Assembly: GCA_963737065.1 (NCBI GenBank)
Contig: CAVTRC010000002.1
Coordinates: 96,001-160,000, forward strand
Reading direction: 5' to 3'
Origin: Candidatus Eremiobacteria bacterium
GTDB taxonomy: Bacteria > Vulcanimicrobiota > Vulcanimicrobiia > Vulcanimicrobiales > Vulcanimicrobiaceae
DNA length: 64,000 bases
In this document: piece after piece, positions 1 through 64,000 of the stretch
How the letters are laid out: each line of letters begins with the position of its first letter
Numbering within the stretch: the first letter of the stretch is position 1
The notes under the pieces: model-generated
What the model was told of the DNA's origin: nothing
The model's input: the letters and a program-made list of their open reading frames with translations, nothing else
Database searches by the model: none
Made by a program: the position numbers and the translations under genes

Positions 1-1
1 C

Positions 2-286
2 ATCGACGATTGCGACCTCGTGCTCATCATGAGTGTGAACCCGGGCTTCGGCGGCCAAAAATTCATTCCGCGCTCGCTCGCAAAACTGCGAGAAGCGCGA
101 GACCTCGTCGACGTGCGCAATCCGGCGTGTATTCTCGAAGTCGACGGGGGTATCGGCAGCAACAACATCCGCGAAGTCGTCGATGCCGGCGCGCGCGCGA
201 TCGTGATGGGGTCGAGTATTTTCGGAACGCCGGACCCCGGCGAAACGACACGAAAAATGCGTGCGCTGTTGCACGCATCTCCCTAG
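2..286 (+). CDS. rpe: Ribulose-phosphate 3-epimerase, 3' part (truncated by window start)
   Basis: Motifs LIMSVNPGFGGQKFI, LEVDGGI and VMGSSIFG. Confidence 0.95.
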   Translation: MDDCDLVLIMSVNPGFGGQKFIPRSLAKLREARDLVDVRNPACILEVDGGIGSNNIREVVDAGARAIVMGSSIFGTPDPGETTRKMRALLHASP

Positions 287-1263
287 TGACCGAAGACGAA
301 TTGGTATGCGCGATTGCGGAACTGACGCGTCGCGAACACTCGCGAGTAACGATCGGCATAGGCGATGACGCCGCCGTGTGGCAGCCGTCTCGCTCGCACC
401 GCAGCGTCGTCACGACCGACGCGCTGATCGAAAACGTGCACTTTTCGCTCGCGTGGATGACCCGGGAAGACGCCGGATGGCGGGCGATGGCCGCAAGCGC
501 GAGCGACGTCGCCGCGATGGGCGCGCGGCCGCGCCTCGCGACCGTCGCGCTCGGCGTGCCGGCTGAAGCGCGCGCCGACGCGATTCTCGAATGGTATTGC
601 GGAATGGAGGCCTGTGCGCGCGCGACCGGGATCGAAATCGCGGGCGGTGATCTTACGCGCGCGCCGGTGTGGATGATTTCGATTACGGCGATCGGTGAAG
701 TGCGCGCGTCGAGTCTGAAGTTGCGATCGGGTGCGCGCGCCGGCGACGTGCTCGCGCTTACCGGCGAAATTGGAGCAAGCCGTGCGGGACTGCTACATCT
801 GCGGGGCGACATCGCGCTCGATGAAAGCGACGCCGTTCCCGCGCTACGCGCACATCGGCGTCCCGTGCCGCGTGTTGCCGAAGGCCGGTGGCTCGGCGCG
901 AGCGGAAACGTCCATGCGATGATGGATTGCTCCGACGGGCTTTCGACCGATCTGTTTCGCCTACTCGGTGCGTCGCGCGCCGGAGCCGTCGTCGACGCTG
1001 TACCGGTTGCATCGTCAGCGCGCGCCGCCGCCGCGCAGACCGGTATCGACGCGTATCAGTTTGCGCTCGCGGGGGGCGAGGATTTCGAGTTGATCGTCGC
1101 CGTCGCGCCGCGCGCGTTTCCGTATCTCGCGGCACGCTTCAATGCGCGTTTCGGGCGGATGCTCCACCGGGTAGGGACGGTTGAAGCGGACGAGCGTGTC
1201 TTCCTCGTGAATGACGGTCGCGAAGACCGCTTAGAGCGCACCGGCTGGGAACATTTCGGATGA
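286..1263 (+). CDS. thiL: Thiamine-monophosphate kinase
   Basis: GIGDDAA, TTDALIENVHF, SDVAAMGARP, GGDLT, MDCSDGL, GGEDFEL; GTG start overlaps the rpe stop. Confidence 0.95.
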   Translation: MTEDELVCAIAELTRREHSRVTIGIGDDAAVWQPSRSHRSVVTTDALIENVHFSLAWMTREDAGWRAMAASASDVAAMGARPRLATVALGVPAEARADAILEWYCGMEACARATGIEIAGGDLTRAPVWMISITAIGEVRASSLKLRSGARAGDVLALTGEIGASRAGLLHLRGDIALDESDAVPALRAHRRPVPRVAEGRWLGASGNVHAMMDCSDGLSTDLFRLLGASRAGAVVDAVPVASSARAAAAQTGIDAYQFALAGGEDFELIVAVAPRAFPYLAARFNARFGRMLHRVGTVEADERVFLVNDGREDRLERTGWEHFG

Positions 1264-1346
1264 AAACGATCGAAGCAATGTGCTTGTGCGAGCTGAAGTT
1301 CGAGCCGCCGAAGCATACAATCGTTTACGGGTAAGCTGAACGTCAC

Positions 1347-1784
1347 ATGCTTTCTCAGACGCTCTATTTGGGCGAAAACGACGGCAAGCCGCACGTCCGT
1401 ATCGAAGTGACGGGATTCGAACATCCCGACACGGTGGAACCGCACGGCATGGACCTCCTGCGCTGTGTGGTGCACGCGGTCGCGCCGCCGGTGAATGCGC
1501 CGTTCGACGTGTCGATGCGCGTCGAAGAGTTTACCGACTTGCGCGGCTATCTCGCGCAAATCAATTCCGGCAATGGACCGGCGGGGACGTTTTCCCTCGC
1601 GGGCGGACTCTTCGAGCTGTCCTTCGCGCCCAGCCGCCGCGGCCCGGTACTGTGCGGTGTTCGTTTGAAAAGCATCGAAAGCTCGCACGTGCGCGTCGAG
1701 TACATGGTGACGCTCGAGCCGGAGAACATATCACGTGCGCTGATGGATCTCTCCGCGCTGCATAGCGCGGCGGCCGCAGAATAA
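1347..1784 (+). CDS. Hypothetical protein, 145 aa
   Basis: ATG ORF filling the gap between thiL and a terminator, with protein-like composition. Confidence 0.7.
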   Translation: MLSQTLYLGENDGKPHVRIEVTGFEHPDTVEPHGMDLLRCVVHAVAPPVNAPFDVSMRVEEFTDLRGYLAQINSGNGPAGTFSLAGGLFELSFAPSRRGPVLCGVRLKSIESSHVRVEYMVTLEPENISRALMDLSALHSAAAAE

Positions 1785-1810
1785 AAGAACCGCTCGAATC
1801 GAGCGGTTCA
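1783..1810 (-). terminator. Intrinsic terminator downstream of rpmB
   Basis: Hairpin GAACCGCTC-gaatc-GAGCGGTTC followed by a T run on the minus strand. Confidence 0.7.
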
Positions 1811-1832
1811 AGTGATCGTGTCGCGGAGAACC

Positions 1833-2024
1833 TCAGACGGCGCGCGTAACGCGCTTCGAGCGCATGCATTGCGTGCACACTTTCGCGGTGCGGTGCGTTC
1901 CCCGATCGTTGACTTTCACCGACTGCAGATTCGGCAGCCACCGGCGTTTCGTCTTGTTCATCGCGTGGCTGACGTTGTTGCCGGCTTTCGGCCCTTTGCC
2001 ACAAATTTCGCAGCGCTTCGCCAT
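1833..2024 (-). CDS. rpmB: 50S ribosomal protein L28 (two CxxC motifs)
   Basis: [34 protein letters not shown]...VCTQC. Confidence 0.97.
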
Positions 2025-2200
2025 CGCAAACGTTCCTTATGTTTTTGAGAGCTGATATAGACGTCATCGCGGTTCGGCCCGAAGCGCCAAACGAAACGGA
2101 TCCGGCGTAGCCGAACCCTCGGGACAACCCGCAGATGATATCACGGCGCTGCCGGCATTGACAAGGATTCCGTTAGCCAAGGCTAGCAGACCGCACCCCC

Positions 2201-3790
2201 GTGGACGTCATCGCACTCGACGGCCGCGCCTACGCGAAATTTCTGGCGGCCGGGACCTATTTCTTGCGGAAGTACCGCCAGGTCCTCAACGACCTCAACG
2301 TCTTTCCGGTTCCCGACGGCGATACGGGAACGAATATGTACCTGACCGCGCGCTCGGCGATGACGGAAGCGGGCAAGGTGCAGAGTGCTCGCCTAGCCGA
2401 CGTCGCCGCCGCTGCGGCCGCCGGCAGCCTCATGGGTGCGAGGGGCAACTCGGGCGTCATCATTTCGCAGATGCTGCGCGGTTTCGCGCACCACGTTCGC
2501 CACCGCGGTGACATCGATACGTTCGTGTTCGCCACCGCGATGCGTGAAGCGGTCGGCGCTGCGAAGCAGGCACTGCTCAAGCCGGTCGACGGGACCATTA
2601 TCTCAGTTGCGGAAGCTGCTGCCGAGGCGGCGTACCGGCTGGCGCTCCACGAACGCGATTTCTACCGCTTGGCCAACGGCGTGCTGCGTGCCGCCAATGA
2701 CGCGCTGGACAGGACGCCCCAGCAATTGCCGGTACTCAAAGAAGCCGGCGTGGTGGATTCGGGCGGCGCGGGATTCGTCTATTTCCTCGAAGGCATCTTA
2801 CGGTTTTTGCCCGATGTGAAAGTGCGTGCGACCGCGTTTCCGCGCCGGCCGGTACGGCAAAGCGTCTTCACTGCCGCACAAGTCGTCGGTGAGAACAAAT
2901 ATTGTACCGAGTTCGTTCTCGAAAACGCGCGCTGCAGCGTCAACGAATTGCGCGAGCAGCTTACGCCGCGCGGCGAGTCGCTTCTCGTTGCGGGTGACGC
3001 GCCGACGATTAAAGTGCACGTTCATACCGACAATCCGGAACGCGTGCAAGAGATCGCGGGACGCCACGGATCGCTTACGCGCGTCAAGGTTGACAATATG
3101 GAGCAACAACACCAGCTGCTGGTCGTCGATACGCCGCGAATCGAACGTTCTATCGTTGCCGTCGTTCCGGGTCCCGGTTTCGACCGCATCGCGCGCGAAC
3201 TTGGGGCCGAAGTCACCGTCGCGGGCGAGAAGAATCCGAGTGTGCGTGACCTCTTGCTCGCGGTGAACAAAACGCTCGGAGAAGATGTCTATCTTTTCGT
3301 CAACGACAAGAACGTCGCGCTCGCAGCCAGTGAAGCCGCAAAGCTGACGAATAAGCGGCTGCACGTCATTCCGACCGAGGACATCGTCGGGGGCATAGCG
3401 GGGCTCTTCGCGATGCGAGGCGCCCGCAATGGAGCGATGACGGTCGACGCATTGACATCGGCCGCGGCTCGCGTTGCAGGTGCGCAGTTGTTTTTTGCCG
3501 GCAAAGACGCGAGCGTTCGCGGCACTTCGGTCGCGAAAGGAAAACCGGCGGCGCGAGCCGCCGGCGAGCTCTATTCAGCAGAGACGCTCAGCGAGACGGC
3601 GGCGCTCGCGCTGCGCGCGATGGGCGCGGCGGACGGCAGTCTCGTCACGCTCTACTATGGAGGGACGCAGAAAGAGCGCGACGCGCAGCGCTTAGCTCAG
3701 GAGCTATGTGCGGTATTTCCGGGCGCCGACGTCGAATACTACTACGGCGGTATGAAGAACGCGGAGTACTGGATGTCACTCGATGAGTAA
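2201..3790 (+). CDS. DAK2-domain fatty acid kinase subunit A-like protein (FakA/YloV family)
   Basis: LNDLNVFPVPDGDTGTNM, GARGNSGVI, GVVDSG, YCTEF, KVHVHT, KVDNM; usual neighbour of rpmB. Confidence 0.92.
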   Translation: MDVIALDGRAYAKFLAAGTYFLRKYRQVLNDLNVFPVPDGDTGTNMYLTARSAMTEAGKVQSARLADVAAAAAAGSLMGARGNSGVIISQMLRGFAHHVRHRGDIDTFVFATAMREAVGAAKQALLKPVDGTIISVAEAAAEAAYRLALHERDFYRLANGVLRAANDALDRTPQQLPVLKEAGVVDSGGAGFVYFLEGILRFLPDVKVRATAFPRRPVRQSVFTAAQVVGENKYCTEFVLENARCSVNELREQLTPRGESLLVAGDAPTIKVHVHTDNPERVQEIAGRHGSLTRVKVDNMEQQHQLLVVDTPRIERSIVAVVPGPGFDRIARELGAEVTVAGEKNPSVRDLLLAVNKTLGEDVYLFVNDKNVALAASEAAKLTNKRLHVIPTEDIVGGIAGLFAMRGARNGAMTVDALTSAAARVAGAQLFFAGKDASVRGTSVAKGKPAARAAGELYSAETLSETAALALRAMGAADGSLVTLYYGGTQKERDAQRLAQELCAVFPGADVEYYYGGMKNAEYWMSLDE

Positions 3791-4793
3791 GGCACGCATC
3801 GCCATCGACGCAATGGGTGGAGATCATGCGCCCGACGAGATCGTCGCCGGTACCGTTCTTGCGGCGAACGAATGCGACGCGGAGCTGACGCTCGTCGGAG
3901 ATGAGTCTCGCGTGCGCGCATTACTGCGCGGCCCCGGTTCAGAAAAGATCGCCGTCGCGCACGCTCCTGAAGCCGTGCCGATGGATCAGCATGCATCCGC
4001 TTCGCTGCGTTCGTCCGATCGCACCTCGCTCGGCGTTGCGGTCAATCGGGTGAAAAACGGCGAGGCGGACGCCGTCGTCTCGGCCGGGAATAGCGGCGCG
4101 TTTCTCGCGATTGCGCTCATCAAATTGCGCACGATCGAAGGGATTGCGCGGCCCGCGATCGCGACGGTGTGGCCGGCGCTTCACGGTCCGACCGTGCTTC
4201 TCGATTCCGGTGCGAACGTCGATTGCCGTCCGGAGTGGCTCGAACAATTCGGCATGATGGGTTCCGCGTATGCGAAGGCGGTGCTGGGCATTGAGAATCC
4301 GCGAGTCGCGATTCTCTCCGTCGGCGAAGAACGCACGAAGGGCAATACGCAAGTACTCGAAGCGGCGCAGTTGCTCGATAAAGCGCCGGTCCACTTCATC
4401 GGCAACATCGAGGGCAAAGACATGTTTCACAATGCAGCCGACGTCATCGTCGCCGACGGATTCGTCGGCAACATCGTCTTGAAGACCGGCGAAGGCATGG
4501 TCTCGGCGATGGGCACGGTAATCAAAGACACGCTGCTTGGAAGCGGACTGCTGACAAAGCTCGGCACGGCGATGCTCGCGCCCGCGCTGCGCGGTTTGAG
4601 GCGGAAGTTCGACTACGAGACGTATGGCGGCGCGCCGCTGCTCGGGTTACGCGGAAACTGTATCGTAACGCACGGGCGCGCATCGCGGCGAGCGATCAAA
4701 CACGCGATCGGCGCCGCGATCGCGGAAGTCGATCATGACGTCGTCGGCAAGATCACCGAACTCGTAAAGCCGCACCTCGCGAAAGAGGCGTAG
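3783..4793 (+). CDS. plsX: Phosphate acyltransferase PlsX
   Basis: IAIDAMGGDHAP, VSAGNSGA, LDSGAN, DGFVGN, YGGAPLLGL. Confidence 0.96.
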   Translation: MSKARIAIDAMGGDHAPDEIVAGTVLAANECDAELTLVGDESRVRALLRGPGSEKIAVAHAPEAVPMDQHASASLRSSDRTSLGVAVNRVKNGEADAVVSAGNSGAFLAIALIKLRTIEGIARPAIATVWPALHGPTVLLDSGANVDCRPEWLEQFGMMGSAYAKAVLGIENPRVAILSVGEERTKGNTQVLEAAQLLDKAPVHFIGNIEGKDMFHNAADVIVADGFVGNIVLKTGEGMVSAMGTVIKDTLLGSGLLTKLGTAMLAPALRGLRRKFDYETYGGAPLLGLRGNCIVTHGRASRRAIKHAIGAAIAEVDHDVVGKITELVKPHLAKEA

Positions 4794-4795
4794 CA

Positions 4796-5650
4796 CTGTC
4801 GCTGCAGATCGTGACCGACAGCACGTCGGATATTTCGCCCGAACGCGCGCGTTCGCTCGGGATCACGGTCGTGCCGCTTTTCGTCGTTTTCGGCGATCGC
4901 AGCTATCGCGATTACGTGGACTTGAGCCGTTGGCAGTTCTACGAGATGCTCGCGAACGAAAAAACGCTTCCGACCACCTCGCAGCCGTCTTCGCAGATGT
5001 TCGAAGAAGCGTTCCGGCCACTCGTCGATGCGGGTGACGAGATTCTTTGCATCACGATCTCTTCGTTTCTCTCGGGAACGATCAATGCGGCTCGCGCTGC
5101 CGCGCAAACGTTTCCCGACGCTTCGATCGAGATATACGACTCGCAGAGCGTTGCCGGCGGTCTCGGTATGATGACGATGCGCGCAAGAGACCTTGCCACG
5201 CGCGGCGCGAGCCGCGCGGAGGTCGTGCACGCGCTTGACTCCGAGCGCGTAACCCAACGTCTCTACGCGTCCATTCCGGATCTCTCGCATCTTCAGCGAA
5301 CCGGACGCATCGGTAAAGCGCAGCAAGTCCTCGGAACGTTGATGAAGATCGTTCCGGTGCTCGCGCTCAAAGACGGGCAAGTGGCCGCGGAAGCGCAGGT
5401 TCGTACGTTCAATCGCGCGCAGGACGCGATGCTCGACCTTGCGATGAACGCGGTAAGCGACGTAACGAAGGCGCGTTTTCTCGTCATGCACACCAACGCG
5501 CCGCAGCTTGCGGAGAACGCGCTCATCAAAGTCAAAGATCGCATCGACGGCACACCGCGGCTCCTCGAGATTCTAGAAGCCGGCCCGGTAATCGCGACGC
5601 ACGCAGGCGCCGGCGCGGTCGGAATCTTCGTCGCGCAAGATGCGCTTTGA
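4796..5650 (+). CDS. DegV family fatty-acid-binding protein (FakB-like); start probably CTG at 4796, otherwise GTG at 4811
   Basis: IVTDSTSD, PTTSQPS, ISSFLSGT, GRIG, IATHAG motifs. Confidence 0.92.
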   Translation: MSLQIVTDSTSDISPERARSLGITVVPLFVVFGDRSYRDYVDLSRWQFYEMLANEKTLPTTSQPSSQMFEEAFRPLVDAGDEILCITISSFLSGTINAARAAAQTFPDASIEIYDSQSVAGGLGMMTMRARDLATRGASRAEVVHALDSERVTQRLYASIPDLSHLQRTGRIGKAQQVLGTLMKIVPVLALKDGQVAAEAQVRTFNRAQDAMLDLAMNAVSDVTKARFLVMHTNAPQLAENALIKVKDRIDGTPRLLEILEAGPVIATHAGAGAVGIFVAQDAL

Positions 5651-6792
5651 TCACCGTGAATGCCGAGTTGGGTGTCTACGTGCACCTTCCGTTTTGTCCG
5701 TATATTTGTCCGTACTGTGACTTTGCGAAGTGGCCGATGCGCCGAAGCATCGCATCGCAGTATCTCGAAGCGCTGTACAGCGAAATCGAGGAGCAGCCGA
5801 TCGAAGCGGCAGCGACGCTCTTTCTCGGCGGCGGCACGCCGAACGCGTATCGTGCCGATGAGATCGCGGCATTGCTTGCACGCCTTCGTGCGATCTACGA
5901 CGTCCAAAGCAGCGTGTCGGAAACGACGATCGAAGTGAATCCGGAGCTCATTGCACCCGGCGATTTCGAGCACTACGCCGCAGCCGGAGTCTCGCGCCTG
6001 TCGATCGGCGTCCAATCGTTCGACGCTGCGGAGATCGAGACGCTCGGAAGAAAGCATACGTCCGGACAGATTCGTGCAGCCGTCGAAGGCGCGCGTTCTG
6101 CGGCTATTGCGTCGGTTTCACTCGATCTCATCTTCGCCGTTCCCGGCCAAACGGTCACATCGTGGGATCGCTCGTTGCGCGCGGCGATCGACCTCGGCGT
6201 CGATCACGTCTCGACATACGGACTCACGATTGAGGAAGGGACGCCCTACGAACGGTGGTACGAGCGCCAGCCATCCGCATTTTTCGATGATGCACGCGAA
6301 GCGGATCTCTACGACCGCGCGATCGATGTGCTCGAGCGCGCCGGATACGAACACTACGAGATCAGCAGCTTTGCGAAACCCGGGCATCGCAGTGCGCACA
6401 ACGGCAACTATTGGCGTAACGGCGAATACGCCGGGCTCGGCGTCGGCGCCGCGTCATATCGCAACGGCGAACGATGGGTAAACACGCGCGATCTCAAGGT
6501 CTATCTCGATGCGGCGCTGGCGCGAACGCCGATTCCCGCGCAAAGCGAGCGTCTTCCGGCACATAAAGCGTGCGGAGAAGGACTGATGCTTGCTCTGCGA
6601 ACGGCGCAAGGGGTGGGACTGTGCGAGTTCAAGAAGCGGTACGGCGTTGACGTCGAGGAGCATTACGCTCCGGTAATCGCCCGCTATGGCGACGCGGGAT
6701 TGCTGGAAATCGAAGAAGGCCGAATGCGGTTGACGCGACGCGGAAAATTTCTTGCTAACGACGTGTGCGGAGCCTTTGTAACATTCGAGTAG
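5647..6792 (+). CDS. hemW: Radical SAM heme chaperone HemW (HemN-like)
   Basis: YVHLPFCPYICPYCDF (CxxxCxxC), GGGTP, RLSIGVQSF, YEISSF, HNGNYW. Confidence 0.92.
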   Translation: MITVNAELGVYVHLPFCPYICPYCDFAKWPMRRSIASQYLEALYSEIEEQPIEAAATLFLGGGTPNAYRADEIAALLARLRAIYDVQSSVSETTIEVNPELIAPGDFEHYAAAGVSRLSIGVQSFDAAEIETLGRKHTSGQIRAAVEGARSAAIASVSLDLIFAVPGQTVTSWDRSLRAAIDLGVDHVSTYGLTIEEGTPYERWYERQPSAFFDDAREADLYDRAIDVLERAGYEHYEISSFAKPGHRSAHNGNYWRNGEYAGLGVGAASYRNGERWVNTRDLKVYLDAALARTPIPAQSERLPAHKACGEGLMLALRTAQGVGLCEFKKRYGVDVEEHYAPVIARYGDAGLLEIEEGRMRLTRRGKFLANDVCGAFVTFE

Positions 6793-6827
6793 CGGGCAAC
6801 AACCTTTCCGGCGCGATTTTGCGAACG

Positions 6828-7889
6828 ATGTTTATCGTCGTGTTCGCAGTGACGGGCTTTTTGCTCGGCCGCGAAGCGTACTTAGGCATCCTCTCGCTTC
6901 ACGTCGCGAATGAAGCGCTTCAGATCGCGCTCTCGATTGGTTCGTCGGTGGCCGGTGCGCTTGTCGGCGTGCTGGTGGCGCCATTCGCGCAGAGCTTCTT
7001 CGAAGACGAGCTCATCGTCGCCGAAGGCGCAATCGAACGCCTGTCCCCAGCCGAAGTCGCCGGGGGCGCGATCGGCCTCATCGCGGGGCTCGGCATTTCA
7101 CTGCTCGTGAAGAACATTGCATTCGAGTTCGTAAACTTCGCAGGACGCTCGGGCCATTATCTTGCGATCGTGTTGTACTTGATCGTTGCGGCTTTTTGCG
7201 CCTATCTCGGCGCGCGTGTCGGCGCGAAAATCGGAATGCGGCCGCTCGGCGATCGCGCCGATACGGCGCCCGCTAAAATCGTAGATACGTCCGTGATCAT
7301 CGATGGCCGCATCCTGGAGATCGTCGAGAGCGGATTTTTGGAAGGGACCCTCGTCGTACCGCGTTTCGTGTTGCGCGAACTGCAGACGATTGCCGATTCC
7401 GTCGATCCGCTCAAGCGCACGCGCGGGCGGCGCGGTCTCGAAGTGTTGAGCCGTTTGCAAGAACTGCGCGCGTTAGACATCAGCGAGCGCGATTACAGCG
7501 ATCTGCCGCCCGGAAACGTCGACGCGAAGCTCGTTCGCCTCGCACGCGAGACGAGCGGTAAATTATTGACCAACGATTACAATCTCAATCGTGTCGCAAG
7601 CGTCGAGCGGGTCGACGTGTTGAATATCAACGAACTTTCGAATGCGGTGAAGCCGGTCGTTCTTCCGGGCGAAGAGATGAACGTTCACGTGATTCGCGAG
7701 GGAAAAGAACCGAATCAAGGCGTTGCATATCTCGACGACGGGACGATGATCGTCGTCGAACAAGGGCGCCGACTCATCGGCGAAGAGACCGACGTCGTCG
7801 TCACGAGCGTGTTGCAAACCGTCGCCGGCCGCATGATTTTTGCGCGACCAAAGCCAGGGCCCGTCCACTCAGCGCCGCATGGTACGTAG
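6828..7889 (+). CDS. Membrane-anchored PIN/TRAM domain protein (YacL family); start approximate
   Basis: N-terminal TM helices, KIVDTSVIIDGRI, RGRRGL, TNDYNLN, GKEPNQGVAYLDDGTMIVVE, VTSVLQT; usual position upstream of ispD. Confidence 0.92.
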   Translation: MFIVVFAVTGFLLGREAYLGILSLHVANEALQIALSIGSSVAGALVGVLVAPFAQSFFEDELIVAEGAIERLSPAEVAGGAIGLIAGLGISLLVKNIAFEFVNFAGRSGHYLAIVLYLIVAAFCAYLGARVGAKIGMRPLGDRADTAPAKIVDTSVIIDGRILEIVESGFLEGTLVVPRFVLRELQTIADSVDPLKRTRGRRGLEVLSRLQELRALDISERDYSDLPPGNVDAKLVRLARETSGKLLTNDYNLNRVASVERVDVLNINELSNAVKPVVLPGEEMNVHVIREGKEPNQGVAYLDDGTMIVVEQGRRLIGEETDVVVTSVLQTVAGRMIFARPKPGPVHSAPHGT

Positions 7890-8032
7890 ATGGATTCCTT
7901 GCTCGCCTGCACCGCGCTGCTCACCGGGCACGCATCTGAGGCTTCGCGCACTCTTCCCGCCTTGCGAGGGCGAGGAATGAACGGAATCCGGTGCCATGCA
8001 ACGACCGGCGAACGCCCACATCGGACGGTTCG

Positions 8033-8986
8033 ATGAATTGGGGAGCGATTGTCGTCGCCGCTGGACGCGGTACTCGCTTCGGTGGCCCGAAGCAGTTCGT
8101 CGAGATCGGCGGGCTGCCGATGATCGGCTGGTCGATCCGAACGTTCGCCGCGATGCCCGAGATCGGCGAACTGGTCCTCGTCACCGAGGACGAATGGCTT
8201 GAGCCGATGCGCTCGCTCGCATCGCAACTCGCGCCGGCGCATACACCGGCGATGGTTGAAGGCGGTCCGTCGCGTCACGCGAGCGTACGCAACGGTTTGC
8301 ATGCGTTGTCCGATCGTTGCGGCGGAGTGCTCGTGCATGATGGTGCGCGTCCGCTGGTTCGTGCCGAAGACGTCCGCAAGGGGATGCGCGAAGTACGTGC
8401 CGGGCGTGCAGCGGTGCTCGCCGCGCCGGTCGTCGACACGATCAAGATTGTCGATCCGGCGACAATGCTCGTTCGAAAGACGCTCGATCGCGGTGAGCTG
8501 TGGGCGGCGCAAACGCCCCAATTCTCTATGCGACGTGAGCTTCAGCGCGCGCACATCGAGGCGCAGCGTGCCGGGACCGAAGCGACGGACGACGTGACGC
8601 TGCTCGAAGCAATCGGCATTGAGGTAATGGCCGTTGCGTCGTCGGCCGAGAATTTCAAAGTGACGCATCCGCCGGACGTTGCGCGTGCCGAGACGCTCTT
8701 GCGCGAGCGGCTCGACCACGCGCCCGAAGAAGACGAGGTGTTACTCATCGAAGTCTTTGCAGACGACGCGCTCGTCGAGGCGATCGAGCGTGAGTTGGAA
8801 TCGCGCGGCGCAACGATCGACGCTATCGATCGCGACCTCCCGCGCGGTGCGATCGTCCGCGCCTACGTGTCGTCGAACGCCTTGCGCGGATTCGGTTCGC
8901 GATTCGAAGCGTTTGGCGACGGTACGGCGACGTTCACGACGCGCTTTTCGCATTACGGGGGCCGCGGCGAAGGAGTCCGTGCGTGA
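8033..8986 (+). CDS. ispD: 2-C-methyl-D-erythritol 4-phosphate cytidylyltransferase with an extra ~80-aa C-terminal domain
   Basis: AAGRGTRFGGPKQF, VHDGARP, AQTPQ, TDD, NFKVTHPPD; ORF continues about 90 codons past the normal IspD end. Confidence 0.93.
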   Translation: MNWGAIVVAAGRGTRFGGPKQFVEIGGLPMIGWSIRTFAAMPEIGELVLVTEDEWLEPMRSLASQLAPAHTPAMVEGGPSRHASVRNGLHALSDRCGGVLVHDGARPLVRAEDVRKGMREVRAGRAAVLAAPVVDTIKIVDPATMLVRKTLDRGELWAAQTPQFSMRRELQRAHIEAQRAGTEATDDVTLLEAIGIEVMAVASSAENFKVTHPPDVARAETLLRERLDHAPEEDEVLLIEVFADDALVEAIERELESRGATIDAIDRDLPRGAIVRAYVSSNALRGFGSRFEAFGDGTATFTTRFSHYGGRGEGVRA

Positions 8987-9468
8987 CGAGGGTCGGACAC
9001 GGTTTTGACGCGCACCGCTTCAGCCCCCGACGGCGCCTCGTGCTCGGCGGAGTTGAAGTTCCCCACGATAGCGGACTGCTTGGCCATTCGGATGCCGACG
9101 TCGTCGCCCATGCGGTCTCCGACGCACTTCTCGGCGCTGCCGCTCTCGGCGATCTCGGCGGCCATTTTCCCGACACCGACCCGAAATGGAAGGACGCCGA
9201 CTCGATGGTGCTGCTCGAGGCGTGCATGCAATCCGTCCGCGATGCCGGATACGCCGTTTCGAACGTCGATGCGACGATCGTCGTCGATCGTCCGAAGCTC
9301 GCGCCCTATATCGGAGCGATGCGCGAAAACCTCGCGACGCGTCTCCAATTGCCGCTCGAACGCATTAGCATCAAAGCGAAGACGAGCGAAGGAATGGGGT
9401 ATACGGGAGACGGCACCGGGGTCGCGGCGTATGCGGTCGCCGCTATAGAGAAGAGGGAGCGCGCCTAA
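8983..9468 (+). CDS. ispF: 2-C-methyl-D-erythritol 2,4-cyclodiphosphate synthase
   Basis: RVGHGFDAHRF, LGHSDADV, GDLGGHFPD, IKAKTSEGMG. Confidence 0.96.
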   Translation: MTRVGHGFDAHRFSPRRRLVLGGVEVPHDSGLLGHSDADVVAHAVSDALLGAAALGDLGGHFPDTDPKWKDADSMVLLEACMQSVRDAGYAVSNVDATIVVDRPKLAPYIGAMRENLATRLQLPLERISIKAKTSEGMGYTGDGTGVAAYAVAAIEKRERA

Positions 9469-10019
9469 TGGACGTTTCTCGGGCGCAGTTGATGACGGCG
9501 ATGCAGCGATGGCGTTTTCTCGGAGATTCGCCACCGGATGCAGCGATTCGCTGGATCGACTCGTTCTTAGAGGCGTACGGTGAACGGCTGGCCGGCGTCG
9601 ACGACGCCTATCCGTTCGTCGCTGCGCTGCGAGCGGAGGCGTGTGTGATCCCGGCCCTCGAACTGGAACGGCTCCGTACGCGCAACGTACTGTTCTTTCT
9701 CGATTCCGTAGGCCAGTATATCGACGATCAGCCGGAACTGCGCGCTTTGCCGCTTTCTCAAGACATTCCGGCGATTGCGGCAGAATTCGGCATATCGAAA
9801 GAGGACGCGTTTTATGCCGTACGCATGGCGCTTACGGGAGCCAAAGATGGACCGCCGCTCGAACTGCTTTTTCCGCTGCTGGGCCACGACCGCATGCTCA
9901 TGCGTATCGGGGCGGTGAATTCGCGCTTGCTGCACGGACGTGGCCTCGAACCGATCAAATATGGCCCGGATGGGAAGCCGTTCGAACCGATTCGCTCGAA
10001 GGCGCCCGATGACGTCTGA
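9468..10019 (+). CDS. Stand-alone protein resembling the C-terminal helical anticodon-binding domain of glutamyl-tRNA synthetase
   Basis: VRMALTGAKDGPPLELLFPLLGHDRMLMRI matches the GluRS C-terminal pattern; no HIGH or KMSKS motif; occupies the gltX position. Confidence 0.75.
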   Translation: MDVSRAQLMTAMQRWRFLGDSPPDAAIRWIDSFLEAYGERLAGVDDAYPFVAALRAEACVIPALELERLRTRNVLFFLDSVGQYIDDQPELRALPLSQDIPAIAAEFGISKEDAFYAVRMALTGAKDGPPLELLFPLLGHDRMLMRIGAVNSRLLHGRGLEPIKYGPDGKPFEPIRSKAPDDV

Positions 10020-10695
10020 TCTGCTCGACACGCTTCGTCGCGATCTGAATGCGCCGCTCGAGCGCGATCCCGCAGTCCGTGGTTCACTGGACGTTATTTT
10101 GTCGTATCCCGGGTTTCATGCGATCGTTGCGTATCGACTGTTTCACACGCTGCATCGCGCCGGCATTCCGCTGTTGCCGCGCTGGCTTTCGCACGTCACG
10201 CGCTTTTTCACCGGGATCGAAATTCATCCAGGAGCGACGATCGGCGAAAACGTCTTCATCGATCACGGCATGGGTGTCGTCATCGGTGAGACCGCCGAAG
10301 TGGGCGAGGGGTGCACGATTTACCAAGGCGTGACGCTCGGCGGCACGAGCTTGAAGCGCACGAAGCGCCACCCGACGCTTGGCCAAAATGTCACGGTCGG
10401 GGCAAACGCATGCGTTATCGGCGCGATTTTTATCGGTGACAATGCGCGCGTCGGCAGCGGCTCCGTCGTCGTGCGCGACGTTCCGGCCAATGCGACGGTT
10501 GTCGGTATTCCCGCACACGTGGTCGCGATGGACGGAAAACCGGTGCGCGCCGTGCCTGACCGTCCGCAAGTCGAAATGCCCGATCCGAATGAAACGGCGA
10601 TCAAGGAACTGAACCGCCGTATCGTACAGCTGGAAGATCGCATCGACACCATCGAAGGTAAGGAAGGCGAAGAGCACTGGTCGTGGGTGATTTAA
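10009..10695 (+). CDS. cysE: Serine O-acetyltransferase
   Basis: ERDPA, YPGFHA, TGIEIHPGATIG, FIDHGMGVVIGET, KRHPT and hexapeptide repeats. Confidence 0.96.
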   Translation: MTSDLLDTLRRDLNAPLERDPAVRGSLDVILSYPGFHAIVAYRLFHTLHRAGIPLLPRWLSHVTRFFTGIEIHPGATIGENVFIDHGMGVVIGETAEVGEGCTIYQGVTLGGTSLKRTKRHPTLGQNVTVGANACVIGAIFIGDNARVGSGSVVVRDVPANATVVGIPAHVVAMDGKPVRAVPDRPQVEMPDPNETAIKELNRRIVQLEDRIDTIEGKEGEEHWSWVI

Positions 10696-12125
10696 AGCTT
10701 TACAACACACGAACGCGCACGCTCGAAAAGTTTCACCCGCTCTCGGCGGGTGACGTTCGTATCTATGTCTGTGGACTAACTCCCTCGGCTCAAGCACACC
10801 TCGGCCATGCCCGCTCATTCCTGTTTTTCGATCTGCTCCGCCGCTACTTGACGTATCGCGGCTATCGCGTGATGTACGTGCAAAACGTTACGGATATCGA
10901 CGATCGCAGTATCAACCGCGCGCGCGAAACAGGCGAAGACTGGTACAAAATCGTCTCCGATTACTATACGGAGTTCAAAACTTCGATGCGCGCGCTCGGC
11001 GTCATTGAGCCGGACGAGGAACCATACGCGACAAAATTTATTCCACAAATCGAAGCGATGATTCGCCAGTTGATCGAACGGGGCTACGCCTACGTCGTTG
11101 AAGACGGCATCTACTATCGCGTCAACCGCTTTCCAAATTATGGAAAGCTCAGCAACCGCAACATCGAAGAACTCGAAGCGGGCGCACGCATCGAAATCGG
11201 CGAGCACAAAGACGATCCACTGGACTTCGCGTTGTGGAAGTTCGCAAAGCCGGGCGAACCGAAGTGGCCCTTCGACCCTTACGGTGACGGGCGTCCCGGT
11301 TGGCACATCGAATGTTCGGCGATGTCGCACACGTTGCTCGATCCGCAAGGAAACGGGTTCGATATTCACGGGGGTGGTGCGGACTTGATCTTTCCGCATC
11401 ACGAGAATGAGATCGCGCAGAGCGAACCGCTGATGCTCCATCCACCGATGGCGAGTTTTTGGGTGCACGGCGGATTGCTGAATTTCGAGGGGCGGAAGAT
11501 GTCGAAATCGCTCGGCAATTTCGAGCCGCTCGTGGACCTTCTCGCGCGTCACGATCCGCAAGCGATTCGCTTGGCGTTTTTGACCACGGGCTACAGCAAG
11601 GTGATGAACTTTACGGAAGATTCGCTGCGCGCCTCGTATGCCACGCTTGATAAGTTGAAGCGCGCGTATCGCGGAATGCATCCCGGCGGCGTCGTCATGC
11701 CCGTTCACAACATCGCGAACGGATTGCCGGCACGCGTTGCGGATTTTCTCGACGAAGACATGAATACGGCTGCGGCGCTTGCCGAAGTGCTCGCGTTCAT
11801 CAAAGATGCGCGGCCCAGTGGGCTCGCGGAGTTCGAAACAGCGCTGTGGCTGCTCGGCATCGAACCGGACGGTGCGTGGCTGGTGGAAGAAGTGACGCCT
11901 ATTCCGGTCGATCTGCTCGAACGTTTGCGTGCGGAGCTCGGCGGCGAACTCTCATTCAACGGCGCGACGCCGGAGGACGCCGTCGCGCTCGTCATTGCGC
12001 GGCGCGCATCTGCGCGCGCCGCAAAAGACTGGGGCGCATCCGATCGTCTACGCGACGCACTCGCCCGCTGCGGCATCTCGATCAAGGATTCGAGGGAAGG
12101 CACGACTTGGACCGTCGCGCAGTAA
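10683..12125 (+). CDS. cysS: Cysteine--tRNA ligase
   Basis: HLGH (HIGH-type), NVTDIDD, DFALWK, GRPGWHIECSAM, FPHHENE, KMSKS, DRLRD. Confidence 0.97.
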   Translation: MGDLKLYNTRTRTLEKFHPLSAGDVRIYVCGLTPSAQAHLGHARSFLFFDLLRRYLTYRGYRVMYVQNVTDIDDRSINRARETGEDWYKIVSDYYTEFKTSMRALGVIEPDEEPYATKFIPQIEAMIRQLIERGYAYVVEDGIYYRVNRFPNYGKLSNRNIEELEAGARIEIGEHKDDPLDFALWKFAKPGEPKWPFDPYGDGRPGWHIECSAMSHTLLDPQGNGFDIHGGGADLIFPHHENEIAQSEPLMLHPPMASFWVHGGLLNFEGRKMSKSLGNFEPLVDLLARHDPQAIRLAFLTTGYSKVMNFTEDSLRASYATLDKLKRAYRGMHPGGVVMPVHNIANGLPARVADFLDEDMNTAAALAEVLAFIKDARPSGLAEFETALWLLGIEPDGAWLVEEVTPIPVDLLERLRAELGGELSFNGATPEDAVALVIARRASARAAKDWGASDRLRDALARCGISIKDSREGTTWTVAQ

Positions 12126-12127
12126 AC

Positions 12128-12520
12128 GGACCCGCGCGCGCTTTACGTATGGGGAGGCGCAGCGCAGAGTGCTGTTAGCCGAGTGCTGTTAAACGAAAGG
12201 GGTCTCCAAAGTGCGCAGCACGTTCGGTGAAGGGGACCCACGCGCTTTGCGTGTGGGGGCGCGCAGCGCGCAGCGCGGAGTGCTGTTAAACGAAAGGGGT
12301 CTCCAAAGTGCGCAGCACGTTCGGTGAAGGGGACCCACGCGCTTTGCGTGTGGGGGCGCGCAGCGCGCAGCGCGGAGTGCTGTTAAACGAAAGGGGTCCC
12401 CAAAGTGCGCAGCACGTTCGGTGAAGGGGATCCACGCGCTTTGCGTGTGGGGGCGCGCAGCGCGCAGCGCGGAGTGCTGTTAAACGAAAGGGATCCCCAA
12501 AGTGCGCAGCACTTTGGGGC
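12128..12520. repeat. Tandem 97-bp palindromic (REP/BIME-like) repeat: 3 full units, a partial fourth and a degenerate lead-in
   Basis: GAGTGCTGTTAAACGAAAGGG starts at 12181, 12278, 12375 and 12472; each unit contains two hairpins. Confidence 0.95.
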
Positions 12521-12528
12521 AAGGCGAC

Positions 12529-13326
12529 ATGGACCGTAGCAAGGTGAAACCGCGCCGTCAGCCGCGTCTCGATTTCGACGACGTGATGTACGGCGTGCAC
12601 GTTGTCGAAGAAGCATTGTCGGCCGGTGAGACGCTGCGTGCGATTCACATCTCCGACGAGCGCAAGCGCGATCCTTTGCTGCGCAAAATCATCGGTGAAG
12701 CAAAGCAGCGCGATATTCGCGTGCGATTCGAAGACCGCGCGTTCTTTACGCAGCTGCCGTTCAAGGCGCATCAAGGGATCATCGCGATTGCGCCGCCGTT
12801 CCAGTACGCGTCGTTGGACGACGTGATGAGTAAGCGAAAACCGACGAGCGCACTGTTCGTGTTGCTCGATCACCTTACCGATCCGCACAACGTGGGCGCG
12901 ATCGTTCGCAGCGCGGAGTGTTTCGGTGCCGATGCGGTAATTTTGCCCGAACGGCGCTCGGCGGGGATCAACGCAACCGTTCGCAAAGCCGCCGCCGGCG
13001 CAGCCCAACATATTGCAATCGTGCGCGTTTCGAATATCAACGACGCGATTCGTCAAATCAAGAAGGCGGGCGTTTGGGTTGCCGGCGCCCATGCCGGCGA
13101 AAGTTCCGTCGACGTGAGCGAGGCGGATTTCAATCGCGACATCGCGCTCGTTATTGGTGCAGAGGGCGAGGGACTCGCGCAGCTCGTGCGGCGTGAGTGC
13201 GACTACTTGGTACGCATTCCGATGCGTGGGGTCATTGAATCGTTGAATGCCTCGGTTGCTGCCGGCGTGTTAATGTACGAAGTCGTCCGACAAAGATTGC
13301 AGCAAGCCGCATCAGTCCACAGCTAA
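12529..13326 (+). CDS. rlmB: 23S rRNA Gm2251 2'-O-methyltransferase RlmB (TrmH family)
   Basis: YGVHVVEEAL, HQG, LDHLTDPHNVGAIVRSA, GAEGEG, IPMRG, ESLNASVA. Confidence 0.93.
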   Translation: MDRSKVKPRRQPRLDFDDVMYGVHVVEEALSAGETLRAIHISDERKRDPLLRKIIGEAKQRDIRVRFEDRAFFTQLPFKAHQGIIAIAPPFQYASLDDVMSKRKPTSALFVLLDHLTDPHNVGAIVRSAECFGADAVILPERRSAGINATVRKAAAGAAQHIAIVRVSNINDAIRQIKKAGVWVAGAHAGESSVDVSEADFNRDIALVIGAEGEGLAQLVRRECDYLVRIPMRGVIESLNASVAAGVLMYEVVRQRLQQAASVHS

Positions 13327-13352
13327 TCCCCAACATTATGCTTGCGTTATCC

Positions 13353-13381
13353 TTGACGCGAGAAGGACCCCCTCCTATAAT
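13353..13381 (+). promoter_or_regulatory. Sigma70-type promoter of sigH
   Basis: TTGACG-N17-TATAAT. Confidence 0.75.
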
Positions 13382-13456
13382 CACGTGGATGTGTCGCGTT
13401 CGACGGACTGCGGCCCGCGTGTTTCGGCACAGCGACTACCACGAGGCGTTAATTAC

Positions 13457-14104
13457 ATGGCTATGACCCATCCTGTTCCGGATGGATTGGAGTACAACGA
13501 GAGAGCCGACGAAGATCTCGTTGCCATCGCGAAATCGGGCGACAACCTGGCGATGGAGTACCTGCTCAACAAGTACAAAAACTTCGTTCGAATCAAGGCC
13601 AAGAGCTACTTCTTGATCGGCGCGGACCGTGAGGACATCATTCAAGAAGGAATGATTGGCCTCTATAAAGCCGTGCGTGACTTCAAAGCGGATAAGCTTT
13701 CAAGCTTCCGTGCGTTTGCTGAGCTATGCATCACCCGCCAGATCATTACGGCGATTAAGACGGCGACGCGCCAGAAGCACATTCCGCTTAACCAATACAT
13801 CTCACTGAACAAGCCGATCTACGACGAGGACAGCGAGCGCACGCTTCTCGACGTGATGGCCTCGCAAAAAACCTCGGATCCCGAGGAACTGGTCGTCACG
13901 CAAGAAGTCTCCGACGATATCCGCCAGCGCATCCGCCAAAATCTCTCCGAGCTGGAATCGCAGGTCTTGGAATCATACCTGGAAGGCAAAAGCTACCAAG
14001 AGATGGCGCGCGATCTCGGCCGCCACGTGAAATCGATCGACAACGCGCTGCAGCGCGTGAAACGCAAGATCGAAAAGAACCTCGCGGAGTTCGAGTTCCA
14101 GTAA
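13457..14104 (+). CDS. sigH: RNA polymerase sigma factor SigH (Spo0H type)
   Basis: KAKSYFLIGADREDIIQEGMIGLYKA, FAELCITRQIITAIKTATRQKHIPLN, KSIDNALQRVKRK. Confidence 0.95.
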   Translation: MAMTHPVPDGLEYNERADEDLVAIAKSGDNLAMEYLLNKYKNFVRIKAKSYFLIGADREDIIQEGMIGLYKAVRDFKADKLSSFRAFAELCITRQIITAIKTATRQKHIPLNQYISLNKPIYDEDSERTLLDVMASQKTSDPEELVVTQEVSDDIRQRIRQNLSELESQVLESYLEGKSYQEMARDLGRHVKSIDNALQRVKRKIEKNLAEFEFQ

Positions 14105-14134
14105 GCAAAGATCGCAATTCCGGTAAGCATCCAA

Positions 14135-14172
14135 AAGAAGAAGCCGCATCGAGACGACGATGCGGCTTTCTT
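14135..14172. terminator. Probable bidirectional intrinsic terminator between sigH and the SRPBCC gene
   Basis: AAGCCGCATCG-agacga-CGATGCGGCTT with A-rich and T-rich flanks. Confidence 0.75.
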
Positions 14173-14174
14173 GC

Positions 14175-14615
14175 TTAGAGCCTTGTTACATAGGCGTCGA
14201 GCCAACCCAGCACAACCGTCCAGCCCGCTTCGTGGTCATCGTACATCTCTTGATTGGGGAAGCCGGAATGCGTCAGACGAACGCGCGTCTTCCCGTTGGT
14301 CTCCGTGAGATCGAACCGGACGACGGTTTCGGTCGGTTCCCCGAACCGATTGTGAATCCAGGTGAATTCCAGCACGTTCGGCGGTTCGATCAGCCGGTAC
14401 ACGCCGTGGACGCAATGATCCTCCGGAATACTGCTGACCATTTGCCATCTTCCGCCGACGTGAACGTCCGCCTCAAAAGACTCGAGCCGGTGCATATCGT
14501 TGTTCCACCACTCGGAAAGTTCGGACGGGTCTGTGAGCGCTGCGAAAACCTTTGCAGCGGGCGCATCGATGTCGATCTCTTTGACGATCGCGGGAAGGAC
14601 TTGAGTCGTACTCAT
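14175..14615 (-). CDS. SRPBCC/AHSA1 domain protein
   Basis: IDAPAAKVFAALTDPSELSEWW, DVHVGG, LEFTW, TRVRLTH, GW. Confidence 0.9.
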   Translation of the reverse strand: MSTTQVLPAIVKEIDIDAPAAKVFAALTDPSELSEWWNNDMHRLESFEADVHVGGRWQMVSSIPEDHCVHGVYRLIEPPNVLEFTWIHNRFGEPTETVVRFDLTETNGKTRVRLTHSGFPNQEMYDDHEAGWTVVLGWLDAYVTRL

Positions 14616-14926
14616 CGTTTATTCTCCACGTGGGCTTTGAGACGCGCAAGACTGCGATCCCAGAAGTGCTTGTAGTCGTCGAGCCAGGCGTCCACGCATT
14701 TGAGCGGTTCCGGATTGAGTTCGCACATGCGCGCGGCTCCCTGCGGCGTGTCTTTTACGAGCTTCGCTTCACGCAAGATGCGTAAGTGTTTAGAGATTGC
14801 AGGACGGCTCGTGTGAAAATTCGCGGCCAAATCGCCGACGGTACAGGCGCCGTTTCGCAAGATGCCGAGGATCTCGCGGCGGGTCGGATCGGCGAGGGCC
14901 TTGAAGACAAGATGTGAGGTAACCAT
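14612..14926 (-). CDS. ArsR/SmtB family transcriptional regulator (start 14926 or 14938)
   Basis: VFKALADPTRREIL, SRPAISKHLRILREAKLV; typical ArsR-SRPBCC pair. Confidence 0.92.
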   Translation of the reverse strand: MVTSHLVFKALADPTRREILGILRNGACTVGDLAANFHTSRPAISKHLRILREAKLVKDTPQGAARMCELNPEPLKCVDAWLDDYKHFWDRSLARLKAHVENKR

Positions 14927-14967
14927 TCGGTTACGCATATGGTAGCCGAATGGTTACGAATCGTCAA
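14919..14967 (-). promoter_or_regulatory. Promoter with two palindromic operator boxes for the ArsR gene
   Basis: GTAACC-N4-GGTTAC at 14919-14934 and GTAGCC-N4-GGTTAC at 14942-14957; minus-strand TTGACG-N17-TACCAT. Confidence 0.75.
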
Positions 14968-15113
14968 CCGGCTTGACCGGCAATTCTGTCTGTTTGCATA
15001 AGCGACGGACCGTCGTCTCGTCGTCGGTCGGGCAAGCTACGTTCGCGCTGCGCGTACAGACGCGCCAGGCCGACGCAGAACTCTCCGCACACGGGCGGAA
15101 CCCGCTTCAGGTC

Positions 15114-15488
15114 TTACTTTCGTTGATGGAGTCCGAAGTAATTTCCGTCAGGGTCTTGGCACCACTCGGAAAAACACGGGTCGCCCGTCCCGAACCGCTT
15201 GACGTAGGTTCCACCAAGTTCCACGACGCGTTTGCGCAGTGTTTCCGCATCCTCCACGCCGAACACGACCCCGCCCGTAGGAGTGAATTCTGTTGCTTCC
15301 GGGTCGCGTCCAATTGCAAGCGTATTCCCGTCGGGCAAATCGTACTCCACGTAAAAATCCTGGTACTCCACCGACGCTTTGAGGTTGAGAAGCGCCTCGT
15401 AGAACGTGCGCAATTTGTGCATATCGCGCGTTTGAACGATGACGAAATCGAAACCGCGCGTCAACGGTTCAGTGCTGGTTGTACTCAT
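15114..15488 (-). CDS. VOC/glyoxalase family protein
   Basis: FYEALLNL, VVFGVED, VVELGG, QDPDGNYFGLH. Confidence 0.85.
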   Translation of the reverse strand: MSTTSTEPLTRGFDFVIVQTRDMHKLRTFYEALLNLKASVEYQDFYVEYDLPDGNTLAIGRDPEATEFTPTGGVVFGVEDAETLRKRVVELGGTYVKRFGTGDPCFSEWCQDPDGNYFGLHQRK

Positions 15489-15524
15489 ACCGTTATACTA
15501 ACCGACCAATCCTGACATTTACCG

Positions 15525-15869
15525 TCAGGATTGTCCCTTGCCTCCCATTCGCTCGACGATGACGTCGTAGACCGCCCGTTTTTCATCGAGCGGATCGACG
15601 ACCATTACCTGCGCACGATCGCCGTTCTTCGGATCGAGGCAGACGGTCACTTTGCCTTTCGCGCACACGTCCATGCAACTCGTCGAAATCACGCGAACCG
15701 GTCCCCATTCGCCATGCTCTTTTAGCGCTGCTTTGAGCCAGTTGCGTAGATTAAAATCGCCGATGCGTTCGGCGATGTCCGGATCTTCTTCAGGGATACG
15801 TTCTTTGAAACACCGCTCGCACACGAGCACGAGGCCGCTGCTGAGCCATTTCGGTTTGACGGGCTGCAT
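15525..15869 (-). CDS. Thioredoxin-like (2Fe-2S) ferredoxin domain protein
   Basis: VLVCERC ... TSCMDVC four-cysteine pattern. Confidence 0.65.
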   Translation of the reverse strand: MQPVKPKWLSSGLVLVCERCFKERIPEEDPDIAERIGDFNLRNWLKAALKEHGEWGPVRVISTSCMDVCAKGKVTVCLDPKNGDRAQVMVVDPLDEKRAVYDVIVERMGGKGQS

Positions 15870-15946
15870 GGGGCGCTCACACTTGCGGACTCGTTTCGCA
15901 TTCCCCTTTATCACCGCGCACGAACGGCGCATCGTAATGAAAGCGG

Positions 15947-16029
15947 AGCCGACGGCCGGATTCGAACCGGCGTGCTCTTTCGAGGCGCAATTACAAATCG
16001 CGTGCTTTCAACCGCTCAGCCACGTCGGC
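15947..16029 (-). tRNA. tRNA-Thr(TGT) with a long variable arm
   Basis: Acceptor GCCGACG/CGTCGGC, discriminator T, anticodon arm CGCGA-TTTGTAA-TTGCG, 14-nt variable region, T arm GCCGG-TTCGAAT-CCGGC; CCA not encoded. Confidence 0.88.
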
Positions 16030-16329
16030 GTATGTACCCGTCTTGTGTCGGGACGTTCGGTTCAACGAGGTCGTCGAGGGTCCTTGGAACCGGCGACCGC
16101 GCTACGGCGCGCTGCGGCTTTTCGTCGGACATTCACCTTGTATGGGATTGTGTTTCCCGCCGAGCCGGTTGCCTCGACCTTGCCCTTGATTCAGCGCTCG
16201 GTATGTCGGAGTGAGCGAGTGGCGCAATCGCCATCGACGTGTTCCACTTCGAGGGGAATTCGCGCCGTCTTCGGGTGACGTTCACACCACCCGCAGCGAC
16301 GCAACGATGGGTTCTGCTACGGCTCACAT

Positions 16330-17109
16330 CTAAACCGAAGCCAAAAAACGATGCATCACATCTGCGAACGCGTCGAAATTGGTGCGGTGCAAGTTGTGCC
16401 CTTCGCCTTCGAAGGCTTTTATGTGGACGCTCGGGGAGTGATGTTGTTCAACGTATTCGATGACCGGCTCAGGGACGATCGAGCCTTCTCGTCCCGCCAT
16501 CGCGAGAAGAAGCGGCTTGCTATAGTGTGCGATATCGCCCCGCAGATCCCAAGCCGAAGCATCATTCTCATCGCGTAAGCGTTCGATCGGCCCCGTTGTC
16601 ATCGTGTGCACGGCATGGACCTTTCCCTCAACGTCGTCGGGATGCCAATCGGCGTACTCTGCGCGCGTCGCGCTATCGCGCGCGTCGCCCGTGTCCGCGA
16701 AGCTTTCGGCGAGTTCCGAGACGTACTCGTCGTACCACGCGCGATCGACTTGAACGATCATCGGATCGACCGCAACGACGCCGCGCACATCGAGCACCTC
16801 GCCGGCGCGGATAACGACCGCGCCGCCCCACGAATGACCCACGAGAACATCTACGCCGCCGACCGCAGATGCGACATTCAAGCAGTCTTGCACGCCACGC
16901 TGCAGCGTCATCGGGCCGGCAATATCCGCGCTGTCGCCGTGACCGCGCTGATCGTAGGCAACAACTCGATAGCGATCGCTGAAGCGTTGCGCGAGACGAA
17001 GCCAGGAGAGGCGGGAGCTCGTCATGCCGTGCACGCACAACATGACGGGTCCCGACGATCCCCATCGTTCGACGGTTGTAGTCGCGCAGTCGTCGAGCGT
17101 GACGATCAT
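16330..17109 (-). CDS. Alpha/beta fold hydrolase
   Basis: CVHG, YDQRGHGDS, GHSWGG nucleophile elbow, GHNLH. Confidence 0.92.
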   Translation of the reverse strand: MIVTLDDCATTTVERWGSSGPVMLCVHGMTSSRLSWLRLAQRFSDRYRVVAYDQRGHGDSADIAGPMTLQRGVQDCLNVASAVGGVDVLVGHSWGGAVVIRAGEVLDVRGVVAVDPMIVQVDRAWYDEYVSELAESFADTGDARDSATRAEYADWHPDDVEGKVHAVHTMTTGPIERLRDENDASAWDLRGDIAHYSKPLLLAMAGREGSIVPEPVIEYVEQHHSPSVHIKAFEGEGHNLHRTNFDAFADVMHRFLASV

Positions 17110-17112
17110 GTG

Positions 17113-18696
17113 TCAGGTTTTGAGCATTTCACGTGCGGCATTCCATCCGGGAGCGCCCATCACGCCGCCGCCCGGATGCGCGGCCGAACCACACATGTAG
17201 AGATTTTTGATCGGGGTCTTGTAGTTCGCGTAACCGGGAACCGGACGGAACATATAGAGATTATGAAACGGCATCGTTCCCTGGAAAATATTCCCACCGG
17301 TGAGGCCGAACTTTTCCTCGATGTCGACCGGCGTTAGAATCTGCCGGTCGATCACCGAGTCCTTGAATCCGGGCGCGTGTTGTTCGATGATGTCGAAGCA
17401 GCGGTCGGCGAAACGGTCTCGCATCTCTTGCGTCCACGCTCCGCTCTTTGGTCTATACGGCGCGTACTGCACGAACATCGACATCAAATGTTTGCCCGCC
17501 GGCGCAACCGTCGAATCGAGCGACGACGGCATGCAACATTCGACGACCGGATCGCGCGACGGTTCGCCGTACTTGGCATCGTCGTACGCGCGTTCGATGA
17601 AGTCCTGATCCGGAACAAAATGCACCGTGCCGTGATGTTGCGGCCCCGGTTCGTGTCCCGGCATCGCGGTGAAGCTCGGCAAACGTTCGATTGCGACGTT
17701 TATTTTTACCGACGCACTGTCGTATGTAATGCGTGATACGGCGGCGCGGAATTCCGGGGGAAGTATGTTCGGATCGAGGAACCTCTCAAATGTCAGGTGC
17801 ATGTCGACGCCGCTCGCGATTTTCTTCGCATGAAACTCATCGCCGCTTGTCAGCGCGACGCCGCTCACGGTGCCGTTCTTCGTGAGAATCTTCGCAACTT
17901 CGGCTTGGGTACGTATCTCGACGCCGAGATCTTTGGCGGCGCGCGCAAGCGCTTGCGTCAAGCCGCCCATGCCGCCGCGCATGTAGGCCCACACGCCTTT
18001 CTTCCCGTTCGTTTCGCCCATAACGTGATGAAAGAGCACGTACGCGGTTCCGGGCATCGACGGCGCCATGAACGCGCCGATGATCGCGTCCGTCGCAATC
18101 GTTCCTTTCAATTCTTCGCTTTCGAACCACCGGTCGAGAATCGGGCGCGCCGCGCCGGTCAGCATCTCAACGGCTTCTTGCATATCCGGGCCGAGTTTTT
18201 GCATACCGCGTCCGAGCTTACCCATCGAGAAGACGTCCCCAAGGCCCGGATGCAATACGTTCGGCGGAATCTGCGTCAACGTCGGTTCGATGATCGAAGC
18301 GACCCGTTCGAGCATCGCTTCGTACTTCGGATACGACTCCGCATCCCGTTTGCTAAACTTCGCGATTTCGGCGAGATCGCTCTGCCGGTCGCGCCCAAGC
18401 ATCAGGTACCGGCCATCGAGAAACGGCGTAAACGAGGCGGGATTCCGTTCGATCGCTTCAAATCCGTACGCCTTGAGATTCAGGTCGCGGACGATCTCCG
18501 GACGGAACAAGCTGTTCACGTATGCGGCGGTCGAGACGTTGTACCCGGGAAACGTTTCTTCGGTCACACACGCGCCGCCGACGACGTACCGGCGTTCGAG
18601 GACGAGCACTTTCCACTTCGCGCGCGCGAGATAACACGCCGTGACGAGTCCGTTGTGTCCTCCGCCGATGATGATGGCGTCATAGGTCGTGGGCAT
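17113..18696 (-). CDS. Phytoene-dehydrogenase-like FAD-dependent oxidoreductase
   Basis: IIGGGHNGLV, GGACVTEE, GGMG, GGNIFQG, LYMCGSAAHPGGGVMGAPG. Confidence 0.9.
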   Translation of the reverse strand: MPTTYDAIIIGGGHNGLVTACYLARAKWKVLVLERRYVVGGACVTEETFPGYNVSTAAYVNSLFRPEIVRDLNLKAYGFEAIERNPASFTPFLDGRYLMLGRDRQSDLAEIAKFSKRDAESYPKYEAMLERVASIIEPTLTQIPPNVLHPGLGDVFSMGKLGRGMQKLGPDMQEAVEMLTGAARPILDRWFESEELKGTIATDAIIGAFMAPSMPGTAYVLFHHVMGETNGKKGVWAYMRGGMGGLTQALARAAKDLGVEIRTQAEVAKILTKNGTVSGVALTSGDEFHAKKIASGVDMHLTFERFLDPNILPPEFRAAVSRITYDSASVKINVAIERLPSFTAMPGHEPGPQHHGTVHFVPDQDFIERAYDDAKYGEPSRDPVVECCMPSSLDSTVAPAGKHLMSMFVQYAPYRPKSGAWTQEMRDRFADRCFDIIEQHAPGFKDSVIDRQILTPVDIEEKFGLTGGNIFQGTMPFHNLYMFRPVPGYANYKTPIKNLYMCGSAAHPGGGVMGAPGWNAAREMLKT

Positions 18697-18730
18697 CTTA
18701 CGATGGGCCTTTCTATCGGTGTGCGTTCGG

Positions 18731-19897
18731 TTAAACCATGTATGTCTTCGGCGGTTCCGTCAACGACAAGATCGGACGCGAAAGCGCGAATGCGCTGATA
18801 TCACTCGGCGTCCCGCCGTCGAGCGCAAGTTCGGTCAGAATGCGTCCGATGACCGAAGCGAACTTGAACGCGTGACCCGCGCCGATCGCCACATGAACGC
18901 TCGGCGTGCCGGGGATGGTGTCGATCACGAAGTCACGGTCCGGCGTCAACGTGTAGAGACATGTTTTTATCAGGTGCAGCGGCGCATCGAGCTCCGGTAA
19001 ATGCGCGTGCAAAAACCGCCGTACGCGCGCCGTAATTTCGCCGTCTTCGTCGAAGCCGCGCGTATCGGGGTCGACCGCTTTGCCACCCGCATCTTGCGTC
19101 ACCTTCACCGCACCCGATTCACCGAAGACCGGGAATCCATAAAACGAGGGATCATCCATCCAAATCCAAACGGGAAAATGCCCGAAGGCAAACCGCGCCG
19201 CATCGGGCGGACGAAAATACATCGCTTGTTCTTTCGTGATCTCGAGCGGAAGTCGAACGCCCGCATCGCTCAAGATCGCGTTCGTCCACGGGCCAGCACA
19301 CACAATAAGCTGCGACGTCCGATAGACCGCGTCGGGTGTGCGGACTCGAATATCACGGCCGCCAAGATCGACGCGCTGCACGTGCGTGTTGGCTCGCAGC
19401 GTTGCACCATGCGACTTCGCCATTCGCTGATGCGCTGCGGTGGCACGTTCCGCCGCGACGATTCCGCCGTCCGCTTGGAAGAGGCCACAGACGTCGTCGT
19501 CAATATGAAACGGCGGAAAGCGCCGGCGGATCTCCGACGCCTCCAGCGTCTCGAACTCGACGCCGCTTGCGCGCATCGCGTTCGCATAACCGTCGAGCGG
19601 AATCGCACCGCCGCGCGGCCCGAGATCGAGGCCACCCGTCTTATACACGACACGCTCGGCGCAATCGAGCTGCAGCATCGCCCATGATTCGTACGCGCGC
19701 TTCGCGAGTTCGACGTAGTTCGGCGCATGATATGAAAGACGGATGATGCGCGAATGATCGTGCGACTCACCGCGCGGGTGGCCGAGCTCAAATTGTTCCA
19801 GTCCGAGGACGTGTGCTCCACGCCGCGCCAGCCAATATGCCGCGCCGCTGCCGATCCCGCCGAGTCCGAGCACGATCGCATCGTAGCGTTCGCTCAC
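18731..19897 (-). CDS. N-methyl amino acid oxidase (monomeric sarcosine oxidase / SolA family)
   Basis: GLGGIGS, GESHDHSRIIR, CLYTLTPDRDFVID (flavin-linked Cys position), GHAFKF. Confidence 0.88.
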   Translation of the reverse strand: MSERYDAIVLGLGGIGSGAAYWLARRGAHVLGLEQFELGHPRGESHDHSRIIRLSYHAPNYVELAKRAYESWAMLQLDCAERVVYKTGGLDLGPRGGAIPLDGYANAMRASGVEFETLEASEIRRRFPPFHIDDDVCGLFQADGGIVAAERATAAHQRMAKSHGATLRANTHVQRVDLGGRDIRVRTPDAVYRTSQLIVCAGPWTNAILSDAGVRLPLEITKEQAMYFRPPDAARFAFGHFPVWIWMDDPSFYGFPVFGESGAVKVTQDAGGKAVDPDTRGFDEDGEITARVRRFLHAHLPELDAPLHLIKTCLYTLTPDRDFVIDTIPGTPSVHVAIGAGHAFKFASVIGRILTELALDGGTPSDISAFALSRPILSLTEPPKTYMV

Positions 19898-21009
19898 GAT
19901 GGATCCTCGAGCAATGCGTCCTCACCGAGATGCGTCGCGATATAACGCCGGATGTCGAGGCTGGCATCTTCCATCGGCGCGTAGAAGCCGTGACGAAAAT
20001 AGCGCGACCGCATACCGGCTTGCACCGATTCGCAGATACGCCAATCTTGTCTGTTAACCACGTCCCAGAATTCGACCGCATCGCTGGGGTCGAACGACGG
20101 CGACGCCGTTGCGTCAGGATGAAAGAGAAACGTACAGATGACCCGGGTGCGATCGACATCGAGCGGTTGCAGGTCGAAGGCGGCAACGTGATCGGCGCTG
20201 AGACTCAACAGCAAGTTCGGATAGATCAGTTCGCCCTTGTGACGCGTGCGCTCGTCTTCATCGAGTCCCGCAAACGGTGCGCGCGTCGTGGTGCCCGAGA
20301 ACGTGAAGGTCGTAGCGCCGCTGCGGTGCGGAATGCCGCGATCCCAGTCGAGGTTTGCGCCGCCGTGGTCTTTGAACGCCGGTACGACACGGCACAGCTC
20401 GGGATGGACGCCCGCGCAATGATAGCACTCGTTGTAATTTTCGAGCAGCACTTTCCAGTTCGCGCGCACCTCGTACTCGCGCGTAGCGGCCGTGCGCAGT
20501 TGGGCAAGCGGATAGCGCGAGAGGCGTTTCGGGATTGGCCCGAGCGCTTCGGCAAGCGTTTCACCGTGGGGCGGCAAGTGAACGAACACGAAGCCGCCCC
20601 ATTCGTCGACGCCGGTGCTCACGAGATGGCGCGACTCTTGCGCGAGGGATTCCATGTCGACGAACGGCGCACTGATCAGCCGTCCGTCGAGCGCATACGC
20701 CCATGCATGATACGGACATCGAATCGCACCTCGGGTCGATCCGTTGCCGCACAACAGCCGGCTGCCGCGATGTTTGCAGAGATTGATGTGAGCGTGCAAG
20801 CGTCCGTCATCACCGCGTACGAGAATGACGCTCTCGCCGCCGACGTCCACGACGCGGAAATCTCCCGCAGCGGCAAGTGTTTCAGAGCGCCCGGTGTACA
20901 CCCATTGTGTGCCGAAAACCGAGCGTTGCTCGCGCGCGAAGTACGCCGTATCCCAATATGCACGGCGGGGAAGTGAAGGCTCGAGGCTGCTAAAGGTCCC
21001 GCCGCCCAT
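19894..21009 (-). CDS. Rieske non-heme iron oxygenase alpha subunit (GbcA/choline monooxygenase-like)
   Basis: CKHRG...CPYHAW Rieske ligands; NWKVLLENYNECYHCAGVHP; QDWRICE; GGAGGT RBS. Confidence 0.92.
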   Translation of the reverse strand: MGGGTFSSLEPSLPRRAYWDTAYFAREQRSVFGTQWVYTGRSETLAAAGDFRVVDVGGESVILVRGDDGRLHAHINLCKHRGSRLLCGNGSTRGAIRCPYHAWAYALDGRLISAPFVDMESLAQESRHLVSTGVDEWGGFVFVHLPPHGETLAEALGPIPKRLSRYPLAQLRTAATREYEVRANWKVLLENYNECYHCAGVHPELCRVVPAFKDHGGANLDWDRGIPHRSGATTFTFSGTTTRAPFAGLDEDERTRHKGELIYPNLLLSLSADHVAAFDLQPLDVDRTRVICTFLFHPDATASPSFDPSDAVEFWDVVNRQDWRICESVQAGMRSRYFRHGFYAPMEDASLDIRRYIATHLGEDALLEDPS

Positions 21010-21049
21010 AGATACCTCCCTCGGAACGTTCGACAAGCACGGTTTGCTG

Positions 21050-21127
21050 CCGAATGCTGTTCGGTGAAATTGGATTACGAGCCGAAGGATAGGGCTCCTG
21101 CTACGCCAAATTCCGAACGTTATTCGG
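21050..21127. promoter_or_regulatory. Two CCGAA-N5-TTCGG palindromes in the divergent intergenic region (candidate operators)
   Basis: CCGAATGCTGTTCGG at 21050-21064 and CCGAACGTTATTCGG at 21113-21127. Confidence 0.5.
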
Positions 21128-21143
21128 CCAGAAGAGGTGGCGC

Positions 21144-22250
21144 ATGACCACGTTCGCAAGACCCAATGCCGCGGGTCAGAAAACGCTCGAACCGCACTCG
21201 TACCGGTCGCCAGACGTGTTCGATCTCGAACGCGAGCGCATCTTCGCGCGCGAGTGGATCTGCGTCGGTCGAACCGAGCAACTGCAACGCGCCGGCGATT
21301 TCTTTCTCGCCGAGGTCGCGCGCGAAAGTTTGATCGTCGTGAGAGATGCCGACGAGCAGGTGCGCGCGTTCTTCAACGTGTGCCGTCATCGCGGTACGCG
21401 GATGTGCGAGACGCAGAGCGGGCATTTCACCGGTTCGATTCAGTGTCCGTATCATGCCTGGACGTATGCGCTCAACGGCCGCTTGAAAGTGGCCCGTAAT
21501 ATGGCAGATGTGGACGGGTTCTCCATCGATGACTATCCGCTCCACGAAGCGCGCTCGGCGACGTGGGAAGGGTTCATCTTCGTTTGCCTTTCGCCTGACG
21601 CGCCGCAGTTCGAGAGCGTATTTGCGCCAATTCTCCATCGCTTCCGCGACTGGCATATCAGCAATCTGCGCACGGCGCGCACGATTCACTACGACTTACG
21701 ATGCAATTGGAAGCTGATTTTTCAAAACTATTCCGAGTGCTATCACTGTCCGCTCGTGCATCCGCAGCTCGATAAGCTCTCGCCGTCGGACTCCGGCCGT
21801 AACGATTTAGCGGAAGGACCGTTTCTCGGCGGATATTCCGAGCTGCGCAATCACGGTGCGAGTCTTACGACGACCGGCGCAACAACGCGTCCGCCGGTCG
21901 GTGAAGTGCACGGCGCGGATATCGATCGCGTGTATTACTACGCGATCTTTCCGTCGATGTTGCTCAGCTTGCATAAGGACTACGTCATGGTGCATTACGC
22001 GAATCCCGTGGCCGCGGATCGCACGGTCGTCGACTGCGCGTGGCTGTTCGATCCCCAGACGATGTCGCGACCGGACTTCGATCCGAGCGATGCGGTCGAT
22101 TTCTGGGACGTTACCAACCGGCAAGACTGGCACGTGAACGAGCTCACGCAGAAGGGCATTGAATCTCGTGCGTGTACGCCCGGAATGTACGCAAATGCGG
22201 AGGGGCTGCTGGCGGCGTTCGACCGTCACTACGTGAGTACGATGTCTTGA
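21144..22250 (+). CDS. Rieske non-heme iron oxygenase alpha subunit, paralog of the divergent gene
   Basis: CRHRG...CPYHAW; NWKLIFQNYSECYHCPLVHP; QDW. Confidence 0.92.
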   Translation: MTTFARPNAAGQKTLEPHSYRSPDVFDLERERIFAREWICVGRTEQLQRAGDFFLAEVARESLIVVRDADEQVRAFFNVCRHRGTRMCETQSGHFTGSIQCPYHAWTYALNGRLKVARNMADVDGFSIDDYPLHEARSATWEGFIFVCLSPDAPQFESVFAPILHRFRDWHISNLRTARTIHYDLRCNWKLIFQNYSECYHCPLVHPQLDKLSPSDSGRNDLAEGPFLGGYSELRNHGASLTTTGATTRPPVGEVHGADIDRVYYYAIFPSMLLSLHKDYVMVHYANPVAADRTVVDCAWLFDPQTMSRPDFDPSDAVDFWDVTNRQDWHVNELTQKGIESRACTPGMYANAEGLLAAFDRHYVSTMS

Positions 22251-25207
22251 TGCTCGGCGCGTTGGCGTTTGCGGCGCTGCTCGCATCACCGGATTTTGCA
22301 TGGCGCAACGTCGGACCCGCGGGCGGCGGGGGACGCGTTGCCGCCGTCGCGGGGAGTGACCGCGATCCACTGCTCTACTACTTCGGCGCCGCGGGCGGCG
22401 GCGTGTTCAAAACGACAAACGGCGGCCTCACGTGGAATGACGTGTGGCCGTCGTCGTCTGTCGGCGCGCTTGGCGCGCTCGCAGTTGCGCCGTCGAATTC
22501 GAACGTCGTGTATGCGGGGACCGGCGAAGCTGCGCCGCGCAACGATGCGTCGTACGGCGACGGTGTGTGGGTGACGACCGACGGAGCAAAACGCTGGACG
22601 CACCGTGGACTCGAAGAAACCTACGCGATCGCCCGCATTGTCGTCGATCCGCACGATCCGGAGCACGCGCTCGTCGGTGCGCTCGGCGATCCGTTCCGCG
22701 ATTCGACGGCTCGCGGCGTGTATGTCACGACGGACGGCGGCCGAACGTGGCATCATACGTTGTATCCGGGGCCGCAAAGTGGAATCAGCGATCTCGCGCT
22801 CGATTCCTCGCATCCGAACGTCGTATATGCGGGCGTGTGGCAATTCCGCCGCGTACCCTGGACGTTTACGAGCGGCGGACCGATCGACGGCATCTATAAA
22901 TCGACCGATTTCGGCCGCACGTGGCGCAAGCTGCACGGCGCCGGACTGCCCGGCGGAATCATCGGACGCATCGGCATCGCGGTTGCGCCGAGCGATTCCC
23001 GACGCGTCTATGCATTGATACAATCGCGTGCGGGCTTGTTGTGGCGATCGGATGACGCCGGTGCGCACTGGCGTGTGATGTCGTCGAACACGCTCGTCGA
23101 CCAACGTCCGTTCTACATGAGCCGTTTGGAAGTCGATCCAACCAATCGCAATCACGTGTTCTTTGCATCCGAGAACCTCATCGAAACGCGCGACGGCGGC
23201 CGAACGCTCATCGACGACCACGACGCGATTCATCAAGACCACCACGGGTTTTGGATCTCGCGCGACGGCAAGCGGGTCATCGAAGCGGACGACGGCGGCG
23301 CGCCGATTTCCGTCGACGGCGGACGAACGTGGGATTGGCGGTACAATGTCGTGCTCGCTCAAGTCTATCACCTTGGCTACGACGAAGGGGACCCGTACAC
23401 GATCTGCGGCGCATTGCAAGACAACGACTCGTTCTGCGGTCCAAACTTGTCGCTGAGTCCCATTGGGCTGCTCAACGGCGATTGGCGCGATGTCGCGAAC
23501 AACTCGGACGGCGTGTGGGCGTGGCCGCAGCCCGGCCATCCGGATCTCATTTGGAACGACGGCGTGAACGAGTTGAACGGCCAACTCGGCATCTACGACA
23601 TGAAGTCGCGTCAGAACTACGACATTACACCCGACGTCACCGACACGAACGGCCGCGCGCTGGCCGGCTTGCGATACCGGTTCAATTGGGAAGCGCCGAT
23701 CGCGTTTTCAGCACTCGAGCCGGACGCGGCCTTCTTCGGCGCGAACGTCGTCTTCAAGACGCTTGACAGCGGAAGAAGTTGGACTGCGATCAGCCCGGAC
23801 CTCACGCGCAACGATGCCGCGAAACAGCGCCTTGCAGGCGGCCCGATCAACACCGACATCTCGGGCGCCGAATTCTACGACACCTTGCTCGATATCGCGC
23901 CGTCACCGGTCGATGCGAAGGTGATCTGGACGGGAAGCGACGACGGCGTTATTTCGGTGACCCGTGACGGCGGCACGTCATGGAGCAACGTCTCACCGGG
24001 CGCAATCGAACCGTGGGGTCGCGTTGCGTGCGTAGAACCGTCACGCGTTTCGGCGCAGCGAGCGTACGCAGTCATCGATCGTCATCTGCTCGGCGACCGC
24101 CGGCCATACGTTCTCGCGACCGAAGACGGCGGACGCACGTGGCGGCTGATTTCAACGACGCTGCCACGCAACCAGATGGCGCGAGTCGTTCGCGAGGACC
24201 CAGTGAACCCGGATGTTCTCTACGCCGGACTGGAGCAGGGCGTATGGTTTACGCTCGATCGTGGAGCGCATTGGGAATCATTGCGCCTTCACATGCCGCC
24301 GGTTTCGGTTCACGACCTGCGCGTTCAACCGCGAACGCACGATTTGCTTGCCGCATCGCATGGACGCGGGCTATTTATTCTGGACGACGTTGCGCCGATC
24401 GAACAACTCCGGCAGGCGCGCGAGTCGTCGCGACCGGCGCTCTTCCCCGTCCGCGACGCTACATCGTGGTACTACTGGTGGACCTCGGCGTATCCCGTGG
24501 GCGACAACGCGTGTTGCGCGCCTCCCGGAACGTTCTCCGCGCCGGATCCGCCGTACGGCGCCTCGATAACGTATTATCTTCCGCAGGAGCTCCCGCGACC
24601 GCCGTTGATAACGATTGAAGATGAATCCGATCGCAGCGTTCGAACGCTGAGCGGCACAAACGAGCGCGGAATCAATCGCGTTGCGTGGACTCTGAGCGAC
24701 GCGCCGCCGGTGCCATGGCGCAATACGGGAGATTGGAACAAGGGGCCCGATGACGGACCGCCCGTCGTTCCGGGTCGCTATCGCGCCGTCTTGACCGCAG
24801 ACGGCGTAACGCTACAACGAGATTTTTCCGTCGCACCGGATCCGCGTGCGAGGTGGTCGCAAGCAGACTATGTCGCGCGTTATACTTTCCTGAAGAACCT
24901 CGACTATGAACTATCGGAGATCGACACGGCGCTCAATCGTCTCGACGCAATGCGCGCAGGGGCGACGGTCACGAAGCGGCGTGCGATCGAATCGGTCTAC
25001 GGGCAATTGACCTCCGGAGTTCGAAATGCAGAAGATGATCAGTGGATGCCTGATCGTCTTCGCGAGCGTTTGACCATTTTGCAGGGGACGCTCGCGCTTT
25101 CGCAAGGACCGCCGCTTCCGCCGCACCAGCGTGAAGCGGCCGCCATTCGCGCAGAGTTTGATCGAGCGATGCGCGCATACCATGCACTAATGGAGGACCG
25201 CTCATGA
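22250..25207 (+). CDS. Secreted VPS10/BNR-repeat beta-propeller protein (glycosyl hydrolase-like)
   Basis: WRNVGPAGGGGRV start; many (S/T)xDGGxTW Asp-box repeats; TGATG coupling to the upstream gene. Confidence 0.88.
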   Translation: MLGALAFAALLASPDFAWRNVGPAGGGGRVAAVAGSDRDPLLYYFGAAGGGVFKTTNGGLTWNDVWPSSSVGALGALAVAPSNSNVVYAGTGEAAPRNDASYGDGVWVTTDGAKRWTHRGLEETYAIARIVVDPHDPEHALVGALGDPFRDSTARGVYVTTDGGRTWHHTLYPGPQSGISDLALDSSHPNVVYAGVWQFRRVPWTFTSGGPIDGIYKSTDFGRTWRKLHGAGLPGGIIGRIGIAVAPSDSRRVYALIQSRAGLLWRSDDAGAHWRVMSSNTLVDQRPFYMSRLEVDPTNRNHVFFASENLIETRDGGRTLIDDHDAIHQDHHGFWISRDGKRVIEADDGGAPISVDGGRTWDWRYNVVLAQVYHLGYDEGDPYTICGALQDNDSFCGPNLSLSPIGLLNGDWRDVANNSDGVWAWPQPGHPDLIWNDGVNELNGQLGIYDMKSRQNYDITPDVTDTNGRALAGLRYRFNWEAPIAFSALEPDAAFFGANVVFKTLDSGRSWTAISPDLTRNDAAKQRLAGGPINTDISGAEFYDTLLDIAPSPVDAKVIWTGSDDGVISVTRDGGTSWSNVSPGAIEPWGRVACVEPSRVSAQRAYAVIDRHLLGDRRPYVLATEDGGRTWRLISTTLPRNQMARVVREDPVNPDVLYAGLEQGVWFTLDRGAHWESLRLHMPPVSVHDLRVQPRTHDLLAASHGRGLFILDDVAPIEQLRQARESSRPALFPVRDATSWYYWWTSAYPVGDNACCAPPGTFSAPDPPYGASITYYLPQELPRPPLITIEDESDRSVRTLSGTNERGINRVAWTLSDAPPVPWRNTGDWNKGPDDGPPVVPGRYRAVLTADGVTLQRDFSVAPDPRARWSQADYVARYTFLKNLDYELSEIDTALNRLDAMRAGATVTKRRAIESVYGQLTSGVRNAEDDQWMPDRLRERLTILQGTLALSQGPPLPPHQREAAAIRAEFDRAMRAYHALMEDRS

Positions 25208-28200
25208 CCCAAGGTAGTTGGTTCCGCCGCGTATTCGGCTCTCTGGGCGTCGTCGTACTTGCTATCACGGTTGCGCCGGTCACAGCGTATGCAGGAACGA
25301 CGGGCGCGATCACCGGCACGGTCACCGATGAATCGGGCGCACCGATTGCTGCCGCCAAAGTAACGGCGTCCAGCCCGTCGCAAACGGTAAGCGTCAATTC
25401 CGACGCAGCGGGACACTTCGCGTTTGTTTCACTGGCTCCCGACGAGTACACGATGTCGTCGGACAAGAACGGATACGATCCCCTTTCCGTTGCGGGCGTC
25501 GGCGTCTTCGCGGACCAGACGCAAGTCGTGAACTTGCGGATGCGCAAGACGCTCAAGACGATTGCGCGCGTTACGTCACAAACGGCAGGCACCCTCGTGC
25601 GCGCCGGCACGACGTCCGACGTCTATTCGATTAATTCCGCAGCGCAGGACCGCGCAAGCGTGTTGGGCGGCGGCGGAAATTTGAACAGTGCGTATTCCGC
25701 GATCGCAACCGTGCCGGGTGCGTACGTTCCGACGAATCAAGCGGGATACAATCAAGCCGTTCACGTGCGCGGCGGTGATTCAAGCGAAGTCGGTTATGAA
25801 TTCGACGGCATTCCGGTCAATCGTGGTTTCGACAACTATCCCGCCGGCTCGGCATCGTCGCTCGGTCAAACGGAATTACAAGTGTATACCGGCGCAACGC
25901 CTGCCAACGCGGAAGCGCAGGGCCTTGCCGGCTTCATCAACCAAGTGATCAAAACCGGCACGTATCCGGGATACGGCTCGCTCGACGGGACGATCGGCTC
26001 GCCGACCTTCTATCACAGCCTCAATGTGGAGGCCGGTGGTTCGACACCTGACCGCCGCTTCAGTTATTACGTGGGAGTCGGCGGATTCAATCAAGATCAT
26101 CGCTACATCGATCAATGGAACGGCGAAGCGTACGCGAATGAGTTCGGGAACGTCGCCGATCAATGTCCCGCGCCAGGCACAGGGTACGTGTTGCCGCCAT
26201 CGTGTTTCACGAACGGTGCGCCGAACCTAAGTGCAGGCGGCGCGCCGGGATACATCCTAGGCCCGATGCCGTTCGCCGATCTCGCCGCCGGCGTTCAAGA
26301 TCGCACAACCGTCATGAATTTCCACCTGCGAATCCCGCACGGAACGCAAGGGATCAGCGACGACATCCAATTGCTTTACGACAACGACTCGATTCAGACG
26401 CCGTTGTATATTTCGCCGCTAGATGAGGGCCTGCAGAACTTCCAGGGCAGCACCTATCCACCGGGAACGCTCCCGTATTACGTTGATGCTTTCACGTACA
26501 AAGGTCAGACCGGCTCGCTTTTCAGCGACGCGAATGTCGCTCAGATTCGGCCATACTATTTCCCGTCGTCGCCCACGAACCGGCCGTTTAATAATCCGTA
26601 TAATATTTACACGCTCGGCGAGGCGCCAGCAGCGTTTATCCCGCTCACAACCCGTGACGTCCAGTACAACAATCAGGCAATCGTGAAGCTGCAGTATCAA
26701 CGCAACTTCTCGTCGGACACCTTCCTGAGAGTGTACGGCTATACGTACTATTCCGATTACGTTGGAACGGGCGATGTTTCGTCATGGCAACCATACTCGG
26801 GTTTCGACTCCAATGATTATGCGGTGAACTCACACACGCGCGGCGCGAGCTTGAACTTCACAACGCAGTTGAACGGCAATCATCTCCTGCAATTCGAGGG
26901 TCAGTACGTCACATCGTCGTCACTGCGCGCGAACAATACGTCGATGTACGGTGGAACCGACGGATTCGCCGTGCTCGTGAACCCAAGCGACCTCAAGAGC
27001 GGAACGTGTTATACGCTTCCGACTTCGGGCACTGCAGCAACGACGGCCCCGTGCCGCGCAACGAGCAGCCCGATTGCAGCCAACGTCTATCCGACGTATG
27101 CCTCGCTCTCGGCGTCGGCGACGTTAGGGTATCCGACCGACGGAACGAGCGATCTCAGTACGGCCGGTCTGGCGGGGTTCACCTGCGGCAGCGGACCGTG
27201 CGCCTTGTACACCGTGGAAAGCGGCTTGAACGGCAAATACAATGCTGTGACGCCGAACTTCAGCGGCCTTTCCCTCACCGACGAATGGCGGCCCACCGAC
27301 AAGTGGCTCATCAATCTTGGATTGCGATGGGATCAATACCAGTACGTGGGCGATAACACGACGGCAACTCCGGCGCGCACGTTTTGGTTCAACGCGTTCA
27401 ATCAAGACACGTGTTATGACACGGCCACGCTGACGTTGCTCGATAAATCGACGTTAGAGCCGGGAACGTTCGATGCAAGTACGCCGTGCTCGTCACTCGG
27501 TCCAAATTTAGCAGCCGCGAATTTGCAAAACATCCCAAGCCAGGTGTTCACGTACGACATCGTGCAGCCCCGGCTTGGCGCCACCTACACATTCAATCCC
27601 GACACGGTTGTGCGGGCAAGTTACGGCAAGTACATCGAGCAGCCGTCGGCAGCGTACGAACAATATGACTCGCTGAGTCAAAACTTGCCGGACCAGCTGG
27701 TGCCGTTTTACTCACTCGGGTTCACTACACCGGGTCACGATGTGCGGCCATCGGTTTCGTACAACTACGACTTCTCGTACGAGCGTCATTTCAAGGGTAC
27801 CGACATGTCGCTCAAAATCACCCCCTTCTTGCGCCAGACGCACGATCAAATCGAAAACTTCTATCTCAGCATCAAACAGGGATTCATCTCCGGTTTGAAT
27901 GCCGGAAATCAGACGTCGCAGGGCTTCGAATTGGCCTTTACCAAAGGCGACTTCAACCGGGACGGCTTGGCGGCACAACTCGGTTTCGCGTATACGTATG
28001 CATACTTGAAGTTCAGTCCCCTGGACAACGGCACGACGGTGCTCTCGCCAATCAATGCCGATATTCAAACGTACAACGGCTTCACGTCATACTGCTTCGG
28101 ACATCGCAGCGATGCTCGATGCGGAGTGAACAGCGCAAATGCAGCACCCTGCTACGCGGACGGCGTCGCCGACCCTGCATGCGCTGCGGCCGGTACGATT

Positions 28201-28917
28201 GCAAATCCGTATTGGAATGCGTCGCCGCAAGCGTTGCTCGACCCGAACGGAAAGTATCTGCCCTATTCGACGATTCCCGGCGGCATCGGAACGGGTGTCA
28301 ACGCATACACCTATCCGTACGTCGCGACACTGATATTGCAGTGGAAGCACAAGAAGTTCTCGATTTCGCCGTCCTTCCAGTATGTCGCCGGCAATCGCTA
28401 CGGTGCCCCGGAGACGACCCCCGGCGTTGATCCGACGACGTGTGCGGCGGCGCTGGGATCTGCAGCCGGCGATCCGCGGTATCCCTACGGTGCGTCGGGC
28501 GGTGCATCATACGATGCGACGCAATGCACCGGCACGATCGTGATCCCGGATCCGTACACGCGGCAGTTCGACAACCTTGGCGCGTTCCGTGAACCGGCGC
28601 AGTTGATCGGGCATTTGCGCGTCAGCTACGACTTCACGCCGCGCATCAACGCGACGGTCACGTTCGCAAATCTCCTAAGCACGTGTTTCGGCGGACAGCA
28701 GACCGCGTTCACATATTACGGGAGGAACAACGTCTGCTCGTATGGACCTGTGGATCAAGGTATCGTCGGCCCCGTCGGAAACGATTACAATCCGGGCGAT
28801 AACATACAAACGAACCTGCGGTATCCGTACGAGCCGTCATTCGGAACGTATAACGATGCCACGAGTTCGATCATCAATCCGTTCTCGGTATACTTCGAAT
28901 TGAAACTGCGAGTCTAG
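25204..28917 (+). CDS. TonB-dependent receptor with N-terminal carboxypeptidase-regulatory-like domain
   Basis: Signal peptide, GAITGTVTDESGAPIAAAKV, plug motif VRGG..EVGYEFDGIPVN, NLGLRWD, QPRLGATY, terminal beta strand. Confidence 0.88.
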   Translation: MTQGSWFRRVFGSLGVVVLAITVAPVTAYAGTTGAITGTVTDESGAPIAAAKVTASSPSQTVSVNSDAAGHFAFVSLAPDEYTMSSDKNGYDPLSVAGVGVFADQTQVVNLRMRKTLKTIARVTSQTAGTLVRAGTTSDVYSINSAAQDRASVLGGGGNLNSAYSAIATVPGAYVPTNQAGYNQAVHVRGGDSSEVGYEFDGIPVNRGFDNYPAGSASSLGQTELQVYTGATPANAEAQGLAGFINQVIKTGTYPGYGSLDGTIGSPTFYHSLNVEAGGSTPDRRFSYYVGVGGFNQDHRYIDQWNGEAYANEFGNVADQCPAPGTGYVLPPSCFTNGAPNLSAGGAPGYILGPMPFADLAAGVQDRTTVMNFHLRIPHGTQGISDDIQLLYDNDSIQTPLYISPLDEGLQNFQGSTYPPGTLPYYVDAFTYKGQTGSLFSDANVAQIRPYYFPSSPTNRPFNNPYNIYTLGEAPAAFIPLTTRDVQYNNQAIVKLQYQRNFSSDTFLRVYGYTYYSDYVGTGDVSSWQPYSGFDSNDYAVNSHTRGASLNFTTQLNGNHLLQFEGQYVTSSSLRANNTSMYGGTDGFAVLVNPSDLKSGTCYTLPTSGTAATTAPCRATSSPIAANVYPTYASLSASATLGYPTDGTSDLSTAGLAGFTCGSGPCALYTVESGLNGKYNAVTPNFSGLSLTDEWRPTDKWLINLGLRWDQYQYVGDNTTATPARTFWFNAFNQDTCYDTATLTLLDKSTLEPGTFDASTPCSSLGPNLAAANLQNIPSQVFTYDIVQPRLGATYTFNPDTVVRASYGKYIEQPSAAYEQYDSLSQNLPDQLVPFYSLGFTTPGHDVRPSVSYNYDFSYERHFKGTDMSLKITPFLRQTHDQIENFYLSIKQGFISGLNAGNQTSQGFELAFTKGDFNRDGLAAQLGFAYTYAYLKFSPLDNGTTVLSPINADIQTYNGFTSYCFGHRSDARCGVNSANAAPCYADGVADPACAAAGTIANPYWNASPQALLDPNGKYLPYSTIPGGIGTGVNAYTYPYVATLILQWKHKKFSISPSFQYVAGNRYGAPETTPGVDPTTCAAALGSAAGDPRYPYGASGGASYDATQCTGTIVIPDPYTRQFDNLGAFREPAQLIGHLRVSYDFTPRINATVTFANLLSTCFGGQQTAFTYYGRNNVCSYGPVDQGIVGPVGNDYNPGDNIQTNLRYPYEPSFGTYNDATSSIINPFSVYFELKLRV

Positions 28918-28976
28918 TGAGGAGCGTGGCGGCAGCCGGTCGCGCTGCCGCCCACACTCAGTCTCACGTTGTCTAC

Positions 28977-29005
28977 TTGCGAGGACTCACGGCCTTTGGT
29001 ATCGT
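28977..29005 (+). promoter_or_regulatory. Sigma70-type promoter of tRNA-Tyr/tRNA-Gly
   Basis: TTGCGA-N17-TATCGT with TG extension. Confidence 0.55.
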
Positions 29006-29059
29006 ACCGTGGTGAGCCGTCCGGGAACGCTTCGGTTCCCGCGTTCAGCGGAACCTCAT

Positions 29060-29144
29060 GGGTAGGTGGTCGAGTGGTTAAAGGCACCGGACTGTAAATT
29101 CGGCGCGCGAAAGCGCTACGCTGGTTCGAATCCAGCCCTGCCCA
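29060..29144 (+). tRNA. tRNA-Tyr(GTA)
   Basis: Acceptor GGGTAGG/CCTGCCC, arm CCGGA-CTGTAAA-TTCGG, long variable arm, TTCGAAT loop. Confidence 0.96.
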
Positions 29145-29157
29145 GAGTTCCCCGCAT

Positions 29158-29231
29158 GCGGGCGTTGCATAGTGGTAGTGCCTCTGCCTTCCAAGCAGAT
29201 AGCGCGAGTTCGATTCTCGCCGCCCGCTCCA
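29158..29231 (+). tRNA. tRNA-Gly(TCC)
   Basis: GCGGGCG/CGCCCGC, TCTGC-CTTCCAA-GCAGA, encoded TCCA end. Confidence 0.96.
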
Positions 29232-29264
29232 TCGCGATTTCGAAGTTCAACGCGGAGGCCTGCC

Positions 29265-29498
29265 ATGTGGCAGCCCATCATTCGATCGTATCTCTATGTA
29301 CGGTCGTATTTCATTAGTGCGAAACACGAAGCGCGTCGTCAATTTTCCAAAATTAAAGTGGCCGCAGCGCTCGTTGAAGCAGGTATCGTGTATTTTTTCT
29401 GTTTCGAGAGAACCACAGGTACGATCGTTCTCGCTGAAGATCCGTCGCGAACATTTCATCGCGTCAAAGTAAAGAAGGGCCGATTCGATCCGGCGTAA
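29265..29498 (+). CDS. Possible small hypothetical protein, 77 aa
   Basis: GGAGG RBS just before ATG; AT-rich, no recognised motif. Confidence 0.35.
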   Translation: MWQPIIRSYLYVRSYFISAKHEARRQFSKIKVAAALVEAGIVYFFCFERTTGTIVLAEDPSRTFHRVKVKKGRFDPA

Positions 29499-29775
29499 TT
29501 ATTTTTAGGCGCTACAGTGCGCATGAGACCGCCGAAGATTTAGCAATGCACCGCTGTGCGGGACGGATGGACCACTTTGGCGTGTATTGTCCGCACAATC
29601 GCGACTGCTACCTGGTCGCTGTGTAAAAGTCGGGTCAGTGCGATCTCCGTATTGCATCGTGCCAACACGCTCAAGGTACGAAGATCAGAGGGCTGAGCAG
29701 TACTTGACCCGGGAACCTCGGAACGGAAGACAGTAGGTTCGGAGACCACCAGCGGAGTATCGTTGGGTGTCCTTT

Positions 29776-29847
29776 GCCGTTGTAGCTCAGTGGTAGAGCA
29801 TTTCCTTGGTAAGGAAAAGGCCACGGGTTCAATCCCCGTCAACGGCT
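29776..29847 (+). tRNA. tRNA-Thr(GGT)
   Basis: GCCGTTG/CAACGGC, TTTCC-TTGGTAA-GGAAA. Confidence 0.96.
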
Positions 29848-29852
29848 CATGT

Positions 29853-29888
29853 AAAAGAACCCGGCGTCTTTGCGCCGGGTTCTTCGTT
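29853..29888. terminator. Intrinsic terminator after tRNA-Thr(GGT)
   Basis: AAGAACCCGGCG-tctttg-CGCCGGGTTCTT. Confidence 0.75.
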
Positions 29889-29927
29889 CGTTGCCGATCA
29901 TTGCGGATCGTCAATTATCGCGGCACG

Positions 29928-30353
29928 CTATTCCATCGTTGCGTTAGTGGCTGCGAACTTGTACACGCCGTTTCGCGCCGTCACTGCTGTGCCGACGATC
30001 GTGCCGTTTTCTACCGTGCCGGTTACGCGCGTCGGATGCGCTGCGCCGATCAGCAAGAACACGTTCGAGCCGCTGATCCCGCCGCTTACAGGGACGAATT
30101 GCGCGATGTTGTCGTCGGTGCGATAGAATCCGCTGACGATGCCGTCTCGCGACGTGCGAATATGAAGCGTGCCGGTCACCGGATAGGCGATATCTTGATT
30201 GATCGGCTGTAGGTTCGTCGAATAGACGACCGTGCGATCCGTATACGTTGAGGCAGCGTAAGCAGTCGCCGGCACGACAACCATTGCGCCTACTGCGAGA
30301 GCGAGCGTTAGAGGCGCCGCCATACGTTGGAAGAATTGGAACAGTGTATTCAC
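29928..30353 (-). CDS. Secreted beta-rich hypothetical protein (start approximate)
   Basis: Signal peptide ending AYA, followed by strand-like T/V/G-rich sequence. Confidence 0.7.
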   Translation of the reverse strand: MNTLFQFFQRMAAPLTLALAVGAMVVVPATAYAASTYTDRTVVYSTNLQPINQDIAYPVTGTLHIRTSRDGIVSGFYRTDDNIAQFVPVSGGISGSNVFLLIGAAHPTRVTGTVENGTIVGTAVTARNGVYKFAATNATME

Positions 30354-30544
30354 AATTTGTATAACGCGTGCGGCCGCTCGTGCGTTGCGGGAGAACGGAT
30401 CGGCGCACATTCCCACACCGAATTCTCATTAGAAGTTCATGAACGCACTTTAGCGTGCGCGCGGTGCGCGCTCCATATGGCTTAACGCGCTTCGTCCAAA
30501 TCGCCCTTTCCTTACTACATGCAATGACTAGCATCCAAGAAGTA

Positions 30545-31333
30545 ATGGTGACAAAGGTTGCTCGTGGCGTCGGTGTTGCGGCCTTCGCGCTCGCGGCACT
30601 CGCGCTTAGCGCGTGTGGTGGCGGGAGCGGCGGAAGCGGAACGGTCCCGACCTCCGCGCCGACGGCTACACCACCGCCGTTGACGCCCACTCCACCGCCG
30701 ACTCCTACTCCGGGCCCCCCGGGTCCATCATCGGAAAACGTCCTCGCGAGCGAAGGTTCCGTAAACGGAAAACCCGACGCGTATACTCCGACGTTCGGAA
30801 ACATGCCCTCCGGTGGCCAAGGCGCCCCTGTCGACGGCGTCCCATGCATGCCCGTAATGCCGAATGCCTATCACATTCATGTGTTCCTCGGTGTGTATGA
30901 CAACGGCACGTACGTTGCATTGCCGTATGGAACCGGAATGGTGAACCCGCAACCGCCGGTAAACGGCTTCGTGGGCTCGGCGCAGTGTTTCTACTACAAT
31001 CACACGCACGACTCGAGCGGTATCATACACATCGAAGATCCGGATCTCACGGGCGCGCCGATCTCGCAGTCGCTCTACACGCTAAAAACGTATCTCGATA
31101 TTTGGGGCGTTACGGCGGACGCGACGCATTTCGGTCCGTTCCGCGGGCCCGTCCGTGTTTTCACTTCCGGTCAGGTGTTTCTGCCGCCGGGCAGCGCAGT
31201 CGTCCACGCGAGCACGTACGCGTTTTACGGTCCGAACCCGACGAACATCCCGCTCTATTCGCACGAAGTCATCTGGGTCGAAGTGGGTCCAAACTTCCCG
31301 GCGTCGCTGCCGAATATACGCTTCTATTACTAA
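30545..31333 (+). CDS. Lipoprotein with Pro/Thr linker and His-rich domain
   Basis: Lipobox LSAC-GGG, PT linker, YHIH and HTHDSSGIIHIE motifs. Confidence 0.8.
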   Translation: MVTKVARGVGVAAFALAALALSACGGGSGGSGTVPTSAPTATPPPLTPTPPPTPTPGPPGPSSENVLASEGSVNGKPDAYTPTFGNMPSGGQGAPVDGVPCMPVMPNAYHIHVFLGVYDNGTYVALPYGTGMVNPQPPVNGFVGSAQCFYYNHTHDSSGIIHIEDPDLTGAPISQSLYTLKTYLDIWGVTADATHFGPFRGPVRVFTSGQVFLPPGSAVVHASTYAFYGPNPTNIPLYSHEVIWVEVGPNFPASLPNIRFYY

Positions 31334-31352
31334 GCTTGAAGCGCTCGAAAGC

Positions 31353-31380
31353 AGCGGCCTCAACTTTACGTGAGGCCGCT
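31353..31380. terminator. Hairpin between convergent genes
   Basis: AGCGGCCTCA-N8-TGAGGCCGCT. Confidence 0.55.
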
Positions 31381-31403
31381 CTTCGGTTTGCTGCGATGCC
31401 GCA

Positions 31404-31727
31404 TTATCGAATGGTGGTGGTCCGGCTTCCGCCGCGAAGGCCGAACAAGCCGATCAATCCCAGTAACCCGAGCCATCCCCAGTTACCCGAATTGCCGGCG
31501 GCATTCGTGGTCGTCGACGTCATCGTGCCGGTCGTCCCGTTCGCAGCAGCGGCGGCGGGCGAGCCGGTTACGGCTGCAGCCGGCGATCCCGTGACCGCCG
31601 TGCCGGGCGCGGATGTGTCCGTAGCCGGCGACGAGGTATTCATCGCTTGCGCGGCCGCTTCCATTGGAACGGCGATCGCGAGTAACGCGAATGCCAGCGA
31701 TGCCGCAAGTTTACGTGAGCCTCTCAT
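31404..31727 (-). CDS. WGxxGxxG-CTERM domain secreted protein
   Basis: Signal peptide, A/T/S low-complexity body, C-terminal GNWGWLGLLGLIGLFGLR. Confidence 0.88.
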   Translation of the reverse strand: MRGSRKLAASLAFALLAIAVPMEAAAQAMNTSSPATDTSAPGTAVTGSPAAAVTGSPAAAAANGTTGTMTSTTTNAAGNSGNWGWLGLLGLIGLFGLRGGSRTTTIR

Positions 31728-31846
31728 CGTGCCTCCTCATGTAATGTCTACACGAACATGTATCCCGAAACGGTCCGGCTAAACGTACGGGATATCGCTT
31801 CCTCGCTATGCGAATCCGGTGCGTTATTACCGGCGTTACTAGACAT

Positions 31847-32248
31847 ATGGACGAACCGACGACGATAAAGAAGAACGAACGAGAGTGGCTTGACGAGCTC
31901 GGCCCCGAACGCTATGCCATCCTGCGCCAGGCCGGGACAGAACGGCCCTTCAGCGGTTCGCTGCTGAACGTTCGGGATGACGGAGCGTTCGTGTGCGGCG
32001 CCTGCGGAAACGAATTATTTTCCTCAGATTCAAAATTCGACTCGCATTGCGGATGGCCGTCGTTCACCCATCCCGAGCAACAGAAAAACGTGCGCCTCGT
32101 AGAAGACCGCAGCCACGGCATGCTTCGCACCGAAGTGCGATGCGCGCGTTGCGATTCGCATCTCGGCCATGTCTTCGATGACGGACCCGGTCCGCGTGGG
32201 ACGCGGTACTGCATCAACTCGCTCTCGCTCGACTTCAAGGGGCGGTGA
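31847..32248 (+). CDS. msrB: Peptide-methionine (R)-S-oxide reductase
   Basis: GTERPFSG, CxxC, KFDSHCGWPSF, RTEVRCARCDSHLGHVFDDGP, RYCINS. Confidence 0.96.
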   Translation: MDEPTTIKKNEREWLDELGPERYAILRQAGTERPFSGSLLNVRDDGAFVCGACGNELFSSDSKFDSHCGWPSFTHPEQQKNVRLVEDRSHGMLRTEVRCARCDSHLGHVFDDGPGPRGTRYCINSLSLDFKGR

Positions 32249-32885
32249 TGTCGGGTGCGCTTTCCGGGCGCGATTCGAGCGTGCCGGTGGTCGTGGTTGT
32301 TTCGTGGAATGGGCGCGACGTCTGCTGCCAGCATTCCGAGATAGCTTGACGGCTGCGATCGACGGTTGCCGAATCGATTGTGAGTCCGTTCGTCTGCAAT
32401 TCGCGGATAACGATCCCTGGGACGTATTCGCCGATCTTCATGATGGCGTTCGCGTAGTCCGCGAGGTGCCGTTTGGCGACCTCCGCAATGTCGCGGTCGT
32501 TCATTGCATCCGCGGTCGTTATCAACTCCGAATATACGATCGTGCAGAGCGCGAGCGCCGTGTAGTCGTCTCGCATCGACTTCGACACATTCGATGCATT
32601 CGATTTTCGAATCTTATCGAACGCGCCCGTTAGCGCGCCTTCGACTTGCGTCACGGCGCTCTTGATCGGCGATGCTTCACTGCCGCCAAGCCGCTCCAAT
32701 TGCGCGACGAGTGCGTCGATGTGCATGTCCGAGAGCGCCACGAGACGCGTGACGACGTCTGCAGCATCGGAGTATTCCATCACGTCTTTGTCGGTATGCT
32801 GTGTGTCGAAAGATTTACGAATGTCGCGCTCGAGCGCCAACACGTCCCTCACATACGTGGCGAGGCTTTGCTGCTCGTTTCCCAT
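32235..32885 (-). CDS. Ferritin-like four-helix protein (DUF892-like)
   Basis: YVRDVLALE, HIDAL..LERLG, RDDYTAL helical pattern. Confidence 0.65.
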   Translation of the reverse strand: MGNEQQSLATYVRDVLALERDIRKSFDTQHTDKDVMEYSDAADVVTRLVALSDMHIDALVAQLERLGGSEASPIKSAVTQVEGALTGAFDKIRKSNASNVSKSMRDDYTALALCTIVYSELITTADAMNDRDIAEVAKRHLADYANAIMKIGEYVPGIVIRELQTNGLTIDSATVDRSRQAISECWQQTSRPFHETTTTTGTLESRPESAPDITAP

Positions 32886-32996
32886 GGCGACGTTCTACCC
32901 GGCGAGATAGCAGGCGAAAGCGATTGTCGTCCTGCGAACGAACGCACTCTCGTCGGGCCGTCGCTTGCTACAATGAGCGAAAAGGAGTTGCTCGAT

Positions 32997-33317
32997 ATGG
33001 CGGTTTTCGATCGCATGACCACGCCCGATATTTCGCGGCGTGAGGAAATGGCATTCCAGCTAGCGATCCTTCAGGACGCCTCGCGCCAGGCGGACGAGTA
33101 CTGGGGAAACTGGCTTTGGCGCCGCGATCAACCGTCATACGGTCCGAGCGGCGCACTGATCGACGCACTGTGCGACCGTTATGATATCGCGACGATCAAG
33201 GGCGCGTGGCTGAAGTGGTTCGACGTGTTAACCAGTTGGGAATTCGTCGACGCGCTTACCGGACGCGATATCCGAGGGATGCTGGACGAAACCGAACTCT
33301 TTCGATCAGCGCGCTGA
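32997..33317 (+). CDS. Hypothetical protein
   Basis: AAGGAG RBS before ATG 32997, TACAAT upstream; Trp-rich helical sequence. Confidence 0.6.
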   Translation: MAVFDRMTTPDISRREEMAFQLAILQDASRQADEYWGNWLWRRDQPSYGPSGALIDALCDRYDIATIKGAWLKWFDVLTSWEFVDALTGRDIRGMLDETELFRSAR

Positions 33318-33710
33318 AGAGTCGTTCGATCCACTCGCGTAGGTAGCCGAGTACCGCGGAGCTTCGCCCGGCGCGTCGCATAACAGCACGACGGGTTTCG
33401 AAGCCGGACGTGAGCAGACCGGCAAGCATAAGCTCGGCTGTCCGGTCGGCGAGCAAAAGTGCACCAGCGCACGCAAGTCGGTGCACGACGCACACTGGCG
33501 TTGCCATGTTCGTAGCTGATCTTTTTTTGCCGAACTAGCAGCGCGCGTCTGCGCTTTGAGAAGTTGGTCATCCGTACTGCATCGCCGTTTCTGTACGGAC
33601 GGCAGTGTTTGCTTGCGACTTCTTGCGGGAACGAACGTCGCAAGCCGCCGGGAGGAATGCACTTGTACGAAGTCCAGCGCGGGTCGCGGAGCGTCATTGG
33701 AACGACCGCG

Positions 33711-34451
33711 ATGCAGCAGCATGCGATGTTCGGCAACCACCTGTTGGATGCGCTGCCGCGAGAAGAGGTCGCGCGCTTATCTGCGCATCTTCGCCGGGTC
33801 TTTCTTCATCGCGGGCAAGTTCTCGCATCGCCGGGTGAAGCTGCGGAATTCGTTTACTTCCCGATCGATGCACTTCTATGGAGCTGGACGACGACGACGG
33901 GCGCGGAGCGGCCAACATCGTTGTTGACGACCGGCCGGCGCGGCGCGATGTCGCTCGACAGTTTGCTCGAATTGCCGTCCACGCACGGTCACGTTGCGGT
34001 TCTTTCACCAGGCAGTGCATGGCGCGTCTCGTGCACGGCACTCGAAACGCTCTCGCACGCGAACGATTCGCCGATACGCCGCATTCTCACTCGCTTCGCA
34101 TATGCATCTTTCGCCGTGTGTGCATACCGGCTGGCATGCAATTCCGAACACAACGTCGATCGCCGGCTCGCGCGCTGGCTGCTGTTCATTATGGACGAAA
34201 CAGGGAAGCCGGAAGCCTCGCTGACGCACCAGCAGATTGCCGACGTTGCGGCAATCCGCCGTCCCTCCGTTTCGCTCGCTTTCTCGGATCTCCAACGTCG
34301 CGGGATCGTCCGCGTGCATCACGGGCTCGTGCAAATCCTCGATCGCGAACGGTTGGAGCGCGAAACGTGCCCCTGTTATACGGCGATTCGCGGCGCACTT
34401 GACGATGCGTTGACGTGCGAAAACGTTGCGGAGCTTAGTGCCAGCGGATAA
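33711..34451 (+). CDS. Crp/Fnr family transcriptional regulator (start approximate)
   Basis: NHLLDALP, VYFP, ACNSEH.VDRRLARWLL, LTHQQIAD...RRPSVS HTH, C.CY. Confidence 0.88.
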   Translation: MQQHAMFGNHLLDALPREEVARLSAHLRRVFLHRGQVLASPGEAAEFVYFPIDALLWSWTTTTGAERPTSLLTTGRRGAMSLDSLLELPSTHGHVAVLSPGSAWRVSCTALETLSHANDSPIRRILTRFAYASFAVCAYRLACNSEHNVDRRLARWLLFIMDETGKPEASLTHQQIADVAAIRRPSVSLAFSDLQRRGIVRVHHGLVQILDRERLERETCPCYTAIRGALDDALTCENVAELSASG

Positions 34452-35679
34452 ACGCGAGCGACGCGATCGTGATGACCGCGGTCACGACCCATCCCGCCGT
34501 CGCGAGCCACGCCGGCGCGATATTCCCGGACATCGTCCGTTCGGAACGACTGAGCATCACCAGTAAACCGAGCGTTACCGGCGTTCCGAAGCCGCCGGCA
34601 ATGGATGCCCAAAAGAGCAATTTGATGGGTGGTATGTGGAGCAATGCAAGCGCCGTTGCCGTCGCGACGCCGACAAATAATGTTGCATAAAAACGTCGCG
34701 CTTCGCGCCAGCCTTTATCGAGCGAGCCACCCCAGCGGAACGTTGAGCTTACTGCGCTAGCCGTCCCCGCGGCGAGCACGGGGAGCGCTAGCATCGCCGA
34801 ACCGAATAGTCCGATGCCGAAGATATCCGCAGCCCATTTACCGGCAATCGGCGCGAGCGCTTGCGCGGCCTGTTGCGCGGTGTCAACGCTCTTGTTGTGA
34901 ACGCCCAGCGTCGCAGCCGTTCCGATCAATATGAACCACAAGACCGCGCCGGTGATCACCGTGCCCGGAATCGACGCAAGCTGGAGCGCCCACACGGCGC
35001 GTTTCGGCGGAGCTTCCGCCGCGATTTCTACGGTTTGCCAATAATATGAATAGGTCGTGAGCGATGTGCCGATCAAAGCGATCACGGTTGAAATGAAGTC
35101 GTTGTTGTTGCGCAGCCGCGGAATCAGTCCGCGAGCGACCTCGTGCCAGTTGGGATGAACCAAAAATGTCGTCGCTACGTACGCGAGGAACGCGAGAGGC
35201 ATGACGATGAGCACGCGTCGCACGCGCTCCATCGAGCCGAAGATCAGCAATAGCAAAACGGCGATCGAGATCGGAAGAAGAAACCACACATACGGTATGG
35301 GCGAGAGCAAGTTCAGCGCCGCGGCTCCGGCCTCTAAATCCGCGGCATACGTGATCGTATTTACGAGAAGGATGCACGTTAGCGAAAGCATAGCGATCCA
35401 AAAGCCGTAGCGGCGGCGTACCGCGGACTGCAGGCCTTCGCGGCTCATTGCGGCTACTTGCGTCCCAATCAATTGCACGACCGTAAACATCGGCACGATC
35501 AGTATGACGAGCCATTCAAGCCCGTAGACGAGCGACGCGCCGGCGATTGCAAGCGTTGCGACCGTCGTCGGATCCACGTCGGCCGCCGCGCTGACGATCC
35601 CGGAGACAAACGAAGCCTTCGATGCTTCGAGCGCCTCGGGGTCTTGCAGAATTTGACCGAGAGTCTCTTCGTTTTCCAA
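34435..35679 (-). CDS. NRAMP-like divalent metal transporter
   Basis: AADVDPTTVAT (DPxx motif), many TM segments, LIGTSLTTYSYYWQ. Confidence 0.82.
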   Translation of the reverse strand: MENEETLGQILQDPEALEASKASFVSGIVSAAADVDPTTVATLAIAGASLVYGLEWLVILIVPMFTVVQLIGTQVAAMSREGLQSAVRRRYGFWIAMLSLTCILLVNTITYAADLEAGAAALNLLSPIPYVWFLLPISIAVLLLLIFGSMERVRRVLIVMPLAFLAYVATTFLVHPNWHEVARGLIPRLRNNNDFISTVIALIGTSLTTYSYYWQTVEIAAEAPPKRAVWALQLASIPGTVITGAVLWFILIGTAATLGVHNKSVDTAQQAAQALAPIAGKWAADIFGIGLFGSAMLALPVLAAGTASAVSSTFRWGGSLDKGWREARRFYATLFVGVATATALALLHIPPIKLLFWASIAGGFGTPVTLGLLVMLSRSERTMSGNIAPAWLATAGWVVTAVITIASLAFIRWH

Positions 35680-35682
35680 ACG

Positions 35683-36864
35683 CTATGCCGTCACGAGACG
35701 TTGGGCGTGGACATGGCGGTCGGGCGTCGCGGCGGTTGACGGTAAGAGTTCGACCTTTAACCAACCCGGTTCGTGCCGGTCGAAGCATTCATAGGCCGAA
35801 ATCGCGTCCGTCATCGGCTGCCGCTTCGTGAGTAGACGCGCCGGTGAAATCGTCCCGTCTGCCACCATACGAACGAGCTTCGGCAAGTAGCGGCGGTGCG
35901 GGCAGTCGCCCATGCGAATCGTGAGATTCTTCCCGAACGCTTTGCCGATCGGAAATTGCGTCTGCGTTGCCGGATAAACGCCGATCAGCGAGACGTGCCC
36001 TGCTTTTGCAGCCATTTCGACCGCCCATTCCAGCGCCTGCGACGGCGCGTTGCCGGGCGCGAACCGTTTGCTCGGGGGTCCGGATTCGCTGTACGCGTCG
36101 ATGCCGACGGCATCGATGACGCAATCCGCTCCGATGCCGGCCGTAACCGATTTGACACTTTCCACCGGATCGCTCTGCGCGAAATCGATCGTCTCCGCGC
36201 CCTGTGCACGCGCCATGTCCAGACGATCCTCGACGCAGTCGATCGCAACGATGCGTCCGGCATCCATCAGTTTTGCGCTCGCGATCGCGAGTTGTCCGAC
36301 CGGTCCGCAGCCAAGTACGATCACGAGGTGGCCGGGTTTGATCGACGCCATATCTGCGGCGAAGTACGACGTCGGAAAGATATCGGAGAGGACGATCGCA
36401 TCATCATCGCTCACTTCGTCTGGAAGCTTTATTGCGCCGACGTTTGCAAACGGGATGCGCGCGTATTCCGCTTGCAACCCGTCAATGCCGCCGGCTTCTT
36501 CAGGTCCACCGAAAAATGCGGTGTTCTGAGGATTCTTCGAATTGGCGTTATTGCATTTGGAGTAATACGATGCACGGCAATAGGAGCAGTTACCGCAAGC
36601 GATCGTCGAACCGACGACGACGCGGTCGCCCGGCTTGAGGTTACGGCACGCGTCGCCGGCTTCTTCAACGATGCCAACGGCTTCATGGCCGATAATGCGG
36701 CCCTTTTTCATTCCGGGAAACGAGCCGCGCACGAAATGTAGATCGGTGCCACAGATCGCGCTCGCCGTAATGCGGATGATCGCGTCGGTCGGTTCTTGGA
36801 TGCGCGGGTCAGGAACGTCATCGAGTCGGACGTCTCCCACGCCGTGATAGACGACGGCTTTCAA
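35683..36864 (-). CDS. Zinc-dependent alcohol/formaldehyde dehydrogenase-like protein
   Basis: ICGTDLH, GHEAVG, CGNCSYC..C, LSDIFPT, GCGPVG. Confidence 0.92.
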   Translation of the reverse strand: MKAVVYHGVGDVRLDDVPDPRIQEPTDAIIRITASAICGTDLHFVRGSFPGMKKGRIIGHEAVGIVEEAGDACRNLKPGDRVVVGSTIACGNCSYCRASYYSKCNNANSKNPQNTAFFGGPEEAGGIDGLQAEYARIPFANVGAIKLPDEVSDDDAIVLSDIFPTSYFAADMASIKPGHLVIVLGCGPVGQLAIASAKLMDAGRIVAIDCVEDRLDMARAQGAETIDFAQSDPVESVKSVTAGIGADCVIDAVGIDAYSESGPPSKRFAPGNAPSQALEWAVEMAAKAGHVSLIGVYPATQTQFPIGKAFGKNLTIRMGDCPHRRYLPKLVRMVADGTISPARLLTKRQPMTDAISAYECFDRHEPGWLKVELLPSTAATPDRHVHAQRLVTA

Positions 36865-36885
36865 GCGTTACCTCACAGAGGGAAG

Positions 36886-37263
36886 CTACGGATTCGGATT
36901 CGTAAGCGGTGTGTTTTGATCGTAAATCAGCTTCCAGTCGTCGCCGTCGCGCACGAATAGCAGAAACAGAAGAAAACGGGTGAGACCTTGCGGCGTCGAA
37001 TATCGGATCGACGTCAGCGCCCACGCTGAATCGTCGCGTTCTTGCGTCCATAAGATCGACGGCTCGAAAACCCAACCGCCCTCGATAAACCAGCCTCGGT
37101 GCGCGGCCACCGCATCGTCATACCCGTGAATGATCGATCCCGTCGGCCCGATCAAGCGGACGTCATGATGCAGCGTGCGCGCGAACCGTTCGATATCGCG
37201 AGACGAAATTGCCGCGAGATGCTCGTTCAGCGCCGTGCCGAACGCACTCTGACGGTCAATCAT
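36886..37263 (-). CDS. NTF2-like (SnoaL/DUF4440) protein
   Basis: HLAAISSRDIERF..LHHDV, GDDWKLIYDQNT; ATGA overlap with the SDR. Confidence 0.75.
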   Translation of the reverse strand: MIDRQSAFGTALNEHLAAISSRDIERFARTLHHDVRLIGPTGSIIHGYDDAVAAHRGWFIEGGWVFEPSILWTQERDDSAWALTSIRYSTPQGLTRFLLFLLFVRDGDDWKLIYDQNTPLTNPNP

Positions 37264-37988
37264 GGCCAAGATGTCTCCTCATTGGGGCAAATGAGCAATT
37301 CGCGAACGTCGCATCCTTTCGGTTGCGAGAGCGCAAAGACGACCGCGTTTGCAACGTCCGACGGAGCGTTCAGCTGCGCGTCGGGCCCCGGCTGATACTG
37401 AGGATCGCGGCCGTCGAAGAATGACGTGCGCATTCCGCCGGGGATGAGCAGCGTGATGCCGACCCGTCCCTTCAGTTCCGCCGAGAGCGCGCGCGTGAAT
37501 CCCACGACACCGAACTTGCTGGCGCAGTACGCCGAGGCGTCCGAAAGCGCGCGTAATCCGAGCGTTGAAGCGACCGTCACGATTCGCCCGTGATCTTTTT
37601 CGAGATAGGGAAGCGCCGCGCGAACCAGTGCCGCAGTGCCCACCAGGTTGACGGTGATGACGCGTTGCCATTGCTCGAACGGAACTTTATCGAACGGCCC
37701 GCACGCGTCGATCCCCGCATTGGCGACGATGCCGCTCAAACCGCCGTATTTCTCCGCAGCGTCGTCGACCGCGCGTTGAACCGACGCAACATCGCTGACG
37801 TCGACCTTGTGATATTCGTGCCGGTCGCGTGACTCGCGTACGTCGAGAACGACCGGCGTTCCGCCGGCATCTGCGATCGCGTCCGCAACCGCCGCGCCGA
37901 GTCCCGACGCCGCGCCGGTCACGACATATGCGCCACGCAGCGTACGGCGTAGTGTGGTGCCGACCGAATCACGAGCGATCGTTTCCAT
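37260..37988 (-). CDS. Short-chain dehydrogenase/reductase
   Basis: TGAASGLG, NAG, YCASK catalytic motif. Confidence 0.93.
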   Translation of the reverse strand: METIARDSVGTTLRRTLRGAYVVTGAASGLGAAVADAIADAGGTPVVLDVRESRDRHEYHKVDVSDVASVQRAVDDAAEKYGGLSGIVANAGIDACGPFDKVPFEQWQRVITVNLVGTAALVRAALPYLEKDHGRIVTVASTLGLRALSDASAYCASKFGVVGFTRALSAELKGRVGITLLIPGGMRTSFFDGRDPQYQPGPDAQLNAPSDVANAVVFALSQPKGCDVRELLICPNEETSWP

Positions 37989-38009
37989 GACGTTGATATC
38001 TCCTTCGCG

Positions 38010-39215
38010 TTACGACAGTGAAAGACGATTGATGACGTTTGCCGTTATCTGCACGACCGTTGGTTCCAACGAGCCCAATGCGCGTGCCCAATCGACCGTT
38101 CCGGCGGTAAAGAGCGTTCCCTGTCGTTCGAGCACTCCGAGCGTTGCGTGTGCGTCGTCGTTGACTTCACCGGATCCGTCTTGCACGGGCCAATGCGCAA
38201 TGCTCGCTTCTGCGAGCGCGGTGAATTCCGGCGGCGGCGAAACCGGTGATCCGTCGCACTCATACCCAATCACGCGCTCCTCTTCACCAAAGACGTCGCC
38301 CGTCTGCACGGGACACTTTTCAAAAATCCAATGTGGAGACCGCTCGACGCGGAATCCCGTCGGTGGACGACCGCCGATCCATTTCCCGCCGCCGAAGCGG
38401 TAACTTACGCCGAAGGTTCGTTCCTCCGGATCGTCACTCCAACGGCCGGCGCGCGAAAGCCGGCGAGTTGTGTCGTCGTAATCTGCACGGAAGAAGCACG
38501 TGTTGCCCGTAAAGAACGCGGCGTTGCCTCCTGCGTGAACGAACGCATCGAGTTGCGCGCGCATCGGCGCCGTCCAGTATTCGTGATGGCCGAACGCCAG
38601 CAGCAGCCGGTATCCCGAGAGTAGCGAGGGGTTCCGATGGAGGTCGAGATCGCAACAGTAGTCGACCTCATATCCGTTGCGATCTAGCCAAGCGATCGCG
38701 CGCGCGTCCCAATGCGCAAAGCTTTGCCTTGGTGAAGACGGATCGTAAACGTCGATGTTGCGTTCATCCCAGAGATGTCCGCCGATGCCGCCGCCGCATC
38801 GCTCGAGACTCACCGTCTTGCCAAAGTTATAGAGGCACGTGCCGTCCACGTCGAGCTCTTGGCCGACGTTGTATGCGTGGTAGGTGAAAATCGGCACGTT
38901 GTAAAGCGTCGGCGATTGCGGCGTGCGGGAGCGTACCACGAGCAACGCGCGCGCATCGCGCGCGTCCAGCCGCATTTTTCCTTCCCGTGGACGCTGTAGC
39001 ACGATGACGTAGACGCCGGAGCGCCACGTATCGGGTACCTCAATGTCGAGTTGCCGTTCACCAGCCTCGAGCGGCGTGAACGCGTACTCCGGCATGCGTT
39101 CAGGATGAGATCCGATGCGAAAGACGCATAGCGTCGTCCGGTCGTCGGAGCGAACGCACAAACGCGTTCGTTCGCCTTGCGCAACGCTCGGCGGGCTCGC
39201 ATACGCCTCGATCAC
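38010..39215 (-). CDS. N,N-dimethylformamidase beta-subunit-like protein
   Basis: TYHAYN, WLDRNGYEVDY, GHHEYWT, GGNAAFFTGN, GYECD, AGTVDW. Confidence 0.75.
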   Translation of the reverse strand: MIEAYASPPSVAQGERTRLCVRSDDRTTLCVFRIGSHPERMPEYAFTPLEAGERQLDIEVPDTWRSGVYVIVLQRPREGKMRLDARDARALLVVRSRTPQSPTLYNVPIFTYHAYNVGQELDVDGTCLYNFGKTVSLERCGGGIGGHLWDERNIDVYDPSSPRQSFAHWDARAIAWLDRNGYEVDYCCDLDLHRNPSLLSGYRLLLAFGHHEYWTAPMRAQLDAFVHAGGNAAFFTGNTCFFRADYDDTTRRLSRAGRWSDDPEERTFGVSYRFGGGKWIGGRPPTGFRVERSPHWIFEKCPVQTGDVFGEEERVIGYECDGSPVSPPPEFTALAEASIAHWPVQDGSGEVNDDAHATLGVLERQGTLFTAGTVDWARALGSLEPTVVQITANVINRLSLS

Positions 39216-40084
39216 CGCGCGCTCACGCTCCAGACTTCATCGATCCTCCGCTGCAGCGAGATGTCGATCGGATGTCGATTGCTCATGGCCCACGGAAGGC
39301 CGGCGAGTGCGGGCAGCAGCGCCGCGCGCGCGGCGGCATCCCGGCGCGCGCAACGCGCCGCTTCGATGGTCGCGCGCCACGCGCTTGCGCCGCGATAGCG
39401 CATCCATGCTACCCACAGCCGGTTGCGAATGAGCAACTGACGGCGGCGGGCGTCGTCGCGCTCTTCGGAACACGGCGCATGCCGCACGTGCATATCGGCG
39501 AGATAGCGAACGAGCCAACCCCGGCGATGAAGTTCGAGCGCAAGCAACGTCTCCTCACCGCCGATCATGAACCGCCGCTCGTAGCCGCCGCACTGCAGAA
39601 ACACGTCCGTTCGCACCATCGACCCGCCGGCCATGAAAAAGATGATCGGCGACCCCGGTAAACCATCGACGCTTGCGCTGGCAGACATCGCTACGCAGGC
39701 TTCATCGATGCGTCCATTGCGTTCGACGGTTATGCAAGCGTTGAGCAACGCGATGCCGCGATGTGATTCCAACACCTGCACTCCGCGCGCGACCGATCCG
39801 GGGAGCCACCAACTGTCATCGTCGCAGAATGCAATGTACGGCGTTTGCACGTGGCACGCGCCGATCGTGCGCGCGAACGCGCCCTCGTTCGCGCGTAAGG
39901 CGATAACGCGTACGTTGGGAAACGCTTTACAAACGTGAGCGACCGTGCCGTCCGCTGATGCGTTATCGACGACGATCAGATCGGCAACTTCGTCCAGCGT
40001 AACGAGGCGCTCGAGCGTGGCGGACAACTGCGTGCGGCGGTTGCGCGTAGCGATCACGATCGACGTGCGCGCGTCTCTTCTCAT
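39212..40084 (-). CDS. Glycosyltransferase family 2
   Basis: SIVIATRNR, VVDNASADGT, AFCDDDSWW, GGEE. Confidence 0.9.
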   Translation of the reverse strand: MRRDARTSIVIATRNRRTQLSATLERLVTLDEVADLIVVDNASADGTVAHVCKAFPNVRVIALRANEGAFARTIGACHVQTPYIAFCDDDSWWLPGSVARGVQVLESHRGIALLNACITVERNGRIDEACVAMSASASVDGLPGSPIIFFMAGGSMVRTDVFLQCGGYERRFMIGGEETLLALELHRRGWLVRYLADMHVRHAPCSEERDDARRRQLLIRNRLWVAWMRYRGASAWRATIEAARCARRDAAARAALLPALAGLPWAMSNRHPIDISLQRRIDEVWSVSAR

Positions 40085-41022
40085 GCCGGGACGGCCCTCT
40101 TGAACCACGCGACGGTTCGGGCGAGGCCTTCGGACATCGGCGTCTGTGCTCGCCATTTCAAGAGCGCCCGCGCCCGCGCTAAGTCCGGACGGCGTTGGCG
40201 CGGATCGTTCTCCGGAAGCGGTTTATGGCGAATACGTAACGGAACGGCGCAGAGCTCGCTGATCGTGCGCGCAATTTCGAGAATGCTGACCTCTTCATCG
40301 TTGCCGATGTTAATGACCCAATACGCGGGATCGTCGATTGCCGCAAACCGCAGGATCGCTTCAATCAGGTCGTCGACGTAGCACAGCGATCGCGTTTGAC
40401 TGCCGTCGCCAAAAATCGTCATCGGCTGGCCGGTGAGCGCCTCATTGATGAAGGTTGGAACGACGCGCCCGTCATTGCGCCGCATGCGCGGGCCGTACGT
40501 GTTGAAAATTCGAACCATCCTCGCGTCCAAGGCGGTGGTTCTGCGGTACGCGGCGATTACTGCTTCGCCGTACCGTTTCGCTTCGTCATAACACGAGCGC
40601 GGGCCAATGGAATTGACATTGCCAAAATACGGCTCACGTTGCGGATGTTCGAGAGGGTCGCCGTAAACCTCCGACGTCGATGCGTACAGCACGCGCGCTC
40701 CGTGACGCAGGGCGGTCTCGCAGCAGAGTTCCGTCCCACGCGAATTGACGCGCAGCGTAGGGAGCGGACGTTGCGCATAGTCGACCGGACTTGCCGGCGA
40801 AGCAAAGTGAAAAATGATGTCGACACGCTCGAGTTCCGGAAGCTTTTCGCTGACGTCGGCTTCGACGAAGCGGAACCGGTCATCTTCGAGAATCGTCGAG
40901 AGATTGGAAATGTCGCCCGTGATGAGATCGTCGACCCCGATCACTTCATGCCCTTCGCGAAGCAGCGCTGCGCAAAGATGCGAACCGACGAACCCTGCCC
41001 CGCCGGTAACCAGTGCGATCAT
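40081..41022 (-). CDS. UDP-glucuronate decarboxylase (UDP-xylose synthase) family
   Basis: TGGAGFVGSHL, ASPASPVDY, STSEVYGDP, GPRSCYDEAKR, RIFNTYGPRM. Confidence 0.92.
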   Translation of the reverse strand: MIALVTGGAGFVGSHLCAALLREGHEVIGVDDLITGDISNLSTILEDDRFRFVEADVSEKLPELERVDIIFHFASPASPVDYAQRPLPTLRVNSRGTELCCETALRHGARVLYASTSEVYGDPLEHPQREPYFGNVNSIGPRSCYDEAKRYGEAVIAAYRRTTALDARMVRIFNTYGPRMRRNDGRVVPTFINEALTGQPMTIFGDGSQTRSLCYVDDLIEAILRFAAIDDPAYWVINIGNDEEVSILEIARTISELCAVPLRIRHKPLPENDPRQRRPDLARARALLKWRAQTPMSEGLARTVAWFKRAVPA

Positions 41023-42335
41023 GCGGAGATTGCCGCCCGTGCCGGCCGAGCGACGCCATAGTACGAGAAACCCACGCCACGGAGCCGGCCGGCGTCTAAC
41101 GCATTGCGCATATCGAAGAGATTGGCGCCATTCATCGACTCGTAAACGCGACGCCAATCCAGCGATCGGTATTCGTTCCACGGCGTCGCAACGATCACGT
41201 ACTGTGCGCCGTCCGCGGCGTCGTACGGCGTTGCCGCGTATTCGACCGCGTCTCGCAACACGCGCCGCGCGGACGCCGTAGCGGCGGGATCGTGAACGCG
41301 CAGTGCGGCTCCGCGAGTTGCAAGCGCTCGCGCAAGAGCGATTGCAGGCGATTCGCGGACGTCGTCGGTGTCCGGTTTAAAGCTCAAGCCGAGAAGCGCA
41401 CCGCGGCTTCCGTCAAGTTCGCCGATGCGCGCTTGGATTGTCGTGACCGCGCGCGCGATCTGGCGGCGGTTGACGTCGAGAACGGCGTCGAGCATTGCGG
41501 GCTCGATCGCATGCGCGCGGGCGACATGCGCAAGCGCACTCACGTCCTTCGGCAGGCACGAGCCGCCGAAACCGATTCCAGGCTGCATGTACTGCTTGCC
41601 GATCCGGCGGTCATACGCAATGCCGGCCAAGACGTCGTCAACATCTGCGCCGACCGCCTCGCAGATGTTCGAAAGCTCGTTCACAAAGGAAAGCTTCGTC
41701 GCCAGAAACGCGTTTGCGGCGTACTTGATCATTTCGGCCGTGTGTGGTTTGACGACCAAGACCGGCGCGTCGATCGGCGCGTAGACGCTTTTCAAAATCG
41801 CAGCTGCTTGCGAATCGTCCGTGCCGATCACGATCCGGTCGGGATGCATGAAATCGTCGACCGCGCTACCTTCTCGCAAGAACTCCGGATTCGATGCGAC
41901 CATGAATCGTCGTCCGGTTCCGTAGCGTTCCAAGAGGCGCGCGACCAGATCTACGGTTTCGACGGGTACCGTCGACTTGTTGACGACGAGCAAATCGCAC
42001 GAGGCATACGTGGCGATCTCTTTCGCCGCTTGGCGAACGTATGTCAGATCTGCGTCGCCGAGCGGACCGACGGGCGTGCCGACTGCGATGAAAACGATTT
42101 CGCGTCCCGCGAGTGCATCCGCCGCTGACGGCACAAACCGCAAGGTTCCTTCTTCGACGCTACGATGCACGAGCGCATCGAGCGTCGGTTCATGGAAGGG
42201 AAGTTCGCCTGCGTTCAACATTGCGATCTTCGTAAGATCGGTGTCGTAGGCAACGACGTTATTTCCGAGCCGTGCTAAGCAGGCTGCGGTCACAAGTCCG
42301 ACGTACCCGGTGCCGCAGACGGCGACGGTATGCAT
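41019..42335 (-). CDS. ugd: UDP-glucose 6-dehydrogenase
   Basis: GTGYVG, KSTVP, NPEFLREG, KYAAN, GFGGSCLPKD, FKPDTDDVRESP. Confidence 0.93.
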   Translation of the reverse strand: MHTVAVCGTGYVGLVTAACLARLGNNVVAYDTDLTKIAMLNAGELPFHEPTLDALVHRSVEEGTLRFVPSAADALAGREIVFIAVGTPVGPLGDADLTYVRQAAKEIATYASCDLLVVNKSTVPVETVDLVARLLERYGTGRRFMVASNPEFLREGSAVDDFMHPDRIVIGTDDSQAAAILKSVYAPIDAPVLVVKPHTAEMIKYAANAFLATKLSFVNELSNICEAVGADVDDVLAGIAYDRRIGKQYMQPGIGFGGSCLPKDVSALAHVARAHAIEPAMLDAVLDVNRRQIARAVTTIQARIGELDGSRGALLGLSFKPDTDDVRESPAIALARALATRGAALRVHDPAATASARRVLRDAVEYAATPYDAADGAQYVIVATPWNEYRSLDWRRVYESMNGANLFDMRNALDAGRLRGVGFSYYGVARPARAAISA

Positions 42336-42487
42336 GCATGCTATGTTGCCATCCTGCATTTATACGAAGCGGCTTCGGTGCTTTCGCTACATCGTTGTTA
42401 TGTTGCAAACACGGCGTGCGATTCGCGACACGGAACTTGGGAATCGTGCGGAGTAGTACCCCCTTTTACGAAGGACGAGTAAGCGTA

Positions 42488-44155
42488 GTGAATGTGCTTG
42501 GGATTAACGCCGTTTTCCATGACAGCAGCGCATCGCTGGTCGTGGATGGGCGTATCCTTGCAGCGGCAGAAGAAGAGCGGTTTAGCCGGCGCAAGCATGG
42601 CAAACCGTGCGTTCCGTTCAGCACGTGGGAATTACCGAGTGCGTCGGCTGCGTGGGTGTTGCAATTCGGCGGATTGCAGCCTTCAGATGTCGATGTCGTT
42701 GCATATTCATACGACCCCGATCTTGCTCCGAAGTCGAACGGCGACATTACGAAAGATGAATGGGAGGGTCTGCGCACGCTTTTCGCGCGCCGCTTTCCGA
42801 ATTTCTTGAAAACGGTCTTGCCCGGAATCGAGCGCGCGAACGTCGAGTTCGTTGCACACCATGTCGCGCACGCGGCGTCGGCATATCTCGCAGCGCCTTT
42901 TGAACGTTGCGCGGTGCTGGTGCTCGACGGACGTGGTGAATCGACATCAGGATTGCTCGGCGTCGCGCGAAACGGAAAGCTAGACGTTCTCGCAACCTGC
43001 ACGCTGCCGCACTCCTTAGGATTGCTCTACGAAGAACTGACCGCGCATCTCGGCTTCCACCGCTCGTCGGATGAATACAAGGTAATGGGCCTGGCGGGAT
43101 ACGGACGCCCGCGGTTCATCGATCGTTTTCGCGAAATCGTGCGCGTCGACGGACCCTCCTTCACCGTTGCGCCGGTGGAGCTTACGGAATTCGCTCCGCG
43201 GCGCCGCGACGGCGATGCGTTCGAAAGCGAACATGCCGACCTCGCGTGCAGCGTGCAGCAGCGTCTCGAAGAAGTGATTTTAGAGCTTGCGCGCTGGCTG
43301 GCTCGGGAAACCGGAGAAACGTCGATCGCATTGGCCGGAGGTGTCGCGCTCAACTGCGTGGCGAACGCACGTCTCGCGGCGGAAGGTCCGTTCGAACGCG
43401 TTTGGGTGCAACCCGCCGCCGGCGATGCCGGCACGTCGCTCGGTGCCGCACTCTATGCCGCGAATAAGCACGGCGACCGCGTTTCACCGATGACGACCGC
43501 TGCGCTCGGGCGCGAATGGGGCGACGACGCGATCGAGCGCTGGCTCAAGACCGCCCAAATTCCGTACGCGCGTTCAAACGACATTGCACGCGACGTCGCG
43601 CAGACGATCGCGGACGACGGCATCGTCGCCTGGTTCCAAGGACGCAGCGAATTTGGCCCGCGGGCGCTCGGCCATCGCAGTCTGCTGGCAAATCCCCGCT
43701 ACGCGGAGAACCTCGAACGACTCAACGACGTGAAGGGACGCGAGCAGTTTCGCCCCGTCGCACCCATGGTGCTCGCCGAACGTGCGCCTCAGATTTTTAT
43801 CGGACAATTGCCGAGTCCGTTCATGCTCTTTACGCATCGTGTTCGCGAGGAATGGCGCGAGCGGATCGCTGCTGCGGTTCACGTCGACGGAAGCGCGCGC
43901 ATTCAAACGGTCGACCGCAACGAAGAACCGCTTGTGGCGCGCATGCTCGATGAACTCGACCGTCTCACCGGGACGCCGGTCGTAATCAACACGAGTTTGA
44001 ACACAGCGGGCCGCCCGATGGTCGATGATGTGCGCGATGCACTGGAATGCTTTGGTTCTGCGCCTATCGATTTGCTCGCGATCGGTCCGTTTGTGATTCG
44101 TCGTCCACGCGCCTATGCGACGCAGAAAAGCCGGGAGCTGGCAGCCACACCGTGA
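42488..44155 (+). CDS. Carbamoyltransferase (NodU/CmcH family)
   Basis: HDSSA, EEERFSRRKH, HHVAHA, DGRGE, EYKVMGLA, AGGVALN, EFGPRALGHRS, NTSLN. Confidence 0.95.
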   Translation: MNVLGINAVFHDSSASLVVDGRILAAAEEERFSRRKHGKPCVPFSTWELPSASAAWVLQFGGLQPSDVDVVAYSYDPDLAPKSNGDITKDEWEGLRTLFARRFPNFLKTVLPGIERANVEFVAHHVAHAASAYLAAPFERCAVLVLDGRGESTSGLLGVARNGKLDVLATCTLPHSLGLLYEELTAHLGFHRSSDEYKVMGLAGYGRPRFIDRFREIVRVDGPSFTVAPVELTEFAPRRRDGDAFESEHADLACSVQQRLEEVILELARWLARETGETSIALAGGVALNCVANARLAAEGPFERVWVQPAAGDAGTSLGAALYAANKHGDRVSPMTTAALGREWGDDAIERWLKTAQIPYARSNDIARDVAQTIADDGIVAWFQGRSEFGPRALGHRSLLANPRYAENLERLNDVKGREQFRPVAPMVLAERAPQIFIGQLPSPFMLFTHRVREEWRERIAAAVHVDGSARIQTVDRNEEPLVARMLDELDRLTGTPVVINTSLNTAGRPMVDDVRDALECFGSAPIDLLAIGPFVIRRPRAYATQKSRELAATP

Positions 44156-45135
44156 TTCCGTACAGCATCGTCATTCCGACGATCGGGCGGACGAGCTTGT
44201 ATGAATTACTCGCTTCGCTTGCGCGCGGCGACGGGCCGATGCCGCAGTCGATCGTTATCGTCGACGATCGCAAGGCCGGCGAACCGCTTGATGCAGGACG
44301 GTTCCCCGGATCGATTGCGCGGCTGATCCGCCTCGAACGCAGCGGCGGCCGCGGTCCTGCTGCAGCGCGCAATCGCGGGTGGCGCGCGACCGCGACGCCG
44401 TGGGTTGTCTTTGTCGACGACGACGTCGTGTTGAGCGAACGTTGGCTCGATGATTTGCAACGTGATCTCGCTTCGGCACCGCCGCACGTCGGCGGTATTC
44501 AAGGAAGAATCGACGTGCCGCTTCCCCGCGGTCGCGCTGCGACGGACTGGGAACGTAATGTAAGCGGCTTGGCGCAATCGGTATGGATTACCGCAGACAT
44601 GGCATATCGTCGCGAAACGCTCCTAGCGACGGGCGGGTTCGACGAACGCTTCAAACGTGCGTACCGCGAAGACGCGGATCTTGCAATACGCGCGAAAACA
44701 CGCGGATTTGCGCTCGCGTTCGGAACGCGGCAGGCGCTGCATCCGGTTCGTCCGGCCGACCGCTGGATCAGCGTTCGGCTCCAGCGCGGAAACGCCGACG
44801 ACGTGCTGATGCGCGCGCTGCACGGAGCAGCGTGGCGCTCACGTGCCGGATCCCCGCGCGGCCGCTTTGCCATGCACGCTGCGACGGTTCTCGTTGCGGG
44901 CGTAACATTGACCGCCGCACTTGAACGGCGCAACGGCGTCGCATTGCTCGGCGCGGTAGCCTGGCTCGCGCTGACGGCCGATTTTGCTTGGCGCCGTATC
45001 GAACCCGGGCCGCGCACGCCGCAAGAAGTGGCGACCATGGCGGCGACGAGCGCGCTCATTCCGTTTGCAGCCGTGTATCACAAAGTGCGCGGCGCCGTCA
45101 TGCTACCGCGAATCCTTCGCGGGGAGGCCGCGTGA
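44152..45135 (+). CDS. Glycosyltransferase family 2
   Basis: SIVIPTIGR, GPAAARNRG, FVDDD, GGFDERF...REDADL. Confidence 0.9.
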   Translation: MIPYSIVIPTIGRTSLYELLASLARGDGPMPQSIVIVDDRKAGEPLDAGRFPGSIARLIRLERSGGRGPAAARNRGWRATATPWVVFVDDDVVLSERWLDDLQRDLASAPPHVGGIQGRIDVPLPRGRAATDWERNVSGLAQSVWITADMAYRRETLLATGGFDERFKRAYREDADLAIRAKTRGFALAFGTRQALHPVRPADRWISVRLQRGNADDVLMRALHGAAWRSRAGSPRGRFAMHAATVLVAGVTLTAALERRNGVALLGAVAWLALTADFAWRRIEPGPRTPQEVATMAATSALIPFAAVYHKVRGAVMLPRILRGEAA

Positions 45136-45659
45136 AGGACCGCGCGATTCTATTCGATCGAGACGGGACGTTGATCGTCGATCGTCCGGGAAATCGCGAT
45201 CCCAATGCGATCGAGCTGATGCCGCATGCCGCCGATGCGATCGCACTCGCACGCGAGTGGGGTTACGCGATCGCCGTCGTGACGAATCAACCGGCTATCG
45301 CCGACGGCGCGATCGACCAAACGCATCTTTTCCGTATGCACGCGCGCATCGAAGAGTTGGCGGGTCCGATCGACGGATGGTTCGTCTGCATTCATGGCGC
45401 GGCGGACGCGTGCGAGTGTCGTAAACCGCAACCCGGCCTGATCCTTGCCGCATCCACGCGGCTCGGCGTTTGTCCCGAGGACTGCACCGTGATCGGCGAC
45501 ATCGGCGCCGACATCGAGGCCGCGCATGCGGCGGGTGCGCAGGCGGTGCTTGTTCCGACGCCGGTAACGCGCGCGGAAGAGATCGAAGCAGCGCCCGTCG
45601 TCGCGAACGATGTTCTCGACGCCGTGCGGCGCGTTGTCGGCGGGACTGCATCTCAATGA
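45132..45659 (+). CDS. HAD-IIIA phosphatase (GmhB-like)
   Basis: LFDRDGTL, VTNQ, CxH...CECRKPQPG, IGD. Confidence 0.9.
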   Translation: MKDRAILFDRDGTLIVDRPGNRDPNAIELMPHAADAIALAREWGYAIAVVTNQPAIADGAIDQTHLFRMHARIEELAGPIDGWFVCIHGAADACECRKPQPGLILAASTRLGVCPEDCTVIGDIGADIEAAHAAGAQAVLVPTPVTRAEEIEAAPVVANDVLDAVRRVVGGTASQ

Positions 45660-46675
45660 ACCGCGTTCTCGCGATCCGCCAAGACAATAACGGCGACGTC
45701 TTGCTGATCGGGCCTGCGTTGCGCGCGATTGCGGCGCGCGCGAACGTCGATCTCGTCTGCGGTCCGCGCGGCGCTGCTGCCGGAACGTTGCTTCCCGCGA
45801 TTGACTCCGTCAGCGTTTGGGAAGCGGCATGGATCGATGCGCAGCCGCAACCGGTTTCGCGCGCAGATATCGATGCGTTTGTCGAGCGTTTTCGCGGCCG
45901 CTATGAAGAAGCGGTGATTTTCACGTCATTTCATCAGAGTCCGCTTCCGATGGCGCTCCTCTTGCGCATGGCCGGTGTGCCGCGGATCGGAGCGATCAGC
46001 GTCGACTATCCCGGATCGCTGCTTGACGTGCGACACCGTGTCGACGAAGAAGTCCACGAAGTGGAACGCGGACTCTCACTCGCCGCAGCGATGGGTTACA
46101 CGCTGCCGCGCGGTGATGATCCGCGTTTGCGGCTGCGTGCGCTACCGCACTCGCCCATGATGTCCACGCCCTACGTCGTCGTTCATCCTGGGTGCACGAT
46201 GCGCGCGCGCACGTGGAGCGCCGAGGGATTCCGCGCTGCGAGCTGCGCACTGTGCGAACGCGGGTACCATGTTGCGGTCACAGGGAGCGAAGAAGAGCGT
46301 GAACTCACCGCGTACGTCGCGGGCGCGCATGCGAGCGCGACCGATTTCGGCGGTGCCACGTCGTTTGCGGAATTCGCCGCGCTGATTGCCGGTGCGTCGG
46401 CTGTTGTGTGCGGCAATACGGCGGCGACACACGTTGCCGCGGCAGTCGGCACGCCGGTTGCTGAAATTTTCCCGCCCACGATTTCGTTTGCACGCTTTTA
46501 TCCGTGGATGGTGCCGTACGCCGTCTTCGGCGATCACGCGATTGCGTGCGCCGGTTGTCGCGCGCGCGTGTGTCCGTTCGACGAACATCCATGCGTCCGC
46601 AACGTTACCGCAACCGGCATCGCCGATGCCGTCCAACGGTTGGATCGCACCGCCGCGCTCGAGCTTGTGCCGTGA
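45656..46675 (+). CDS. Glycosyltransferase family 9 (heptosyltransferase-like)
   Basis: RQDNNGDVLL, HEVER, VVHPG, NTAATHVAAAVGTP. Confidence 0.88.
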   Translation: MNRVLAIRQDNNGDVLLIGPALRAIAARANVDLVCGPRGAAAGTLLPAIDSVSVWEAAWIDAQPQPVSRADIDAFVERFRGRYEEAVIFTSFHQSPLPMALLLRMAGVPRIGAISVDYPGSLLDVRHRVDEEVHEVERGLSLAAAMGYTLPRGDDPRLRLRALPHSPMMSTPYVVVHPGCTMRARTWSAEGFRAASCALCERGYHVAVTGSEEERELTAYVAGAHASATDFGGATSFAEFAALIAGASAVVCGNTAATHVAAAVGTPVAEIFPPTISFARFYPWMVPYAVFGDHAIACAGCRARVCPFDEHPCVRNVTATGIADAVQRLDRTAALELVP

Positions 46676-47604
46676 AAGTCCTCGTGTGGCACGTGCACGG
46701 TTCGTGGATGACCGCGTTCGTTCAAGGAACGCACGAGTATCTCGTTCCGGCGCTGCCCGGCCGCGGCACGGACGGACGCGGCCGTGCGGACACATGGGTG
46801 TGGCCGGATAGCGTCGTCGAGCGTTCGCCGGAACAGCTCGCGGGCGAACGTCCCGACCTTGTCGTGCTGCAGCGCCCGCATGAATACGAGCTGGTTCGCT
46901 CGTGGATGGGACTTACTCCAGGCGTCGACGTACCGGCGGTGTATCTGGAACACAACGCACCGCAAGGACGCATCAACGAGATGCGCCATCCGATGGCGGA
47001 CGTCAAAAACGTGCCCGTCGTTCACGTTACGTACTTCAATCAATTGTTTTGGGATTGCGGCGACGCGCGCACCTTTGTCATCGAACATGGCGTCATCGAT
47101 CCCGGCCGCCGGTATACCGGCGAGCTGCCGCGCTGCGCGGTGGTTATTAATGAAGCGCGCCGGCGCGCGCGCGTAACCGGGACCGACTTGCTGCCACGCT
47201 TCGATGCCGTCGTTCCCGTCGACGTGTTCGGCATGGACGCCGGGCCGATGGGCGGATACGAGAATTTACCGCAAGAACGCATGCATGACGAAATCGCGAG
47301 GCGACGTGTGTACGTGCATCCGATTCGGTGGACGTCGCTCGGACTCTCGCTCATCGAAGCCATGCATCTCGGCATGCCCGTCGTCGCCCTCGCGACGACG
47401 GAGGTTCCGCATGCCGTTCCCTCCTGCGCCGGCATCGTTTCGACCGACGTCAACGCGTTGGTTGATGCCAGCCGTACGCTACTCAACGATCTCGATCGGT
47501 GCGTCGACATGGGCAATCGTGCCCGTTCATACGCGCGCGAGCGCTTCGGCCTCGAGCGCTTTCTTGCCGATTGGGATCGCGTCATCGAGGAGATCGTCCC
47601 ATGA
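46672..47604 (+). CDS. Glycosyltransferase family 4-like
   Basis: WHVHGSW, TSLGLSLIEAMHLGMPVV. Confidence 0.85.
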   Translation: MKVLVWHVHGSWMTAFVQGTHEYLVPALPGRGTDGRGRADTWVWPDSVVERSPEQLAGERPDLVVLQRPHEYELVRSWMGLTPGVDVPAVYLEHNAPQGRINEMRHPMADVKNVPVVHVTYFNQLFWDCGDARTFVIEHGVIDPGRRYTGELPRCAVVINEARRRARVTGTDLLPRFDAVVPVDVFGMDAGPMGGYENLPQERMHDEIARRRVYVHPIRWTSLGLSLIEAMHLGMPVVALATTEVPHAVPSCAGIVSTDVNALVDASRTLLNDLDRCVDMGNRARSYARERFGLERFLADWDRVIEEIVP

Positions 47605-48812
47605 AGATTGCGTTCGTATCCGAACACGCGAGCCCGCTCGCCGTCCTCGGCGGCGTGGACGCCGGCGGACAAAACGTACACGTCGCCGCGCTCGCCGAAG
47701 CGCTGGCGCGCGGCGGGGATGAAGTCCGCGTGTATACGCGCCGCGACGATCCGCGGCTTCCCGCCACGGTTCCGTTCTGCACGGGCGTTCTCGTCGATCA
47801 TATCGACGCCGGGCCGCCGGAATCGATCGAGAAAGATCATTTGCTGCACTACATGCCGGCATTCGCGCGCGAAGTGGAACGCCGCTGGAGCGAATGGCGC
47901 CCGGATATTATTCACGCGCATTTTTGGATGTCGGGACTCGCGTCACTCGATGCTGCGTCGTCACTCGATCTTCCGGTCGTGCAAACGTATCATGCGCTCG
48001 GGATTGAAAAGAAACGTCACCAAGGCGTAAAGGATACGAGTCCGCAACAGCGGCTCGAACTCGAAGCGCACATCGCGCGGTCTGCAACGCACATCGTCGC
48101 CACATCAACGGCGGAAGCGTTCGAACTCGTCCGCATGGGCGCGAACCGCAATGATATCACGGTCGTCCCCTGCGGCGTCGATCTTTCCCAATTCGCGGCC
48201 CTCGGACCGAGCGAAGCGCGCGATCGTCACAGGCAACGCATCGTTTGTTTGAGCCGGCTGGTGGAACGAAAAGGAATCGCCGATGTCATCACCGCGCTGA
48301 AATTGCTGCCGAACACGGAATTGGTCATCGCCGGCGGACCGGACCGTGCATCGTTGTGGGAAGATGCCGAAGCCTTGCGATTGCGCGAGATTGCCCGCAA
48401 TCTCGGCGTAGAAGATCGGATCGAGTTTCGCGGACGGGTGGAGCGAACGGGCGTTGCGCGTCTGCTTCGTTCTGCGGATCTCGTCGTCTGTTACCCGTGG
48501 TATGAACCGTTCGGGATCGTGCCGCTCGAAGCAATGGCATGCGGTGTTCCGGTCGTCGTCTCGTCGGTCGGCGGCCTCGTCGACAGTGTGGTGGACGGCG
48601 TTACCGGCGTGCACGTTGAACCGCGCTCCCCGATCGCGCTCGCGCAAGCGATGCGATCGCTGCTGCAAAGCGAGCGCTTACGTTTGACTCTCGGAATCGC
48701 AGGCGCCCGCCGCGTGAACGAGCGCTACGGTTGGCCGCGTATCGCATCCGATACCAAGGCGGTGTATGCCCGAGTCATGACGGAAAAGGGCTTCGCCGCG
48801 CAAGCATCGTGA
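47601..48812 (+). CDS. Glycosyltransferase family 4 (MshA-like)
   Basis: HASPLA..GGVDAGGQNVHV, HAHFWMSG, RLVERKG, EPFGIVPLEAMACG. Confidence 0.9.
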   Translation: MKIAFVSEHASPLAVLGGVDAGGQNVHVAALAEALARGGDEVRVYTRRDDPRLPATVPFCTGVLVDHIDAGPPESIEKDHLLHYMPAFAREVERRWSEWRPDIIHAHFWMSGLASLDAASSLDLPVVQTYHALGIEKKRHQGVKDTSPQQRLELEAHIARSATHIVATSTAEAFELVRMGANRNDITVVPCGVDLSQFAALGPSEARDRHRQRIVCLSRLVERKGIADVITALKLLPNTELVIAGGPDRASLWEDAEALRLREIARNLGVEDRIEFRGRVERTGVARLLRSADLVVCYPWYEPFGIVPLEAMACGVPVVVSSVGGLVDSVVDGVTGVHVEPRSPIALAQAMRSLLQSERLRLTLGIAGARRVNERYGWPRIASDTKAVYARVMTEKGFAAQAS

Positions 48813-49774
48813 GGTCTGCGATTACAACGAGGCGTCCACGCCTCGTGATCCTGCGCGCCCTCGGGCTCGGCGATTTTCTCACCGCCGTTCCGGCGTACCG
48901 CGCGCTCGCCCGCGCGTTTCCCGGGCACTATCGGGTTCTCGCCGCACCGGTTGCGCTGGCTCCGCTGGCCGAGATCTGCGGTGATATCGATGAGATAGTG
49001 GACACGGCACCACTCGGCGCGCTCGATCCTGCGTTACACGGCGCGGATATCGCGGTCAATCTACATGGACGCGGACCGCAGAGTCACCGCGTGTTGCTCG
49101 AAACCGAACCGCGCCGTCTTATCGCATTCCGCAACCACGAGGTCGGCCTTCCGGACGACGCTCCGCAATTCTACGACGACGAACATGAGGTGCAGCGTTG
49201 GTGCCGGATGTTGCGGGAGTCCGGCGTCCCGGCAGATGCACGCGACCTCGACCTTCATCCCGCGCCGTATTGCGGACCGCACAGCGGCGCGGTGGTTCTG
49301 CACCCCGGCGCATCGAGCGAATCGCGCCGCTGGCCGATCGCGCGATGGATCGACCTCGCGTCGCAGTTGCAGCGCGACGGATACCGGGTGATTTTCACCG
49401 GAACGAAAAGCGAGTTCCGGCGTTGCCGCGTCATCGCGCGCAATGCGGGCATCGACATCGATCGGATTCTCGCGGGAAAAACGACGCTCGCGGATCTCGC
49501 GTCGTTCGTTGCGGCGGCGCGCGCGGTCGTGTGCGGCGATACCGGAATCGCACATCTCGCAACGGCGTTAGGAACGCCGTCGGTCGTCCTCTTCGGCCCG
49601 ATCAGTCCGGCGAAATGGGGACCGCCCGCCGAGCGCGCGCAACATCGCGTGCTGTGGCGAGGCAAACCGGGCGATCCGCATGCTTGCGTCGTCGACCCCG
49701 GCCTCGCGTCCATTACCGTTCGTGAAGTCCGCGGCGAACTCGCCGCGCTGCTCGACACGCCGCGCGCGGGATGA
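48809..49774 (+). CDS. Glycosyltransferase family 9
   Basis: LRALGLGDFL, HEVQR, LHPGA, GDTGIAHLATALGTPSVVLFGP. Confidence 0.88.
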   Translation: MRSAITTRRPRLVILRALGLGDFLTAVPAYRALARAFPGHYRVLAAPVALAPLAEICGDIDEIVDTAPLGALDPALHGADIAVNLHGRGPQSHRVLLETEPRRLIAFRNHEVGLPDDAPQFYDDEHEVQRWCRMLRESGVPADARDLDLHPAPYCGPHSGAVVLHPGASSESRRWPIARWIDLASQLQRDGYRVIFTGTKSEFRRCRVIARNAGIDIDRILAGKTTLADLASFVAAARAVVCGDTGIAHLATALGTPSVVLFGPISPAKWGPPAERAQHRVLWRGKPGDPHACVVDPGLASITVREVRGELAALLDTPRAG

Positions 49775-49777
49775 CCG

Positions 49778-50359
49778 ATGCGCGCAGAAAGCGTTGACCC
49801 GAAGTATTTCATCGAACTGTACCGACGCGAAAGCGATCCGTGGAAGTTCGCCACGAGCGCGTACGAACGCGACAAGTACGCGGTGTCGCTCGCGGTTCTC
49901 CGGCCGCGCTACCATCGCGCGCTGGAAATTGCGTGTTCGGTCGGCGTTTTTACACGCCGCCTCGCGCGCCGATGTGAACGCCTGCTCGGTATCGATCCTT
50001 CGCCTGACGCGATCGAATCCGCGCGCAGGCGATGCGCACATTTGCGCAACGTCGAGATGCGATGCGGCGCCGTTCCGGACGATTTTCCGGCAGGTTCGTT
50101 TGATCTGATAACGCTGTGCGAGGTCGGATTCTATCTCGCGCGCGACGATCTCATCGAAACGCGCGAGCGCATCGTCGCGTCATTACCAGTCGGCGGCGAG
50201 ACGCTGCTCGTTCATTGGACGCCTCCCGTGAAGGGTCATGCGCTCACGGCGGCGGAGGTGCACGATGCGTTCGCGCGACATCCGCAATTGCATGTGCTCG
50301 CGCATCGCGACGCGCCGACGTACGTCCTGGATTTATTCCGAAAAGTCGAGGGTACGTAG
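49778..50359 (+). CDS. NodS-like SAM-dependent methyltransferase
   Basis: DPWKF..SAYERDKY, LEIACSVG, FDLI..EVGFYL, HW. Confidence 0.85.
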   Translation: MRAESVDPKYFIELYRRESDPWKFATSAYERDKYAVSLAVLRPRYHRALEIACSVGVFTRRLARRCERLLGIDPSPDAIESARRRCAHLRNVEMRCGAVPDDFPAGSFDLITLCEVGFYLARDDLIETRERIVASLPVGGETLLVHWTPPVKGHALTAAEVHDAFARHPQLHVLAHRDAPTYVLDLFRKVEGT

Positions 50360-50391
50360 TCGGCAGGGTACTTCGACTAAGGAGGTTTGCT

Positions 50392-51264
50392 TTGGCAACG
50401 GCACGCCAGACGACCGATCACGAGGAAATCCGTGAATGGGTCGAACGCACGGGCGGGAGACCAGCAGAAGTCGAGGGTACGGGCGGCATGCTTCGTATCG
50501 ATTTCGGCGATCAAGACGAACGTTTAGAACCAATCGATTGGGACCGCTTCTTCGAGGTTTTCGACGAAAGCGGGCTCGGCTTTTTATACGATCCCGCCGG
50601 CCGGATGAACAAGTTCATTCAAGCCCGTCACGACAAACGCGGAATCGGCAAAACGGATCCGGATGAACGCGACGAGCAACGCGCCGCGTCGCGCGGACGC
50701 TCAGGATCCCGAAAAAAGTCCTCGTCTCGAAAGAAAAGTACGGACGGCGGCAGCAAGACCAAGAAGACCGAATCATCGCGTAAGAAGAGCGAATCATCGC
50801 GCAAGAAGACGTCGGGACGCAAACAGGCATCGTCACGCAAGAAAACGTCCTCTAGGAAAAAGAGTTCAGAGCGCAAGTCCAGCGGCGGCCGCAAAAAGAC
50901 TTCGGAGCGCAAGTCCAGCGGCAGCCGCAAAAAGAGTTCGGAGCGCAAGTCCAGCGGCAGCCGAAAAAAAAGTTCGGAGCGCAAATCGAGCGGCAGCCGC
51001 AAAAAGAGTTCGTCCCGGAAAAAGAGTTCATCGAAGAAGTCCGGTGGATCGAAGAAGAGCAACGGCCGTAAGTACTCGCGTAAATCCGGCAAGAAAGTCG
51101 AACGCGCGATGCATGAGATGAAGCGCGGAAAATTGCGTTCCGGGAAGCGCGGTCCGAAAGTAAAAAACCCCAAACAGGCGATTGCGATCGGTCTTTCCGA
51201 AGCGCGTCGCGAGGGAGATCGTGTACCGCGACGCCGAAAAGGCGGCCGCCGCAAGAAGCGGTAA
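50392..51264 (+). CDS. Fusion protein: acidic N-terminal domain, Lys/Ser/Arg-rich histone-H1-like linker, DUF6496-like C-terminal domain
   Basis: GGAGG RBS then TTG; TTDHEEIREWVE..GGRPA; repeated SSRKK; KVERAMHEMKRGKLRSG..KVKNPKQAIAIGLSEAR. Confidence 0.8.
   Translation: MATARQTTDHEEIREWVERTGGRPAEVEGTGGMLRIDFGDQDERLEPIDWDRFFEVFDESGLGFLYDPAGRMNKFIQARHDKRGIGKTDPDERDEQRAASRGRSGSRKKSSSRKKSTDGGSKTKKTESSRKKSESSRKKTSGRKQASSRKKTSSRKKSSERKSSGGRKKTSERKSSGSRKKSSERKSSGSRKKSSERKSSGSRKKSSSRKKSSSKKSGGSKKSNGRKYSRKSGKKVERAMHEMKRGKLRSGKRGPKVKNPKQAIAIGLSEARREGDRVPRRRKGGRRKKR
50869..51012 (+). repeat. Coding tandem repeat, 4 x 36 bp (ERKSSG[G/S]RKK[T/S]S)
   Basis: GAGCGCAA units at 50869, 50905, 50941 and 50977. 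Confidence 0.9.
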
Positions 51265-51645
51265 CGGGTACCGTGCCGGCCGTTCGCGCGTGCGCACGGC
51301 CGGCGGTATCGGCGTGAAGCGGTCGCGCGCGATGCATCGGTCGTTCGACCGCTATTGGATCGCATGTATTTTTCGCGCGTGCATCTGGGGAAGTACATGA
51401 TGGCCGAGTTACGGTCCGCGTTTACCTTCGATCGATCATGACGCGCGCTCAAGCTGCTCGATGAAGTCTGCTGCCTGACGCAGGTAAACTGCCCGGGGAT
51501 GAAGACATCGCGCGCGTGATTTCCGTTCCGGGACGCAATGCTTCGCGCCTCGTCGACGATTTCAAGCATGGCGAGCGCGGCGTGATCCGTCCGTCCCCGG
51601 CATGACGCGTACGCGGCGCGGCGAATGAGCGGTGAGCGTTGCTGC

Positions 51646-51719
51646 GCGCTCGTAGCTCAATTGGATAGAGCAAGGCACTCCTAAGGCCGAGGTTGGCGGT
51701 TCGATTCCGCCCGAGCGCA
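51646..51719 (+). tRNA. tRNA-Arg(CCT) with a weak anticodon stem
   Basis: GCGCTCG/CGAGCGC, D arm GCTC-AATTGGATA-GAGC, loop CTCCTAA, T arm GGCGG-TTCGATT-CCGCC. Confidence 0.85.
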
Positions 51720-51960
51720 CGACGTTCCGGGCGTCTCTTTGGGAGCGGTGCCGTTACCTCGGCGACTCGGCTTGGTCGCGCTGCTGCCCTTCCCGCCCCG
51801 CTTCACGTCCGCGAGGCACGACCACAAGCTCGTTTTAAGCGCGCGCCCTTCTGGAATGAAGGGGTGGCGATGTGGCGCAGGCGCTAGCGGGCTTTCGGCC
51901 CATTGAGGGCGTTCTTTAGAATGTCGCCTGGCCGTCATTGCGGCGGGGTACGATGTCGGT

Positions 51961-53262
51961 GTGGACGCGAGGGTTACCATCGGCACGGCTGAGGGGCGCT
52001 ATGGTATTTCTTCCGAGTTGCTGGCGGAGCTATGCGACCGGACGCCTGATGCGATATGTGTCATCGAACGGGGCACAAGTGCGGCGAACTTCGTTTTCCG
52101 CTATTTGAACCGCGCCTTCGAAACAATGTATGGATGCCGGCGCGACGTGACGCTCGGCTCTTCCGTCGATGCATTCATGCACGAGCGCAGCAGCGTCGAG
52201 GATCGTGAACGTGTGAATGACGCGTTGGAACGCAACGAAGCGTTTCGGATTCGTCGCGGATTTGCGCGCACCGACGGAACATTTATCTGGATCGAAGCGA
52301 ATTTTTCGCCGATTCCCTGGGACGGTGGCCAGCGTTGGATGTTCATCACGCGGGATGCGACGCGCGAAAAGCGCGCGCACGAACGGATGGTACAACTCAC
52401 GACCGCGGTTGAACACGGCTACGATCCCGTTGCGATCAGTACTGCTTCGAATCGTACGTGGCTGTTCGGATACGTGAATGACGCGTTTACGCGAACGACC
52501 GGATATTTACATGACGAAGTGCTCGGCACATCGTGGAATACGATTCTCGGCGACGATCGCGATGGGCCTCGTCTTGAAACGATCCGCGCGGCCCTGTATG
52601 CGGGTCAGCCGGTACGCACGGAACTTTCGTATCGGCGTAAAGACGGGCGCCATGGGATGTTCGAAGTTCACTTACAACCGATCCAAGAACACTCGAGCCG
52701 TGAATATACGTCGGTGGTCTCCGTTTTCCGCGATATCACCGACGCGCGTCAACGTGAAGCCAAATTGCTGTACGAGGCGGAGCACGACTTACTGACCGAG
52801 CTCTTCAATCGCCGTTATTTCGAGCGCGGACTCGAAACGGCGATCTCGATGACGAGGAAGTCGGCGATGCATGCCTTGCTCTTTGCGGATCTCGACGGAT
52901 TCAAAGAGGTCAACGACCGTCTGGGTCACGAGATCGGCGACGAAGTCCTACGCGCCGCTGCGCGCACCTTTGACTCTGCCGTCTTCCGGACCGATGTGCT
53001 CGCGCGGTGGGGAGGCGACGAGTTTGCGGCGTTGCTCTACCACTGTTCGCTCGAAAATGCGGTCCGTACGGCGAAGGACATGGCGGCGGCCTTTACCGCC
53101 TCGCCCGACCGGCGCGGTACGACGGTCAGCATCGGTATCGTGGCGATCCGTCCCGCGGAGAGCGTCGCCGATCTGATCCGCCGGGCCGACCGGATGTGCT
53201 ATAAGGCAAAAGCGGCCGGCCGTAACCGGGTGCTTGCCGAGACGGACGAACAGCAGCCGTAG
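51961..53262 (+). CDS. PAS-PAS-GGDEF diguanylate cyclase
   Basis: Two PAS motifs (YLNRAFETMYG, YVNDAFTRTTGY), HDLLTELFNRR, DLDGFKEVND, RWGGDEF. Confidence 0.93.
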   Translation: MDARVTIGTAEGRYGISSELLAELCDRTPDAICVIERGTSAANFVFRYLNRAFETMYGCRRDVTLGSSVDAFMHERSSVEDRERVNDALERNEAFRIRRGFARTDGTFIWIEANFSPIPWDGGQRWMFITRDATREKRAHERMVQLTTAVEHGYDPVAISTASNRTWLFGYVNDAFTRTTGYLHDEVLGTSWNTILGDDRDGPRLETIRAALYAGQPVRTELSYRRKDGRHGMFEVHLQPIQEHSSREYTSVVSVFRDITDARQREAKLLYEAEHDLLTELFNRRYFERGLETAISMTRKSAMHALLFADLDGFKEVNDRLGHEIGDEVLRAAARTFDSAVFRTDVLARWGGDEFAALLYHCSLENAVRTAKDMAAAFTASPDRRGTTVSIGIVAIRPAESVADLIRRADRMCYKAKAAGRNRVLAETDEQQP

Positions 53263-53273
53263 CCGAGAGCAGC

Positions 53274-53303
53274 TTGCGAGGGGAGCCGGGCGTGTGGTAC
53301 AGT
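53274..53303 (+). promoter_or_regulatory. Probable sigma70 promoter of the rpmG operon
   Basis: TTGCGA-N18-TACAGT with TG extension. Confidence 0.5.
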
Positions 53304-53355
53304 CTGTTGGTTGAACGCCTCGTCGGGGCGTTTATTTCATGTGTGGTAGACTGAG

Positions 53356-53520
53356 ATGGCAAAAAAAGAGAATCGTGTGATGGTAGTCATGGCTTGCAGT
53401 GAATGCAAGCGCCGCAACTACAACACGCAAAAGAACAAACAAAAAACGACGGCCCGGCTAGAGCTGAGCAAATACTGCCGCTTCTGCCGCTGCCACCGCA
53501 ACCACCGCGAAACGAAGTAG
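53356..53520 (+). CDS. rpmG: 50S ribosomal protein L33 (too short for the ORF track)
   Basis: [54 protein letters not shown]. Confidence 0.96.
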
Positions 53521-53540
53521 CTTTTTCAAGCCCGGCGTAC

Positions 53541-53616
53541 AGGGCGGTAGCTCAATTGGTAGAGTAGCGGTCTCCAAAATCGCCGGTTGCAGGTTCGAGT
53601 CCTGTCCGCCCTGCCA
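53541..53616 (+). tRNA. tRNA-Trp(CCA)
   Basis: AGGGCGG/CCGCCCT, GCGGT-CTCCAAA-ATCGC, GCCA end. Confidence 0.96.
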
Positions 53617-53642
53617 GAATTTTCCCCGGGAGTTGACGTTTG

Positions 53643-53885
53643 GTGAACGAGCAGAAGAAGTCGATCGGTCGAGGCGCAGCCACGGCTGCCGGACAACCCG
53701 CCGGCGGAGATTTCGTGCGCGGCGTGATCACAGAACTGCGTCGCGTCACCTGGCCGACGCGTGATGAATGGGTTTCCGCCACGCTGCTCACGATCGGATT
53801 GGTGGTCGGCATCGGGCTTTTTACGTACCTGCTAGATCTGGCGTTCGGCGCGCTGTTCCAATTCATCCATCCCGTCAACCTCTGA
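53643..53885 (+). CDS. secE: Preprotein translocase subunit SecE
   Basis: ELRRVTWPTRDE plus a TM helix; lies between tRNA-Trp and nusG. Confidence 0.93.
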   Translation: MNEQKKSIGRGAATAAGQPAGGDFVRGVITELRRVTWPTRDEWVSATLLTIGLVVGIGLFTYLLDLAFGALFQFIHPVNL

Positions 53886-53902
53886 GACGATGACCTAAGA
53901 CG

Positions 53903-54622
53903 ATGACCGAATTCGAACGCGAATACGACGGCACGGCCGTCGACGTCGAAACCGACGGCACGGCCGTCGACGTCGAAACTGACGAAGAAGTCGTAACGCA
54001 AGACCCCGGCGACGGCACCGCCGGCGTCTTTGATGTGCGCGATGAAGCGCCCGAAGAAGTCGCCGAACGGCCCGCGTCCACGAAGAAGGACAACCGCAAC
54101 TGGTTCGTGATCCACACGTATTCCGGTTACGAGAACAAAGTCAAAGCGAATCTCGAACGCCGCATTCACTCGATGGGCATGCAGGACAAAATTTTCCGCG
54201 TGCTCGTTCCGATGGAGGACGAAGTCGAGTTCAAAGACGGCAAGCGTAAAATCACCCCCAAGAAAGTCTTCCCGGGCTACGTGCTCGTCGAGATGATCAT
54301 GGACGACCAGTCGTGGTACGTCGTCCGCAACACGCAAGGTGTGACCGGCTTCGTCGGCAGTCCGGGACCGGGTGAAAAGCCGGTTCCGCTGCAAGAAAAA
54401 GAAGTGAAGACGATCCTCAAGCAGATGGGCATAGAGGCGCCGAAGCTCAAGATCGACTTCAAGAAGGGCGATCGCGTAAAGGTCACGTCGGGTCCGTTCT
54501 TCGATTTCACCGGCGTCGTCGACGAAATTCAACCCGAAAAAGAACGCCTGCGCGCGCTCATCTCGATCTTCGGCCGCGAAACTCCGGTCGAGCTTGAGTT
54601 CTTCCAGGTCGAAAAGGTATGA
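53903..54622 (+). CDS. nusG: Transcription termination/antitermination factor NusG with acidic N-terminal extension
   Basis: WFVIHTYSGYENKVK, FPGYVLVEM, GVTGFVG, KOW motif, IFGRETPVEL. Confidence 0.97.
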   Translation: MTEFEREYDGTAVDVETDGTAVDVETDEEVVTQDPGDGTAGVFDVRDEAPEEVAERPASTKKDNRNWFVIHTYSGYENKVKANLERRIHSMGMQDKIFRVLVPMEDEVEFKDGKRKITPKKVFPGYVLVEMIMDDQSWYVVRNTQGVTGFVGSPGPGEKPVPLQEKEVKTILKQMGIEAPKLKIDFKKGDRVKVTSGPFFDFTGVVDEIQPEKERLRALISIFGRETPVELEFFQVEKV

Positions 54623-54629
54623 AGCGTTT

Positions 54630-54715
54630 GCATTTCCGTCCCTGGTGTCGTTGAGCCGGGGATCGCGTACCATAGTACGCTTCACCCCGTCTCGCCTAAC
54701 CAGGAACGAAAATGC
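54630..54715. repeat. Single diverged copy of the structured element arrayed after rplL
   Basis: Shares TTCCG..CCCTGGTGTCGT.GAG...ATCG...CTTCA.CC...CTC.CCTAACCAGGA..GAAA with the 106-bp unit. Confidence 0.85.
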
Positions 54716-54832
54716 TGCATGCTGCGCTGCGAGTCGATGGCGCCATAAGTGAAACTTTCTCACGGGAGAGACCCCGGCTCGTGAGATTGCTGAGGGGCAG
54801 AGCGCCGTAGGGCGACTCGTTAAGGAGAGAAC

Positions 54833-55258
54833 ATGGCGAAGAAAGTTGTAGGCAAGATCGGCCTGCAAATTCCGGCCGGCAAGGCAACGCCTGCGCCGCC
54901 GATCGGTCCGGCACTCGGTCCGTATTCATTGAATATCATGGATTTCTGCAGGCAGTACAACGAACGCACTGCGTCGCAGGCGGGCATGATCATTCCGGTC
55001 GAGATTACCGTCTATGAAGACCGCACGTTCACATTCATCACGAAGACGCCGCCGGCGTCCTTTCTGATCAAACAGGCGCTGAAGATCGACGCCGGTTCGA
55101 AGGAGCCGAACCGCAATAAAGTCGGTAAATTGACGAACGCGCAACTCGAAGAGATCGCGAAAGTGAAGATGCCCGACATCAACGCGAACGACATCGATGC
55201 AGCGAAGAAGATCATTGCCGGAACAGCGCGCTCGATGGGCGTGGAGGTCGAAGCGTAA
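54833..55258 (+). CDS. rplK: 50S ribosomal protein L11
   Basis: [34 protein letters not shown]. Confidence 0.98.
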
Positions 55259-55959
55259 TGCCGCAACATCACGGGAAGCGCTACAAGAACCTCGTCGCCA
55301 ACTACGATAAGAAGGCGCTGTACACACCGGCCGAAGCGATCGACCTCGTGAAGAAAAACGCGAATGCGAAATTTAACGAGACGGTCGAAGTGCACGTGCG
55401 TCTCGGTGTGGATCCGAAGAAGAGCGATCAGAACGTTCGCGGTACCGTCCTGCTGCCGCACGGCACCGGACGTACGGTCCGCGTGATCGCGTTCGCCAAA
55501 GGAGACAATGCGAAGGCGGCGCAAGAAGCGGGGGCCGATCTGGTCGGCGACCAGGATCTCATCGATCGGCTCAAGGGCGGCTTCACCGAGTTCGACGTCG
55601 CCGTCGCGACCCCGGACATGATGGCGCAGGTCGGTAAGGAACTCGGACGCATTCTCGCGCAAAAGATGCCGAACCCCAAGGCGGGCACGGTTTCGCCGAA
55701 TATCGCCGGCGCAATTCGCGACATCAAGGCCGGTAAGGTGGAGTACCGCCTCGACAAGACCGGTATCATTCACACGATCGTTGGGAAATCCCAGTTCGAT
55801 GCGGATCATCTGCTCGAGAACTTGACGACGCTGCTTGATGCGATCGTCCGCGCAAAGCCGGCGGCTGCGAAGGGGACCTACCTGCGCAGCGTGGCGCTCA
55901 CGAGCACCATGGGACCGGGCGTGAAAGTCGACCCCAATCGCATCCGCGCGACGGTATAG
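55258..55959 (+). CDS. rplA: 50S ribosomal protein L1
   Basis: [42 protein letters not shown]. Confidence 0.98.
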
Positions 55960-55981
55960 ACCGAAGATCATCTGAAGCAGC

Positions 55982-56008
55982 AGGGCCCGGTTCAATGAAC
56001 CGGGCCCT
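55982..56008. terminator. Strong hairpin between rplA and the convergent carbonic anhydrase gene
   Basis: AGGGCCCGGTTCA-a-TGAACCGGGCCCT; no clear U tract. Confidence 0.55.
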
Positions 56009-56148
56009 CATGTTATGCCGGCCGTACGCCGCGACGGCCGCACGTTTTGTCCTTCGCGCGCCGAAGTGATTCGTCGTGGTTCGCAATCCTTACCCGGAAG
56101 ATCACACATGTTGCGCGCATTCGGTCCATTCGCAACATGGACGTCCAA

Positions 56149-56745
56149 TTAGTCGAGAAACGATACAACGCCGCTTCGTAAATCGTACGTTGCACCGGCC
56201 ACGCGCAGCCGGCCGGCGCGCATTGCCTCTGCGACGATGTTCGACCGTTGTGGAATTTCAGCGGCGTTACGGCGCACGTTCTCGATGACCGCGTCGTGCC
56301 AACGGTTGGTGCCTCGCGTGGCGCGCGCAGCCGGCGCTATTGCGTCGACGAGGCGCTGAATGGCACCCGGGAGCCGGGCGTCGGTGTCGACGTAGTCAAG
56401 CGCGGCCTTCACGGCTCCGCACTGCTCGTGACCCAGAACGACGACCAGCATTGAGTTGAGAAGCGCGACCGCATATTCCATCGTCGCTAATCCGTCCTCG
56501 TTGAGGAAATTGCCGGCGACGCGGACTACGAACAGATCCCCGGGCTCCCGATCGAAAATCGCCTCGACCGGGACACGCGAATCTGAACATCCGAGGACCG
56601 TCGCAAAGGGCGATTGTCCGTTGGCGAGGTTCGCGCGCGCAGGTGGCGGGAGCGGAGCGGCGGGACGCGCTTCTACGAAGCGGCGGTTCCCTTCGACAAG
56701 GCATCGGATCGCCGCATCGGGTGAATCCGGACGAGAAATCGGCAT
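56149..56745 (-). CDS. Beta-class carbonic anhydrase
   Basis: GNRRF, GCSDSRV, RVAGN, LGHEQCGAV. Confidence 0.94.
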   Translation of the reverse strand: MPISRPDSPDAAIRCLVEGNRRFVEARPAAPLPPPARANLANGQSPFATVLGCSDSRVPVEAIFDREPGDLFVVRVAGNFLNEDGLATMEYAVALLNSMLVVVLGHEQCGAVKAALDYVDTDARLPGAIQRLVDAIAPAARATRGTNRWHDAVIENVRRNAAEIPQRSNIVAEAMRAGRLRVAGATYDLRSGVVSFLD

Positions 56746-56991
56746 CTGTGGTGGGTCGGTCTCATGAGACGACCCTCCTTCGTATAAGCACTTCAGCTAT
56801 TGGGCGCTTCCCGACTTTCTGCTCAGCTTCTTAGGACTTCTCACCACATTGGGCCGAACCCGAATTTCCCTGTGCCTTTACGCACGCTTTACCCAATGTG
56901 GCTCTGTCGGTAAACCGCAGTGACGGCTAACATCGCAGATACCTGCACAATACTTGTCCCCGGTGAGGGACGAAAGGATCGCTTCTCAACG

Positions 56992-57423
56992 ATGAATCGC
57001 AAACTTCTTGCATTCACTTCTTTGTTTTCTGCGTTGACGTTCGCTGCCGCGATGCCGGCGCTCGCCCTCGAAGTGGGCACGACGAACACCGTTACGCAAA
57101 CGATTACCTCGGGCCGCCTCCAGATCAACGAAACCGACAATCATTGGGATTGCGGCTATCAGAACACGTTCCAAGTCTCCGGCGACGGCACGCTCCAAGC
57201 GGGTCTCGGCGGACAGGTCGGTGGTCAGATCAGCGAAAACCGTAATTCACTCTCGGGCGGCATCTTCGGCGACGGCGACGGATACATCGGACTGACGGGG
57301 TCGGGCACGGTCTCGTACACGCACCAAGACTTCTCGGATCACAACGTCACGAAGCAGTACTTCAACGGCACGCAAACCACGAGCAGCTCGACGATCCAGT
57401 CGGCAACCTTCGTCAACTTCTAA
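56992..57423 (+). CDS. Secreted T/G/S/N/Q-rich hypothetical protein
   Basis: Signal peptide ending ALA; AAGGA RBS. Confidence 0.8.
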   Translation: MNRKLLAFTSLFSALTFAAAMPALALEVGTTNTVTQTITSGRLQINETDNHWDCGYQNTFQVSGDGTLQAGLGGQVGGQISENRNSLSGGIFGDGDGYIGLTGSGTVSYTHQDFSDHNVTKQYFNGTQTTSSSTIQSATFVNF

Positions 57424-57450
57424 GCACGCCGCAACAAGCAGAGGATTCCG

Positions 57451-58344
57451 ATGAAAAAGTTCGTTTCACTTGCGATCGCACTCGCTATGGGTGCGGCGGT
57501 CGCTCCGGCGTTAGCGCAAACCGTTCCTCCCACGCAGAACGTTAACGCGCCTACCTCAAGCAACAACGGCGTGTCCAATCCCGTAGGTGAAAACACCAAT
57601 GTCCAAGTCAATAACTCGTACTCGGGCATGAATTCCTTTGGAGTCGGAATCCAATGCGCAACGCCGTACCTCGCCGCCGGGTTTTTCAACAACAACACCG
57701 ATATCAATGGCGGCGGGGGGATCGGCGTTAATACGGGTGTCGGCGGCAACAATACGACGGGCGCAACGCTGCAAGTCGTCGTTCCGATCGGCGGCACTCA
57801 AGGCGCCAATTGTACGGCGCTCTCCAACGAAATAGTAAAGCAGCGTCAACTCGATACGCAGATTACGCTGATTCAACGATGCGCGGACTTCGCGAAGGCC
57901 GGCATCACGCTCGATGCGCGCGTGTATCCTCAACTGGCCAGCGCGTGTGCGGGCGTCAAAGTCGCAATGAGCGGCTCGAGCTCGTCGTCTTCCCCATCGG
58001 GCAGCAGCGACGAAGCCGCAGCATCGCTCCCGAAACTCATGGTCTACGCGAGTGACTCGAAATCGCCGTCTCAGCCCTCACAGCCTAAGGCGCAGTCGCC
58101 ACAGTCTAAGCCTCAGCCGGCGCAATCGAAGGCGCAGCCCTCGCAATCGAAGGCCCAGCCGGCTCTCACTGTGGCTGCCGCATGCACCTCTCCGAAAGAG
58201 CTGAGCGATCGCGATAAGAGCTTGCTCGAACAGTGGAAGATGAGTTCATCACACCAAAACTCGGCGCTTCAGAGATCGCTGACCGCGAAGTATGCAGCGC
58301 AGCTCGCAGCGGACTGCGTCGATCCCGTCGCTTGGAATCACTAA
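57451..58344 (+). CDS. Secreted hypothetical protein with Cys-containing domain and S/Q/P/K-rich linker
   Basis: GAGGA RBS, signal peptide, six Cys, QSKAQP repeats. Confidence 0.8.
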   Translation: MKKFVSLAIALAMGAAVAPALAQTVPPTQNVNAPTSSNNGVSNPVGENTNVQVNNSYSGMNSFGVGIQCATPYLAAGFFNNNTDINGGGGIGVNTGVGGNNTTGATLQVVVPIGGTQGANCTALSNEIVKQRQLDTQITLIQRCADFAKAGITLDARVYPQLASACAGVKVAMSGSSSSSSPSGSSDEAAASLPKLMVYASDSKSPSQPSQPKAQSPQSKPQPAQSKAQPSQSKAQPALTVAAACTSPKELSDRDKSLLEQWKMSSSHQNSALQRSLTAKYAAQLAADCVDPVAWNH

Positions 58345-58766
58345 TGCGCAACGTTGCTGTCCTTGCACTCGCAATCGCGCTCGCCGGTTCGCTTCTCAGC
58401 GTGCCGGCGCGCGCGGCGAGCGGTTCCCCGATCGTCGTTCCGATGCCGGCGGGCGCGGTTACAATCGAGACGTGCCACTGGTCTGGGAACGACCGGCATT
58501 TTACGACGGATATCAAGCTTGCGGACCACACGAATTTGAAGATCGCGAAAGCACGTCTGCTCTTGACGTTTACGAGCTCGGAAGGCGAAACGGTTTCGAG
58601 CTACGTCGACATGGTAGGCGACGTCGTTCAGCCGGCGCAAGGCGTACCGCCGGTCGGGACGTGGAAGCGCAGTGCCTTTCCACGAGATCTTCAAACGCTG
58701 CGGTGCGGTCTCGTCGGCGTGAAGTTTCAGGGATATCCGAACGTCATCTACTCTGCGGTAAAATGA
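58344..58766 (+). CDS. Secreted hypothetical protein
   Basis: TAATG coupling, signal peptide ending ARA, two Cys. Confidence 0.75.
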   Translation: MRNVAVLALAIALAGSLLSVPARAASGSPIVVPMPAGAVTIETCHWSGNDRHFTTDIKLADHTNLKIAKARLLLTFTSSEGETVSSYVDMVGDVVQPAQGVPPVGTWKRSAFPRDLQTLRCGLVGVKFQGYPNVIYSAVK

Positions 58767-58773
58767 GGCTGCG

Positions 58774-59247
58774 ATGCGTCATGGTCGTTTCGCGGTCGGA
58801 TTCGCCTTACTAGTCCTCATTGCGGCATCGGCCGGTGCAAAGCCGGCGCCGCGAACAGGTCACGGTGAGTGTCCCGACATCCCGCACTACTACAGCCAAC
58901 AGGACGAACGCCAGATCCTGCGCGCACAGCGGCTAATACAAAGCGAACACTTCGGAACGTTCGAACGCAACCTTCATTTCGGACGGAACTTTCAACCGGC
59001 TGTACCCGTGCGCGAGATGGCCGAAGAGTTCGCCGTCTACGGCTACGAGTACGTCGGTCAGTATCATGGCTTCATGCTCTTTCAGCAGTACGCCAACGGC
59101 TATTTTGCAGTCGGCAAGCTCGCCCGATTCCTGGCTAAGACTGGCCTCGAGCAGCCGTACGCGACCCCCGAGCGCCTCGTGCTCCAGCCGCCCTTCATCG
59201 GTGGCGTCCCGATACCGCCGGATCTCGTAGCGTTTCCCTGCCGGTAA
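58774..59247 (+). CDS. Secreted hypothetical protein
   Basis: GAGG RBS, signal peptide ending AGA, two Cys. Confidence 0.7.
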   Translation: MRHGRFAVGFALLVLIAASAGAKPAPRTGHGECPDIPHYYSQQDERQILRAQRLIQSEHFGTFERNLHFGRNFQPAVPVREMAEEFAVYGYEYVGQYHGFMLFQQYANGYFAVGKLARFLAKTGLEQPYATPERLVLQPPFIGGVPIPPDLVAFPCR

Positions 59248-59317
59248 AGGCAGTCCGCTGTAGATGGGCAGTCCGGTTGCACGACCGGCTGCCGATGTGG
59301 TAGTCTATGCGACGGCT

Positions 59318-59440
59318 CCGAAGACCGTAACCGGCCATTGGCCTTGATGTTCGCGAGAACGGTTACCGAGGCGCGTGATGGAATCTCCGCATTCGTGCGG
59401 CTTTCTCGTAGCGCCCTCCGGACGGATGGAGCGCTTTTTT
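59318..59440 (+). promoter_or_regulatory. L10 leader (autoregulatory RNA of rplJ-rplL)
   Basis: CCGAAGACCGTAAC...GTTACCGAGG pattern, then a hairpin and T run; promoter-like TTGCAC-N18-TAGTCT at 59277-59306. Confidence 0.75.
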
Positions 59441-59482
59441 AATTCCCTTCGGGAATTGAACTGAAGAAAGCGGCTTAATTTC

Positions 59483-60016
59483 ATGCCAACCGCACGTAAA
59501 GAAGCAGCGGTACAAGAATTACGCGATCGGCTTGCCGAGTCGCAGAACTTGTTCTTGACCGACTTTGCGGGCCTCACCGTCGAAGATATTACGAAACTTC
59601 GCGGCGAGCTTCGCAAAGACGGCAGCACGTATGCCGTCGTCAAGAACACGCTCTTCAAAATTGCCGCCGGCGATGACATCGCCAAGCAGCTCGATGGGTT
59701 TTTGGCCGGCCCGACCGGTATCGTGTTCGCCGGCACCGACCCGGTTGCACCCGCGAAGGCAATCAAGCAGTTCGCAGACGACAGCAAGAAACTGGGCATC
59801 AAAGCGGCGATCGTCGACGGCAAGTTCGCCGACAAAACGCAAATCGAAGCACTTGCGGCGCTTCCGCCCAAACCCGAGCTCATCGCGAAACTCATTGGTT
59901 CACTCGCAAGCCCGCTACGCGGTCTCGTCGCCGTGCTTTCCGGCAATCAGAGCGGCCTCGTCCGCGTGCTCAACCAAATCCGCGAGCAAAAAGAAGCCGC
60001 GGGTTCGAACGCATAA
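59483..60016 (+). CDS. rplJ: 50S ribosomal protein L10
   Basis: DFAGLTV...LRGELR, VVKNTL, GPTG, LAALP. Confidence 0.97.
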   Translation: MPTARKEAAVQELRDRLAESQNLFLTDFAGLTVEDITKLRGELRKDGSTYAVVKNTLFKIAAGDDIAKQLDGFLAGPTGIVFAGTDPVAPAKAIKQFADDSKKLGIKAAIVDGKFADKTQIEALAALPPKPELIAKLIGSLASPLRGLVAVLSGNQSGLVRVLNQIREQKEAAGSNA

Positions 60017-60040
60017 AGCATTCAAGGAGACTCCAGTATC

Positions 60041-60415
60041 ATGGCAGTTGCCGATCTCATCGATCAAATCGACAAACTTACCGTTCTCGAACTCGCGGAT
60101 CTCGTCAAGCAGCTTGAAGAGAAGTATGGCGTGACCGCGGCCGCTCCCGTCGCGATGATGGCTGCGCCCGGTGCCGGTGCCGCCGCTGCCCCGGCTGTTG
60201 AGAAGACCGAGTTCGACGTGATCCTGCAAGAGGCGGGCGCGGAGAAGATCAAGGTCATCAAGGCAGTGCGCGAAATCACGAGCCTTGGTCTCACCGAAGC
60301 GAAGGCGTTCGTTGAGAGCGCACCCAAGCCGGTCAAAGAAGGCGTACCGAAAGACGAAGCCGAGGCGGTTAAAAAGAAGCTCGAAGAAGCCGGCGCCAAA
60401 GTCGAAATCAAGTAA
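60041..60415 (+). CDS. rplL: 50S ribosomal protein L7/L12
   Basis: [47 protein letters not shown]. Confidence 0.98.
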
Positions 60416-61251
60416 TTCGATGCGCTCTTCCGCCCTGGTGTCGTCGAGCGCGGCATCGTGGTCCAAAGACCACTTCAACCGCTCTCTCCTAACCAGGACG
60501 AAAGATCGCATCGAATTAAGGTTGGCATGGCGCTTCCGCCCGGGTGTCGTCGAGCGCGGCATCGTGGTCCAAAGACCACTTCAACCGCTCTCTCCTAACC
60601 AGGACGAAAGATCGCATCGAATTAAGGTTGGCATGGCGCTTCCGCCCGGGTGTCGTCGAGAGCGGCATCGTGGTCCAAAGACCACTTCAACCGCTCTCTC
60701 CTAACCAGGACGAAAGATCGCATCGAATTAAGGTTGGCATGGCGCTTCCGCCCGGGTGTCGTCGAGAGCGGCATCGTGGTCCAAAGACCACTTCAACCGC
60801 TCTCTCCTAACCAGGACGAAAGATCGCATCGAATTAAGGTTGGCATGGCGCTTCCGCCCGGGTGTCGTCGAGCGCGGCATCGTGGTCCAAAACCACTTCA
60901 ACCGCTCTCTCCTAACCAGGACGAAAGAATCGCGTCGAATTAAGTTTGGCATAGCGCCGCCCGGGTGTCGTCGAGCGCGGCATCGTGGTCCAAAGACCAC
61001 TTCAACCGCTCTCTCCTAACCAGAACGAAAGAATCGCGTCGAATTAAGTTTGGCATAGCGCCTCCGCCCTGGCGTCGTGGAGCGCGGCACCGTGGTCCAA
61101 AGACCACTTCAACCGCTCTCTCCTAACTAGGACGAAAGATCGCATCGAATTGCGATTCGACCGCGCTTCCGCCCGGGTGTCGTCGAGAGCGGCATCGTGG
61201 TCCAAAGACCACTTCAACCGCTCTCTCCTAACCAGGACGAAAGATCGCATC
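60413..61251. repeat. Tandem array of 8 near-identical ~106-bp structured units
   Basis: Unit starts at 60427, 60533, 60639, 60745, 60851, ~60957, 61061 and 61166. Confidence 0.97.
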
Positions 61252-61312
61252 GGATTCGCTCGAAGTCGAGCGGGACGGAAACGTCTCGCTCGTTTTCTTT
61301 TGAGGAGGATTC

Positions 61313-61828
61313 GTGTCGCACGAGACGCGGCTCAGCGCAACGTCGATTCTTATTTGGATCGCGATCGTTGCTTTCATTTTCTTTCGCGCGTCGCGGCGTC
61401 AACGCATCAGCATGGGACGGATGTGGGCGCAGGCGATTGTTCTAATGCTCCTCGGCGCGTTTGTGATCTACAGCTACGAACGGCTCAATCCGGCGCCCGC
61501 GTGGGAAGTCGCCGTTGCAATCGTCATTGGAGTTGCGGCGGGCATTCCCGTTGGAATCCTACGCGGGCATCACACGCAAGTTTCGGCCACGGATCGGCAC
61601 GGCGTGATGCAGCTCGGTCCGTCGTGGGCGACGGCCGGCATTTACGTCGGCGCGTTTGCGGTTCGCGCGCTCGTGCGTTATGTCTTTCCACCCAACAGTT
61701 CACTCGGCAGTGTCGTCGGTGACGCGTTCATGGTCTTTGCAATCGCGATCATCGGTACCACGTACTATATGGTGTACCGCAAATACGAAGCCCTCGATCG
61801 CGCGATGCCGGACACTGCGCGGGATTAG
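61313..61828 (+). CDS. Membrane protein, CcdC/DUF1453-like
   Basis: GAGGAGG RBS, about 5 hydrophobic segments, GILRG..TQV motif. Confidence 0.65.
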   Translation: MSHETRLSATSILIWIAIVAFIFFRASRRQRISMGRMWAQAIVLMLLGAFVIYSYERLNPAPAWEVAVAIVIGVAAGIPVGILRGHHTQVSATDRHGVMQLGPSWATAGIYVGAFAVRALVRYVFPPNSSLGSVVGDAFMVFAIAIIGTTYYMVYRKYEALDRAMPDTARD

Positions 61829-62178
61829 CCGCTATACGTAGCGAGTTGCCATTCATTGCCGCTCGGGTCGGCGACCATCGCGCGACGGTCGCCGTAGGGC
61901 GTGTCACACGGTTCTTCGATTGAAGTGGCGCCTGCGGCAAGCGCACGCGCGTACGCCTCGTCGGCGTCGTCCACGTAGAGATATAGAAGACTCGACGTCG
62001 GCGCGCGCGTTCCGCTGCCGCTGACCATCACGTGCGAATCACCAAGACGCAGTATCGACGGCACCTCTGAACGGAACTCACCGGCGGCGCCAAACGCGTC
62101 GACCAAAAATGCGACGAGTCGCGCCGGGTCGTCTGCGACGAGACGCGGTGTGATCGTGTGCCAGCCTTCGGGTTTCAT
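61825..62178 (-). CDS. VOC/PhnB-like glyoxalase family protein
   Basis: ITPRL, FLVDAFGA, LYVDDAD, YGDR..VADPSGNEW. Confidence 0.88.
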   Translation of the reverse strand: MKPEGWHTITPRLVADDPARLVAFLVDAFGAAGEFRSEVPSILRLGDSHVMVSGSGTRAPTSSLLYLYVDDADEAYARALAAGATSIEEPCDTPYGDRRAMVADPSGNEWQLATYSG

Positions 62179-62188
62179 ACATCCGTTC

Positions 62189-62222
62189 TACCATACTTGA
62201 AACGATTGTTTCAAGTATGGTA
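62189..62222. promoter_or_regulatory. Perfect palindromic operator between the divergent VOC and TetR genes
   Basis: TACCATACTTGAAAC-gatt-GTTTCAAGTATGGTA (15-bp arms). Confidence 0.8.
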
Positions 62223-62232
62223 CGGTCGGGGC

Positions 62233-62835
62233 GTGACCCGGCCCGCCGACGCACACCGCCGTGCGCAATTGCTCGACGATATCATCGACTACGTCGTCGA
62301 AAACGGTTTGAGCGACCTCTCATTGCGGCCGCTCGCCGATGCGGTCGGAGCAAGCCCGCGGGTGCTGCTCTATTACTTCGGCGGCACGAAAGCGCAACTG
62401 ATCCAGGCGATCATTGCCGGCGTTCGCGAAAGGCAGGTGAAAGGATTCGCCGCTCTGCGGAGTGCGCGCCATGCGTCTGCGCGCGATGCGTGCGTCGCCG
62501 CGTGGAAGATCATGACGCAGCCGCGGCTCCAACCACTCTTTCGATTTTTCTTTGAACTGTTCGGTTTGGCGTTGCGCGATCGAAAAACATACGGCGACTT
62601 CCTCCATCATGCCGTCGAAGACTGGATCGTCTTTTTCTCCGCGCCGCTGATTGCGGCGGGTGTTCCGAAGTCCGAGGCGCGCGCACGCGGGACGATAATC
62701 CTCGCTGCGTTTCGTGGATTTCTCATGGATCTATGCGCGACGGGCGACCGAGCGCGGATCGATCGCGCCGTTGAACTGTGGTTAGATTCGCTCGATCGGT
62801 CAGAAACAAAAAAGGAGCTGCGCCGTGCTCAATAA
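62233..62835 (+). CDS. TetR/AcrR family transcriptional regulator
   Basis: HTH LSLRPLADAVGASPRVLLYYFG..KAQL. Confidence 0.9.
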   Translation: MTRPADAHRRAQLLDDIIDYVVENGLSDLSLRPLADAVGASPRVLLYYFGGTKAQLIQAIIAGVRERQVKGFAALRSARHASARDACVAAWKIMTQPRLQPLFRFFFELFGLALRDRKTYGDFLHHAVEDWIVFFSAPLIAAGVPKSEARARGTIILAAFRGFLMDLCATGDRARIDRAVELWLDSLDRSETKKELRRAQ

Positions 62836-64000
62836 GCGCTCCGCGGCGATGACGTTCATCTTCGTGACCGTCGTTCTCGACATGCTCGCGCTCGGCATCA
62901 TCATTCCCGTGTTTCAGCCGCTGATCTTGATGTTTGCGCACGGAAGTTATGCGAACGCATCGATCTACAGCGGCATCTTCGCTACGATTTTTGCTGTCGT
63001 TCAATTCTTCGCATCACCCGTACTCGGCACGCTCTCCGACCGGTTCGGACGCCGTCCGATCGTATTGCTCTCCAATATCGGAACGAGCGTCGATTACGCG
63101 ATCCTCGCGCTTGCACCGAATCTCGAGTGGCTCTTCGTCGGGCGCGTGCTTTCAGGTGCAACGACGGCGAGCATCACGGTTGCAAGCGCATACGTCGCCG
63201 ACGTCACGCCGGCCGAGAAGCGCGCGGGCGCGTACGGCATGATCAGCGCCGCGTTTGGTATCGGCTTCGTCGTCGGTCCGGCGATCGGCGGTCTGCTGGG
63301 CGCGCACGACCCGCGGCTGCCGTTTTGGGTTGCCGGCGCGCTTAGTCTTGTAAATTTTTTCTACGGGCTCTTCGTACTGCCCGAGTCGCTCGGTCGCGAA
63401 CATCGCAACACGTTTTCGTGGAAGCGTGCAAATCCACTCGGCTCCCTGAAAATGCTCCGTCGCCACCACGAGCTATCGGGGCTCGCAATCGTGCTGCAAA
63501 TTGGGTACGTCGCGCACGAAGCGCTTCCGCAGCTCTTCGTGCTCTATGCGCTGTACGCGTTTGCGTGGACGATGCGAACGATCGGCGCGGCTCTTGCGGC
63601 GGTCGGGATCTTGACGATCGTCATTTCGGGATTCGTCATTCAACGCGTCGTCGATCGTTTCGGAGAACGCAAGGCGCTGCTGGCCGGTTTGTTCTTCGGC
63701 GCGGTCGGCTTTTGGATGTACAGCGGAAGCCCGTTGCTTTTCTGGATCGGTATGCCGATCAACATGTTGTGGATGATTGCCGGATCGTCGTCACAAGCAA
63801 TCATGACCCGGCGTGTCGCCAAAAACGAGCAAGGCGAACTGCAGGGCGCGATCAACATGTTGCGCAGCGTCGGCATGATCGTCGGTCCGCCGATCTTCAC
63901 CGGAATCTTTGCGTATTCGATCGGGCCCGCACATGCATGGAAGGCGCCCGGTTTGGGGTGGGTCGCGGGTGCTCTGCTCCTGTTCGTTTCGATTATTGTC
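62825..64000 (+). CDS. TetA-like (DHA1) MFS transporter, truncated by window end
   Basis: Translated by hand: FIFVTVVLDMLALGIIIPV, motif A GTLSDRFGRRP, AYVADVT, GFVVGPAIGG. Confidence 0.92.
   Translation, partial: MLNKRSAAMTFIFVTVVLDMLALGIIIPVFQPLILMFAHGSYANASIYSGIFATIFAVVQFFASPVLGTLSDRFGRRPIVLLSNIGTSVDYAILALAPNLEWLFVGRVLSGATTASITVASAYVADVTPAEKRAGAYGMISAAFGIGFVVGPAIGGLLGAHDPRLPFWVAGALSLVNFFYGLFVLPESLGREHRNTFSWKRANPLGSLKMLRRHHELSGLAIVLQIGYVAHEALPQLFVLYALYAFAWTMRTIGAALAAVGILTIVISGFVIQRVVDRFGERKALLAGLFFGAVGFWMYSGSPLLFWIGMPINMLWMIAGSSSQAIMTRRVAKNEQGELQGAINMLRSVGMIVGPPIFTGIFAYSIGPAHAWKAPGLGWVAGALLLFVSIIV

Follow-up and report, generated by a model that had tools for sequence, protein, structure and literature searches.

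An IspD protein of Candidatus Eremiobacteria with a C-terminal domain homologous to domain V of elongation factor G

The window, which is the whole analysed stretch of 64,000 nucleotides from contig CAVTRC010000002.1 of a Candidatus Eremiobacteria genome, carries a gene (ispD-EFG_C; 8033..8986, forward strand) in which an IspD reading frame continues into a second folded domain. The gene begins at ATG 8033, ends with the TGA stop codon at 8984-8986 and encodes 317 residues; the same open frame also permits a GTG start at 7991 (7991..8986, forward strand), giving 331 residues. Besides the ORF itself and its Pfam IspD and EFG_C matches, the assignment draws on the database form of the protein (P0002, 317 residues) and on the N-termini of homologues, 35 of which align at MxWGA, in agreement with the start at ATG 8033. 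The IspD (2-C-methyl-D-erythritol 4-phosphate cytidylyltransferase) catalytic domain occupies 8045..8704, as delimited by PF01128, TIGR00453 and the AF2 model, and is followed by an acidic linker of approximately 11 residues (ERLDHAPEEDE, 8705..8737), which is recognized from a dip in AF2 pLDDT and from the C-termini of tail-less relatives, lying within the linker or just past it (e.g., ...LLRERLEHA). In the same frame as IspD comes a domain of 73 residues that resembles domain V of elongation factor G (EF-G) and ends in FSHY (8738..8956), placed by Pfam EFG_C, PDB profile search, AF2, fold searches and alignment with EF-G. The remaining residues form a variable C-terminal end (GGRGEGVRA, 8957..8983), which shows no conservation and is predicted to be disordered (pLDDT below 50). 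A separate ORF with a GTG start, ispF (MEcPP synthase, 8983..9468; YgbB PF02542, E 1.7e-65), overlaps the ispD stop by four nucleotides (GTGA), and all of these features lie on the forward strand.

The first-pass annotation of this locus had described an IspD with an EF-G domain V-like C-terminal region at 8730..8960. The two sequence motifs on which it relied, NFKVTHPPDV and LLIEVFADD...TRFSHY, both occur exactly in the ORF, and the description is borne out by Pfam, PDB profile and fold searches, which agree. The interval correctly brackets the domain, but its first base is off the reading frame by one, the codon starting at 8729.

The IspD part of the protein is complete, with full-length profile matches over all curated cut-offs. 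In the 331-residue form, PF01128 spans residues 19-238 (profile positions 3-220 of 221) with 191.9 bits against a cut-off of 27 (E 1.7e-56), and the NCBIfam model TIGR00453 is matched with 203.4 bits against a cut-off of 181.3 (profile positions 2-219 of 219); the AF2 pLDDT of the domain is mostly above 85. The nucleotide-binding and catalytic motifs of IspD comprise the glycine-rich AAGxGxR loop, the PKQ lysine and HDxARP. The translation contains VVAAGRGTRFGGPKQF and VLVHDGARPLV, both of them invariant or almost invariant across 36 homologues, and from the profiles and motifs the protein is predicted to be a cytidylyltransferase that uses MEP and CTP. Its likeness to ordinary IspD (YgbP; PF01128, TIGR00453) covers residues 1-224 (317-residue numbering), the AAGxGxR, PKQ and VHDGARP motifs, and the position of ispF directly downstream. 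In contrast, ordinary IspD ends at 224-246 residues, as in 40 of 40 tail-less relatives from the same family, whereas the window protein runs approximately 93 residues further into the second folded domain.

The tail is homologous to domain V of EF-G and EF2, as Pfam, a PDB profile search, the predicted fold and fold searches concur. On the whole protein, EFG_C (PF00679) is matched at residues 252-322 of the 331-residue form (profile positions 8-78 of 89, E 2e-6), with a score of 28.1 bits that is only marginally above the cut-off of 27.9; the score of the window tail rises to 32.2 bits when it is taken alone (E 1.1e-7) and stands at 30.8 bits when the genome is scanned. The resemblance exceeds chance expectation. 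An hmmscan-type comparison, which the first-pass annotation had proposed, finds EFG_C in 21 of 21 isolated tails from different genomes (Pfam, E<=0.01; best E 1.1e-11), and a search of the same tails at E<=0.01 returned no second Pfam family, ACT and PII-type families included. Weak EF-G models cover the tail in NCBIfam. A profile built from the 21 tails yields 45 matches among PDB sequences at E<=1 (best 3.2e-6), every one of which is the domain V of EF-G, EF-G2, mitochondrial EF-G2 or EF2; LepA, BipA and Tet(M) do not appear in that search at this threshold. The PDB relationship needed the multi-tail profile, as the window tail used as a single-sequence query was insufficient, its best EF-G match (E 0.12) being merely suggestive.

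Predicted structures lead to the same family. The tail alone is modelled by AF2 with a pLDDT of 85.6 and a pTM of 0.74, its secondary structure elements following the order beta-alpha-beta-beta-alpha-beta of a double-split beta-alpha-beta fold. The fold searches, which used such predicted models rather than solved structures as queries, place it among translational GTPases: the best 50 Foldseek matches in the PDB are all domain V (EF-G, EF2, Snu114 and BipA), led by 9ghc_W (E 6.3e-6, TM 0.77), and the best 10 matches from VIA-align over 48,161 representative chains are all translational-GTPase domain V with Z of 9.5-11.9. Generic ferredoxin-like folds score lower (Z<=9.2), including PII-like proteins, the YigZ C-terminal domain, HisG_C and CutA. 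A feature search of the ESM Atlas returned EFG_C clusters only, at lead-level scores of 0.87-0.88. The earlier proposal of a recruited ferredoxin-like module thus agrees with the predicted fold, and the preference for EFG_C over generic ACT and PII-like folds is clear, the structural scores of ACT, PII-like and HisG_C domains (Z 7-9) being lower than those of the EF-G family yet appreciable.

The homology is limited to this one domain. Pfam finds no G domain and no domains II-IV upstream of the tail; only IspD and NTP_transf_3 precede it, so that the relation to translational GTPases is confined to the last domain and the protein as a whole is not one of them. The tail shares with domain V of EF-G and EF2 (PF00679) sequence homology, the beta-alpha-beta-beta-alpha-beta fold and a gapless alignment with the EF-G of its own genome, but differs in standing without the other domains, in an identity of only about 23%, in a new RDLP hairpin and in lacking the C-terminal helix found after domain V of EF-G. 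Bifunctional IspDF enzymes (e.g., that of Campylobacter jejuni; NF006899) are also extended C-terminally from the same junction and have the same pathway neighbour; in contrast, the extension in the window is not IspF, and the NF006899 model is matched only partially, over the IspD part (143.9 against a cut-off of 417). A domain of this fold class is likewise attached to the enzyme or enzyme-like core of proteins with ferredoxin-like regulatory C-termini (long-form HisG, ACT or PII-like modules) and of YigZ/IMPACT, whose C-terminal domain resembles an EF-G domain, and such proteins are found among the weaker VIA-align matches (PII-like 5d4l, Z 9.0; YigZ 1vi7, Z 8.8; HisG 4yb5, Z 7.9). No sequence relation between them and the tail was detected, whereas the tail's best matches are EF-G domain V itself.

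In the window, Pfam assigns the gene order as fakA-like, plsX, degV, a HemN-like radical-SAM gene, PIN-TRAM, ispD-EFG_C and ispF, and beyond ispF an anticodon-domain ORF, cysE, cysS, a SpoU-type (rlmB-like) rRNA methylase and a sigma factor, a neighbourhood that we take to resemble the Bacillus-type yacL-ispD-ispF-gltX-cysE-cysS-rlmB-sigH cluster. The adjacent 183-residue protein with a GluRS anticodon domain was considered as a partner of the tail and set aside, since its distribution is unlike that of the tail: the protein occurs in 18 of 18 genomes of genus g21 and in 0 of 11 of genus g24, and the tail in 0 of 18 and 9 of 11, respectively. In each of 20 tail-bearing loci, taken from as many genomes, a single ORF of 306-323 residues encodes both core and tail and is followed by a separate ispF, and in all 40 tail-less loci of the same family ispF follows the shorter ispD in the same manner. 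The four-nucleotide overlap is the commonest ispD-ispF spacing in both sets, and each of the 60 family loci has its own ispD stop codon before ispF; neither an IspDF fusion nor a triple fusion was found among them. Frames of approximately 680 and 400 residues that might have been read as larger fusions (PIN-TRAM-IspD and IspD-IspF) proved to be read-through from upstream or stretches that happen to be open in other frames. In one genome (G248), core and tail lie in different frames, and another (G369) has several frame breaks; these are single draft-genome cases that are indistinguishable from sequencing errors, and a stand-alone tail gene was rejected on that account. In some lineages the tail is shorter and its FSHY end is missing (303-308-residue forms).

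The tail has a narrow distribution. The survey of the architecture across the phylum that had been called for at the outset detects it in 89 of 401 sampled genomes at E<=1e-10, and in a single family (f1, labelled Baltobacteraceae/Eremiobacterota in databases): 88 of 296 genomes of that family carry it in addition to the window genome, which belongs to the same family, as against 0 of 104 genomes in 20 other families. Carriers occur in 28 of 116 genera, with nearly uniform presence in some (g2, 31/33; g24, 9/11; g1, 4/5) and absence from others (g4, 0/80; g21, 0/18; g19, 0/12), and close orthologues of the window protein have the tail. Sequence analyses were confined to published genomes, and the tallies of distribution include some unpublished ones; unpublished status is recorded for eight of the 89 genomes with the tail (G212, G237, G370, G263, G247, G245, G359 and G177), and 81 of 393 remain without them. 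When thresholds are loosened, the tail query matches the EF-G of each genome as well, at approximately 30% identity.

Searches of wider collections recover the same fusion from many independent metagenome sources. A search of 5.8 billion clusters with the tail region returned 37 proteins, mostly of 303-326 residues, the others being shorter partial forms; 32 of the 37 carry precomputed annotation with both PF01128 and PF00679, and the few named entries are labelled Candidatus Eremiobacteraeota or Baltobacteraceae. Exhaustive HMMER comparison with 1.84 billion representative proteins gave only 17 matches at E<=1e-3, of which 11 are forms or fragments of IspD, one is a fragment of EF-G and five are giant proteins. 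The giant proteins (2093-2730 residues; E 9e-9 to 1.8e-4; 3-7 matching stretches each) were taken as repeat or composition artefacts, and Pfam TMP_3 identifies the three that were scanned (P0048, P0049 and P0051) as tape-measure proteins. Knowledge of the lineage, an uncultured family of soil bacteria, comes from metagenomes.

Two trees, both built on short alignments, describe how the tail has been inherited. The IspD-core tree (FastTree) contains 126 database proteins, 41 with and 85 without a tail, three partial rows and rows shorter than 215 residues having been dropped and one truncated form having been scored as tail-less. The tails are confined to one part of this tree, in which tail-less rows are nested between them; a minimum of six changes is required, two of which are forced by well-supported branches. 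The tree of IspD core and IspF from 60 genomes (21 with and 39 without a tail, one partial locus having been dropped) needs six changes, three of them forced by starred branches, and places the tail-less genome L036 inside a six-row clade with 95% support that includes the window. Homology among the tails is clear, and the pattern is therefore read as a single gain, after which the tail was lost, or the allele replaced, several times. Part of the patchiness may reflect ispD alleles that were exchanged and not tails that were lost. The window's own genus includes one genome without the tail, to which a 233-residue tail-less IspD in the other clade probably belongs.

The tail and the catalytic core are under purifying selection of similar strength. 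In eight of nine pairs with estimable dS, which is near saturation in several, dN/dS ranges from 0.03 to 0.26 for the tail and from 0.06 to 0.32 for the core. The amino-acid identity of the tail follows that of the core among close relatives and drops somewhat faster at depth. Within the domain the tails align without gaps, with the junction common to all, and the alignment of 21 tails, which are down to 35% identical, retains eight invariant columns: a glutamate in strand 1, an aspartate in strand 2, the arginine, leucine and proline of RDLP, an arginine-alanine pair in strand 3, and a threonine in strand 4. The RDLP hairpin joins strands 2 and 3, and its aspartate is conserved at >=90% in the 21 tails. 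The most conserved residues of the tail, namely the RDLP hairpin and the strand-3 arginine, are new relative to EF-G.

The genome itself offers a possible source. It contains five EFG_C copies, four of which lie in frames of approximately 500-710 residues, like translational GTPases, the fifth being the ispD tail. An HMM of 42 tails matches just one of the other four (L011; 31.6 bits over 77 residues, gapless), which has the top EFG_C score in the genome (108 bits) in a frame of approximately 700 residues and is presumably fusA. This EF-G gene lies approximately 260 kb from ispD-EFG_C on the same contig. Its domain V and the tail have in common the RG turn, the G-F pair in helix 2 and the FSHY end. 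The tail would descend from the 3' part of an EF-G gene that became joined in frame to the end of ispD on a single occasion, in an ancestral member of the family; rapid divergence and fixation may have followed, with later loss or replacement in several lineages.

Taken as a whole, the best explanation is that the tail, a homologue of EF-G domain V, was captured once and would now serve as an accessory binding module on IspD, a reading to which we assign a probability of about 0.6. The mechanism proposed with it is more tentative, and is placed ahead of the alternatives considered below in order of falling probability. The tail would no longer act as part of a translocase; it would be a non-catalytic module on a flexible tether, with a binding or regulatory role and present twice in each IspD dimer, whose putative working surface combines the open face of the sheet with polar residues of the strand 2-3 hairpin that are invariant and new. 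Its putative partner or effector would lie outside the IspD-IspF pair, and the module would tune the location or activity of IspD rather than its chemistry. A tethered tail fits the AF2 model of the full-length protein (pLDDT 86.2), in which the predicted confidence of the linker is below that of its flanks (pLDDT 76 and 70 in the blocks of residues 221-240 in 317-residue numbering, 85-96 before and 92 after) and the pTM of 0.70 is about that of the large domain alone. A two-copy complex prediction of the tail (residues 232-312), run without controls, gave ipSAE values of 0.00 and 0.00, against a mark of 0.42, an outcome that counts neither for nor against self-association.

Alignment columns bear on where the tail might dock. 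No column of the IspD core tracks the tail when conservation of >=85% in the 41 tail-bearing proteins is required together with <=30% in both tail-less groups (28 nested and 56 others), and no IspF column does so between 21 tail-bearing and 40 tail-less genomes, the largest difference in frequency being 0.38. As far as alignments can indicate, this argues weakly against a dedicated interface of the tail with the core or with IspF, and the evidence is weak because the tail could dock on IspD or IspF surfaces that are conserved anyway.

None of the functions suggested at first pass, namely allostery, an IspF scaffold and a link to RNA or the ribosome, found support in these analyses. If the tail instead acted within its own protein, it would be an allosteric or ligand-sensing domain that binds a metabolite (e.g., a downstream isoprenoid diphosphate or a nucleotide) and modulates the active site or the oligomer of IspD. 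The strong selection on the tail would be expected of such a domain, as would the use of its fold class by ACT, PII-like and HisG_C regulators (structural matches at Z 7-9) and the clustering of invariant charged residues (E, D, R and R) on the hairpin and strands. The tail has, however, no Pfam match to the ACT or PII-type families, the linker is predicted to be flexible, and no core column co-varies with the tail. To our knowledge, no small-molecule binding by EF-G domain V has been described. Intramolecular allostery is considered unlikely, even as the leading alternative to the tethered module.

The descent of the tail raises the question of whether it still binds as its ancestor did. On the ribosome, the binding region of EF-G domain V is the GTPase-associated centre or the sarcin-ricin loop. 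A domesticated domain V that still recognizes this docking site, or a binder of EF-G C-terminal domains, would hold IspD on the translation machinery or make it respond to translation, giving a direct physical link between MEP flux, and hence isoprenoid precursors, and protein synthesis. The homology is real, the fold and several core motifs of EF-G domain V are retained, and the gene lies in a translation-rich cluster (cysS, the rlmB-like methylase and the paralogue of the GluRS anticodon domain). Against this, the identity of the window tail to the domain V of its own EF-G is just 18 of 77 residues, and the residues most conserved among tails are those that EF-G does not have. Moreover, the domain V of EF-G works as part of a five-domain factor, and the tail is dispensable in nested relatives. 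The tails are also acidic (42 tails; net charge -8 to -1, median -4, pI 4.8), compared with a net charge of -1 and a pI of 6.1 for the genome's own EF-G domain V. Judged from composition, this acidity argues weakly against rRNA binding; it is only mild, so that such binding is still conceivable. Altogether a ribosome or rRNA tether appears improbable.

A scaffold for IspF had also been suggested at first pass; in such a role, which might extend to IspE and IspF, the tail would dock the IspD dimer on the IspF trimer as a non-covalent equivalent of IspDF. The tail sits at the exact site of IspF fusion in IspDF enzymes, and ispF comes next with overlapping stop and start codons in all 20 tail-bearing loci. 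The same overlap is, however, present in the 40 tail-less loci of the family, the lengths of IspF are equal in tail-bearing and tail-less genomes, and the IspF alignment has no column that separates the two; the suggestion accordingly fares poorly, and we rate it as slightly less probable still than the ribosome tether. A functionless relic or artefact, arising from chance read-through, an assembly chimera or a decaying insertion, could be seen in the shortened tails, the frame breaks in two genomes and the repeated loss of the tail, but it is very improbable for a fusion found in 89 genomes, 28 genera and many independent metagenome sources, with a dN/dS as low as that of the catalytic core, eight invariant columns and a confidently predicted fold.

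A known enzyme and a known domain thus occur in a combination that is apparently undescribed, in that it was not found in print: the available portions of the literature contain no description of an IspD-EFG_C architecture, and the architecture tables of InterPro and Pfam may list the combination automatically. Public annotation calls these proteins just IspD, and the architecture is consequently invisible at present. In the accessible part of one account (Atkinson 2015, PMC4342817), EFG_C is presented as an innovation that arose within the EF2 family of translational GTPases. Here a metabolic enzyme has acquired a domain that the literature, to that extent, treats as private to translational GTPases (PMC4342817), and strong selection has maintained it in 28 genera or more. 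This provides a clean natural example of a ribosome-factor domain re-used outside translation, and it may possibly point to an unrecognized layer of control or localization in the MEP pathway, which is a drug and engineering target. Natural controls are available in the form of tail-less orthologues that are about as close in the core: among the 120 nearest proteins, core identity is 61-70% for tail-less orthologues and 63-88% for tail-bearing ones.

The ispD gene (8033..8986, forward strand), whose product carries the EF-G domain V-like tail, lies immediately downstream of a gene on the same strand (6765..7889) encoding a YacL-like protein of 374 amino acids, in which a hydrophobic N-terminal third is followed by the PIN and TRAM domains identified by Pfam; Firmicutes-type clusters have this arrangement. 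On the other side, the stop of ispF (8983..9468) directly adjoins the start of a 183-aa ORF (9468..10019, forward strand), which comprises just one anticodon-binding domain of the GluRS type (Pfam Anticodon_2, E = 2.5e-8) and occupies the place that gltX has in the Bacillus-type cluster. A full GluRS is encoded at another site (G000:C1:1840443-1841855). The anticodon-domain protein is kept in 199 of the 401 phylum genomes sampled, including 194 of 296 in the family of the window's genome (f1) and four of five in family f2, and its distribution across the 401 genomes does not match that of the IspD tail. Beyond the sigma-factor gene, on its 3' side, three successive forward-strand ORFs of 171, 180, and 208 aa (14160..16278) gave no match in a Pfam scan at E ≤ 1e-5.

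In G244, a genome of the same genus as the window, a tail search at E ≤ 1e-10 gives no match, and P0057, a 233-aa IspD probably from this genome, clusters with the tail-less clade; together, these results hint at the exchange of ispD alleles inside the family, rather than simple tail loss.

Shortened tails occur in some lineages, in proteins of 303–308 aa (P0034–P0037 and P0033; locus L027). These tails retain the RDLP hairpin between strands 2 and 3, but the domain's final strand and its FSHY terminus are either absent or replaced; such forms may be stages in the decay of the tail or a variant of it. At L079 (G248:C3:496100-498100), the tail and the IspD core lie in separate frames, and L080 (G369:C5:8600-10400) has several frame breaks, both in the core and in the tail; these disruptions could stem from errors in sequencing, from splitting of the gene, or from its decay.

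Outside the window, five giant proteins (P0048–P0051 and P0054; 2093–2730 aa) gave weak matches to the tail in multiple stretches (E = 9e-9 to 1.8e-4), which are probably repeat or composition artefacts; the three that were scanned (P0048, P0049, and P0051) are tape-measure proteins (Pfam TMP_3).

Follow-up and report, generated by a model that had tools for sequence, protein, structure and literature searches.

A free-standing anticodon-binding domain of glutamyl-tRNA synthetase, kept under purifying selection in the gltX slot between ispF and cysE

The slot between ispF and cysE

The window is the whole stretch of DNA analysed here, 64,000 nucleotides of a Candidatus Eremiobacteria contig (assembly GCA_963737065.1, CAVTRC010000002.1), and all positions are given within it, on the forward strand. 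ispD (7991..8986; PF01128, E 1.7e-56), whose product has a C-terminal extension of about 90 aa, is followed by ispF (8983..9468; PF02542, E 1.7e-65), an ORF of 183 aa plus stop with an ATG start (9468..10019), cysE (10009..10695; Hexapep and SATase_N matches) and cysS (10683..12125; PF01406, E 4e-109). The order ispD-ispF-[slot]-cysE-cysS, pointed out in an earlier note on this DNA, is confirmed; in relatives the slot is occupied by a full-length gltX. As that note also described, the ORF is intact and overlaps both neighbours. One base of its ATG also belongs to the ispF stop (TAA 9466-9468). At its other end, 11 nt reach over the likely cysE start (ATG 10009); the CysE proteins of relatives align from residue 1-8 of that start. 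In its 3' end, ispF contains a Shine-Dalgarno-like GAGGGAG (9453..9459) that precedes the ATG of the ORF by 8 nt, and this context is kept in the closest relatives (G005, G003 and G002). Spacers part the ORF from ispF and cysE in many genera, and two genomes (G354 and G335) have no cysE beside it. A read-through fusion of IspF with the ORF was rejected as a candidate, since the frames differ, with a TAA/ATG overlap here and spacers in other genera. No T-box or other RNA element was found in or near the ORF in Rfam searches (E <= 0.1) of the loci L004, L061, L062 and L022, the sole match being one tRNA in L022.

The ORF encodes a non-catalytic protein made up solely of the anticodon-binding domain (ABD) of bacterial glutamyl-tRNA synthetase (GluRS). 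The profile PF19269 (Anticodon_2) matches it at E 2.5e-8 and 34.9 bits, above the cut-off of 23.6, over residues 15-148 and profile positions 9-138 of 141; a six-frame search of the genome gave 35.1 bits for the same ORF. TIGR00464 scored 22.9 bits against a cut-off of 289.95 and was matched at model positions 351-464 of 470 only. Profile search found no match to the class I catalytic domain PF00749 (HIGH/KMSKS) in the ORF, which does not have the catalytic domain of a glutamate--tRNA ligase (GltX, TIGR00464 / EC 6.1.1.17). There is no catalytic remnant upstream, as ispF stops where the ORF begins, and the first helix of domain 4 is missing. Homologues of 100-321 aa number 1079, far more than expected by chance. 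The names in current databases are 'hypothetical' or 'Anticodon binding domain-containing protein'.

The genome (95.3% complete) contains a single PF00749 match, located on another contig in a GluRS of 500 aa that has its own ABD (101 bits). Neither an ABD-less GluRS core nor a Glu-Q-RS was found in the genome by profile searches, and exactly one PF00749 match was likewise present in 22 of 25 genomes sampled from the family. GlnRS is lacking; GatB and tRNA-Gln genes (CUG and UUG) are present. These results bear on the proposal of the earlier note that the ORF is one half of a split GluRS, whose catalytic core would be encoded by another gene. An engineered precedent in E. coli exists: the distal domain of GluRS in the construct of Dubois et al. 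(2009, Biochemistry 48:6012), supplied free, reportedly acts in trans on a C-truncated core. This construct too is a free GluRS C-terminal domain, but it was made in the laboratory, and there is no truncated core in the genome of the window. Because the sole catalytic GluRS has an ABD of its own, the split enzyme is refuted to near certainty for the assembled genome.

Fold and conserved residues of the free domain

The likeness to GluRS extends to predicted structure. The AlphaFold2 model of the ABD (pLDDT 93.9, pTM 0.88, nine helices) matches only GluRS structures, with ranks 1-41 of a Foldseek search all occupied by bacterial GluRS (TM (TMq) up to 0.71); in the model, the alpha-helical cage fold of GluRS domains 4-5 is present. 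When the single sequence was searched against the PDB, weak matches alone were obtained (E of at least 0.034) and a profile search was required. A profile of 53 homologues matched 22 distinct PDB sequences, all of them GluRS, the best at 6.1e-16. Against bacterial GluRS structures the profile E values lay between 6e-16 and 5e-13, with the T. thermophilus chain aligned over residues 344-467. The ABD thus has in common with domains 4-5 of bacterial GluRS (T. thermophilus 1J09/1N78, M. tuberculosis 2JA2; PF19269) both the fold and the motif R-x-A-x-T-G...P-L...LLG..R. Unlike these domains, it is unattached to a catalytic domain, is without the first domain-4 helix, is acidic (pI 4.5-5.3 and net charge -6 to -14 among free ABDs), and has a segment at residues 61-100 and a tail of about 25 aa.

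Over 35 sequences from at least 25 genera, 79 of the 183 positions of the ABD are at least 90% identical. The lineage-specific segment (residues 61-100, 9648..9767; IPALELERLR...VLFFLD...QY.D.Q.ELR.L.L) contributes 22 of its 40 positions and is not conserved in the slot GluRS of the f3 lineage. The canonical anticodon-loop motif of GluRS follows at residues 119-146 (9822..9905; R119, T123, G124, G128, PPL, LLG, R142 and R146), and the stretch VRMALTG...GPPL...LLG...RI recognised in the earlier note as the GluRS C-terminal motif corresponds to residues 118-147. The domain 5 motif R..A.TG...P.L...LLG..R is found in R119, T123, G124, L131, L137, L138, G139, R142 and R146. Of the motif residues, R119, G124, G128, R142 and R146 are conserved at 90% or more in the 35 sequences, and T123 is a threonine in 17 of 20 free ABDs. 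The conserved C-terminal tail (residues 153-178, 9924..10001; LLHGRGLEPI.YGPDGKPFEPI), with 13 of 28 positions at least 90% identical and a pLDDT of 80-84, is absent from ordinary GluRS. It occurs in free ABDs and in the full-length proteins of G018 and P0122, is diverged in G027 and G029, and is absent from the f3 lineage and from G025, G026, G019 and G016.

Descent from the slot gltX and selection on the domain

The GluRS tree has three clades, A, B and C. In sister lineages the slot holds a full-length gltX (type A), and a second canonical GluRS (type B) is also encoded. Such full-length slot genes are present in G018 and G019, in seven f3 genomes whose context is conserved, and in three f2 genomes, those in which the mapped slot lies on a single contig. 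In most Baltobacteraceae, a Pseudomonas-type GluRS (type C) is present and B is absent. Type C is 35-39% identical to type B and 55-62% identical to the GluRS of Pseudomonas, Sphingomonadales and Terriglobia, scores 648 bits against P. aeruginosa GluRS (5tgt), and was probably acquired by transfer. According to PMC12088422, the signature of P. aeruginosa-type enzymes consists of PaAsp15, Gln184, Trp341, Phe/Tyr439 and a C-terminal LGG.SKK..K..EK. All 21 type C sequences compared have the signature residues D14, Q183, W342 and Y440, and the C-terminus of the G000 enzyme (LGAPSKK....W.K) is a partial match to the motif. Judged by its sequence, the only active GluRS of the genome, a type C enzyme, belongs to the P. 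aeruginosa subfamily, and it is predicted to be dimeric.

The motif KLSKR is intact in all 16 type A sequences of B-bearing genomes and lost in all 11 full-length type A sequences of C-bearing genomes. In the C-bearing genomes examined, the type A catalytic half is either without its HIGH/KMSKS motifs or removed by in-frame deletion, and the ABD is kept. There have been two or more independent deletions of this kind. In the tree, the free ABD of G340 falls within the decayed full-length copies from its genus (support 90), and it retains their first 8 residues, joined to the ABD. Both independent deletions stop at one same point, directly after the first domain-4 helix. The ORF in the window is the surviving half of the slot gltX paralogue (type A). 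A single family retains every stage, namely an active second GluRS, a dead full-length protein, a free ABD and complete loss, and this decay series follows the displacement of two native GluRS by the Pseudomonas-type enzyme.

Pairwise Nei-Gojobori (NG86) estimates of dN/dS follow the same series. In type A genes that coexist with B, dN/dS was 0.15 for the catalytic half and 0.35-0.37 for the ABD; in the decayed type A genes that coexist with C, it was 0.52-0.54 and 0.25-0.31, respectively. In the free ABD it was 0.109 within the genus and 0.204 family-wide, and the within-genus values of the neighbours were 0.079 (IspF) and 0.058 (CysE). Purifying selection has moved from the catalytic half to the ABD and is stronger there than on the ABD of the active enzyme. 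Since the leftover ABD is kept by selection in most of the family, it must have a role of its own. The suggestion of a domesticated remnant in the earlier note is borne out in that the ORF descends from the slot gltX of relatives and does not evolve neutrally. We are highly confident of this part of the account, that is, of the identity of the ABD, its type A origin, the decay and the purifying selection.

The ABD is an accessory gene, with a match in 233 of 348 genomes of the family. In genus g43, 87 of the 91 genomes gave no match, and in g85 none of the 11 gave one; the ABD has been cleanly lost in g85 and replaced in g43. There was no trace of it in the slot of five ABD-less genomes, and a search of g43 spacers for a decayed ABD (hmmsearch --max) returned nothing better than E 1.1. 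In 11 of the 233 genomes the match is broken into two pieces. These split matches may be frameshifts, and nine of the 11 assemblies have at most 10 contigs, which would fit long-read indel errors. The losses, the split matches and the overlap with both neighbours in this genus could all be expected of a functionless remnant, kept since its deletion would disturb the coupling or expression of cysE-cysS. However, the constraint on its amino acids equals that on the essential neighbours and exceeds that on the ABD of the active enzyme, and its identity across at least 25 genera is extensive. The spacers in many genera indicate that the coupling is not general, and no Rfam element lies in the region. 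Moreover, two independent in-frame deletions spared exactly this domain and the original start. A functionless remnant is thus disfavoured, and we consider it very improbable.

Possible roles of the free domain

R40 of the window protein (codon 9585..9587) is equivalent, in the alignment of the profile to 1g59, to Arg358 of T. thermophilus GluRS, which reads C36. This position is R in six free ABDs, Q in six and another residue in eight. It is E, G or H in 12 of 12 full-length type A sequences, never R, and is always R in types B and C. G128 aligns with T. thermophilus Thr444 in the same way. All 33 type A sequences have Gly there, whereas the 19 sequences of types B and C all have Ser. In the alignment, Arg and Ser also occupy the two discriminating positions of M. 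tuberculosis GluRS. Since this enzyme is non-discriminating, the pair of residues has little predictive value.

The G128 position probably also corresponds to Gly417 of H. pylori GluRS2, to judge from the G417T mutation. As given in PMC2978374, the E334R/G417T double mutant of that enzyme changes its preference from tRNA(Gln) to tRNA(Glu). Like the GluRS2 of H. pylori and Acidithiobacillus (PMC2978374 and PMC2777447), the ancestor of the ABD was a second GluRS paralogue in a setting without GlnRS and with GatCAB. Type A also resembles GluRS2 in its Gly at the Gly417 position and, in each of the 12 full-length copies, in having a residue other than Arg at the Glu334/Arg358 position. Unlike GluRS2, the ABD is without a catalytic domain, and the window protein has Arg at position 40. 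Any tRNA preference of type A in this comparison is a prediction from sequence, and the best PDB matches do not single out GluRS2. The best match of type A is T. maritima GluRS1 and that of type B is T. maritima GluRS2, which PDB entry titles identify as the enzyme crystallised in the glutamine transamidosome. On these matches, either ancestral paralogue may have served tRNA(Gln).

In its most likely role, the ABD would bind tRNA(Gln/Glu) or another protein without catalysing a reaction. From the anticodon-loop motif with its Gly417-type Gly, the conserved surface and the tail, we infer a trans-acting accessory factor. It would act in the indirect route to Gln-tRNA(Gln), binding the anticodon arm of tRNA(Gln) and possibly of tRNA(Glu), and its lineage-specific surface and tail may touch another protein, for example type C GluRS or GatCAB. 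Such a role would be helpful and not essential, since two genera have lost the ABD. The five ABD-less genomes still have one GluRS-family catalytic domain and GatB, and no GlnRS, so type C charges tRNA(Gln) without the ABD there. No compensatory change was found in the type C enzymes of these genomes at the Arg358- or Thr444-equivalent positions, Arg and Ser being unchanged. The ABD may be the trans-acting tRNA-Glu/Gln-binding factor put forward in the earlier note, and we hold the full explanation, the origin together with the accessory role, only tentatively. The acidity of free ABDs is unfavourable to the domain binding RNA on its own, and the free variation at the Arg358-equivalent position leaves one of the two known discriminating contacts unconstrained.

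Both of these properties would suit a protein-binding regulatory or scaffolding subunit that has lost tRNA binding, as in HisZ. In such a case, residues 61-100 and the tail would act on a partner outside aminoacylation, for instance an adjacent cysteine or isoprenoid enzyme. These two parts are among the most conserved of the protein and are unconserved in ordinary GluRS ABDs, and in this genus translation of the gene is coupled to that of ispF and cysE. However, the strong conservation of R119, G124, G128, R142 and R146 would be unexpected if tRNA binding were gone, although some of these residues may be structural, and the absence of cysE beside the ABD in two genomes shows that a partnership with CysE is not universal. 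On balance, a scaffolding subunit seems rather unlikely. It is also conceivable that the ABD is a trans-complementing specificity module that docks on the imported dimeric type C GluRS. The ABD would accept the first domain-4 helix of type C, forming a hybrid site with a GluRS2-type pocket and improving the charging of tRNA(Gln). The two deletions that end directly after this helix fit such docking, as do the Arg and Ser of type C beside the Gly128 of the free ABD. Type C has the signature residues and a C-terminal LG..SKK motif of the P. aeruginosa subfamily, whose members, according to PMC12088422, dimerise via intermolecular three-helix bundles, each ABD acting on the tRNA of its partner. 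Against this, the five ABD-less genomes retain an unaltered type C with GatB and no GlnRS, the tail and the 61-100 segment are older than type C (they are seen in the B-bearing genomes G018, G210 and G252), and the ABD is modelled with high confidence when no helix is donated. We regard this docking as improbable. A complex prediction for type C GluRS with the ABD scored 0.00 against a mark of 0.32, a result that weighs neither for nor against binding.

A bolder version, which we rate as a long shot, is that the ABD is a detachable tRNA-specificity or hand-off module, plugging into the dimeric type C GluRS or bridging its product to GatCAB. If so, a foreign GluRS with a discriminating signature would gain a GluRS2-type tRNA(Gln) pocket from a separate polypeptide. 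This would be a natural case of aminoacyl-tRNA synthetase specificity supplied in trans, and living evidence for a modular 'mobile GluRS C-domain' model of evolution. In the dimeric P. aeruginosa GluRS (5TGT/8VC5), each ABD reads the anticodon of the tRNA held by the other protomer, as stated in PMC12088422. That ABD is part of a homodimeric enzyme, whereas the ABD of the window is a separate gene of type A descent.

A trans-acting accessory factor would also join a series of free-standing synthetase pieces (YadB/Glu-Q-RS, HisZ, AlaX and YbaK) that have repeatedly proved to have functions of their own. HisZ is a HisRS paralogue without aminoacylation that serves as the regulatory subunit of ATP-PRT. 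It is likewise synthetase-derived, non-catalytic and kept for a new role, but retains the catalytic-domain fold, whereas of the window protein's ancestor only the ABD is left. YadB, like the ABD, is a natural single half of GluRS with its own function, but it is the opposite, catalytic half, and its substrate for modification is tRNA(Asp). Glu-Q-RS/YadB is an isolated GluRS N-terminal domain (PMC3927822), and the precedents cited for the proposal that the N- and C-domains of GluRS were independently acquired are isolated N-domains only (PMC3927822). The free ABD bears on this proposal. Full-text literature searches found no description of a natural free-standing GluRS ABD. For the question of which synthetase half has a function beyond catalysis, the series in this family offers a clean natural experiment. 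A practical gain is that the protein is small and well folded, with tRNA(Gln), tRNA(Glu), type C GluRS and GatCAB as testable ligands.

A tRNA-Gln(CUG) gene travelling with the ABD was tried as a candidate and rejected. The gene of G000 matched its own genome, none of five ABD-less genomes and none of five ABD-bearing ones. Matches to tRNA-Gln(UUG) occurred in all five ABD-less genomes, and tRNA-Gln shows no link with the ABD.

The earlier note further held that the operon contains two redeployed fragments of translation proteins, the second being the extension of IspD. This claim is weak. The match of the IspD extension to EFG_C is marginal (28.1 bits, cut-off 27.9). The extension also occurs in G018 and G210, which have a full-length slot gltX, and in G311 and G304, which have no ABD. 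It is therefore not tied to the truncation that produced the ABD.

The anticodon-binding domain gene and its relatives

The ORF at 9468..10019 (+) is intact, with 183 codons and an ATG start, and holds only the anticodon-binding domain (ABD) of glutamyl-tRNA synthetase (GluRS). PF19269 (Anticodon_2) is its sole Pfam family (E 2.5e-8; 34.9 bits, cut-off 23.6), residues 15-148 aligning with profile positions 9-138 of 141. The NCBIfam gltX model aligns in C-terminal positions 351-464 of 470 only, far under its cut-off. The ispF stop codon (TAA 9466-9468) shares one base with the ATG of the ABD, GAGGGAG lies 8 nt upstream of that ATG, and the final 11 nt of the ORF overlap the likely cysE start (ATG 10009). 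The neighbours are IspD, IspF, CysE and CysS. The ORF, the ABD-only content and the gene order described in the earlier note were confirmed by these matches in every particular.

A profile of 53 homologues matched 22 distinct PDB sequences, and every one of them is a GluRS; M. tuberculosis 2ja2 scored best (6.1e-16), and T. thermophilus 1g59/1j09 aligned over chain residues 344-467 (5.1e-13). The AlphaFold2 model from the same 53-homologue alignment consists of nine helices (pLDDT 93.9, pTM 0.88). When the PDB was searched with this model by Foldseek, only bacterial GluRS chains occupied places 1-41 (query TM at most 0.71), and the scores collapsed beyond place 41.

A word-indexed search yielded 1079 homologues of 100-321 aa, of which the best 120 are 175-198 aa long, 71-100% identical, and named 'hypothetical protein', 'Anticodon binding domain' or 'glutamyl/glutaminyl-tRNA synthetase'. 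An exhaustive search of 1.84 billion representatives returned only 51 clusters at E <= 1e-3, and the ABD family is therefore narrow; some of these clusters are full-length GluRS of 438-501 aa with a C-terminal part at most 64% identical (e.g. protein P0122). At E <= 1e-8, the ABD was matched in 233 of 348 genomes of the family (Baltobacteraceae), corresponding to 119/186 high-quality genomes and 67/78 genera; these tallies take in some unpublished genomes, and the sequence-level analyses were made without them. The match was in two pieces in 11 of the 233 genomes, and of these 11 assemblies nine consist of no more than 10 contigs.

Slot contents, that is, what lies between ispF and cysE, were read by tblastn of the window's proteins on the relatives' loci. 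A full-length gltX (catalytic domain and ABD in one frame) occupies the slot in three f2 genomes (f2 being the sister family), in seven genomes of the further family f3 whose gene context is conserved, and also in the family members G018 and G019. The slot of the other sampled family genomes holds the ABD only. About 3.4 kb of other genes separates ispF from the slot gene in genus g87 (L064-L068, L076-L078), which breaks the operon order in that genus; in G354 and G335 no cysE lies next to the slot gene. P0168, a 146-aa ORF on a 1.84-Mb contig of another lineage, contains only a GluRS ABD, M. tuberculosis-like and sharing 30% identity with that of the window; it could be an independent case of a free ABD, or else a gltX that is split or frameshifted.

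Several features of the operon accompany the gene. IspD carries a C-terminal extension of ~90 aa (window 8720-8986, residues ~245-331) that matches EFG_C marginally (28.1 bits; cut-off 27.9). The extension is present in genus g1 and in G024, G018, G022, G021, G210, G311, G304, G340 and G317, is missing from many other family members, and does not follow the state of the slot gene. A PIN-TRAM membrane protein flanks the operon upstream (window 6765-7889). Downstream (window 12502-14104) lie a putative TrmH-family methyltransferase-like ORF and a putative sigma-70-family-like ORF, both judged by eye. We take this order to be that of the Bacillus gltX-cysES region, retained here in a phylum remote from Firmicutes.

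A single catalytic GluRS of another type

The window's genome (3.08 Mb, 95.3% complete) has one PF00749 catalytic match (C1:1840443-1841399 on its other contig, 347.9 bits). It lies in a full-length, 500-aa GluRS that has its own ABD (101.4 bits), and PF19269 is found in this protein and the ORF at 9468-10019, nothing else. The proposal that the ORF is half of a split GluRS is thus refuted. No GlnRS or Glu-Q-RS was found in this 95.3% complete genome, and GatB is present. Its tRNA genes include Gln-CUG, Gln-UUG, Glu-CUC and two Glu-UUC. The tRNA-Gln(CUG) and tRNA-Glu(CUC) genes stand in tandem, 1 nt apart, at C1:513593-513744 (L099:94-245). BLAST of the former against 10 other family genomes, among them one from its own genus, gave no match; tRNA-Gln(UUG) is 96-100% conserved in the five of those 10 genomes searched with it.

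A tree of 31 full-length GluRS contained three clades (support 98-100): the slot paralogue (type A), the second GluRS of genomes with intact A (type B), and type C, whose stem measures 1.5 substitutions per site and which, within this sample, is confined to genomes with a free ABD. Types A and B are closest in the PDB to T. maritima GluRS1 (338 bits) and GluRS2 (365 bits), respectively. Type C is 34.5-38.7% identical to type B, and its best PDB match is P. aeruginosa GluRS 5tgt (648 bits, E 1.3e-193), followed by Moraxella 9ymm, Chlamydia 9y81 and then T. thermophilus. D14, Q183, W342 and Y440, invariant in 21 type C sequences, are among the signature residues of the dimeric 'noncanonical' GluRS listed in the relevant section of PMC12088422; the C-terminal LG..SKK motif is partial. 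By this match and these residues, the genome's only GluRS (C1:1840443-1841855; L001:1498-2997, outside the window) belongs to this P. aeruginosa-type subfamily, whose holders, as listed in that section of PMC12088422, do not include the window's phylum. Since type C is 55-62% identical to GluRS of named genomes outside the phylum (Sphingomonadales, Rhodospirillales, Terriglobia, Moraxellaceae and many Pseudomonas among them), it is most simply a xenologue, a placement suggested by identity. Because GlnRS is lacking and GatB is present, it must be non-discriminating here.

In the f2 genomes G025-G029, PF00749 has one more match, the third, which is shorter (~280 of the 314 profile positions) and lies in open frames of 317-335 aa. 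It looks like Glu-Q-RS/YadB and was absent from the Baltobacteraceae sampled.

Decay of the slot enzyme and constraint on its domain

Four states were found in the wider family sampling: intact A with B (genera g13, g55, g70, g30 and g14), full-length, in-frame A with C (g74, g86, g87), free ABD with C (most genera, the window's own included) and C alone (g43, g85). The class I motif KLSKR is kept in 16/16 type A sequences of B genomes and absent or altered in 11/11 of C genomes (KLSRQ, KLSSA, KLEHD, KLEQA, KGSGA and ALAHR among the forms; deleted in some copies), in which HVGG and EDTD are likewise eroded. Among the genomes examined, neither intact A with C nor decayed A with B was found. A Cys-rich insertion of ~43 residues (C.C...C region) in the type A catalytic domain is absent from all 11 decayed copies, and also from genus g14 (G019, G220), where A keeps KLSKR beside B.

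In the ABD tree (a quick search with SH-aLRT support only), copies from B genomes are basal and those from C genomes form one clade (support 91), which splits into 20 free ABDs and the g74/g86/g87 group. In G340, the free ABD falls among full-length, decayed copies from the same genus (support 90). It lies 3425 nt from ispF, as against 4262 nt in G362; the 837 nt by which the two differ match the catalytic domain in size. The first eight residues of the relatives' full-length protein are retained in G340 and fused in frame at the point where the window's ABD protein begins; the first helix of domain 4 lies in the deleted piece. Free ABDs were produced by at least two deletions, and the N-terminus of the window's ABD protein (MD..RA.L..AMQR) seems to have arisen in this way too.

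Pairwise Nei-Gojobori medians of dN/dS for the free ABD were 0.109 within the genus (15 pairs; IspF 0.079, CysE 0.058) and 0.204 family-wide (IspF 0.182, CysE 0.236). In type A accompanied by B, the catalytic part gave 0.150 and the ABD 0.373 in the window's own family, and 0.150 and 0.353 in f3; in type A accompanied by C, the values were 0.516 and 0.245 (all 11 copies), or 0.536 and 0.309 in g87 only. This contrast indicates that, once C was there, constraint moved away from the catalytic half and onto the ABD, with the reservation that dS is high (0.6-1.8), some saturated pairs were dropped, related pairs are non-independent and all estimates are pairwise. In a set of 35 sequences (21 free ABDs, 11 decayed and three intact type A copies), identity reaches at least 90% at 79/183 positions. 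The free ABD is a domesticated, non-catalytic protein of documented origin in the slot gltX and under ongoing constraint, as one reading in the earlier note had it.

Candidate function, rivals and dispensability

ABD residues R119, G128 and position 40 align with T. thermophilus Arg435, Thr444 and Arg358, the last of which reads C36 according to the relevant passages of PMC12088422 and PMC2978374. Position 128 is Gly in 33/33 type A and Ser in 19/19 type B and C sequences. Position 40 is always Arg in B and C, never in full-length A (E2, G3, H7), and varies in free ABDs (R6, Q6, S2; K, N, H, A, G and L once each). The E334R/G417T exchange in H. pylori GluRS2 shifts preference from tRNA(Gln) to tRNA(Glu), as that part of PMC2978374 states. 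If H. pylori 417 is equivalent to T. thermophilus 444, comparison of positions 128 and 40 with this mutant suggests a GluRS2-like signature in type A. The two-residue signature is not decisive because M. tuberculosis GluRS, which we take to be non-discriminating, has Arg and Ser at these positions in the profile-PDB alignment.

We propose that the ABD would act as a trans-acting accessory factor with its anticodon-binding face still in use, probably on tRNA(Gln), and with a new protein-contact surface acting alongside that face. A purely protein-binding regulator is a rival; the pI of free ABDs (4.5-5.3) counts against simple RNA binding, and the lineage-special features (segment 61-100 and the tail LLHGRGLEPI.YGPDGKPFEPI) are older than the loss of catalysis. 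The ABD might instead be a specificity module docking on the type C GluRS, a predicted dimer. The dimeric P. aeruginosa enzyme offers a precedent by its ABD working in trans; in five ABD-less genomes at least (two g85, three g43), type C can serve tRNA(Gln), since these keep one GluRS-family catalytic domain, GatB and a type C with the same Arg and Ser. The last rival, a decaying remnant, has to be set beside the dN/dS values of the free ABD: the gene is real and ordered, with a putative function, and more interesting than a remnant.

A full-text literature search returned no account of a GluRS ABD that is naturally free-standing, and the present case adds to the free-standing aaRS-domain proteins. 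YadB is a close precedent, but is the other half of GluRS; the engineered E. coli GluRS distal domain is another, going by the title of the study. We presume HisZ to be a further precedent. PMC5388404 mentions free-standing aaRS anticodon-binding domains in general terms only, and PMC3927822 supports domain mobility by isolated N-domains (YadB) only.

The ABD is found in 4/91 g43 genomes and, at E <= 1e-8, in none of 11 g85 genomes, in two of which ispF abuts cysE. Three g43 slots (220-740 nt) showed no ABD trace. Two of them hold unrelated ORFs, a putative secreted protein of ~230 aa in G123 (L062) and an ORF of ~160 aa in G084 (L063), and that of G100 is a 220-nt spacer only. Just before cysE, TTAAACTG.TGCAGATGGGCAA is conserved between G100 and G123.
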